Assembly: GCA_002269645.1 (NCBI GenBank) | Contig: NIVC01004591.1 | Span: forward strand, 1 to 41,096 | Length of the DNA stretch: 41,096 nucleotides | From: Macrostomum lignano | Taxonomy: Eukaryota | Direction of reading: 5' to 3' | Shown here: positions 1 through 41,096 of the stretch, piece after piece | Position numbering within the stretch: position 1 is the first letter of the stretch | Layout: each line of letters begins with the position of its first letter | Translations under genes and position numbers: made by a program | The notes under the pieces: model-generated | The model's database searches: none | Told to the model about the DNA's origin: nothing | The model's input: the letters and a program-made list of their open reading frames with translations, nothing else

Positions 1-1337
1 CATTGCCATTCCACGAATTATAATTGGATCAGGTTGCGGCAATTGATCTAAGATAAACACGATCAATGTCGTCTTCATCAACGACATCGATTGCATCCAG
101 ATTGACACATTACTAGTCATTATTCAAAGAAAAAGGTAAACCAAATATCTGCCGAAAATTAGCTGAAATCAATCAAAAATCGTCACCCAACGGATTCAAA
201 CCGCAGATCTTAAAACTGGATCCAGTCCTTAAAACTGGATCTGTTTGAAATTTGTGTAGTGTTAACGTCTTTTAAAATACCTACCTAAACTAATAGAAGC
301 AATTAATACAATTATAGGTTTTAAGTTAATATCATACAGCAAAACTAGGCATGAATAAGATGAAGACTCAAGCTAGGTAATAGCGCGCGATTACCAGATT
401 TAACAAACAAAACAGCTTTAAACAGTTTTTTACTGGGTCAGATAAAGAAGTAAAAACACTTGTTTGCCAGTTATTTTTCTGTTTTCGTGATTGTCGTTAG
501 GTTCTTTCCAGGAAAATAAAAAAGTTAAAAATATTTACTTTAATTTAAACGTTAAACAACAAAAGAAACGTAGAAACATTATTGGTTTGGTAATGTTATG
601 AATGTTTTGCATATTTTGCAAAAGTTTTTTTCTGTGATGGAAATATACTTTGTATTCAGAATAACCTGATAAAACATTGTACTATTTACATTGGAAGGCT
701 GCTGTTTAACGTAAAGGTTTGGAAACATTTGCATCCCTCTAGTCTTGACATTTTGCTTTTATCTTGTTCATTTGAAGTCCTCCACTCAAGTAATGCAAGA
801 CTTTTTTGGCTTCTGTCGATTTCCTTGCTAGTATGCTCCGAAATCCATTTTATTTTATCAATTTAGTTATAATAGGGAAGAACTAAAACAATAAGTTCAT
901 CTAAACAATTTTAATTTTAATTTTAATTTTCAATTTTAATAAGTTTATCTAAACAACAATAAAGTGGAACTTTTTACCTTTCATATTTGTTAACATTTCA
1001 CTTTAGACAAGCTTCTTGATTTTATATTCATTTTAGAAAGATAGACAGGACATTTAAAAGACCAGTCTTGTCGTTGAATAATTTAAGAACTTTGTTTATG
1101 TGTCTTTTCGTTGTATATTCTGAATTAAAACTATTTGTATGGTATCTGTCTTTTGTAAAGCCTTTTGGATATTTCTGTATTATTTGGCCTAAGAGTTAAA
1201 AACAGAATTGCTTGTTCTTTTCAAAAAATTATATTTAAAAATGAATTGCACTCCTTTTTAAGCTTAAAGTTGCATTGTGGAAAATATGCAGCACCAATCC
1301 ACACTTTACAGCGCTATCAATCGCGAACCCTGTCATT

Positions 1338-2551
1338 ATGAACTTCGGTCGCAGCGCCGATCCATTCGGATTCAACAGCGTCGATCAGGACGTTGGCATG
1401 GGACTGCAGCGCGGCTTTGCTGTCGACTTTGACGCGGCCGCAGTTCAGCCGCCAGCAAATGCCAGCACAACCTTTGACGCCGACAATGGCACCAGCGGCT
1501 ACGGGATTGCCGCGTCCGACAGCCCCTACCGACTGGCTGAGCAGCAGCAGCAGCAGTCAGCAGCCGGAGACGACGAATTTGACTTTCAGCTGAACTTTGC
1601 CGACCAGCAGCAGGCAGCTCGGGAGCAGACCAACGAGCAGGAGCAGCAAAGTCGACTTGAGCCGATCGACCTACTAGCTGGATTGCGCAGCGATGAGGCG
1701 CCAACCGCTGATTCTATGGATGCTGGCGGGGCTGTCGAAATGGCAACTGGGACAGAAATTGAAGCAAAATCTGTCGAGATTAATAGCCCCGCTAAGAGTT
1801 CAACAACTGGTCCTGGGATGGTCCCACAACTGGTCCTACTGGTCCCACAACTGATCCTACTGGCCCTACAACTGGCCCTACAACTGGCCCTACAACTGGC
1901 CCTACAACTGGCCCTACAACTGGCCCTATAACTGATCCTACTGGCCCTACAACTGGTCCTACAACTGGCCCTACAACTGGCCCTACAACTGGCCCTATAA
2001 CTGATCCTACTGGCCCTACAACTGGTCCTACAACTGGTCCTACTGGTCCTACAACTGGCCCTACAACTGGTCCTAAAACTGGTCCTACTGGCTCTACAAC
2101 TGGCCCTACAACTGGCCCTACAACTGGCCCTACAACTGGCCCTATAACTGATCCTACTGGCCCTACAACTGGCCTACAACTGGTCCTACAACTGGTCCTA
2201 CTGGTCCTACAACTGGCCCTACAACTGGTCCTAAAACTGGTCCTACTGGCTCTACAACTGGCCCTACAACTGGCCCTACAACTGTTCCTACAACTGATCA
2301 TACTGGTCCTACAACTGGACCTACTACTGGTCCACTATCCAGTTATCCAAGTCCAGTCACTAAGTCGCTGGCAACCGCAGCCGCCTCAGCAGAGACCGAC
2401 TCGAGTAGCCCTTCAAAATATGCCACAGCCGCCACCGCGGCCAACTTCAGTGATGAAGCGCCTTCAGCGGAGCTGCAGCCCGAGCTCGAATCTGGTCATT
2501 CCGACTGGAATAATGTGCCGCAAGTAACGCTCAAATATGCCAAAGATGAAG
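1338..2551 (+). CDS. ELMOD3: ELMOD3-like gene, putative first coding exon: acidic low-complexity N-terminus plus (TGPT)n repeat; two apparent 1-bp deletions (~1817 and ~2174)
   Basis: ATG at 1338 (MNFGRSADPF...). Restoring one base at ggg[g]at (~1817) and one at ggc[c]ct (~2174) gives a continuous frame through GPTT repeats to ...WNNVPQVTLKYAKDE. It ends at a phase-1 donor G|GTGAG (2551/2552) that joins in frame to g|tg GAA GAC (V-EDESDEE) at 3706. Confidence 0.6.
1806..2335 (+). repeat. Coding minisatellite, 12-bp (ACT GGY CCT ACA) and 9-bp units = TGPT/TGP
   Basis: About 40 units. Unit lengths are multiples of 3 and variation is mostly ggc/ggt and cct/ccc, with occasional GAT (Asp) and ATA (Ile). 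Confidence 0.9.
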
Positions 2552-2891
2552 GTGAGATTATTTGGCCTTGCTTTTCCAGAAAAGTACAACTGCTGAGCTA
2601 GGCAGATTCATGGGCTGCACGGGCTGCTTTTGACTAAAAAAAGCTTCGCAAAAAATCTGTGCAGAAATGAGACGCGCTTTGCTAAAGGATCCCTGTACAA
2701 CAATACAATAGTGTGACAATACGTAAAAATGAAAGATCGTGTAACTTTTTGAGGACCAAATTCCTGGAAAAATACACTGCGGAGATAGGAAAAAATCATA
2801 TTAATGATTGCATCTGATCTGGGGCAGTGAAGATTGTCATTCTTTTAACTGGCAATTTTATGTTTAGCCGTGTAGTAAAGCTTAAATTTTC

Positions 2892-3551
2892 GGGATAGCG
2901 ACGTTTGCCTGCGGGACGCTTGCCAGCCGACGTTTGCCTGCGGGACGTTTGCCAGCCGACGTTTGCCTGCGGGACGTTTGCCAGCCGACGTTTGCCTGCG
3001 GGACGTTTGCCAGCCGACGTTTGCCTGCGGACGTTTGCCAGCCGACGTTTGCCTGCCGGAAGTTTGCCAGCCAAAATTTGCTAGCCAATATAAAGCCAGT
3101 CAGTGAAAAATTTGATACTGAAATATTCGCAGTTTAGCGGTTTGACAAAAACCGTTTTTACTCCAACTTTTTGACGGTTATTCGCATATATACAAGTTTG
3201 AAAGCAAAATATATAAATTATGCAGTTCATCAGTCTAACGTCTAATATCTAGTTTACCAACGATTTTGGCTCAACATATCAAAAGATGAACATTGGGTTT
3301 ATATATTTTGCTTTCAAACTTGTATATATGCGAATAACTGTCAAAAAGTTGGAGTAAAAATGGTTTTTGTCAAACCGCTAAACTGCGAATATTTCAGTAT
3401 CAAATTTTTCACTGACTGGCTTTATATTGGCTAGCAAATTTTGGCTGGCAAACTTCCGGCAGGCAAATGTCGGCTGGCAAACGTCGGCTGGCAAATGTCG
3501 GCTGGCAAACGTCCCGCAGGCAAACGTCCCGCAGGCAAACGTCGTAGACCC
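2892..3551. mobile_element. Non-autonomous foldback / MULE-like DNA element, copy 1 (660 bp, near-palindromic)
   Basis: Termini GGGATAGCGACGTTTGCC...GGCAAACGTCGTAGACCC. Arms of ~300 bp are inverted and built of 14/15-bp ACGTTTGCC repeats plus a ~130-bp unique inverted segment. Flanked by direct AAATTTTC (2884-2891, 3552-3559). Confidence 0.85.
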
Positions 3552-3705
3552 AAATTTTCATATAATATTTTCTTGCCATTTCATAATCTCCTGCTATACT
3601 ACGAGTGCAGTGGTCCTTGGCAATTTTTTTAAAAGCTAGTTTTTCAAAATTCTTCTAAAAAAAGATTTTTTTCATCTTGTTAAACTGCAATAAATTTTCA
3701 AACAG

Positions 3706-3952
3706 TGGAAGACGAGTCGGACGAGGAGAGGAGGCGTCTGCAGCAGCCGTCGGGCAGGCGCTCCGGCCGCCAGCCTGGCCGAGTGCGTGGCCCACTTCGA
3801 AGCGGCAGGAATTCTCGGACAGTACAGGGCCGGCATTCAAACCCGGGTGGAGCAGAGGGGCCTGGCCGCGCTGCGCAACTTTCTGTGCGGGCCGCCCCGC
3901 CTGAGGGGGGCGTTGAGAGACCGGAGAGACTTCGTGTTCTGCCTGGCCTGCT
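3706..3952 (+). CDS. ELMOD3: ELMOD3-like exon 2; 5' part needs a frame correction (two missing bases or one extra base)
   Basis: Acceptor ttttcaaacag|TG, donor CT|GTGAGC. Translation ASLAECVAHFEAAGILGQYRAGIQTRVEQRGLAALRNFLCGPPRLRGALRDRRDFVFCLAC resembles ELMOD3 (RTGLAALRHYLFGPPKL...ERDLVLTIAQ). Confidence 0.8.
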
Positions 3953-3978
3953 GTGAGCGTGGCAAAGGCGATTTTCGA

Positions 3979-4447
3979 CAGATACCCAATGAGGCACCCA
4001 CAGATACCCAATGAGGCACCCACAGATACCCAATGAGGCACTCCACAGATACCCCATGAGGCACCCCACAGATACCCAATGAGGCACCCCACAGATACCC
4101 AATGAGGCACCCCACAGATACCCAATGAGGCACCCCACAGATACCCAATGAGGCGTCTCACAGATACCCAATGAGGCATCTCACAGATACCCAATGAGGC
4201 ATCTCACAGATACCCAATGAGTCATCTCACAGATACCCAATGAGGCACCCCACAGATACCCAATGACCCAATGAGGCACCCACAGATACCCAATGAGGCA
4301 CCCACAGATACCCAATGAGGCACCCACAGATACCCAATGAGGCACCCACAGATACCCAATGAGGCACCCACAGATACCAATGAGGCGTCTCACAGATACC
4401 CAATGAGGCACCCCACAAATACCCAATGAGGCACCCCACAGATACCC
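3979..4447. repeat. Intronic minisatellite, 22-23 bp (CAGATACCCAATGAGGCACCC[C]A)
   Basis: About 21 tandem units in ELMOD3 intron 2. Confidence 0.95.
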
Positions 4448-4539
4448 TGTAGGTTGCAACAGATAGCTAAAAAAGAGTTTGCCACCCCCTGACACTCAGC
4501 TTAACACCCCTGAAACAACAACTTGACACCGCATTTCAG

Positions 4540-4664
4540 GTCCGTTCGACGAGCGAGACGAAGTTCACCAGCGGATGCTTGCCACGGTGTACCGCGGCCT
4601 CCTGCAAGACCCTCGCCGGCCGTGTCCCAGATTCGGTGCCCACTGGGAGGCTGTCGGCTTTCAA
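4540..4664 (+). CDS. ELMOD3: ELMOD3-like exon 3
   Basis: catttcag|GT...TTTCAA|GTGAG. Encodes (C)PFDERDEVHQRMLATVYRGLLQDPRRPCPRFGAHWEAVGFQ, the ELMO-domain W-x-x-x-GFQ motif. Phases 1 in, 0 out fit the neighbouring exons. Not in the ORF track. Confidence 0.9.
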
Positions 4665-4838
4665 GTGAGCCTTTTTGATTCCATTTTTACTTATTTTCTA
4701 CGTGTTGCTAGTGAAGTCTAGTTATGCTACTGAGTGTATTCAGTTAGTAGGCGATTTTGCAAACGGCCGCTATTTCTTGAAAACAGACGCACTTTCCGGA
4801 TAGTTGTAATTTGGAATACCATAATTTAGCCATTGAAA

Positions 4839-5355
4839 GAGGATGGGAATCGAGGATGGGAATCGAGGATGGGGAATCGAGGATGGGGAATCGAGGATGG
4901 GGAATCGAGGATGGGGAATCGAGGATGGGAATCGAGGATGGGAATCGAGGATGGGAATCGAGGATGGGAATCGAGGATGGGGAATCGAGGATGGGGAATC
5001 GAGGATGGGGAATCGAGGATGGGGAATCGAGGATGGGAATCGAGGATGGGGAATCGAGGATGGGGAATCGAGGATGGGGAATCGAGGATGGGAATCGAGG
5101 ATGGGGAATCGAGGATGGGGAATCGAGGATGGGGAATCGAGGATGGGGAATCGAGGATGGGGAATCGAGGATGGGGAATCGAGGATGGGGAATCGAGGAT
5201 GGGGAATCGAGGATGGGGAATCGAGGAATCGAGGATGGGGAATCGAGGATGGGAACGATGGGGAATCGAGGAGGGGAATCGAGGATGGGGAATCGAGGAT
5301 GGGAATCGAGGATGGGGAATCGAGGATGGGGAATCGAGGATGGGAATCGAGGAAT
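4839..5355. repeat. Intronic minisatellite, 14-15 bp (GGG[G]AATCGAGGAT)
   Basis: About 35 units in ELMOD3 intron 3, ending ~30 bp before the acceptor. Confidence 0.95.
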
Positions 5356-5384
5356 CCACCGCATCATTTCGCCAACCGCCGCAG

Positions 5385-5721
5385 GGCAGCGACCCCAGCA
5401 CTGACCTTCGCGGCTGCGGCATGCTGGGCCCGCTCTGCCTGCTGCACCTGGTGACGTCACCGCGCCTCGCCAGCCTCCGCGCCGACGCTTTCCGCCTATC
5501 GCTAGACGCCGAGCAGAATTATCCATTCTGCGTGATGAGCATCAACCTGACCAGAGCTGTGCTCATCGCCCTGCGGCACCAGAGTCTGAATCGCCTCATC
5601 AACTCCAGCGGAGACCCTTTGGCAACGTTTTTGGACGTCTACGCCGCGTTGCTGCAGCGCCTGCACACCGTCTGGCGGTCGGGCGGCAAGACCATCATGG
5701 ACTCCGGCTTTGTTGTGCGCG
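5385..5721 (+). CDS. ELMOD3: ELMOD3-like exon 4 (core ELMO/CED-12 domain)
   Basis: ccgcag|GGC AGC GAC CCC. GSDPSTDLRGCGMLGPLCLLHL...QNYPFCVMSINLT...LHTVWRSGGKTIMDSGFVVR matches the ELMO-domain G-x-DP-x-TD-L/F-RG motif and ELMOD3 FPFCLMSVNIT / KTISDSGFVL. Donor G|GTGAG at 5721/5722. Confidence 0.92.
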
Positions 5722-5728
5722 GTGAGCC

Positions 5729-6190
5729 CGCTCCGCCCCCATTCAGCTCCGCTCCGCCCCCATTCAGCTCCGCTCCGCTCCGCCCCATTCCGCTCCGCTC
5801 CGCCCCCATTCAGCTCCGCTCCGCCCCCATTCAGCTCCGCTCCGCCCCCATTCAGCTCCGCTCCGCCCCCATTCCGCTCCGCTCCGCCCCCATTCAGCTC
5901 CGCTCCGCCCCCATTCCGCTCCGCTCCGCCCCCATTCAGCTCCGCTCCGCCCCCATTCAGCTCCGCTCCCCCCATTCAGCTCCGCTCCGCCCCCATTCAG
6001 CTCCGCTCCGCCCCCATTCAGCTCCGCTCCGCCCCCATTCCGCTCCGCTCCGCCCCATTCAGCTCCGCTCCGCCCCCATTCAGCTCCGCTCCGCCCCATT
6101 CAGCTCCGCTCCGCCCCCATTCAGCTCCGCTCCGCCCCCATTCCGTTCCGCTCCGCCTCCATTTAGCTCCGCCCTATTCCGCTCCCATTC
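5729..6190. repeat. Intronic minisatellite, ~21 bp (GCTCCGCTCCGCCCCCATTCA)
   Basis: About 22 units starting 7 bp after the exon 4 donor. Confidence 0.95.
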
Positions 6191-6727
6191 CGCTCTCATC
6201 CTATCGCTAACTAATTTCCTTACTCAATATCCAAGAGGGGGTAAAGAACCGCGTAGAGATTCAAATTGCCTTGAGAATCCATGTTGATAAAGCTCACACT
6301 CAGTCTTGCATTAGACTAGAACTCAAGTAGATCATCAGAGGCGCTGTACTTTAAGAGATCAGACCTCACCAGAATTCGACACAAAATTTATATGCAACGT
6401 GCAAAGAAAGAAAAATCGAAGGGCTTATTATAAGCTACTCTCAATAGGCAAGGCGAAGTAGGCGTTGCATTGGCTAGAAAAAACTTATCATTGTTTTACG
6501 CAGGTGAGGCGGAGACAGACAGACAGGCAGGTACAGAGACGGTAAGATGGCCAGTGGGGATTAGGTTGACATCTTACAAAGTCAGCTGTTGCCCATAATA
6601 ATTAGAGGAAAAGCAGCGCGCTCGCACAGCAGGGGAGGCAGAAATGTTGAGCTCAACAATAGTTACGCCAAAACTAATGATTTATTTTTGAATTGTGAAG
6701 CTGACTGAAGCAATGCTTTATTAACAG

Positions 6728-6879
6728 ACCTGGAGACCGCCTGCATCAGGAACCCGGAGGCGCTTCTCAGAGAACTGCAGCAGCCGACAGCAGAGGGCGA
6801 CGTGAACGGCGGTTTCACCGGCCAGGGCGGCGCTGCGAAAGTGAACTCGGACAATTTCGTGGATCTCTGCAGCGACTGA
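6728..6879 (+). CDS. ELMOD3: ELMOD3-like terminal exon
   Basis: ttaacag|AC CTG GAG. Phase-1 join gives DLETACIRNPEALLRELQ...NFVDLCSD*, with TGA ending at 6879. Continues the ELMOD3-like helix after SGFVVR. Confidence 0.8.
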
Positions 6880-7548
6880 TTAAAGAAGAAACATTAAATA
6901 GCTTAATATTCTGCATTTCCTGCCTGCATGACGTTTTGTGGTATCCAATGACCGGTCGTTCGGGATTCAATTGCTGCTTGGTCATCGCTGCGTGACGGGA
7001 GATCGGAGGTGCATTTCTTATTTTCTTTGCGTTATTGATTGTTGCGATTCGACGGGCCTAGGCAGGGATCTGGGAATCACGTATTACCATCAAGATATCA
7101 GGATGCATAGCGAGCGGCAGTTCCAGGCCCAGTACCCTTCACATCATCCCTTTTCTAAGAAATTGTGTATCGGATACATCCTTGAGAGTGTTTCTCTTTG
7201 ACTGAGCAAGATTTCATGTTGCTTTCTTCCCGCAGGCAGGACTAAAATTTTCCTCTTTGAAATATTTTGCCCCGAGGAAAATCTCATGACCGGATGAGAA
7301 ATGCTGGTAAAAAATTTTTATTTAGAAGACGTTTTATATGATTCAATGCCGTCCGTTTTATTGATTGATCGCTTCAAATCATTTATAGCCTCGAGCGAAG
7401 GCCCAATGCCCTATGCTTGTGCTAATGTATAATATACCATGCTCAGCTTCTGTGTTGCGCTCTGGTGCCGTCCGGTGTTCGTGCCGACACACAAAATAGT
7501 ACTGATTGATTTGTTGGGTTTTTCTATTATTATCCTATCTATTTTCTG

Positions 7549-8446
<898 letters not shown>

Positions 8447-8954
8447 AATGGAAACTTTCTCTACTCATTCAAAACACGCGATCCTGTTTCCTGAGGCACA
8501 CATCGCTTCCCTTCCCTCTGCCTATTCCTTATGAACAGATGGGACAGAGGCTTTAAAGGCGAAGAACAATAGGCAATTGCAAAAAAATGTTTGCTGCGAA
8601 AAATGCCAAACTAGCTCAGTTGTGCAGAAATGCAGAAATACTGAAACCGGGGCAGAAAATGCAATGCAAAATGCAATGCAAAAAAACTCTGTGCTCAGCC
8701 AATGACTGCCGATGTCCACTACTGAGGAAGGGCATTGGTTATCAGCTGATGTACAGGCGCCGGTGTTTCAAGGATACTAAAAAGCAACAAACTAAGGACT
8801 GCCTGCTGCGCTGTCTAACAGAGTAATTTATTGAAATATCGACGTAAAATCCTTCCTTTCAAACCTTGACTTCGCCGAGGCGCAGGTTGTTGTCTAATTT
8901 TTAATTGTTGCTTGAGCAGATTGATCTACAGTAAGTTTTGTATTCTATTGTCAC

Positions 8955-9120
<166 letters not shown>

Positions 9121-9376
9121 GCAGCACACTTTCACAAATTAGAGTTACCGCACCCGCTCTCTGTGAATTAATGTCTTTACTCTCATTAATCGAAGGATGC
9201 TAAATCAGCCAACAGAACACTGATCCCACCTGTTCGCACCTGTCTCCTTCATTTTGCAAAACGGATCTCAGGTGAACGACAGAATTTCGCGATCTCAGCC
9301 TCTCTCCCCGAAAACACAAGATCTCAATCCTAGTCAGGGATTAATGAAGTTTGCTGAGCGCTTGCTGAAGTTTGCG

Positions 9377-9651
<275 letters not shown>

Positions 9652-10144
9652 AGAAACTTGAGTCTATGTATACTTGTTCAATATTATCGTCTAGCAAGTA
9701 TGATTTGTTTCGTATAGAAGCGTGGTTTATCGCAACAGATCCGTTAATCATTAAACCTGTCATCATGCATTACTGACTAATGCAACGCAATTAAGTGGCA
9801 ATCCTTTCGTAGCACCTGGGACCTTTCTGGCTTCATTTCGCCATTCGGTTTTTTGCTAACAGAACTAGAATATACTCTCGACCCGTGTCTAAAAAGTCAA
9901 TAAAATAAAAAAATCTATTAAGCGAGCAATCCTATTAAAAATCAGAACCGTGTGCTAGAAATCCTGTTCTGCAATCACAATAGTTGCTTTGAACTTCTCT
10001 AATAAATTGTCTTTTAAGCTGAGATTTTTACTTAAGATAGCCTTACTTAAATTACTGGCTTGGCTTGCAGTCTGTGGGAAAGTGCAGTGGCTTAACCATT
10101 AGACATAATTGTCTGTCTATCAGTCTGTCTGTCAGTCTGTCGGT

Positions 10145-10412
10145 CATAGACAAGCTGGATAGGCTGTGCCATCATAGGTTGGATAGGTTGGGCCATAGAC
10201 ATAGGTTGAATAGGTTGGGCCATAGACAGGCTGGATAGGCTGAGCCATAGACATAGGTTGGATAGGCTGTGCCATAGACAGGCTGGATATGCTGAGCGAT
10301 AGACATAGGTTGGATAGGTTGGGCCATAGACATAGGTTGGATAGGTTGGGCCATAGACATAGGTTGGATAGGTTGGGCCATAGACATAGGTTGGATAGGC
10401 TGGGCCATAGAC
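10145..10412. repeat. 27-bp minisatellite (CATAGACATAGGTTGGATAGGTTGGGC)
   Basis: About 10 units; 9-aa periodicity in shadow ORFs. Confidence 0.9.
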
Positions 10413-10997
10413 GCAGAATGTCTGACTGAGAAACTGGACTGAGTGGCAAGCAAGCCTTGGATCACGGACTGCTGAAGTAGAAGGACGCTATTATTGTTTG
10501 CTCCTGGGAAAATATTATATCGTTCAAAGTTTTAATTATAAATATACACTGGCCTAATGGCTATGATCATTCGAGGGTTTATTTTGAAAGAGATTACAGC
10601 AAGGCAGAGGCGAACACACAAAGGTCCAGTTTGAAAGGGTTTATCTCAAGAGCTGAGTTCCCTAAGTAGCAAAGCTGCTGCTTAAGGTTAGCCAAGGAGG
10701 GATTTTCTTACCCCCTCCCCTGAAGAGAGAGCTCAATGTTCGGAGCAGAGTCTTCGCAAGAAATGGGTAAGATTTCACCGATTAGCTGCTACTTGAGCCT
10801 CGAAAGCAGGGTATGTTTTTTGTTAATAGTGAGACTGCTGTGCTTCATAGGGCATATAAAGCTTTATAGAGAGTGAATTCAAAGCAAGTGAAGCAGTGAG
10901 CTGAGAGCACTTTTGCATTTATACTTGCGTTTGCAACTATTTTGTAGCGCAATCCATCTTCAAGTAGCTGATTTTGAAAATTCACGACTTTTCCGTC

Positions 10998-11258
10998 CGT
11001 GACTAGCATGACTCATCAGTTCGTGACTAGCATGACTCATCAGTTCGTGACTAGCATGACTCATCAGTTCATGACTAGAATGACTCATCAGTATGTGACT
11101 AGCATGACTCATCAGTATGTGACTAGCATGACTCATCAGTCCGTGACTAGCATGACTCATCAGTCCGTGACTAGCATGACTCATCAGTCTGTGACTAGCA
11201 TGACTCATCAGTCCGTGACTAGCATGACTCATCAGTCTGGGACTAGCAGGACTCATGA
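10998..11258. repeat. 24-bp minisatellite (GTGACTAGCATGACTCATCAGTYY) containing ATGACTCAT in most units
   Basis: About 11 units; 8-aa periodicity in shadow ORFs. Confidence 0.93.
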
Positions 11259-11922
11259 CCCCATGTCTCATGAATTTAATGAAAAATTGGTCACAAGGCT
11301 AAAAATATTACCCAGTAAAATTGCTGTCGTTTAAGAATCCCCCCCTCGAAGCGAAATTCCGGTCCGCTGCTAGCAGGCAGTGTTGATGAAAGGTCCTCTA
11401 CTTTTACTTCGCCTGTGTGTGCAGTTTTGCAGCTGCTTGCTTGGGGAAAGAAGATTGCTCACCAGACGGCGCGGCATCCATTAAGTCACCAGGCTCCAGC
11501 CGCTCGCTGAGAGCTCTCGCTCTCTGCCTGCTTCCCCAACACTTTCGCACTTGTCGCTAGTGGTGAGGGAGGGACGGTGGACAGGGGGGGGGGGCAGGAG
11601 AGCCGCACTCCGGCTGCATCCTGGGAATTCTTTGCAGCAAAAAAGGAGGCGGTCAAGCAGCCGTTTCTGCTGCGGCAGCCAAGCAAAAAAAACTGGCCCG
11701 GGTGAGCTGCGGCCGGCCTGAGATAATGGAGTTCACAGCCGGTGGGGGAGAGCGCATAAACAGCTGAGCACGCGGCCATTTCTGCAAAGCTGCTCCAATG
11801 CTAGCCTTCAGAGAAGGAGAAAGAGGTGACAGCGTGATAAATAGGACATGGAAAGAGATTTACGAGGGCATCAATACCGACGGTGTGCTGACAGTGAGGC
11901 ATACAAAAAATATGCGAAAAAC

Positions 11923-12327
<405 letters not shown>

Positions 12328-13165
12328 ATATTCACTGATATCGAAAAGAAGGGAGAGAAAGTAACATATACTGTAATGGCGATGTCGTAGGTTATTAGAT
12401 AATTTCAAAGTCCCAAGAGACACCAAGTTCAGTGCGACCGGGGCCAATGAAGCCCATTTGGCTCGTATAACGAGGACTGAGAGCCTTGGGCTATTTTATT
12501 GATCTCAGAATCAGTCATCGGAGAAAATGAAGGACAGAGTCACTACAGCTACTCGTGCGAGCTGATGGCAATGATTTTAATTCGAGTATGTGACTTTCGG
12601 ATCGTGACTTGCCCGTTCCCAGATGACTTTCTGTCTGCGGCCTCTGCATATTCAGTCGAATGCTTTTTGATCAAATTCTTTTGTCGAACTCGCCTTAGCG
12701 CATCCTGCTTACGTTCTGCTCTAGCTTTTAATCCGGTCATATTTCAGAAATTCCTATCCTAAATTTTAATAAAAAAACCTATCTTTGGGACCAAAGGGGC
12801 GCCACAGCCCTACGCAAACGAACGCCAGCCACTGAGAACAGCTTAGAAAAAATAAAAAAATAAAGAAACTTTCTATTATTTCTACTCAAAAATCTGTTGG
12901 TAAGTAGTAACTGTCGCAGATGGTAAAATAAATGGGTTTCTGTCTTACTCGGCATTCAGTTATAATCATTTTAGAAAATGAATCTCTCGAATCGGGTATT
13001 TCAATGTCAATCAGATTTTCAGTCTTTGCGAGCTTATGCCCAATCTGGTTTTTAGGAAGGCTAAAATAATGATAATTTAAGCCGGGCGAAACTGAGCAAA
13101 TGATGAAAGTTCGAACGAAGCCTAATGGATTGAAATCTGATTGAAAATTCAACAAGCCAACAGCC

Positions 13166-13170
13166 AGAGA

Positions 13171-13245
<75 letters not shown>
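13166..13245. repeat. (GA)n microsatellite ~250 bp upstream of the GPCR start
   Basis: Direct observation. Confidence 0.95.
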
Positions 13246-13248
<3 letters not shown>

Positions 13249-13500
13249 CCAAAGGCTTCCTGATCAGTAGGGAGCAGCCGATATTTGTCAGCGATTGGGT
13301 GGCCCATCGACACTCGCAGACAGGAGGAGGGGGTGAGAGCCGAGCTGTCTGTCATTCTTGGCCAATCCTCAGCCAATGACAGCTGCGCCCTATACCCTAT
13401 CTATAATTCATTAATAGTTTGGGGACAGCGTTGGCCTACGCAAGGCCACACTGAACCCTCTCTGTAGCCCGTAGTCTCAGGACTCTGTAAGCCACACAGC

Positions 13501-14079
13501 ATGTCAGGCACGGGTGTTCAGCTGCCGTTTTTTCAACCGTCTCTACAGAAACAGTCAGCTGGCAACGGAACCGTTGTCGGTAACTACAGCATGCCGCCGC
13601 TGGACCCTCGCTGGGTGAACTGCTCCCATCACTGGAAGAGTCGGACCCATTCAAGCGACACTGCCGCTATGCGTCGGTTTTATGTCTGCATGAACGCCAG
13701 CGAACTCTTAGCGGTATTCGATTCGACTAAACACGAATTGACTGACACGAGAAACAGGGAGTTCCCGATTCTGGTTGGCATCATCAGCGTCTACGCCTTG
13801 TTTATCCTGTTCGGCACATTCGGCAATGGCATGGTCATCTACACGGTGCTGAGGAACCGGCACATGCAGACGGCCAGGAACCTGTTCATCGTGAACCTGG
13901 CCGTGTCCGACTTCACCCTCTGCGCCGTCACGCAGCCGCTCAATATTATTCGACTGTTTCAATACTATGTCGGCTGGCCACTGGGAATGGCATTGTGCAA
14001 GATGGCAAACATGCTGACTGGAGTGAACATGTTTGTGTCTGCTTTCTCCATCACGGCTGTGGCTCTTGATCGATTCAGG
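13501..14079 (+). CDS. Rhodopsin-family peptide GPCR, neuropeptide Y/F receptor-like, exon 1 (N-terminus to TM3)
   Basis: GTFGNGMVIYTVLRNRHMQTARNLFIVNLAVSDFTLCAVTQP (TM1-GN, TM2-NLAxxD), W-P-L-G-x-x-LCK, and AVALDRFR, followed by a phase-0 donor AGG|GTGAGT (579 nt = 193 codons). The exact start Met is uncertain. Confidence 0.93.
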
Positions 14080-14139
14080 GTGAGTTCTGCTCAATTCGAT
14101 CATGCTTCCTGCTCTTGTAACTGAAATACAATAATAATG

Positions 14140-14390
14140 ATTGATTACACCTGCCACAATGGATGTGCAACCGACAGCTCAGCCGCAGCTATTGCGCGGC
14201 GCATCTGAAGGCTGCGTACGGCTGTTCAGTTCAAGGACTGGGGGGTCGCCACACAGCCTCAATTACCCCAGCTAATGCTGGCACCCATTTTACAGCTGGG
14301 TGAACTGAAGCAATGCAGAGTTAAGTGTCTTGCTCAAGGGAATCGACCCTCCGACCTTCAAGTCATGAGTCCGACGCTCTGTCCGTCCAC
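14140..14390 (-). mobile_element. tRNA-derived SINE, copy 1 (in GPCR intron)
   Basis: Reverse complement matches 23802-24076: degenerate tRNA-like head, core TTGAGCAAGACACT...CACCCAGCTGTAAAATGGGTGCC, and a shared 3' tail. Confidence 0.85.
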
Positions 14391-14484
14391 TTTCCAGTCC
14401 TTCAGAGTAAGGCAGAAGTTGTCTTAAAAGAGAGACACCATCTGTTAATCCGATCTGACAGATACTGCATTCGGTCTAAACTAT

Positions 14485-14670
14485 GGGGCCGTAGCCAGCG
14501 TTCCAGCGCGGCGCTCTGGTGTGCCAGCGGCCCAGGCTCGATTCCCAGTGCAGTCACATTAATTTGGGGCTAAATTGGAATCTCGGCTTGGCTCTGCTCG
14601 TGTAATTCACGGCCTTGAAGGCCAACCCCCAAGGCACAGTGAAGTGTACATGCCTAACGATAAATAAAGT
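14485..14670 (+). mobile_element. Possible second, degenerate tRNA-derived SINE
   Basis: GGGGCCGTAGCCAGCG...GGCTCGATTCCC resembles pol III A/B boxes, with AATAAA near 14663. Only one copy in the window. Confidence 0.35.
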
Positions 14671-15949
14671 TAGTGCCGCTGTGCACTCCTGTGTGAGTGT
14701 GTGCCTGTGCGTATGACTGCGTACGTATCCGCGCGCTTGTGTGCTTGCAGCTCATGGGCAGCAATGCCTCTCGCCGGTTGTGTGACAATGTCGCTTAAAG
14801 TGCACCAGGGTGCACACAGCCAATGCCTCTAATAAAAAATAATGGTCGAAACTCTAAGCAGCTACCTATAGATTTGATGGAGCTTCAGTTTAAGCAGCGT
14901 CACTTTAGCAATGCATTTTTAGCGAGCAGTCAGATCCATTCCGCTGCACCTGCACAGCGGCCCTCACTTTCTCATGGTGAAACAGTGTGTGTACACACTT
15001 TGTGCTGTTGTGGTTGGCCTCTCATGAGCGAGAATCACACAAGCTGCAAATTAATGTGGTCGCAGCTGCAGAGCAGAGCTACTCCAGCTCGCACATACCC
15101 CCAGTGTACAAGGGATTTAGCAACCTGTCAGTCAAGAGCCCCACTGTGCGGGTAGCATGAGGCACACACAGCTCCGAGGTGGCTATCAACATTGTGCTTG
15201 AGTCTCACCTGCAATACGTGAAGTGTTTATAAATGGGAAAGACAGGCAAGGCGCAGAAGTAGCGCGCAGCTTGAAATGGACCAGCAGCTCCCCAGTAAAA
15301 ATTCAATTTAGCTCAAAAGAAATCGCTGCAGGATTTGCTCAAAGCCGCTTGCAGTCTGAAAATCTTTAAACCCGCCATTTTCAGGGACTCGGCATTGCGG
15401 CTGTCTCCCTCTCCGTCTCCCACTCACTCTAACACGCGCTCGCCCTCTCTAAGAGTGAGCTGGCCTCATTCCCGGTTGAAATTCAGCTCAAGCCAAAGCC
15501 GCTCTTCTGCTCCAACAGAGAAAATAGTGGGATATGACAGCTGCCCTTCTTCTCCCACACCTCCGCTCGCTCTTTCTGCATGCAGTTCCTCCTCCTTGTC
15601 CTCCCAATCAGCGCCCAATTGAACTGATCCCCAGATCTCTTGGGGTGGCCGAATATCGCAGAATTGTTTCTTAGAACTTCACACCTCCCTCTCCCTAAAT
15701 GGAGAGCTTGATTGAACTGGACAGACCGCCTACGCTCAGCCTACAGCGGGTATACTTTCGGCAGAACTAAGACAAGCGCTGATTTGAGTAGCCAACATAC
15801 TTAAGCCGCGCATATGAGAAGTACAAAATGGATTTTGAAAAACACACTTCTGCTTGATCGCTACTTGCCAACCTGCGAACGAGAGGACTTCTGTCGGCTT
15901 GCTCTCAACTGTCTCGTCTGGCTTTATCTGAGATCTCAACACGCTTTCA

Positions 15950-16370
15950 TCCTATCCCTCATCTCTCTCATCTAACCAATCTCTTGTCTCTCTCTTTCAT
16001 CTCTCTAACCTCACTAGTCTCTCTCTTATCTCTCTCACCTCTCTCACCTCTCTCATCTCTCATCTCTCTCATCTCGTATCTCTCCCTCTCATCTCTCTTA
16101 CGCTCATTTCCCTCTCATCTCTCTCTCATTTCCCTCTCATCTCTCTCTCATCTCTCTCTGATCTCTCTAATCTCTCTCTCATCTCTAATGTCTCTCATAT
16201 CTTTCATCTCTCTCTTTCTCATCTCTCTCATCTCTCTCATCTCTCTCATCTTTCTCATCTCTCTCATCTCTCTCTCATCTCTCATCTCTCACCTTCCTCT
16301 AATATCTCTTTTATCTCTCATCTCTTTCATCCGTCTCATCTGTCATCTCTCTCTCGTCTCCCGTCTCTCT
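15950..16370. repeat. CT-rich low-complexity tract (TCTCTCA-like)
   Basis: Direct observation, in the GPCR intron. Confidence 0.9.
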
Positions 16371-17894
16371 AGCTGCAGTATTGCTGCAGCACCACTCACC
16401 CAGTCCGCCTATCAACACGGCCGACTGTGTTCCTCGAAAGCATTTCTTTTCTCAACGTTGAGAAGCTCTCGTCAGTCCCGTCGTGATTTGAATGCGCTGT
16501 GCATCTGCTCAGCGCCCTCCCACGAGGGTGGAATCTATTTCGGCTTTATTAAAAGGCAGCTGGGCTCTCATCTCAAATCCACTGCAGAACGTCCAACGTA
16601 TTTTCCAACTAAATCTCGAATTATTTGGGCAAGAGAAGGCTTTCAGTCATTTTTTCCGCTCCCATAAGCTGGATAATTCCCGGCGGATATGAAATTTTCT
16701 TCTATGAGCGCATCTCGCATAGATTTCTTCTATAAAAGACTCTCAGAAAGGATTTAAACCCTTGTGTTTTTGTCAGTTGAAGACGAATTTACTCCGTAAT
16801 TGCTCGCGCGGTCGTGCGCGAGCAAAGCCGAATCGAGGAACGAAAGGAGGCTGTAATATTTTTCCTGAGAGACAAATTTCGGTACAACAGCAGAAGAAAA
16901 TAAAGTGAGATTTCTCAAGCAGCTTGTCTGGAGCATCCCGGACACGGGCTGACTTCTACTTTTTTTCGCCTTAGTCTTGCCCTCGCTACTATCTAAAATG
17001 GAGCGTTGGTCACGAACGCCAAGTCTCCGAGAGCAGCTTCTCCAAGTATCCTTTTAATTAGAAGCAATTGTGCTGCAAAAAAGTTGGAGGAATAAGACGC
17101 ACCAGAGAGCTCCTCCGGCCAAACAATTTGTATCAAATAGGATTGCCGATAAAGGAGGCCGTGCCGCGGCTTACACTTGATCCCATCAGCCCGCCGGGCC
17201 CCCTCGGGGCGGTACATGGTGGACGGGGCGTTGATTGCATTAGCCTTGACGCTAATCAGGTTTCCCGCTTCCCTGCTTCCTGCTTCTTCCCTGCCTACAG
17301 TGAAAGGCAGCTATGCGGTCGGGCAGGGACACCTTCAACGAGACCGCATAGTGTCTCGTGGGCAAGTTGTCCTTGGATTCGAGAGCCGCCGTGACACTCC
17401 TGATTACGCGACCAACCGAGACAGCTCGCTAACTCGATCTGCTTTGCCTTCTTCCTCTCCATTCGATCTACGCTTCTCGTCCCGAGCACGGATACAAAAA
17501 GAAAAGAAATTAGTTCAATTAACAACTTTTCTTCTTGGCAGCTTCTGCTACTAGAGGCAAAGTCTGAAATAGCATATACTAGGTGCTGTAGGTGGCCTAG
17601 CTGGCGTGATGCTAACGTGACTTAGCAACCCGACCCCTCTGCAGATGAGTTTGTTTTGCCGTTTCCGCCCTTGCCGGGTCCAGGATGCACCACACGGAAA
17701 GGAAAGATAGGAGATCCTTTTCATTAATCACAGGGACTTATTGGTACACTATTATTCCTTTTAGAAGGAAGGAAATGAACGAATTCTGCAACTACGGCGA
17801 CCTGTCCCCCTTTAACGATACTTCATGGACTTAGTGTTAGCGTTATTTTAGGATTTAATCCAGCCAAAAATAGGTCAGAAAGGAGAAAAAGAGT

Positions 17895-18592
17895 CAGATG
17901 GGAGATAAGAACAGACTGGAGATAAGGGACAGAAGGGAGATAAGGGACAGTAGGAAGATAAGGACAGAATGGACATAAGGACAGACAGAACGGGAGATAA
18001 GGACAGAAGGGAGATAAGGACAGAAGGGAGATAAGGACAGAAGGCAGATAAGGACAGAAGGGAGATAAGGACAGAAGGGAGATAAGGACAGAAGGCAGAT
18101 AAGGACAAAAGGGAGATAAGGACAGAAGGGAGATAAGGACAGAAGGCAGATAAGGACAGAAGGGAGATAAGGACAGAAGGGAGATAAGGACAGAAGGCAG
18201 ATAAGGACAAAAGGGAGATAAGGACAGAAGGGAGATAAGGACAGAAGGCAGATAAGGACAGAAGGCAGATAAGGACAGAGAGAGATAAGGACAGAGGAGA
18301 GATAAGGACAGAATGGAGATAAGGACAGAAGGCAGATAAGGACAGAAGGGAGATAAGGACAGAAGGCAGATCAGGACAGAAGGGAGATAAGGACAGAAGG
18401 CAGATAAGGACAGAAGAGAGATAAGGACAGACAGAAGGGAGATAAGGACAGAGGAAAGATAAGGACAGACAGAAGGGAGATAAGGACAAAGGAGAGATAA
18501 GGACAGACAGAAGGGAGATAAGGACAGAGGAGAGATAAGGACAGACAGAAGGGAGATAAGGACAGAAGGGAGATAAGGACAGACAGAAGGGA
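17895..18592. repeat. 17-bp minisatellite (GATAAGGACAGAAGGSA)
   Basis: About 40 units with a 51-bp higher-order period (17-aa periodicity in the shadow ORF). Confidence 0.93.
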
Positions 18593-19099
18593 AATAAAAG
18601 CCAGCAGTGAGGGGAAAGGAAGGTACTAAGGGAGAGATTTCTAAGCTTAATTTCAGCGGTGATAGTGCGCCAATATTGCAAGAAAGTAGCTCCCACCTCG
18701 GTGGGAAGAAAAGTTGCTATCCGCATAGAGTTTAGATTTCGTGACAAATTAGAACTCTGAGCCTTGATCCTGACAAGATTTAAGCGAGTCGAGAAGGCGG
18801 CAGGCTAGCACGTGACTCGCCTCAGAAATAAATGGTTAGGATGGGTATACGATCCCTGCAGCTTCTGTATTGCTGCTTTCAACTCGTCACGCATCTCAGT
18901 TTAGGAAAGGCTCAAGCTCACTCTCGTGCAGAAGAGCTATACTACATGCAATTGCAGCTAAATTTGACATTTTGGTGACCTAAGCATGATTCTGCGTCTA
19001 CCTGCGTGCGTGCGGCCTTTGTGTCTTAGTGTGTCCCAAAATTTTTACATCTAGAGCCAAAAAAAGAGTCTAGATCATTGCGGCGGGTTTAGGTGAGAA

Positions 19100-19322
19100 A
19101 GAAATAGGGAATAGATCAAAGAAAAGAGGAGAGAGGAGATGAGAGATGAGAGGTGAGAGGCGAGATGAGAGGAGACGTGAGAGGAGAGAGAAGACAGAAG
19201 AGGGGAGAGAGGAGAGGAGACAATAGACAAACGATGAGCAAGCGGATTTAATGGACCCGAGGGCCGGATAGAGAGGCTTCAAGGCCCCATGTGGCCGGCG
19301 GACCGGATTTTGCCGACTCCTG
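19100..19322 (-). mobile_element. hAT-like MITE terminal fragment
   Basis: Reverse complement CAGGAGTCGGCAAAATCCGG...GAAGCCTCTCTATCCGGCCCTCG is homologous to 24554 onward, followed by a CT-rich tract. The other end and TSD were not found. Confidence 0.5.
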
Positions 19323-19514
19323 CTTTAATTAAAGTAAATAGAACTAATTTTAGGTTGCTTTCAACAAAATTTTTAAGGTAAAAACACCTTGACTGACGCA
19401 GCGCTGGTTGTGGGACGATTTATCGCCAAAGGCGTTGCGACAGGGTGCCTGCAGCCCTCCTGCAAATATTTTATTTACTTTTACAAGGCACTCCGCTCTC
19501 CCGACTCCGAGCAG

Positions 19515-20402
19515 GTGATCCTGTACCCGACACGGACCCAGATCAGCAAGACCAACCTGGCCCTCACCCTGCTGTGCATCTGGGGCTCCGCCTGTCTGGT
19601 CGCCAGCCCGCTGGCCGTCTTTGCCACCAACGCCTTCAACAAGCTGATGATCCCGCCGGTGAACCTGTGCATGGAGAGCCCGGAGAGCTGGCTGGTCAAG
19701 CTGGTGTACAGCATCGCCGCCATGCTGCTGCAGTCGGTCCTGCCGCTGACCATCGTGTCCGCGGCTTACGCCGTCATCTACCATCGCATGCAGCAGCGCG
19801 CCCGCCAGACCAAGGAGCGGCGCGCCCTGACCGCCGCCACCGGGGTTGCCGCCGAGCGCGCCGCCGCCGAAGCGATGCGACAGCGCCGGGCCACTGGCCT
19901 ACTGGTTGCCATCAGCGTCACATTCGGCATCAGCTGGCTGCCGTTGAGCGTCGGCAACGTCATTCACGATTGGCGCTATTTCCGCGCACCGAAGCAGCTC
20001 CAGGAGTGGAAGAACGGACCGCCAGCCTCCGAGTCCAGCAGCAACAGCAACATCCTGATTGTGGCCTCTCAGTGCGCCACTCTGCTCATCGTGCTGGTGT
20101 CCGCCTGTCTCAATCCCATCTTCTACGGCTGGTTCAACGAGAATTTTCAAACGGAGTTCCAACGGATGCTCTGCTCGAGTCGGCTGGCCGTGGGCAGGTT
20201 CAAGTTTCAGCAGCCGCAGACGCAGCAGAAGGAAAAGCAGCAGCAGCAGCAGCAGCAGCAGGAGCAGCAACCAGAGGCCATTCCACTGGCTTGTCTAGAC
20301 GCCAATGGCGACGCCAAGGACAGCGGCGACGGCGACGAGGGCGGAAAAGTCCTGCTGACCGTGGCGGAGGTGGAGCCATCGCTTGAAAGCGGTTTCGTTT
20401 GA
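19515..20402 (+). CDS. NPY/NPF receptor-like GPCR, exon 2 (ICL2 to C-terminus, poly-Q tail)
   Basis: gagcag|GTG ATC CTG TAC CCG gives DRFR|VILYP (canonical DRY-x-x-I-x-x-P). TM6 FGISWLPL, TM7 SACLNPIFYGWFNENFQTEF (NPF-receptor-like). Spliced product about 488 aa. Confidence 0.93.
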   Translation: MILYPTRTQISKTNLALTLLCIWGSACLVASPLAVFATNAFNKLMIPPVNLCMESPESWLVKLVYSIAAMLLQSVLPLTIVSAAYAVIYHRMQQRARQTKERRALTAATGVAAERAAAEAMRQRRATGLLVAISVTFGISWLPLSVGNVIHDWRYFRAPKQLQEWKNGPPASESSSNSNILIVASQCATLLIVLVSACLNPIFYGWFNENFQTEFQRMLCSSRLAVGRFKFQQPQTQQKEKQQQQQQQQEQQPEAIPLACLDANGDAKDSGDGDEGGKVLLTVAEVEPSLESGFV

Positions 20403-20528
20403 TTATTAGATCGGTGAAATTTTGCAACCAGAGATTTCTTTCTGTGTCGTATTTTTATTTTTGCTTCTGTTTTGCTTTATTTGTAGAATTCTTGTCCAGT
20501 TGGTCTGTTGTAAGTATGCGAAGCGAGT

Positions 20529-20772
20529 AAATACTAACTGATTGAACCTGCCCAAATGGCCAGATGTGCAACCGACAGCTCAGCCAGACACAGCCTCAAT
20601 TACCCCAGCTAATGCTGGCACCCATTTTACAGCTGGGTGAACTGAAGCAATGCAGAGTTTAGTGTCTTGCTCAAGGACACAAATCGTTCCGAGTGGGATC
20701 GGGATTCGAACACCCGTCCTTTCAGTCGTAAGTAGTCGAGTCCCGACGTTTTAACCACTGGCTACAATCCCC
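20529..20772 (-). mobile_element. tRNA-derived SINE, copy 2 (just 3' of the GPCR stop)
   Basis: Reverse complement GGGGATTGTAGCCAGTGGTTAAAACG...GTTCGAATCCCG...GTGTCCTTGAGCAAGACACT. Same core and tail as the other copies, with a ~70-bp internal deletion. Confidence 0.88.
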
Positions 20773-21464
20773 TTCAGGGACAACTCAATAAATATATTGA
20801 TAAGGCTGGTATCTACTCGAGTATTGCGGTTAGCATAGCACCAATTGATGATTTACCATCATAGACAGTCTCTACACACTGATGGTCTTTTGGCCATAGA
20901 CATCCACAATTCTCTTTGTAGTCGGCCCTAAGCATGTTGAAACAAAGCTGAATCTAGCTTGCTGAGAATGTCTTTGGCCAAAAGCCCTTTGATTCAGTGC
21001 AAAGACAGCGGATGGGCACGAAATGCGGCTCACGTGTGGTTGATGCGCAAAATCTGCCCTAAAGTAAAATTTAACTGTCGCTCCCGTCAAGCAAGTAATT
21101 TGTAGCTACCATTATGAGCAAAGCCGTGATTGTATGGCACGCTTTTAAGCTAGTTCAGATATTAATGTATAATGTATATTAAACATACATTTGCAAATTC
21201 ACATCGTAAGTACGAGTAGGTACAGATTTTTTTGTCGAATGTACTGGAGACATAGGTGTTCTGGATTTATTCTGTGTATTGCTAATCTTATGCGCTTAGA
21301 AAATGCAAGTTAACAGAAATTGTGCACCCATACACGTAGCTCTTAGTGTTTTCAGATTATATATTGCCTCCTGCCCTGCGTTCCTGTTTTTGCTTGATAA
21401 ACCGCTTTTTCCAAATAGCACTGCATACTTTATATTTGGTTCGAATTGCTTCGCTTCGTGCTTC

Positions 21465-22340
21465 TCCTGCTTTCTTCTCTTTTCTCTCTCTCCCCTCTCC
21501 TCTCTACTCTTTCCGCTCTCATCTCTCCTCTCTTCTCTCGTCTCTCGTCTCTCGTCTCTCGTCTCTCGTCTCTCCTCTCTCCCCTCTCCTCTCTCCCCTC
21601 TCCTCTCTTCTCTCTTCTCTCCTCTGTCCTCTCCTCTCTACTCTTTCCGCTCTCATCTCTCCTCTCTCCTCTCGCCTCTCTCCTCTCTTTTCTCTCCTTT
21701 CTTTTCTCTCCTCTTCTCTCTCCTCTCTTTTCTCTTCTCTCCTCTCTAGTCTCTCCTCTCCTCTCTAGTCTCTCCTCTCTTCTCTTCTCTCTTCTCTCCT
21801 CTCCTCTCACCTCTCCCCTCTCTCCTCTCTCCTCTCTCCCCTCTCCTCTCTTCTCTCTTCTCTCTGTCCTCTCCTCTCTACTCTTTCCGCTCTCATCTCT
21901 CCTCTCTCCTCTCTTTTCTCTCCTTTCTTTTCTCTCCTTTCTTTTCTCTCCTCTCCTCTCTACTCTTTCCGCTCTCATCTCTCCTCTCTTCTCTCGTGTC
22001 TCTCGTCTCTCCTCTCTCCTCTCTCCCCTCTCCTCTCTTTTCTCTTCTCTCCTCTGTCCTCTCCTCTCTAGTCTCTCCTCTCTTCTCTTCTCTCTTCTCT
22101 CCTCACCTCTCTCCTCTCCCCTCTCTCCTCTCTCCTTTCTAATCTCTCTCCTTACTGCTCCTTGCTACAATTATTTTCCTCCGTTCTGGGTTTAAGATAC
22201 ATCACCCACTCGTATTTCTTATTTATCTCTCCTCTCGCTCCATCTGATCTCTTTCATTCATACCCTCCCTCTCTTGTCTCTCTTCTCTGACCACTCTCTC
22301 CCCTCTTCTTTCTCCTCTCGCCTCTATCCCGTTCCGTCCC
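21465..22340. repeat. CT-rich low-complexity tract with internal higher-order duplications
   Basis: The block CTCTCTACTCTTTCCGCTCTCATCTCTCCTC recurs at about 21500, 21635, 21875 and 21958. Confidence 0.9.
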
Positions 22341-22686
22341 CGCCCTACGGTACTGCTCTCTCAGCAAAATAATTTAATGCCAGTCCGCAAGTTTTGTCAC
22401 AAAGGTTCTTGAAGTTTAAAACAAAATTCAACGATCGATATAAACATGCTCGCATGATTTTTTTATTTTTAAAAACTTGTTTTGTTATCGTTGTCAAAAC
22501 AATTCCATCTGTTATTACGATAATATAGCATTGCCCGAAATACCGAGGATAAATCTGCAATAGAACACAATGGATGTGTTTAAGTCCACGCACTTTGATG
22601 GAATCTAAACTCAAAGATAATTCTTTTAAGTTATATATTCTTATTGATTAGGTCACTTTGCTTTAGCAATATAATCAACCAGTATA

Positions 22687-23367
22687 TCAGACAGTCCTGA
22701 TTCATGTCAAACTGTCAGTTAAATAGTCAGCTAGCATGTCAGACAGTCCTGATTCATGTCAAACTGTCAGTTAAATAGTCAGCTAGCATGTCAGACAGTC
22801 CTAATTCATGTCAAACTGTCAGTTAAATAGTCAGCTAGCATGTCAGACAGTCCTAATTCATGTCAAACTGTCAGTTAAATAGTCAGCTAGCATGTCAGAC
22901 AGTCCTAATTCATGTCAAACTGTCAGTTAAATAGTCAGCTAGCATGTCAGACAGTCCTAATTCATGTCAAACTGTCAGTTAAATAGTCAGCTAGCATGTC
23001 AGACAGTCCTAATTCATGTCAAACTGTCAGTTAAATAGTCAGCTAGCATGTCAGACAGTCCTAATTCATGTCAAACTGTCAGTTAAATAGTCAGCTAGCA
23101 TGTCAGACAGTCCTAATTCATGTCAAACTGTCAGTTAAATAGTCAGCTAGCATGTCAGACAGTCCTAATTCATGTCAAACTGTCAGTTAAACAGTCAGCT
23201 AGCATGTCAGACAGTCCTAATTCATGTCAAACTGTCAGTTAAATAGTCAGCTAGCATGTCAGACAGTCCTAATTCATGTCAAACTGTCAGTTAAACAGTC
23301 AGCTAGCATGTCAGACAGTCCTAATTCATGTCAAACTGTCAGTTAAATAGTCAGCTAGCACGTCAGA
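22687..23367. repeat. 52-bp tandem repeat, ~13 near-identical copies
   Basis: CAGACAGTCCTAATTCATGTCAAACTGTCAGTTAAATAGTCAGCTAGCATGT, no spacers. Confidence 0.96.
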
Positions 23368-23801
23368 ATCTCTTTTTTGTTTGAATGAAAATGTCAGGAA
23401 AACCTTGAAGGATTTCGAACGTCAAAATAGAGATTGCAATCAGCTTCACTCTCTCCTAGAAGAAGACTTCTCAGTTTTTTCTCTGCTGAACTACAGTAAC
23501 AACAGCGCTTTACCCAAACAGTTGGGAATGAAAAAAAGTAGTTTTTTTCTTCGAAGCCCCTCTGCGGCAACTGGGACACCCGCCTGCATGGCTAAAATGA
23601 AGTCGCAGTCACGCTTCGCTGCACCAATTCATTCGATTTAGTTACTCTATTTTCGAAGCCTTTGATCAGTGGAACTCTATTGAAGCCTACAGGTAGGTCT
23701 GTAGGATCTGCTGCTGATGTTTTCTCCCGTTTTGCTACTGCATTAATTAGTTATTTCATTTTAGTGCTTTCGTTTCTCTGATTTCTCTGATGTATTTTTA
23801 A

Positions 23802-24076
23802 GGGGGTTGTAGCCTATAGCGGTTAGAGCGTCGGACTCACTACTTGAAGGTTGGAGGTTCGATTCCTTGAGCAAGACACTTTACTCTGCATTTCTTCAGT
23901 TCACCCAGCTGTTAAATGGGTGCCAGCATTAGCTGGGGTAATTGAGGCTGTGTGGCGACCCCCCAGTCCTTGGACTGAACAGCCGTACGCAGCCTTCAGA
24001 TGCGCCGCGCAATAGCTGCGGCTGAGCTGTCGGTCGCTCATCTGCACATTGGGGCAGGTGCAATCAGTTAGTATTT
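23802..24076 (+). mobile_element. tRNA-derived SINE, copy 3
   Basis: GGGGGTTGTAGCCTATAGCGGTTAGAGCG (A-box-like)...GGTTCGATTCC (B box), then core TTGAGCAAGACACT...CACCCAGCTGTTAAATGGGTGCC, and a tail shared with copies 1 and 2. Confidence 0.88.
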
Positions 24077-24553
24077 TTAACTTTGTCGGCTCCGGCTTGA
24101 CATATTCACAAAACGAGGAGGATGGCAGTTTTTACAAAGACCTAAAACGAAATTTTAGCTTCCGCAAAGACCCAAAATTGAGTTTTAGATTCTAAATTAA
24201 AGATTTACGAGTATAGTGGCCACTCCCTCTGAAACGTCTGCTAAAACTCTATTTCAGCTCTTTGGAAAAAAAACAAATTTTTCTTTTTAGGTTTTCATCA
24301 ATCCAGATGAACTTTGGTGTCGTTAAAAAGTAGTGAGTTATTTCAAAAATCAAGAACAAAACCGGGGCCTCAAGTTCAAACTAGTGTATTGTTGTATATG
24401 ACATTGCATTAGGGTGGGTTGAGTGCAGATAAGAAAAGGAGGTGGGGAGTGCGCGACTGAGGAAACAGGCGAGATTGAAGAGCCAATCAGAGGGCAGCGA
24501 GGGAGAGAAATAAGAATAACAAGACTAGACAGAGGGAACGAAAACAGAGTAAA

Positions 24554-24720
24554 GCAGGGGTCCGCAAACTTCGGCACGCGAAGCCTCTCTGTCCGGCCCT
24601 CGAGTCTTTTAAAACTTTACTACAATGGCAATCCGGCCAGCTCAATGTCTTGTCTCAGCTCTTCTCTCCTCGCTCCCCTCTTCTCTCATCCCAAATCTTA
24701 TCTCATCTTCTCATCCTCTC
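24554..24720 (+). mobile_element. hAT-like MITE terminal fragment
   Basis: CAGGGGTCCGCAAACTTCGGC...GAAGCCTCTCTGTCCGGCCCTCG is a typical hAT-type CAGGGG start and is homologous to 19100-19322. Confidence 0.5.
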
Positions 24721-25132
24721 AATGAAGCAATGAGGACTAAAAGACCAAAGATCCCTTACGAGAAAGTAGAGTTGGGGTGGGGGTTTTCGGGGTTTTGCAC
24801 ACTTTTAAGTTACTTTTCAGCCAGTGTTAATTAACAAAAAACTGTTTATTGTCAATCATAATGCACCAGCCTTCAATATTAATTTGAAAATACGAATTAT
24901 TCATATCAACATACAGCTTTATGTAATTACGAGCTTTGTACATAGCAGTTGTTTTATGACTGACTTACTGCTATCTATACCTGGCATTTCCATTTTTCAT
25001 TTTTCATTTATTTTTTAAATGAGTGACCAATTTAGTGTTTGCAGCTAGGTACCGGGTTCGGGGTTTGGGGTTCTTGAAAAAATAGCCATCTCGAACAACC
25101 CTCTTAACTAACTGCCTTGATATATTTTACCT

Positions 25133-26893
25133 GGGTCTACGACGTTTGCCTGCCGACATTTGCCTGCGGGACGTTTGCCAGCCGACGTTTGCCTGCGGGA
25201 CGTTGTTGGCCAGCCGAACTTTGCAGGCGGCAATTGGTTAAAGAAGTACGCCCTCTCTAGGCTTACATGTACTTGCATTTGAAAACTGTGGACACAGCAC
25301 TAATCTAATTCCAGCTCGCTCCCTACTACTGCTATTAAATATACAGGTTACTAACAAACTACTGTTCAGGCTTATTGAAGTTATTGCTCTTGTCTGCCTA
25401 AATAGGAAGGTAAAAATACAAAATAGGAGTTTCCATTGTCACAGTTGATGTCTATGTATGCCATGGAATGGCCCTTTTCATCTCAGTGGCCAAATAAGCT
25501 AAGTGTTTACAAGCTAAATGGGAAAAGGCTGAGACATCCATAGTGGTATTGGCCTAGTCTCGCCTATATATACTTAACTCAAAAGCCAAACTCTGCTTAA
25601 CGGAGTTTGGCCATGACAGCGTGCACTTGACAAGCTGGATTGGAATTAATTCGCTTACTTTTGGATCTCCCAATGAACTGGGAAATATACAAGCCAGAAT
25701 TATCGTTCAGCATGTCATTTATTTGCTCAAAACTTGGCTCGCAGGAGATTCCCGTTTAAACTTGCGTGTCTTCATTCGCAAATCAAGAATCAAACATCTA
25801 CAAGCGATACAAAATTGTCGGAAGTAAACTTTATAATATTTTCACATTCAAAGAAATTATTGTTAAACTAGATGCTAGATTGATGAACTGCATAATTTGT
25901 ATAGATTTTGTTTTCGAACTTTTATACATGCGAATAACCGTCAAAAAGCTGGACTAAAAAACTGCTTTTTAAAACCGCTAAACTGCGAATATTTCAGTAT
26001 CAAATTTTTCACTCACTGACTTAATGTCGGCTGGCAAATGTCGGCTGGCAAACGTCGGCTGGCAAACGTCGGCAGGCAAACGTCCCGCAGGCAAACGTCC
26101 CGCAGACAAACGTCCCGCAGGCAAATGTCGGCAGGCAAACGTCGGCTGGCAAACGTCCACTGGCAAACGTCCGCTGGCAAACATCGGCTGGCAAACGTCC
26201 CGCAGGCAAATGTCGGCAGGCAAACGTCGGGTGGCAAACGTCGCCTGGCAAACGTCGGCTGGCAAACGTCGGCTGGCAAACGTCGGCTGGCAAACGTCGG
26301 CTGGCAAACGTCGGCTGGCAAACGTCGGCTGGCAAACGTCGGCTGGCAAACATCGGCTGGCAAACGTCGGCTGGCAAACGTCGGCTGGCAAACGTCGGCT
26401 GGCAAACGTCGGCTGGCAAACGTCGGCTGGCAAACATCCCGCAGGCAAATGTCGGCTGGCAAACGTTTCGCAAGCAAACGTTGGCTGCCAAACGTCCCAC
26501 AGGCAAACGTCCCGCAGGCAAACGTCCCACAGGCAAACGTCCCGCAGGCAAACGTCCCGCAGGCAAACGTCCTGCAGGTAAACGTCCTGCAGGCAAACGT
26601 CCCACAGGCAAACGTCCCACAGGCAAACGTCCCACAGGCAAACGTCCCGCAGGCAAACGTCCCACAGGCAAACGTCCCGCAGGCAAACGTCCCGCAGGCA
26701 AACGTCCTGCAGGTAAACGTCCTGCAGGCAAACGTCCCACAGGCAAACGTCCCACAGGCAAACGTCCCGCAAGCAAACGTCCCGCAGGCAAACGTCCCGC
26801 AGGCAAACGTCCTGCAGGCAAACGTCCCGCAGGCAAACGTCCCGCAGGCAAACGTCCTGCAGACAAACGTCGGCTGGCAAACGTCGCTATCCC
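25133..26893. mobile_element. Non-autonomous foldback / MULE-like DNA element, copy 2 (1761 bp, opposite orientation to copy 1)
   Basis: GGGTCTACGACGTTTGCC...GGCAAACGTCGCTATCCC with a perfect 9-bp TSD ATTTTACCT (25124-25132, 26894-26902). The right arm has ~60 GGCAAACGTC-core 14/15-bp repeats. Confidence 0.9.
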
Positions 26894-27408
26894 ATTTTAC
26901 CTATTGCTTCAAGAAGATAGAGATACAGTATAAAATATAATAAAAACTTCATCACAGACATAAAACAAGCTACAATGCAACCGGCCCCAATGTTTTACAT
27001 TAGTATTATTTAAATGCTCACAGTTTGCAAGTAAAATCGTCCGTCTAATGAACATTCTTCGGTACAATCAAATTAAATCAAGAGCTGAGATGATTTCTTA
27101 GAATACACTGCGATGTTGCCCAGACTACTGTTGCATGTCAGATCCGAGAACGGAGACAGACAGCAGACAGAGCACTACGAGTATCAGAGCACTTTAAAAA
27201 TACATATTAACTGTCTGTTTCTCACTCTCGCTCCGGCGCTCTCTCCTAGTCTGCTATTGACGGCTGCTATATTATCCTTTTGCTGCCATAGGCGGCCGCG
27301 TCAGGAACATTTTAATGAAAATTTTCACTGTGCTGCAGTCAACTATGAGTGAAGAGGGTTGGATGTCCGGAAGCAGAATGAGTGACGCTTTACTGAGAAT
27401 TGGGAAGA

Positions 27409-29270
27409 ACCGTAGATTAAGACAGACCTATCTTCTTCTACCGTAGATTAAGACAGACCTATCTTCTTCTACCGTAGATTAAGACAGACCCATCTTCTTC
27501 TACCGTAGATTAAGACAGACCTATCTTCTTCTACCATAGATTAAGACAGACCTATCTTCTTCTACCATAGATTAAGACAGACCTATCTTCTTCTACCGTA
27601 GATTAAGACAGACCCATCTTCTTCTACCGTAGATTAAGACAGACCCATCTTCTTCTACCGTAGATTAAGACAGACCTATCTTCTCCTACCGTAGATTAAG
27701 ACAGACCCATCTTCTACCGTAGATTAAAACAGACCCATCTTCTTCTACCGTAGATTAAGACAGACCCATCTTCTACCGTAGATTAAAACAGACCCATCTT
27801 CTTCTAACGTAGATTAAGACAGACCCATCTTCTTCTACCGTAGATTAAGACAGACCCATCTTCTACCGTAGATTAAAACAGACCCATCTTCTTCTAACGT
27901 AGATTAAGACAGACCCATCTTCTTCTACCGTAGATTAAGACAGACCCATCTTCTACCGTAGATTAAGACAGACCCATCTTCTAACGTAGATTAAGACAGA
28001 CCCATCTTCTTCTAACGTAGATTAAGACAGACCCATCTTCTTCTATCGTAGATTAAGACAGACCCATCTTCTACCGTAGATTAAAACAGAACCATCTTCT
28101 TCTAACGTAGATTAAGACAGACCCATCTTCTACCGTAGATTAAGACAGACCCATCTTCTACCGTAGATTAAGACAGACCCATTTTTTTCTACCGTAGATT
28201 AAGACAGACCCATCTTCTTCTACCGTAGATTAAGACAGACCCATCTTCTTCTACCATAGATTAAGACAGACCCATCTTCTTCTACCGTAGATTAAGACAG
28301 ACCCATCTTTTTCTACCGTAGATTAAGACAGACCCATCTTCTATCGTAGATTAAGGCAGACCCATCTTCTTCTATCGTAGATTAAGACAGACCCATCTTC
28401 TTCTACCGTAGATTAAGACAGACCCATCTTCTATCGTAGGTTAAGACAGACCCATCTTCTATCGTAGATTAAGACAGACCCATCTTCTTCTACCGTAGAT
28501 TAAGACAGACCCATCTTCTTCTACCATAGATTAAGACAGACCCATCTTCTTCTACCGTAGATTAAGACAGACCCATCTTCTTCTACCATAGATTAAGACA
28601 GACCCATCTTCTTCTACCGTAGATTAAGACAGACCCATCTTCTATCGTAGGTTAAGACAGACCCATCTTCTATGGTAGATTAAGACATACCCATCTTCTA
28701 TCGTAGGTTAAGACAGACCCATCTTCTATCGTAGAATAAGACAGACCCATCTTTTTCTACCGTAGATTAAGACAGACCCATCTTCTTCTACCGTAGATTA
28801 AGACAGACCCATCTTCTTCTACCATTGATTAAGACAGACCCATCTTCTTCTACCGTAGATTAAGACAGACCCATCTTTTTCTACCGTAGATTAAGACAGA
28901 CCCATCTTCTTCTACCATAGATTAAGACAGACCCATCTTCTTCTACCGTAGATTAAGACAGACCCATCTTCTATCGTAGATTAAAACAGACCCATCTTCT
29001 TCTACCGTAGATTAAGACAGACCCATCTTCTACCGTAGATTAAGACAGACCCATCTTCTATCGTAGATTAAGGCAGACCCATCTTCTTCTACCGTAGATT
29101 AAGACAGACCCATCTTCTTCTACCATAGATTAAGACAGACCCATCTTCTTCTACCGTAGATTAAGACAGACCCATCTTTTTCTACCGTAGATTAAGACAG
29201 ACCCATCTTCTATCGTAGATTAAGACATACCCATCTTCTTCTATCGTAGGTTAAGACAGACCCATCTTCT
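27409..29270. repeat. 28/31-bp satellite (ACCGTAGATTAAGACAGACCCATCTTCT[TCT]), ~60 units
   Basis: Uninterrupted array ending mid-unit at the LTR boundary. Confidence 0.97.
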
Positions 29271-29271
29271 C

Positions 29272-31486
29272 TGATGTAACCGCCCTTGTCGCCTGTCCGC
29301 TCCGTAGAGAGACGAACGCATGACTAGAGGGGGCAATGACCGTAGGCTGCCTATGACCGGGCAATGACCTGACGGACCTCCAGCACCAGACTGTCCCGCC
29401 CACATGATTAGTAGCTTTGGTAGCGCTTCGTGACCAGAGGGCCAAGGACCCACATGGACCCCACCTGTAGCCAAGGTGCAATAGTTGGTCACTCGGTCAT
29501 GGTATGACCGAGTGGCTGCCACCACTCTATGTGACCTGGCGCACCTGGATCTTTCTACCAGACCTCTCGAGGCTAGAGCCCCGCCTGGATTGGTTACCAG
29601 GGGATTTAGGCTAACAGGGGAGACGCATGCAGCCGAGTACAGGGACTCTGCTTGGGGCATGATCGGGAACTCTGGGCTCAATCCTGGAGGATTTCTCAGC
29701 AGGGGATCCTTTGTGGCTGTGAGCGAGGCTGACTTGCGACTTTGATTACTAAGAGTAGTATGAGGCGAACATGTACTGTCTACAGTTTAGATTGCTCAGG
29801 GCGAAGGGACGCGTCAGCATGGGGTTGCAACCTTCCTACTGCCATTCTGTGCCAAGACTCGCTAATCCCTCTACTGCACGCACACGCGGCCCCGCAGCAC
29901 GCACTCACAGGCGGGCTTTGCACGGGGAGAGGCCATTAGCTTACCCAAACTTCCTTATGCTTTGCCACCCCGGGAGAAAGGCTTAGCAAGCCATGAGTGA
30001 AAGGATGGTGAAAGATTGAATAATGATGAAGTTAGTTAATAGTTAATAATTAGGCCCTTAGGCAAATAAGCAGGCAATTAGGCGGCTTCACTATTGAGTA
30101 AAATACAGCAAAAGATACGGTATCACAATTGGCTCAGCTCTCTAATCAGACAATGGAAAATAGGCAAACCCCGGATAAGCAAAGGCAATTAGAGCACAAA
30201 TTAGTAACAGGAACTTACCGGCAGCTGCACAGAGAGAGAGAGAGGCGGAGTGACCGGGGCGGCTGTAGGCTGCAGTCAGGCAGACGGTGAAGCGGCGATG
30301 CGCTGGAGCGACGAGGCGCTGATGTAGATCAGGCGATGCTGATGATGCTGGGCGGTGTCAGACCGCTGGCCGATAGGCGAGCTCACTTGGGGAGCTAAGG
30401 ATAACTTGGCGGTAACAGACCGCGGACCGGCAGGGATTCGTCTTATAGACGAATGGGTCAGAACTCAATCTGACAGCAAGTCCAAAGAAGGACGAGGAGA
30501 GGAAAGAGATAAACTCAGTTGAGTATTCTCATGCCGAAATCGCTTCCTTTTATAGACCTCACAGCCGCCTCCTCAAGGTCGTTACCATGGCTCCCTCTCT
30601 CTGATTGGCTGCCGGCAGAATGACGTCAGAATGAGTCATGATGAGAAGCATGAGACCGGCATAGCAACATGAGAAATCGGGAAATTGCGCAATCCGGAGG
30701 TGGGGTGGGGGGATAATTGGCGCAGCGGGTGGTCGCGAAAGTGTTGCGCAAGCAAACATTGAGAACAATAGGGCTGGGGTCGAGAACAAAGGAATTGGAA
30801 ATCGGGGATAATTGGGGAAAACTGAGAACAATGGAAAAGTAAACATTGGAGAAAAGGTGATAATTAGGTGCGAAAACGAGAACAAAAGAAAGAGAAAATC
30901 GGAGAAAATGTGATAATTGGTGGGGGTCGAGAGAACAAAAGAAGCAAAAACGAGAACAATAGAAGCGGAGGTGGGGTGGGTGTCACATGAGAAATTTGGG
31001 AAGGAGAACAATAGCGTGAGAAAAGGTTGCGCAAGAGAGGGGGATGAGTCATCGATGAGTCACCGAGGGGGAGAAGGGGTCACACGACTTGCGTCACCGT
31101 TTGGGAGTTTGAGAGGGGATGGGGAGACGGTGAGCACACAAAGTACTGTAAGTAGACACAGGGAAAGAGGGGACAGCGCAGGAAAAGAGTGCAGAGGGAG
31201 ACAAAAAAAGGAGGAGGTAGAGAAAGTACAGGAAGAATAGGGCGGGAACAGAAGAGATAGGGTAGAGGGGGAGGTACAGAAAGGGGTAGGGGCTCCGGAA
31301 AGGCAGGTGTGGCGGCAGGAGAGACGGGACCAAGGCAGCAGGAGGGGTGCAGCAGAGCGGGAGTCTCCAGGCCCGGTCGGAGACCTGGCCGAGTCTCGAC
31401 AGCTCTGTGCAGAGGGTGCACGGGATAGGAGGCACTTTCGAAAAAGTTCCCATGCCCTATCCCGCGACCAGAGCGTGGTTACATCA
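29272..31486 (-). repeat. 3' LTR, 2215 bp
   Basis: 10-bp terminal inverted repeat TGATGTAACC...GGTTACATCA. The first ~890 bp are repeated at 40210-41096. Confidence 0.9.
30548..30640 (-). promoter_or_regulatory. LTR core promoter: TATAAAA (30554-30548), CCAAT (~30604-30608), CRE TGACGTCA (30621-30628), AP-1 TGAGTCA (30632-30638)
   Basis: Motifs seen in the order expected for a - strand U3 promoter. Function is inferred. Confidence 0.6.
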
Positions 31487-31505
31487 CACCCCCACTGCCT
31501 TTTGT
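31487..31505 (-). other. Polypurine tract
   Basis: - strand ACAAAAGGCAGTGGGGGTG directly precedes TGATGTAACC of the 3' LTR. Confidence 0.7.
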
Positions 31506-32540
31506 GACGGAACTGGTTCCGTCATCATCACTGCCCAACATGGAACCACACAGACGGGAGCGGGACCTCAACCGAACGTGAAATCACAGAATTAACAAAC
31601 CGCGAGCGGGAATGGAAAAAGGCGATAAAATAGAGGGGATAGCAATAAATTCACAAACGAGATACATAGGTTGGAGTGCAATACAGAATTTCAAAAATTT
31701 CAACTGTTGCTGTGGCTAAAGTGGGAGGGGGGAAACACAGACAGCGCAATAGTAGGGAGAAAAATAGCGAATTGTCAACAATAAATTATCATAATTGGAT
31801 AGAAGCGCAGCTGGGAAAGAGAGGAAACGGGGAAGGGTGAGGGAAGTGGGGAAAAAGAAGGGGGAAGGGTTGCTAGCACACAGCCAAGGGCAGAGCCTCG
31901 GGGAGAATGACGATTACACAGGGGAAAAATACTAATGCAGCGCAGTAAATTAATAAGCTAATTTCGCCGGGAGTTCAACCGCACGGAGGCCTAGCGTCCT
32001 TGAAGGCTCGGACCCCGCTTCAGCCAGTCAGAGGGCTTCGGGGCGATCGGTTGTAGGCTGGGAGGCGCCGCGCCGTGCGCTGGCCACTGTATAAAAGGCG
32101 CCACTGATAACGGGAGCCGGCTGCCTGCAACCTACACGGAGTCGCAGTTTCCAACCAAGGCACTCAGCGCGATTTTCCAAACTATACAACTACTCGGTAA
32201 GTCCCATCACCAACCTGATTTCCTTTCGCCTATACGTTAAACGAAATCTACCCACTCGCCATGCCTTTCGTTTTAAACTGAGCCAATTGCAGTAATAATA
32301 TATGGCCTTTCTTACGGTAAAAGTAGTGAGCAGCCAACACAGAGCCATTTTTAGGAATTTTTAGAATAATGACACAACAATGACTCGTATATTGGTTATT
32401 AAAGTTTAAAAATGAATATTATGGAAGAACCGAATATTAATAGGATAATTTCACACACACACAACAAACACACAACGCAAGGGGGCGGAAAGGCGGGTCG
32501 GACCGGCCGGCGGACGTCGCTCAGCAGGCAGTCAGCATCC

Positions 32541-33890
32541 TTACTCGAAATGGGCCTCTTGATTTAGCTGGTACGGGCCATATGCCGCCACCTGAGCCAT
32601 GGCACTTGCCCATGCTTCCACATAACGTTGGGCTGCCGCGGCCGTGAGCACCACTCGGTGCCATCGGCTAGGCAAGATGTCGTTGCGCAGCACGCCCCTC
32701 AACTGCGGCAGAGTCGGGATGCCCAGGGCTTGGCATTGGACGACGAAGGCCGCATTCCGTACTTGTTGCAGCCGTGTCAGAGTTGGTGCAGACAGGGGCG
32801 GCTGCGCGATTGCAAAATGCTGCAAAGTGCCACGGGGCACCTCGGCCAGGCCCGCGTAGCCGGGCTCAACGTCGCCCAGGGCCGCCAACACCCACCCACA
32901 GCGGCGATTGAACCGTTGCGAGAGAGTGGCGGCCCAGGCCACTGTGGCAAACGGCGCATAGAGGAGGGGCGCAGAGGCCGGCGCGGAGGCCGCAAGAATG
33001 CCGTCGTGGATGACGAGAGCCTCTTCCCATTCGGCGCCCTCGCTCAGGAAGCCCCAGAGCAGCCCTGGCAGGTCCGCAGGAAGCATGCCCCAGCGGCTGG
33101 CCAAGCTGGCCAGGCCAATCAATAGCCGGGCTCTCTGGGTTGGTGTCAGTTGTCTAGTCATCTGAGAGGAGGCTGCGCAGCTGATGATCACCTTCTTGTA
33201 GACCGGCCGATCGCAGGTGCTGAAGATTGCTGTGATGGGGGCACAGGACGGCGGCCGGGCTGTCAGGTGTGATGGTTCCTCATCCACAACCTTGCGGAGG
33301 AACTTGGCGGCCTGCCGGACTAGGTCGCCGAGGGCGTATTTGTAGGCGCTCTGGGCCGCTGCCTCGATGTACATTAACAGCGTATTGTCAACCAATCCCA
33401 GCAGGGCCGCTTTTGACAGGATGAGCAGACAGGGCCGGTCCAGGTTGTCGCGAAGTTGGCGCTCTAGAGTCGCATGCCTGTCCTCGGCCTGGAGTGGGCC
33501 ATGATAGGACTCAGGCCCGACCCAGTGCACCAGATCCATAGCTGTCGCCGAAGGTTCGCCAGCCACCTGACCCCAATCGACTTCTTCTCTTTGCAGGGCG
33601 ATGTCCACACTTCGGCGGCTGTTGGGCAGAACATCACGCAGGCGGCGGGCCGCCTCGCCGAATTCGGCCGCCAGGTCCGAAATGTCTGCGGTGTCGCCCC
33701 CAGCATTGGCCGGGTCGATTGTCTCGTCACCTTCTTCGACCCTGGCGGAGGCCGCCGCTGGCGGCTCGGGGCCGTCCTCCGCCTCTTGGATGGCGTCACG
33801 GGGCCGCTTTCGGCTAACTGGGCTGGCAGGACGCTCAGACGGTAAGCTGGAGCATAGCTGAATTCGATTGATGGTAGGCTTCGTGTCCAT
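32541..33890 (-). CDS. Element ORF3, 449 aa hypothetical protein (possibly ~562 aa from 34228 if one base is missing near 33891)
   Basis: Long uninterrupted non-repetitive ORF. Acidic/Pro-rich N-terminus with RKRPR, then a helical-looking body. No family recognised. Confidence 0.75.
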   Translation of the reverse strand: MDTKPTINRIQLCSSLPSERPASPVSRKRPRDAIQEAEDGPEPPAAASARVEEGDETIDPANAGGDTADISDLAAEFGEAARRLRDVLPNSRRSVDIALQREEVDWGQVAGEPSATAMDLVHWVGPESYHGPLQAEDRHATLERQLRDNLDRPCLLILSKAALLGLVDNTLLMYIEAAAQSAYKYALGDLVRQAAKFLRKVVDEEPSHLTARPPSCAPITAIFSTCDRPVYKKVIISCAASSQMTRQLTPTQRARLLIGLASLASRWGMLPADLPGLLWGFLSEGAEWEEALVIHDGILAASAPASAPLLYAPFATVAWAATLSQRFNRRCGWVLAALGDVEPGYAGLAEVPRGTLQHFAIAQPPLSAPTLTRLQQVRNAAFVVQCQALGIPTLPQLRGVLRNDILPSRWHRVVLTAAAAQRYVEAWASAMAQVAAYGPYQLNQEAHFE

Positions 33891-35889
33891 GTCAAGCTGG
33901 ATAGTTCATAGAATGCTTCAGCGATTGAAGGACAGAATGATTTCTCTGATTGATGATTTCCAGCTCTGGCAGGCGTGGGTCTTCTTATAGTGCCGGGGCT
34001 GGCTTCCCATTGGTTGAGCACATTGGGAGGCACACCTGCTGCGGCCGGGGTCGCCGTTGGCTTGGGACCGCTCGCTCTAGTCTCCGTGCGCTCTGATTGG
34101 CTGGTTCCGCCGCTTCCTGTTTCCTCACCTGTGAGCAGGGGGCAGACCCGAGACCACCTCCGGTCGCGCCCGCGGCAGATCCGTACTCCAGCCGACAGAG
34201 ATCGCACTCCCACCTCACATGCACACATTCAGATCAGGCACACAAATTAATTTGGTTAATATGAATAGAAGAGGGATTTGGGAGATTAGACTCCGGAGGA
34301 TAAATGATGATGCGGCCCAACTCCCTTCGATTTCTTCCTTCAACGCCACGCGCACGCAGTTCTCATCCATGCCTCCGAGACCCTCATAAACTTAACAGCC
34401 GAAAGAATTCGAAAGAGGAATTAATCATTAATTTGACTGCCACCAGTTTGATGTACTATTATAAAAGAGAAAGGGGAACCTACCACCATCTTGGCGCATT
34501 ACAAAGAAAAGAAAAGGAGGATCAGCCACCATTTTGAGAGAGGTTGCTAGGGAAAACTGCCACCAATTGTACATTAACAGGGAAGAGAAAGAGGGAACCC
34601 GTCACCAATTAGAGTGGATTGCCCGGGGAAACTGCCACCATTTGCCCTTCTACCAGAGGAGAGGAAGACGAAAAACTGCCATCACTTAGAGGTGTATCAT
34701 TAAAAGAAGGCGGGGAAGAAGGCTACCACTACTTGATCACCTAGAGCTCAAGGGAAGGAGAGGGAATGAAGAAAGGAAGAAACCCCCAGGAAGGCCACTA
34801 CCACACGCCATAAAGTTAAAATCCCCATCTATCTACATCCTAATACCCGGCTAGTTCCCTACTTCTATTTCATCCCTTAAATTCTCATTTTCAGGATTCC
34901 GGCCGCTAGTAGCCGAGCCCATCCTTGAAGAGGAGTCCGACTACGAAGCGCCCGAAGACAGCCATTCAGAGCCGGACGCCCCCTCTGATTCTGGGCCGGC
35001 TGCGCCATCTGGTGACATAGGCGCCGCGGCTCCCGGGCCATGCGACCGCCGGCCGCCAGCGAACCAGCGTCCGGGGCCGGTTGGCATCCGGTACCACCGC
35101 CGTTGTCAGCCCGAGCGCACGCTCCGCCGCCGGTCGCCGCGGTGACGCCCGTGGCTGCCGCTCCACAGCCCTTGCCAACCCCTGTGGTGGAGACCGACGG
35201 CTCCTGGCATTTGGTCGTGCTGTCGACGGCCCTAATAGCCGGTCTCACAATGCACTGGCTACTGCTCTTGGAGCTATTTCTGCGGCTTCCCAACTGCTGA
35301 TGCTGGTGGTTCTTAATGCTTACTTACTAATTCTGAACTATCTGTCCCCATAACTTGACTTTAATTACTTACCTGACTTTACATTGACTAAACCACTGGC
35401 CTACTCTAAACTAATTGCTGCCCCATTTGCCTGATAAACTTAATTACATTGAATGCCCCCCCCCTATTGCCTCATCGAAACCAATTAAAAGTTTCCCAAA
35501 ATCGGACTTTCACAAAGTGTGAACAAACACACGAAATCAGACCTAAAGGTGCTAATTTCCTACGGTCCCAGACTTCCATTGTTCCCAGAAAATCTTAAAC
35601 AGCGGGGCAGGACCTCCTGTGGAGCAGACCCATAGAAATTTTACTAGTTTCCAAGTTAATATTTACTGATAGGGAATTAACGCATACTGTACGGGCCTAA
35701 TTTTCGAGCTAAAATCTTAGATATTTAAACAACACCAACGAGCACGAGGTCACAACATAAATTCGAGTAATAGAGGGCATACGTAAATACGCGAAAAGCG
35801 GTCTCCAACGGGGCAACACGAGCAAAATTTCGACACGCGAATCGGGGGGGGGGAATTAAGCAATCACTGGCTAGCTACCGATCTGTTAC

Positions 35890-36414
35890 TCAGCGGGGGT
35901 CGAATGGGAGACTCACACCTAGCAAGTAAACCTTTTCTGTTCGATAGTCTATGATAGCATGCGTACTGGCTAGAAAAGCACTACCCAGGAGGGAAACTGC
36001 TGCTGAATTGCCAACGACCAGAAAGAGGATTCTCACCTCTTCTAGCCCAATAACTGCTGTGAGGGTGGCCTGGCCTAGCATCTCTAATTCATTGCCCGTG
36101 TAGGACACGGCCTTCACACATGGGGGCTCCAGGGCCTCCACACTCTGTCCGGTAATTTTAGTAAAGTCTTTGACTGTTAGCAAAGACAGCGCACTGCCCC
36201 CATCTACCAGGAGGCGGGTGGGAACATTCTCAATTGGCAACTCTACAACAATATCTCTCCCGCGTTGTCCTCCAGCTGGTCTTGGCTGATAGAAATCGGG
36301 TACCTTCTCAAATCTAAACTTCTTGCTGGGCGGACGTGGCAGGTTAAGCTGGGCCCTAGAGAGGGAACGGGGCTGAGTTCGGGCCGGGCCATTCAGCCCT
36401 CCCACGGGTTTCCC
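35890..36414 (-). CDS. pro: Retropepsin-like aspartic protease, -1 frame relative to gag
   Basis: PIENVPTRLLVDGGSALSLL (D-x-G-S active-site motif), ...GNELEMLG..., SLLGSAFL...IIDY (ILGxDFL-like motif). Stops at TGA 35892-35890. Confidence 0.85.
   Translation of the reverse strand, partial: GKPVGGLNGPARTQPRSLSRAQLNLPRPPSKKFRFEKVPDFYQPRPAGGQRGRDIVVELPIENVPTRLLVDGGSALSLLTVKDFTKITGQSVEALEPPCVKAVSYTGNELEMLGQATLTAVIGLEEVRILFLVVGNSAAVSLLGSAFLASTHAIIDYRTEKVYLLGVSLPFDPR
36370..36414 (-). other. -1 programmed ribosomal frameshift signal
   Basis: In-frame G GGA AAC heptamer (36414-36408), then a GGGCTGA/TCAGCCC hairpin (36399-36370). A -1 shift enters the protease frame (PVGGLNGPAR...). Confidence 0.8.
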
Positions 36415-37838
36415 GAACCCGGGGGCTCTTCAGGCGTGGAAGGAGGAGGCATCAGAGCTTGCGCGCGCAGCTGGGCGAGCCTCTCCTGCCTCTCCCTGGT
36501 AGCCTCGTCTAACATATCTCTGCCCCACTCCTCTAAATCTTGCCTATGGCGATCAGGTGGCGCACGAAGCTGCAATTGCTGCTGCTGCACACCCGGCGCC
36601 GGCGGCGTGGGCGCCTCCTGAATTGCAAGCGGCGGGGGCTGGGGTTGGCGCCAGTTCCTACTGCTATTAGAGCCGCCCTGCCCCTGCCTCCAGTTCCTGT
36701 TGGGAGTGGCGGGGCGAGGGGGCCTCATCTGCTGGGGCAGCTGGGCAACAGACTCTGCTGTCGCCTTCATAGTTTCATTGAGCTGCACCAGCTGGTTGCG
36801 CAGATCCTTTTGCGTTTGCTCTAGCGCGCCCAACCTCTCTTGCATCTCTGATAGGCCGTCACCGTCCTCCTCCGTCTCGTCAGCTTCCTGGTTCACCATC
36901 CTGACCCACTTGCGAGGGGGCCTGGGTGGCTGCTGAGGTTGCAGACGGACTTCGGTGCGGGACTCAGACCTGGGCGGGCCACTACTGTCCCATTTCCCGG
37001 CTAAGTCTGCGGCTTCTAACAGGGCTTGCTGCTGTTCTAACACCTGCTCAATTGTCTGCCAGCGACGGCTCAACAGATCTTGTCTGACCTGGCGGGGGAG
37101 CTTAGCGTGTTCCAAGTAGGTGTACACGATTTCTTGTTCTCTCTGCTCACCCTGAATCTGAGGAAACATGGCCGTTATCTGAGATCTTATCATAGCAGCA
37201 AAAGCACTATGTGATTGGCCGGGTTTCTGGCTCAGATTCTTCAGCTTATTTCTCTTAGCCAGATCAGTGTTGGCCTCGCCCAACTGCTCTCCTAATCTAG
37301 ATACGAACTGCTCAAAGGGCAATTGCCCGTCCAATCCTAAGGCTAAGTTCTGAAATTCACCTGGGAGGTGCGAGATGAGCACCTGCTTCCTAGCCTGATC
37401 TCCTACAGTTCTCTCCGCGTCCAGCTTGTAGATCATTCTCTCTACCCATTGCACAAAACAGTGTTCGCCGGGAGAGAACTTTTCTACGTAGATTTTCGGC
37501 CTCTGGGCGTCTTGGCCCATGTTTAGCTGGTTAAACGCATTGGCTATAGCGGCAACTAAGTCTCCTAGCTGCGGGACTGCCTGAGGAGGATTCTGGGCTG
37601 CGTCCGGGGGAGCAGCGGCGGCTGCTGCGCCACCCTGATTGGGAGCGGGAGCTGCTACTCCTTCATCTGGTTCCTCAACTACTACTGCTTCTGGAGGCTG
37701 AGGGACCTGGTTACCAGCGGCTGCGGCCATTGCGGCTGCGGGGGCGGCAACTGCTGGGGTGTCAGCGGCCGAGGGTGGTTGACCAGGGGCGTCTGCGCAC
37801 ACAGCTTCTACGACCCTATCTCCACGCGCCCGTGACAT
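36393..37838 (-). CDS. gag: Ty3/gypsy Gag (capsid), 481 aa, no CCHC zinc knuckle
   Basis: EKFSPGEHCFVQWVERM and KLKNLSQKPGQSHSAFAAMIR resemble retrotransposon capsid motifs. Position is downstream of the PBS and upstream of the protease. Confidence 0.85.
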   Translation of the reverse strand: MSRARGDRVVEAVCADAPGQPPSAADTPAVAAPAAAMAAAAGNQVPQPPEAVVVEEPDEGVAAPAPNQGGAAAAAAPPDAAQNPPQAVPQLGDLVAAIANAFNQLNMGQDAQRPKIYVEKFSPGEHCFVQWVERMIYKLDAERTVGDQARKQVLISHLPGEFQNLALGLDGQLPFEQFVSRLGEQLGEANTDLAKRNKLKNLSQKPGQSHSAFAAMIRSQITAMFPQIQGEQREQEIVYTYLEHAKLPRQVRQDLLSRRWQTIEQVLEQQQALLEAADLAGKWDSSGPPRSESRTEVRLQPQQPPRPPRKWVRMVNQEADETEEDGDGLSEMQERLGALEQTQKDLRNQLVQLNETMKATAESVAQLPQQMRPPRPATPNRNWRQGQGGSNSSRNWRQPQPPPLAIQEAPTPPAPGVQQQQLQLRAPPDRHRQDLEEWGRDMLDEATRERQERLAQLRAQALMPPPSTPEEPPGSGNPWEG

Positions 37839-40188
37839 GTGAATGCCGGATAGCTGGGGGAGTACCCACTACCGGGAAGGAAAAGAAAAGAAAACCGGGG
37901 CAACTACAGGTAAAGACCGAAAAGTTGATCCGAAACACACAAACACACTCACACACACACAAACACAGACAAAACCACACACTTGCGGCGTCGAAGAAAA
38001 CAAATTGAAAAACGGGTGGCTCCACATAATTCCATTTAGGCAGTCCTAACGGCTTCACTCGGCAAAGCACACTGACTCAAACTGCGGCTACCACTACCAG
38101 TTGTCTATGGCACATCCTGACAGGGAAAAATTGGCTATTCAGAGAGACTTGACCTTCATTTTGCGGCCATGCTAGGGAACCCAAATGCCGACCGTAAACG
38201 GACTTACGGCACCTGTACAAATTCTCCCCTAGGGTTGCGCGCCGGACCCCATTTCCTTAAGAAAGCTACTACGAAGAAGCGTTGGCGCCTGGACCCAAAA
38301 ACCCAAGTGGCGGGAGCAATCCCCATGGAGGTCCTCCCACTTTACTGCCCTTGCACAGCCGGAAAACCGTCGGAGTCCAGTGGGGCTTCCACCTCAGGAC
38401 TACCAATCTTGTACACGCAGCTTCACAAAAGGCGGGAATCCAGCTCCCCTACGTCTAGCAGAATCCACAAAAACCAAGACCTCCCCCTTCTGTTCAGAGC
38501 GAAGGCGCGCAGCGGGAGTCCAGACTAAACTGTCCCCGAAGTTTTCAGGTTAGGCGGATTACAAGCCTGAAACTCTCGCCCGCTTTCCTAGGATAAACAG
38601 ACCTAAGTGAGTATCTTCCTGAAATGCTTGCCCCTCCGATACTCCACCTTTGCTGCAGCTCGAAATAGCATACTTGGGACCTTTATCTGATGGCGGAGAA
38701 AGTCCTACAGTTGTCAGCCTCTCCACTTTACTGTACTTGAACGCCCGGTTCTACCAGGAGACAGCGGTACCTCCATCTAGGTTATTCCAAGTTGCCAGAG
38801 ACGTCAACCCGTCTTATTGACCTTGCGGGGCACTGGGGTGGCACTCTATGTACCGGGGCTTTACATTAGGGGACTGCATGCAACCCTGCGTCTAAGCGCT
38901 TAGTGGGCTGCAGTGGCCAGAGGGGAAAAGAGTTGCGCAATAGCGCCTTCCTGGGCCAGGCTGACAAGTCGGGCAGGAGCGCCGTTCTACCGGGTCGGGC
39001 TGATTGGCACACCCACCTCCCCTATCAGACTGACAGCAGGGGGGAGGAATTACTAAAGGAGGAGAATGCAGCAGGAAACATTACGAGATCACTGGGGGCC
39101 ACCAGACTTCCAGTACACCATTCCAATACTCACTGAACTCCACTATCAATAGGATACTATGGGATCTACTATTTCCAGCCACTGCACCAGCCCAAATGCA
39201 ACCAAAGCAGTTACTACCGGGTCTGCAATACAGTGGGGAGAGTCAGCAGACACGTTGGGATCGAATCCCAGCCATGAAGGCACCAGGGGTTACCGCAGAA
39301 TTCAGGTCCGGGCTGATCGCAGGTATTCCATAGGAGGTGACACTTTTTTTAGCCCGAGATTTTTGAGTCACACTGATACCCTACAGAGATACAATCACAC
39401 CGCTATTCCCATTCCTGCGAGACTTTGGTATCCCCCAATGTTTCCAAGGCCATGACTACTGCTTCCCTTACTATGCATATATAGCGAGTTCCCCATAGCC
39501 CTTGATAGCTGTTCATTCTAATGGACAAACAAAACACGCTCCGGTCTCTACGCATTTCTAGGATTAACTGAGCGATCAGGGAGAGCGACTGTTACACTCC
39601 CCGAGTAAAAGAAAGAGGTAGGACAAAGGAAAGAAATGCTTCGCTTCCAGCTTCCCTGTGCTTGCGTGATGAGGCTTCCGTACCTGGCTGGCTGTCCACC
39701 TCAACACTCACACAGTTCTGCTGTAGGCTAGGCGAGAGAAAGAAAGGGAGGGGAAATAAAGCATATTACCATGAAATAGAAAGTGAGTCCGGAAAATTCA
39801 CTTTCGCAGTTCTTCACACACTCCGTTACCAGGTAGCTATTCTGATTGTAATCAAATCCGCTCGTCTACCACTTCACACTTTCTAGCGCTGAAACTGATC
39901 GGCTAAATTAATTTTAAATTGAATCAGGGGCTTTTGGCGAATGAATGAATTTGGAAATTTCGAATGAATTGAACGAATTCGCAGCCCGAAAAATTTGAAA
40001 AGTTACATTAATATTTTTGGATTTTGTTGCCTCACGCCATGGGAGAAGAGAATGACGATTGGCGATTTTTACGATTGGTAGATTTAGACATGGCACTCTT
40101 TGCGCTTCGGCCACCATTCTGAGGGATGCCACAGGTGCGCTTGTCACATCTAAACCACCAGTCCGAAACTCAGCGCTGTTTGCACCAG

Positions 40189-40206
40189 ATCCCACCGCTG
40201 CCACCA
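40189..40206 (-). other. Primer binding site complementary to the 3' end of tRNA-Leu
   Basis: - strand TGGTGGCAGCGGTGGGAT, 3 nt after the LTR end. The + strand ATCCCACCGCTGCCACCA equals the conserved eukaryotic tRNA-Leu(AAG-type) 3' end including CCA. Confidence 0.9.
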
Positions 40207-40209
40207 TTT

Positions 40210-41096
40210 TGATGTAACCGCCCTTGTCGCCTGTCCGCTCCGTAGAGAGACGAACGCATGACTAGAGGGGGCAATGACCGTAGGCTGCCTATGACCGGGC
40301 AATGACCTGACGGACCTCCAGCACCAGACTGTCCCGCCCACATGATTAGTAGCTTTGGTAGCGCTTCGTGACCAGAGGGCCAAGGACCCACATGGACCCC
40401 ACCTGTAGCCAAGGTGCAATAGTTGGTCACTCGGTCATGGTATGACCGAGTGGCTGCCACCACTCTATGTGACCTGGCGCACCTGGATCTTTCTACCAGA
40501 CCTCTCGAGGCTAGAGCCCCGCCTGGATTGGTTACCAGGGGATTTAGGCTAACAGGGGAGACGCATGCAGCCGAGTACAGGGACTCTGCTTGGGCATGAT
40601 CGGGAACTCTGGGCTCAATCCTGGAGGATTTCTCAGCAGGGGATCCTTTGTGGCTGTGAGCGAGGCTGACTTGCGACTTTGATTACTAAGAGTAGTATGA
40701 GCGAACATGTACTGTCTACAGTTTAGATTGCTCAGGGCGAAGGGACGCGTTAGCATGGGGTTGCAACCTTCCTACTGCCATTCTGTGCCAAGACTCGCTA
40801 ATCCTCTACTGCACGCACACGCGGCCCGCAGCACGCACTCACAGGCGGGCTTTGCACGGGGAGAGGCCATTAGCTTACCCAAACTTCCTTATGCTTTGCC
40901 ACCCCGGGAGAAAGGCTTAGCAAGCCATGAGTGAAATGATGGTGAAAGATTGAATAATGATGAAGTTAGTTAATAGTTAATAATTAGGCCCTTAGGCAAA
41001 TAAGCAGGCAATTAGGCGGCTTCACTATTGAGTAAAATACAGCAAAAGATACGGTATCACAATTGGCTCAGCTCTCTAATCAGACAATGGAAAATA
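40210..41096 (-). repeat. 5' LTR (partial, U5 end)
   Basis: Matches 29272-~30162 except for 2 substitutions and 4 single-base homopolymer indels, counted by eye. Confidence 0.95.

Follow-up and report, generated by a model that had tools for sequence, protein, structure and literature searches.

The window, a 41,096-nt stretch of Macrostomum lignano contig NIVC01004591.1, holds on its minus strand an LTR element with the Ty3/gypsy hallmarks: TG...CA LTRs, a primer-binding site (PBS), a polypurine tract and a short target duplication. Its features are collected in Table 1. At C100 and C936, the 2 elements checked, the flanking sequences are consistent with 4-bp duplications; the 5' end of the window copy is truncated. 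We take the PBS to be tRNA-Leu-like. The sequence makes a -1 frameshift from gag into the protease likely, and the protease frame scores under the cut-off for Pfam gag-asp_proteas (E 0.021). After the protease stop, reverse transcriptase (RT), RNase H (RH) and integrase (IN) are absent from the window element. They are found in a second element, the pol partner, which has the same LTR, PBS and leader and a capsid-like domain fused to RT-RH-IN; its DNA similarity to the window element runs to 37629, within gag. LTR pairs are 99.3-99.5% identical in the Gag-PR element and the partner and, judged by sequence, both halves are young. Since acceptor-like AG sites lie at the end of the leader (37905-37904 and 37870-37869), this segment is probably an intron in the mRNA; the absence of contig cover over 37880-40147 in 3 of 4 sequencing runs guessed to be RNA is a weak hint of such an intron only. 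Rfam gave no match in 29000-41096. One motif of the PBS-like array resembles the LTR-end/PBS junction.

Table 1. Features of the element, in window positions.
Feature	Position	Strand	Remarks
5' LTR, cut by contig end	40210..41096	-	99.3% identical to 3' LTR over 891 columns
PBS	40189..40206	-	identical in pol partner
Leader, 2.3 kb, common to pol partner	37839..40188	-	sequence comparison
gag, 481 aa	36393..37838	-	first ~45 residues common to pol partner's ORF
GGGAAAC slippery heptamer, then predicted hairpin	36408..36414	-	sequence
Aspartic protease frame, active-site motif DGG	35890..36429	-	stop at domain end; protease profile
Antisense exon 2, acidic, Pro/Ala-rich	34895..35300	+	hydrophobic C-terminal segment, hydropathy 2.15
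Array of 9 degenerate PBS-like motifs, ~40-75 nt spacing	34437..34803	-	sequence
Antisense GT-AG intron, 1053 nt	33842..34894	+	splice joint in run contigs; donor and acceptor read
Antisense exon 1, coding part, 80 codons, Arg-rich start	33601..33841	+	overlaps ORF3 codons 17-97; in phase with exon 2
ORF3, 449 aa	32541..33890	-	ATG ORF at 33890-32541
ORF3 residues 140-285, basic helical bundle (pI 9.2)	33036..33473	-	structure model; no confident fold match
ORF3 residues 286-441, predicted SGNH/GDSL fold	32568..33035	-	model; H295-D296-G297 replaces the G-D-S block
3' non-coding segment and purine-rich tract	31487..32319	-	common to pol partner
3' LTR, 2215 bp, TG...CA, terminal inverted repeats	29272..31486	-	TATA-like box near 30550; donor-like GT 30218

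ORF3 and an antisense frame

The first-pass annotation had described ORF3 as a 449-codon frame open on the gag strand, which we confirm, and had placed it 3' of pol in the pol/env position; the element has no pol, and ORF3 lies 3' of the protease and an antisense ORF. Between the window copy and the diverged C100 copy, ORF3 has a dN/dS of 0.109 (CI 0.07-0.15), with shifted-frame controls at 1.6 and 3.7. The value for residues 251-449 is 0.05, and that for ORF3 of a second, diverged family (family B, the window element belonging to family A) is 0.115. ORF3 is a real gene, far beyond chance, under purifying selection. The same 449-aa frame is present in 15 of 30 loci. Its distribution beyond the M. 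lignano assembly rests on three Logan proteins (P0005, P0007, and P0008); a fourth candidate, the bacterial TPR protein P0006, was excluded, its similarity to residues 74-114 being that of a repeat.

It had also been proposed that a single missing base separates ORF3 from an upstream frame, giving a fusion of ~562 aa. We reject this: the frame is fused in none of the 30 loci, the bases around the start codon are identical in all 30, and contigs from sequencing runs span the site near 33891 with no gap there. The upstream frame is also absent among the ORFs of at least 130 aa in the C100 copy.

Homology searches returned little. No Pfam family matched ORF3 and 7 homologues at E<=1, while the same library finds RT, RNase H and integrase in the pol partner; no profile marks ORF3 as a pol fragment (RT/RH/IN). 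Searches with ORF3 gave nothing useful in NCBIfam, chance-level matches only in the PDB sequences and no usable match in the ESM Atlas, and no relatives were found among viral contigs. A word-index search gave 0 matches, which says little because it also missed the known homologue P0005. Against the post-pol ORFs of related complete gypsy families (alignments A2 and A3), hhalign probability was 0.1-0.2% with shallow profiles; a likeness of ORF3 to the C-terminal helical domain of these ORFs, plausible by eye, is unsupported by hhalign.

The annotation as a non-env protein holds: the N-terminus is acidic and hydrophilic, unlike a signal peptide, there is no clear transmembrane segment and no such stretch near the C-terminus, and the best 19-residue hydropathy (1.71; homologues 1.37-1.64) falls inside the predicted bundle. 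The acidic stretch (residues 1-90, pI 4.5) and the NLS-like SRKRPR (residues 26-31) are both present as described. Both variants of family A retain this basic motif, which family B and the Logan homologue P0008 lack.

The spliced antisense ORF overlapping the 5' end of ORF3 was missed in the first pass, as was the protease-less pol partner. The antisense splice joint occurs in 3 of the 5 runs guessed to be RNA, from 3 studies, and in neither of 2 deep unlabelled runs; the former are RNA by guess, none being recorded as such, and their contigs are strandless and hence uninformative on ORF3 sense transcription. The exon 1 donor is kept in the diverged C100 copy. Exon 2 is full (134-135 codons) in 31 of 51 copies, with a frame break near 35050 in the window copy, and has a pN/pS of 0.23 (p 1e-6). 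The antisense ORF of family B is without a hydrophobic segment (0.94).

A predicted SGNH/GDSL domain

The helical body described for ORF3 is borne out for residues 140-285, modelled as part of longer ORF3 stretches, and fails for residues 286-441, which are predicted to be alpha/beta. The best model (residues 140-449; pLDDT 74.9, pTM 0.77) combines the helical bundle with an SGNH/GDSL-hydrolase fold; the remaining four models have pLDDT values of 63, 57, 46, and 45, so that one in five reached 75, and a full-length model (pLDDT 47) gave no fold match. The Foldseek top row for the best model is Escherichia coli TesA (prob 0.97, E 0.037). With VIA-align, the best match has Z 8.8 (rmsd 4.3, 151/179 aligned), barely above the typical background best Z of 7-8; the top 30 among 48,161 chains are, judged by their titles, SGNH/GDSL entries, and the first other fold, that of receiver domains, comes at Z 6.1. 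SGNH entries come out on top with both aligners and in both libraries used, and the match covers nearly the whole target domain. Sequence profiles, including Lipase_GDSL and Lipase_GDSL_2, give no SGNH match to ORF3. The best model argues with moderate strength that the C-terminal domain has the three-layer alpha/beta SGNH/GDSL fold.

In block I, H295-D296-G297 ends strand 1, and MAFFT aligns H-D-G to the G-D-S of a host esterase. The nucleophile position is Gly in all 11 covering rows of alignment A4, and Ser stands there in no ORF3 homologue, the block reading HDG, HHG or NDG instead. Blocks III and V, placed by eye in a register that differs from that of MAFFT, read L338-G-D-V-E and H411-R-V-V-L-T, with no Asn and no D-x-x-H; a conserved His411 lies nearby. 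Since Gly stands at the nucleophile position, ORF3 as modelled is likely a catalytically dead pseudo-esterase, and neither env nor pol. Of the earlier suggestion of an accessory or captured gene, the accessory part stands for a non-env gene under selection; capture is probable, because the C-terminal domain has the predicted fold of a cellular enzyme.

The protease-less pol partner

The most unusual feature of the system is the pol partner without a protease. The protease profile gives nothing at E<10 in all 13 partner stretches (12 elements, one cut short), and matches all 11 held-out complete elements. A census of 54 exact LTR/PBS sites, from genome searches that scored best candidates only, comprises 44 Gag-PR elements (24 with ORF3, 20 without an ORF3 match), 8 partners and 2 truncated copies; a complete element (PR + RT) lies behind none of the 54, in an assembly that may be incomplete. 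The junctions of the family A partner are uniform, with the 3' junction at 32319 in 10 of 10 copies and the 5' junction near 37629 in 9, the tenth being cut on its 5' side by a contig end. In complete elements a spacer comes after the protease; partner pol begins at this spacer, approximately where the window protease stops.

Family B, with 46% identity to family A in gag and ~42% in PR, has its own LTR-matched protease-less partner, both copies of which have a frame break in the capsid-like region; the protease frame of the family B Gag-PR element is under purifying selection (0.21). The partner RTs form one clade (support 100/99), and a separate origin of partners in each family is rejected (AU p 0.003 each). 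The capsid cores of the two halves group together, to the exclusion of complete elements, with support 86/94 in a Gag tree where long branches meet and SH-aLRT 100 in a further analysis. The trees indicate that one ancient split gave both family pairs.

Two candidates were set aside. C100:602500 (L099) had the look of a single complete element carrying an ORF3 homologue, but mapping shows a family B copy into which a complete element is nested. The protease match at C621 (L110) comes from another element, which lies upstream of the 3' end of a family B partner.

A possible two-part retrotransposon

Our favoured reading, which we consider fairly probable, is that ORF3 is a conserved dead-SGNH accessory gene carried by one half of a two-part, mutually dependent Ty3/gypsy retrotransposon. 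Mutual dependence and the function of ORF3 are what we infer here: the halves likely need each other to spread because each holds what the other lacks (PR versus RT-RH-IN). The commoner half would make Gag and, via the -1 frameshift, Gag-PR, and the rarer half a single capsid-like-RT-RH-IN protein that may use its capsid-like domain for co-assembly and be cleaved by the protease of the Gag-PR half; for family A, with its atypical DGG, this supply of cleavage is putative. Both RNAs, with the same PBS, leader and LTR, could then be copied in mixed particles, and the Gag:Pol ratio would be set by copy ratio rather than frameshift rate. We lean slightly towards a long history for this arrangement, in which an animal Ty3/gypsy lineage split long ago into an obligately complementary pair, amounting to a segmented LTR retrotransposon and kept by LTR homogenisation while the families diverged. 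Gag-protease and the accessory genes would sit on one RNA and capsid-fused RT-RH-IN on the other, and the dead SGNH and spliced antisense proteins would work in trans to unite both in a single particle.

ORF3 would act in trans, because the 19 ORF3-less Gag-PR copies seen and the partner spread without it. As one candidate role among rivals, chosen tentatively, it may serve as an adaptor without enzymatic activity, binding the unspliced RNA common to both halves and aiding its export or gathering for assembly, by analogy with the dead-fold proteins CERV and Oskar; the SGNH domain, which is not basic (pI 5.4-8.9), fits RNA binding poorly.

Non-autonomous LTR elements are usually viewed as parasitic on a helper that is itself complete. 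No such helper was found here, and the halves are complementary in two diverged families. If dependence is mutual, the pair is a natural model for the origin and persistence of segmented viral genomes, for copy number replacing frameshifting in Gag:Pol control, and for the co-packaging of two RNAs, and pol-only annotation misses or misfiles such systems.

Within a two-part system, ORF3 might instead be a lipid- or membrane-binding pseudo-esterase tethering assembly to membranes or vesicles, maybe with a membrane-anchored antisense protein, as an env-free cell-to-cell route. Binding to acidic phospholipids and liposomes is described for the ZfL2-1 ORF1 esterase (PMC3905857), and a membrane role is suggested for a rotifer GDSL ORF3 (PMC5408684); family A antisense exon 2 also has a hydrophobic end. 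We nevertheless regard this as rather unlikely, as the ZfL2-1 domain is active and basic (pI 10.8) whereas that of ORF3 is neutral to acidic, and the family B antisense ORF has no comparable segment.

Dependence could also run one way, with the Gag-PR-ORF3 element a semi-autonomous hitch-hiker of the wheat Sabrina_SA/WHAM kind and the protease-less partner borrowing PR/Gag from unrelated complete gypsy families or working unprocessed. Many complete families with proteases in the genome could serve the partner, semi-autonomous GAG-Pro elements are already known (PMC9744471), and the family A protease motif is atypical. Such a one-way arrangement seems unlikely given two families each with its own LTR-matched pair, complementary break points, capsid cores that group apart from complete elements and the constraint on the family B protease.

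Under a further alternative, ORF3 is an anti-silencing or host-conflict factor whose bundle binds element DNA or chromatin, or which decoys piRNA-pathway proteins. The ORF3 cassette has a dS of 1.33 versus 0.16 for the carrier gag and 0.02 for PR, suggesting old-allele exchange; among 50 rows for the helical part, 6 were weak matches to N-terminal bundles of tyrosine recombinases (Z <=4.8, at background level), and family A has an NLS-like motif, though it is not conserved. With selection strongly purifying rather than diversifying, a conflict role is unlikely. A last alternative takes the resemblance to SGNH folds for an artefact of modelling or a flavodoxin-like sandwich of generic kind, with ORF3 an orphan of other origin. 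It gains something from a shallow alignment (14 rows, about 5 lineages), one good model in five, the receiver domains at Z 6.1 and a lack of sequence-level support, but is quite unlikely given the agreement of aligners and libraries, the near-complete span of the target domain and the H-D-G/G-D-S register.

Division of labour between retroelements has precedents. Mouse IAP I-delta-1 is an in-frame gag-pol fusion needing trans-complementation, for which a complete helper exists, and the Drosophila non-LTR retroelements HeT-A and TART divide labour; neither is known to be a reciprocal split of great age with its break at the protease boundary. No relevant report of bipartite, mutually dependent or protease-less LTR systems was found in literature outside subscription journals. 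The main texts of PMC12801592 and PMC13524379 gave no relevant match; their supplementary family libraries may list these families.

Plant TR-GAG elements have GAG without RT/integrase (PMC4350172), and wheat RLG_Sabrina_SA/WHAM, a GAG-protease element lacking RT/integrase, co-evolves with RLG_Wilma, described as complete (PMC9744471). As there, our window element pairs Gag and PR with a PBS and LTR ends common to the mobilising partner; unlike the one-way Sabrina/Wilma case, the RT-bearing partner is without protease and has a near-identical LTR and leader. Vesta LTR retrotransposons of bdelloid rotifers, whose carrier has gag and pol, encode a GDSL/SGNH ORF3 with intact catalytic residues, and dead GDSL derivatives are reported for Athena-L Penelope-like elements (PMC5408684). 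As in Vesta, the SGNH fold predicted here occupies its own non-env ORF in the 3' part of a gypsy-type element; ORF3 differs in having Gly at the nucleophile and a helical domain before the fold, in a carrier without RT/integrase. ZfL2-1 ORF1p, from a non-LTR element, similarly has an SGNH domain behind a helical region; its esterase is active, basic, lipid-binding and in a gag-like position, unlike the neutral and predicted inactive domain of ORF3 (PMC3905857).

CERV, an accessory protein of the Caenorhabditis elegans gypsy element Cer1, has an enzyme-like domain that is presumably dead and is needed for export of unspliced genomic RNA (PMC10309623); the analogy is a functional one. Its fold is different, and it is translated from a sense mRNA that a complete element makes by splicing. 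ORF3 would add a long-conserved pseudo-SGNH module to retroelement cargo, paralleling the dead SGNH domain of Oskar. The OSK domain, which lacks the catalytic triad, uses the fold for binding; Oskar is a host insect gene, and the likeness is at the fold level only (PMC10792757). VIA-align superposes the ORF3 model on OSK (5a4a) with Z 7.0 and rmsd 4.0 over 156 aligned residues at 7% identity.

The ORF3 gene

The 449-codon ATG frame described in the first-pass annotation is present on the minus strand, and 43 matches came from a DNA search of the genome to which the window belongs. The same 449-aa ORF is found in 15 of 30 fetched loci, the other 15 being broken by indels or cut short. The annotation had also proposed that a missing base hides a fusion with the upstream frame. 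This 562-aa protein is unsupported, because no frame joins the upstream start to the ORF3 end in any of the 30 loci, the bases around the ORF3 start codon are identical in all 30, contigs of deep sequencing runs span the suspected site with no gap there, and the upstream frame is not retained in the diverged copy on contig C100. Three copies (contigs C616, C3989 and C3922) are interrupted by an insert at one common site, suggesting that they were amplified after the insertion event.

Judged from its sequence, ORF3 is a real gene. The protein is 77% identical between C100 and the window copy, 227 of the 351 differences fall at third positions, and dN/dS between copies, which the annotation had named as a check, indicates purifying selection and is not near 1 (dN 0.144, dS 1.33, ratio 0.109, CI 0.07 to 0.15; shifted-frame controls, 1.6 and 3.7). 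Since C100 and the window differ little in gag (dS 0.16) and protease (dS 0.02), old ORF3 variants appear to have been exchanged between carriers. A diverged second family (family B), found via its protease, has an ORF3 homologue in the same position that is 22% to 24% identical and likewise shows purifying selection (0.115). HMMER, run exhaustively against 1.84 billion proteins, matched 3: the Logan homologues P0005 and P0007 and a bacterial repeat protein, which was spurious; a further homologue, P0008, is a full-length cluster member of 437 aa.

Predicted fold of ORF3

Profile searches with ORF3 were blank, and the structure model of the full-length protein was poor. Residues 140–449 were modelled from a 14-row alignment (five models, pLDDT 74.9, 63, 57, 46 and 45), and the best model (pLDDT 74.9, pTM 0.77) predicts a helical bundle (140–285) and an alpha/beta domain (286–441). 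The top Foldseek row is E. coli TesA (probability 0.97, E 0.037), with no row reaching E ≤ 0.001. The best 30 VIA-align rows of 48,161 chains are, going by their titles, SGNH/GDSL entries; the best is OatA (Z 8.8, rmsd 4.3, 151 of 179 aligned), the Oskar OSK domain stands at Z 7.0, and the first unrelated fold appears at Z 6.1. A second structure comparison agrees with VIA-align. Because best Z values of 7 to 8 are common according to the tool's own warning, the SGNH case rests on the convergence of the comparisons and on cover of the full domain.

H295-D296-G297 lies at the end of strand 1, and MAFFT pairs it with the G-D-S of the host esterase; glycine occupies the nucleophile serine position in 11 of the 11 alignment rows covering it. 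Blocks III and V, in a register placed by eye, seem to lack the Asn and the D-x-x-H, and hhalign of ORF3 against the host esterase was negative. On the predicted structure, ORF3 is quite probably an SGNH pseudo-esterase, and we conclude that it is neither env nor pol, which upholds the earlier non-env reading. SGNH cargo is already known from rotifer LTR elements, and from Penelope-like and LINE elements (excerpt of PMC5408684), so that ORF3 alone is a variant of it; the rotifer LTR-element domains have intact catalytic residues, whereas ORF3 has the glycine.

A Gag-PR element and its pol partner

The window element consists of LTR, PBS, 2.3-kb leader, gag (481 aa), a GGGAAAC heptamer with a predicted hairpin, protease, 2-kb spacer, ORF3, 1-kb spacer, purine tract and LTR. 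The protease frame has its stop at the domain end, and the element has no RT or integrase. Its LTRs are 99.3% identical across the part present, and it has a 31-bp satellite and a GPCR gene of the host as neighbours. Simple repeats also flank copies on C936, C598, C1413 and C4418, possibly reflecting a target preference.

Features in the window (no prefix) and at other loci (L numbers)
Feature	Position	Strand	Description
ORF3	33890-32541	-	449 aa
PBS-like array	34437-34803	-	nine degenerate motifs upstream of ORF3; region 75 nt shorter in some copies (intron 978 vs 1053 nt)
Antisense joint	33840/34894	+	GT-AG
Antisense exon break	near 35050		window copy
Common insert site	near 33995		three ORF3 copies
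C616 insert	L074:3956-6077		2.1 kb; frame with an integrase-like motif; no Pfam match at 1e-3
Satellite array	27341-29271		31-bp unit; adjoins element 3' end
GPCR gene	13468-14124, 19377-20402	+	two exons, rhodopsin family (7tm_1)
Inverted repeat	2987-3528		231 nt, MITE-like, 97% complementary
Inverted repeat	14162-14339 with 23865-24042		178 nt, MITE-like, 97% complementary
ORF3 remnant	L083:7917-8105		last ~40 codons, right after pol stop of a family B partner
Post-pol ORF	L092:6101-7816		weak DnaJ and TatD matches
Gypsy pol ORF	L133:4675-9411		cold-shock domain ahead of protease

Partner elements were found by gag and junction searches. Ten have the window LTR and leader, and in nine the common sequence includes the gag start to about 37629 (the tenth is cut by its contig end); the 3' end is common from 32319. 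A single ORF is found between the junctions; where intact it has 1553 aa, and it encodes a diverged capsid-like core and, after it, RT, RNase H and integrase. Partner pol starts in what is, in complete elements, the spacer following the protease, about where the window protease stops. A profile seeded from 10 natural proteases recovered the protease of all 11 complete elements that had been held out (E 1.5e-9 to 6e-43), but had no match at E < 10 in any of the 13 partner stretches (12 elements; family A, that of the window, provides 10 and family B 2; one cut short). At 54 exact LTR/PBS sites we counted 24 Gag-PR elements with ORF3, 20 without an ORF3 match (4 reaching a contig end), 8 partners and 2 truncated elements; none has both protease and RT.

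The family B partner has its own LTR, and both copies are frame-broken in the capsid-like part. The ORF3 codons that the family B partner retains suggest that its 3' end derives from the Gag-PR-ORF3 half by recombination. Partner RTs form one clade (100/99). Capsid cores from each of the four types also cluster together, away from those of complete elements (86/94; a long-branch caveat applies). An AU test on a quick 15-row tree rejects a separate origin in each family (p 0.003 each). Both halves integrate in the same mode in the 2 elements checked, with LTR pairs 99.4% and 99.5% identical and flanks that fit 4-bp duplications. What is directly observed is the gene content, the cis elements held in common, the complementarity of the break points, the presence of both halves in two families, and their youth; we lean slightly towards reading the halves as an obligate two-part retrotransposon.

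IAP elements include protease-less gag-pol fusions, and HeT-A and TART cooperate. Wheat GAG-Pro elements have a complete helper (excerpt of PMC9744471), whereas none occurs at the 54 sites here; TR-GAG elements are known from plants (excerpt of PMC4350172). In the main texts and abstracts of the openly accessible literature covered, we came across no description of a reciprocal split that lacks a complete helper. The gene that the first-pass annotation had singled out as of unknown family is real and holds more of interest than that first reading suggested.

Dozens of related ~680-bp pieces, 76% to 84% identical to the window, have an internally deleted protease; four that were fetched (L123–L126, on C2239, C2895, C93 and C1113) have no family A LTR match within 5 kb. 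Related complete gypsy families (L090, L093–L096, L098) carry a post-pol ORF with a disordered N-terminus and a conserved domain of ~110 aa that has a W-x(5)-G-W-like motif at its end, with no Pfam match in the four scanned.

Candidate roles of ORF3 and an antisense gene

In the mechanism we propose, the abundant half would supply Gag and Gag-PR, the partner protein would co-assemble via its capsid-like domain and be matured by the other half's protease, the common leader would package both RNAs, and the copy ratio would set enzyme stoichiometry. In cis ORF3 is not needed: it is missing from 19 Gag-PR copies observed and from the partner. As it is nonetheless strongly conserved, it probably acts in trans.

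With a donor-like site in the LTR and acceptor-like sites in the leader ahead of gag, full-length RNA would need to escape splicing. The answer of Cer1 to this problem is CERV, a protein of which one domain is enzyme-like and presumably dead (excerpt of PMC10309623), and the dead SGNH domain of Oskar binds RNA (excerpt of PMC10792757). Given these parallels and the need to escape splicing, we tentatively favour ORF3 as an RNA export or assembly adaptor. Tethering to the membrane, for which an excerpt of PMC3905857 offers a basis, seems unlikely, and a role as anti-silencing factor is less likely still. The computed charge of the SGNH domain is neutral, which argues against simple electrostatic binding of either RNA or lipid and makes the basic helical bundle the candidate for nucleic-acid contact.

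On the opposite strand, contigs of 3 of 5 runs guessed to be RNA (three studies) contain the antisense joint, the shorter side of which is 28 letters; it is absent from two deep unlabelled runs. Two frames are in phase with the donor, which is retained in C100: one of 80 codons (exon 1), Arg-rich and lying within ORF3, and a 134-codon exon, which is acidic, rich in Pro and Ala, and hydrophobic in its final segment. Because its third positions are common to ORF3, conservation of exon 1 is not independent evidence. Of 51 distinct copies, 31 have the 134-codon exon at full length. Its pN/pS is 0.23 between the window and C100 (p 1e-6, purifying in the antisense frame), 0.46 between C100 and C513 (p 0.005) and 0.59 between the window and C513 (not significant), and the opposite-strand frame with the same third positions gives 0.33. 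The corresponding slot in family B also holds an antisense ORF (pN/pS 0.40), which is RG-rich and without the hydrophobic segment.

Follow-up and report, generated by a model that had tools for sequence, protein, structure and literature searches.

Primer-binding-site copies arrayed inside a Gag-protease LTR retrotransposon of Macrostomum lignano: candidate docking sites for tRNA-Leu

The window analysed here is the whole stretch of 41,096 nucleotides formed by positions 1-41,096 (forward strand) of Macrostomum lignano contig NIVC01004591.1, assembly GCA_002269645.1. Its sequence identifies the element that carries the array as a young LTR retrotransposon of the Ty3/gypsy type encoding Gag and a protease. 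On the minus strand, the order of its parts is 5′ LTR, primer-binding site (PBS), long 5′ UTR, Gag-like ORF, protease ORF, array, ORF3, polypurine tract (PPT) and 3′ LTR (Table 1). LTRs with TG...CA ends, a tRNA PBS and a PPT were all present, and neither reverse transcriptase (RT) nor integrase was found in the element. Over the 891 nt compared, the two LTRs share 99.3% identity. In both of them a perfect 25-nt palindrome adjoins the secondary site (29489-29524 and 40427-40462), and the sense (minus) strand of the LTR at 29272-31487 contains neither AATAAA nor ATTAAA. The 3′ LTR is inserted in a 31-bp satellite (27409-29270), at the end of which the element lies. Positions 1-29271 are dense in micro- and minisatellites, and repeats of a 14/15-bp family, arranged as inverted arms at 2899-3544, occur once more at 25140-26885. 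Compared with lineage C100, the 3′ part of the Gag-like ORF gave a dN/dS of 0.1, and the ORF contains no CCHC knuckle. The protease ORF and the DSG protease of sister family B share 40% identity.

Table 1. Features of the array-bearing element and their positions in the window.
Feature	Position	Strand	Remarks
5′ LTR, cut by contig end	40210..41096	−	exact 10-nt secondary site at 40453-40462
True 18-nt PBS for tRNA-Leu	40189..40206	−	3 nt from 5′ LTR end
13-nt box complementary to the anticodon-stem/variable-arm region of tRNA-Leu(AAG)	40156..40168	−	sequence match
Single PBS/LTR-end mimic in 5′ UTR	40108..40116	−	common to RT partner
Module in place of the partner's gag-pol	32320..37628	−	junctions 32319/20 and 37628/9
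Gag-like ORF, 491 codons stop to stop	36393..37868	−	core 28% identical to partner's Gag
Aspartic protease ORF	35890..36429	−	weak Pfam gag-asp_proteas match; DGG motif
Antisense coding exon, 134 codons	34895..35300	+	acidic, Pro/Ala-rich, hydrophobic C-terminus
Predicted branch point, pyrimidine tract and AG acceptor of antisense exon	34818..34894	+	beside array
Array of 9 degenerate units	34437..34810	−	sequence, shuffles, unit alignments
Predicted ORF3 internal promoter	33983..34110	−	TATA 33989; CCAAT 34013, 34026, 34100
ORF3, 449 aa from Met	32541..33890	−	dN/dS 0.10 vs C100
Predicted antisense TATA (32090), first exon and GTAAGT donor (32197)	32090..32202	+	
Polypurine tract	31488..31501	−	read from sequence
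3′ LTR, 2216 nt	29272..31487	−	secondary site at 29515-29524

ORF3 belongs to no Pfam family, and neither a homolog by word search, an Atlas match nor a metagenome locus was found for it. The 50% library gave three hits, one of them (P0002) apparently spurious, and remote homologs only; the homologs are the unnamed proteins P0001, P0003 and P0004. A structure model of ORF3 had a pLDDT of 45 and no fold match. Against C100, dS was 1.44 for ORF3 and only 0.19 for gag and 0.02 for protease, which indicates that the ORF3 cassette has been exchanged between lineages. Its predicted promoter region is conserved in C100 and in a 72%-identical ORF3 fragment (L064:2093-3685, G000:C201) that retains the promoter outside any recognisable element. 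This fragment stops before the array, and its 3′ flank resembles the 3′ UTR of family B. ORF3 is deleted in many copies of the element. In two copies (L139, L140) insertions of about 2.1 kb interrupt its promoter at the equivalent of 33996, and one copy (L141) carries an insertion of about 6.2 kb past the antisense exon, at the equivalent of 35657.

The antisense exon showed a dN/dS of 0.20 against C100 (p=3e-6) and of 0.56 and 0.41 in other lineage pairs; by these ratios its plus-strand frame is under purifying selection. The copy in the window is broken by a frameshift near 35050. The branch point and acceptor that precede the exon are conserved, and the predicted donor region lies within the 3′ UTR common to the RT partner. 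The array and ORF3 are predicted to be nested in the intron of this spliced antisense gene. No ATG was found in the joining frame, and no splice joint in the four contig sets aligned to 31400-40300; contig X10 breaks off at 34923, a point at which splicing into the antisense acceptor would interrupt it, but as the exon past that point has no coverage there, this speaks neither for nor against splicing. The stretch is contained in 20 sequencing runs, none of them recorded as RNA. The exon has no Atlas match. Its diverged matches on C2635 and C2918 are fragments lacking the array, and C195 and C2500 show no link. The arrangement recurs in family B (L068:7196 and 9378-9986, G000:C151): an antisense donor lies in the 3′ UTR, a small sense ORF has a promoter of its own, and there is an antisense ORF of about 200 codons that is unrelated.

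Comparison with other copies revealed an RT-bearing partner. The elements C936 and C2803 match the element of the window at 98-99% identity in the LTR, the 5′ UTR and the 3′ UTR (window positions from 37629 upward and from 32319 downward), and LTR, PBS and PPT are common to both kinds of element. The partners carry the Pfam domains RVT_1, RT_RNaseH, Integrase_H2C2 and rve, in the order RT-RNaseH-integrase. A protease profile search found no protease in the three RT-bearing copies examined (C936, C2803 and C3095, the last being the RT partner of sister family B), although the same profile found one in the other gag-pol elements fetched, even distant ones. The Gag-only elements of families A and B both encode a protease. 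Gag-protease and RT-RNaseH-integrase are therefore found on separate elements with shared ends in both families, which probably represent bipartite pairs. The partner loci are G000:C936 33872-38530 (L072, L073), C2803 (L074, L075) and C3095 (L096, L097). Since the RT partner has no detectable protease and the Gag element supplies one, the two halves may be mutually dependent, and the comparison suggests a mutually dependent pair of LTR elements in an animal. The array is absent from C936 and C2803, and the RT partner replicates without it. In sister family B a single internal mimic is present in both halves, although not in every copy.

On the element RNA, each array unit consists of an LTR-end-like CA followed by 2-3 nt, a 9-mer complementary to the 3′ end of tRNA-Leu and a pyrimidine tract. 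The 9-mers start (plus strand) at 34437, 34480, 34523, 34557, 34599, 34632, 34676, 34723 and 34795. Those at 34437, 34557 and 34632 are exact, the ninth has three mismatches and the remaining five have one or two. The original prediction had described this region as a set of PBS and LTR-end mimics, and most of what it described was borne out. The segment 34437-34455 is identical to the true junction at 40198-40216 in 18 of 19 nt, a 13-nt exact match lies at 34525, and the motif recurs exactly at 34557 and 34632. Two of the four degenerate versions that it listed are where it placed them (34599 and 34676), and the other two, given as 34479 and 34722, are off by one nucleotide. The range of about 33-46 bp proposed for the spacing is slightly too narrow, the actual distances being 43, 43, 34, 42, 33, 44, 47 and 72 nt. 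Purine tracts do stand beside the motifs on the plus strand, except that the left flank of unit 1 is AT-rich. These tracts correspond to pyrimidine tracts on the element RNA and cannot serve as PPTs, a role discarded because of the wrong strand.

The array is far above chance expectation. When the array region was compared with the first nine bases of the PBS, 3, 6 and 9 sites were found at up to 0, 1 and 2 mismatches, respectively (the nine include a site at 34647 that is not an array unit and exclude unit 9). The corresponding means in 1000 dinucleotide shuffles were 0.003, 0.053 and 0.57, with maxima of 1, 2 and 4. Some other roles were considered and dropped: coding, as the reading frames differ among lineages; an array of sense-strand acceptors, as several units have no AG; and CTCF or TCF sites, as key bases of these motifs are missing. 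Pattern searches for further arrays returned satellites, PBS copies nested in LTRs, and this family only.

The PBS corresponds to the 3′ terminus of host tRNA-Leu genes with CCA added, in agreement with the complementarity to tRNA-Leu that had been proposed for the motif. Twelve host tRNA genes fit the PBS pattern, and the six that were scanned are Leu(AAG) or Leu(TAG). At 20 nt from the PBS, the 13-nt box matches Leu(AAG) best, the match for Leu(TAG) being 11 nt; we infer that this box is an extended PBS contact. Among 30 loci, the box was seen in this family only. In computed duplexes, units 1, 4 and 6 form 10 contiguous pairs with tRNA-Leu, one of them G-U, at about −19 to −21 kcal/mol. A tRNA-Leu fragment gave −39 kcal/mol at the true PBS versus −10 to −23 kcal/mol at array units. 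With other regions of tRNA-Leu the array has matches of at most 9 nt including G-U pairs, and its best matches are to the 3′ end. The motifs are predicted to be unpaired with values of 0.13-0.53, the array mean being 0.45. A test based on G-U pairs could not distinguish pairing with the tRNA from antisense pairing, as transitions make up most of the changes.

The distribution of the array was studied at 57 places selected for a match to the Gag protein of roughly 90% identity or higher, split hits being merged by hand. The array was present in 52 of them; three were cut by contig ends and two were near-identical copies breaking off inside gag. One further arrangement, at G000:C4958 6639-18858, comprises two copies about 9.05 kb apart that are probably tandem and share an LTR. 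Three lineages, about 0.1-0.3 dS apart, carry the array with 6-9 units: nine (about 381 nt), seven after loss, seven in lineage C100 and six in C513. The loss is a recurrent, exact one of 75 nt that removes two units between identical motifs. Unit 1 of the window and its counterpart in C513 both agree with the junction in 18 of 19 nt, the mismatches being different. Junctions that remove ORF3 wholly or partly were found in 17 of 51 aligned array loci (four loci were unaligned), and four further cases lie beyond this alignment. These junctions are of six types, five of which end at 34246-34525, and all keep at least seven array units. As this set was chosen mostly by the array and the deletions spare the antisense exon too, the retention lends little weight to the idea that the array is needed.

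The original prediction would have the 9-mers conserved over the spacers, and this holds for diverged units and not for recent copies. In an alignment of 16 regular units from the three lineages, from which the last two irregular units of each were omitted, or in an alternative one of 19 units that includes the penultimate unit, the mean pairwise difference was 0.13-0.17 in the 9-mer versus 0.42-0.49 in the other columns. The CACCA core, made up of the five bases closest to the tRNA 3′ end, is invariant or nearly so, and variation rises outward. With four unit sets, none of 500 equal-rate simulations reached the observed contrast even at the best 9-column window, a significance that is inflated because the units were found by the motif, irregular units were mostly omitted and the simulation had no indels. 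Orthologous divergence between lineages was 16/161 in motifs, compared with 58/297 for spacers (among which a missed unit of the A copy was included) and 44/241 for tracts, and no lineage pair was significant (p 0.09-0.23). In 47 young copies (3 of 50 were skipped) motif variants were not depleted, at 14/81 against 32/300 in spacers and tracts (p=0.12, in the wrong direction), and 14 young copies carry an allele of unit 6 that breaks CCA. These results on young copies and lineages suggest that single units are dispensable or that constraint on the array has since been relaxed. In each of the three lineages CCA is mismatched in the penultimate unit, and two columns of the LTR-end part, TTG, are also invariant in a unit alignment. 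Nearly all motif changes between units are transitions, and conservation in the array (0.69-0.87) is below that of its flanks (0.85-0.91).

Short extra sites also occur in other Leu-primed LTRs. Of 893 matches to the core of the Leu PBS, the first 30 were examined; 24 of these were PBS-like and fell into eight groups. Among these first matches, six of the eight groups have an exact extra 9-mer within 300 nt of the LTR end, while reversed and complemented control motifs gave none in the eight. In five groups all 16 extra sites match the tRNA over 10-11 nt, in flanks that are unlike one another, a length close to that of the acceptor-stem strand plus NCCA; in the sixth, the extra site is a whole duplicated PBS. 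On the internal side only two of the eight groups have an extra site, both tandem PBS duplicates. None was found in three LTRs with another, presumably His-like, primer, two of which are close relatives, and the Leu-primed groups may themselves be related to each other. Nested U5/PBS copies were seen in C16, C652 and C3173, and the U5 end with the PBS is copied in tandem or nested inside Leu-primed LTRs, 50-90 nt apart, at L148, L154, L156, L167, L083, L095 and L104. Such duplications in several families indicate that copying of the junction is recurrent and that the part matching the tRNA survives. Some true PBSs of sister families match over only about 11 nt.

Tentatively, and with less than even confidence, we favour the reading that the array consists of auxiliary, non-priming docking sites for tRNA-Leu copied from the element's own U5/PBS junction. 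Among the functions that the original prediction had offered, loading or docking of tRNA is the best supported, whereas an alternative priming site and a scar left by the acquisition of ORF3 were not supported. The units would have arisen by copying of the junction during reverse transcription, and their gain and loss may be due to template switching between motifs. Annealing would nucleate on the single-stranded ACCA tail of the tRNA and extend through the acceptor stem for at most 10 pairs, a mechanism that fits the gradient of conservation toward the tRNA 3′ end; this length comes close to the 11 nt of the gypsy PBS (PMC1635307). In this way the RNA of the Gag-protease half would be loaded with tRNA-Leu, and the extra primer could favour that RNA or stock a particle shared with the partner. 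The 18-nt PBS with its 13-nt box would be the only productive start. The conserved TTG, the fixed mismatch of the penultimate unit and the modest accessibility are left unexplained by docking. The undepleted motif variants of young copies, the non-significant divergence between lineages, the replication of the RT partner without an array and the one mimic or none of family B also speak against it.

The units could instead be binding sites for a protein, either a DNA enhancer or insulator array or a splicing element of the antisense intron, which we find rather doubtful. The conservation does reach TTG, past the match to the tRNA. The array also lies 330-700 nt upstream of the CCAAT/TATA promoter region and directly before the conserved branch point and acceptor, its purine tracts are on the strand of the antisense transcript, and its retention in copies without ORF3 suits a role in the antisense gene equally. 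The unit resembles a YY1/Pho site. The core of the YY1 motif is an invariant CCAT that includes the base after CCA. In the array, however, the T position differs among units, the base after CCA being among the most variable columns (0.52-0.66). In addition, the secondary LTR sites of other families keep only the 10 nt that match the tRNA, and copies that have lost ORF3 and its promoter still carry the array. A neutral, decaying minisatellite that began as an accidental duplicate of the U5/PBS junction, with template switching driving its turnover, is unlikely in our view. Junction duplications are common in the clade, the predominance of transitions, the undepleted variants of young copies and the lower conservation relative to the flanks all agree with it, and family-specific tandem arrays are common between pol and the 3′ LTR, as far as the available sections of that study go (PMC11963269). 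It does not account for the contrast between core and spacers, the retention of at least six units in three lineages about 0.1-0.3 dS apart, or the exact 10-11-nt sites in otherwise unlike LTRs.

A competitive decoy for host 3′ tRNA-Leu fragments that would block the PBS is possible and of low probability. According to the accessible part of one report, 18-nt 3′-tRFs compete for the PBS and thereby block reverse transcription of LTR elements (PMC7515703), and an unfolded fragment, having no acceptor stem to melt, could be favoured by short sites. Such a fragment is nevertheless bound far more strongly at the real PBS than at any unit by the duplex energies given above, and the array sites do not match a seed; a target of miRNA type would not fit, as the sites correspond to the 3′ end of the 3′-tRF. 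That the array is the scar of a template switch that brought in ORF3 seems highly improbable. Five of the six types of ORF3-removing junctions do end at the edge of the array, and the C201 fragment of ORF3 ends at 34346, but the module junctions lie 2-3 kb from the array, copies without ORF3 keep it, multi-unit arrays with turnover occur with and without ORF3, and one switch does not yield 6-9 diverged units. Least credible of all, to the point of being scarcely tenable, are productive sites for alternative priming or plus-strand transfer. Unit 1 copies the start of the PBS and the LTR-terminal CA with the correct spacing; yet all 51 exact copies of its LTR-end mimic keep the motif in front (unit 1 being the one examined), so that none is the end of an element, and no fusion between an array motif and an LTR was found. 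Priming at the array would let RNase H destroy the template, in agreement with the missing ends at array units.

Docking sites of this kind can be set against several known systems. In bipartite plant elements of the Ogre type, Gag-protease and RT-RNaseH-integrase are on separate elements with shared ends; in the present pair, a Gag-like N-terminus persists in the RT half, and the host is an animal. In wheat, following the available text, Quinta is a Gag-encoding non-autonomous partner of the fully autonomous Cereba, which encodes a protease (PMC11302176). Like Quinta as described there, the array element has its partner's LTR, PBS and PPT, a divergent Gag of its own and an extra ORF. It has neither RT nor integrase, shares its ends with the partner and has recent copies, as a Gag-encoding non-autonomous element does, but its RT partner has no detectable protease and is not fully autonomous in that sense, the Gag element being the one that supplies the protease. 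In plant Retand elements, the region from pol to the 3′ LTR contains tandem arrays as well as antisense ORFs, of origin and function given as unknown in the sections available (PMC11963269). To that extent the two are alike: each has a long internal region in which an antisense ORF adjoins an array that is specific to the family and varies in copy number; here the host is an animal, the units are PBS/LTR-end copies, there is no RT, and the antisense gene is predicted to be spliced, with no match to TRP28 reported.

With regard to primer binding, Ty3 has a bipartite PBS, the second site of which pairs with a different region of its tRNA (PMC5371799), and Drosophila gypsy has a 5′ and a 3′ PBS, with a PBS of 11 nt and a second site unneeded for cDNA synthesis (PMC1635307), both as given in partial texts. 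As far as those texts go, these elements and the array share complementarity to the primer tRNA at a distant site of the genomic RNA, and the sites are short. The second site of Ty3 and gypsy is single, lies near the 3′ end and pairs with the T-psi-C or anticodon arms, whereas the array, known here from its sequence, offers 6-9 internal sites for the same tRNA 3′ end as the PBS, with the LTR-terminal CA included. By analogy the array may work like a bipartite PBS; its best matches being to the tRNA 3′ end, not to another region, argues that it is not one in itself. The inhibition of LTR elements by 3′-tRFs at the PBS (PMC7515703) involves the same interface of tRNA 3′ end and PBS, and an element-encoded decoy array is not described in the portion available. 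A literature search of partial coverage, supplements aside, found no array of PBS copies. The main text of PMC12801592 mentions neither PBS, tRNA, antisense nor non-autonomous elements, and its supplementary family tables could list such elements.

The probable bipartite organisation and the clade-wide extra sites go beyond the original prediction. A more comprehensive proposal, which we hold to be rather doubtful as a whole, joins them in a two-part animal element: an RT/integrase half without protease, and a Gag-protease half whose multimerised tRNA-Leu array would supply the shared particle with primer or protect it against tRNA fragments, with short extra sites across the clade of Leu-primed elements. 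The ways in which LTR elements concentrate and position the tRNA that primes them, and whether they counteract host tRNA fragments, are known from few models. A variable array of 6-9 units with a partner that has none, together with the 10-11-nt extra sites of the clade, offers a direct handle on primer supply. Finally, the array units would give a traceable origin to one type of internal tandem array, a kind of structure left unexplained in the available sections of the work on Retand.
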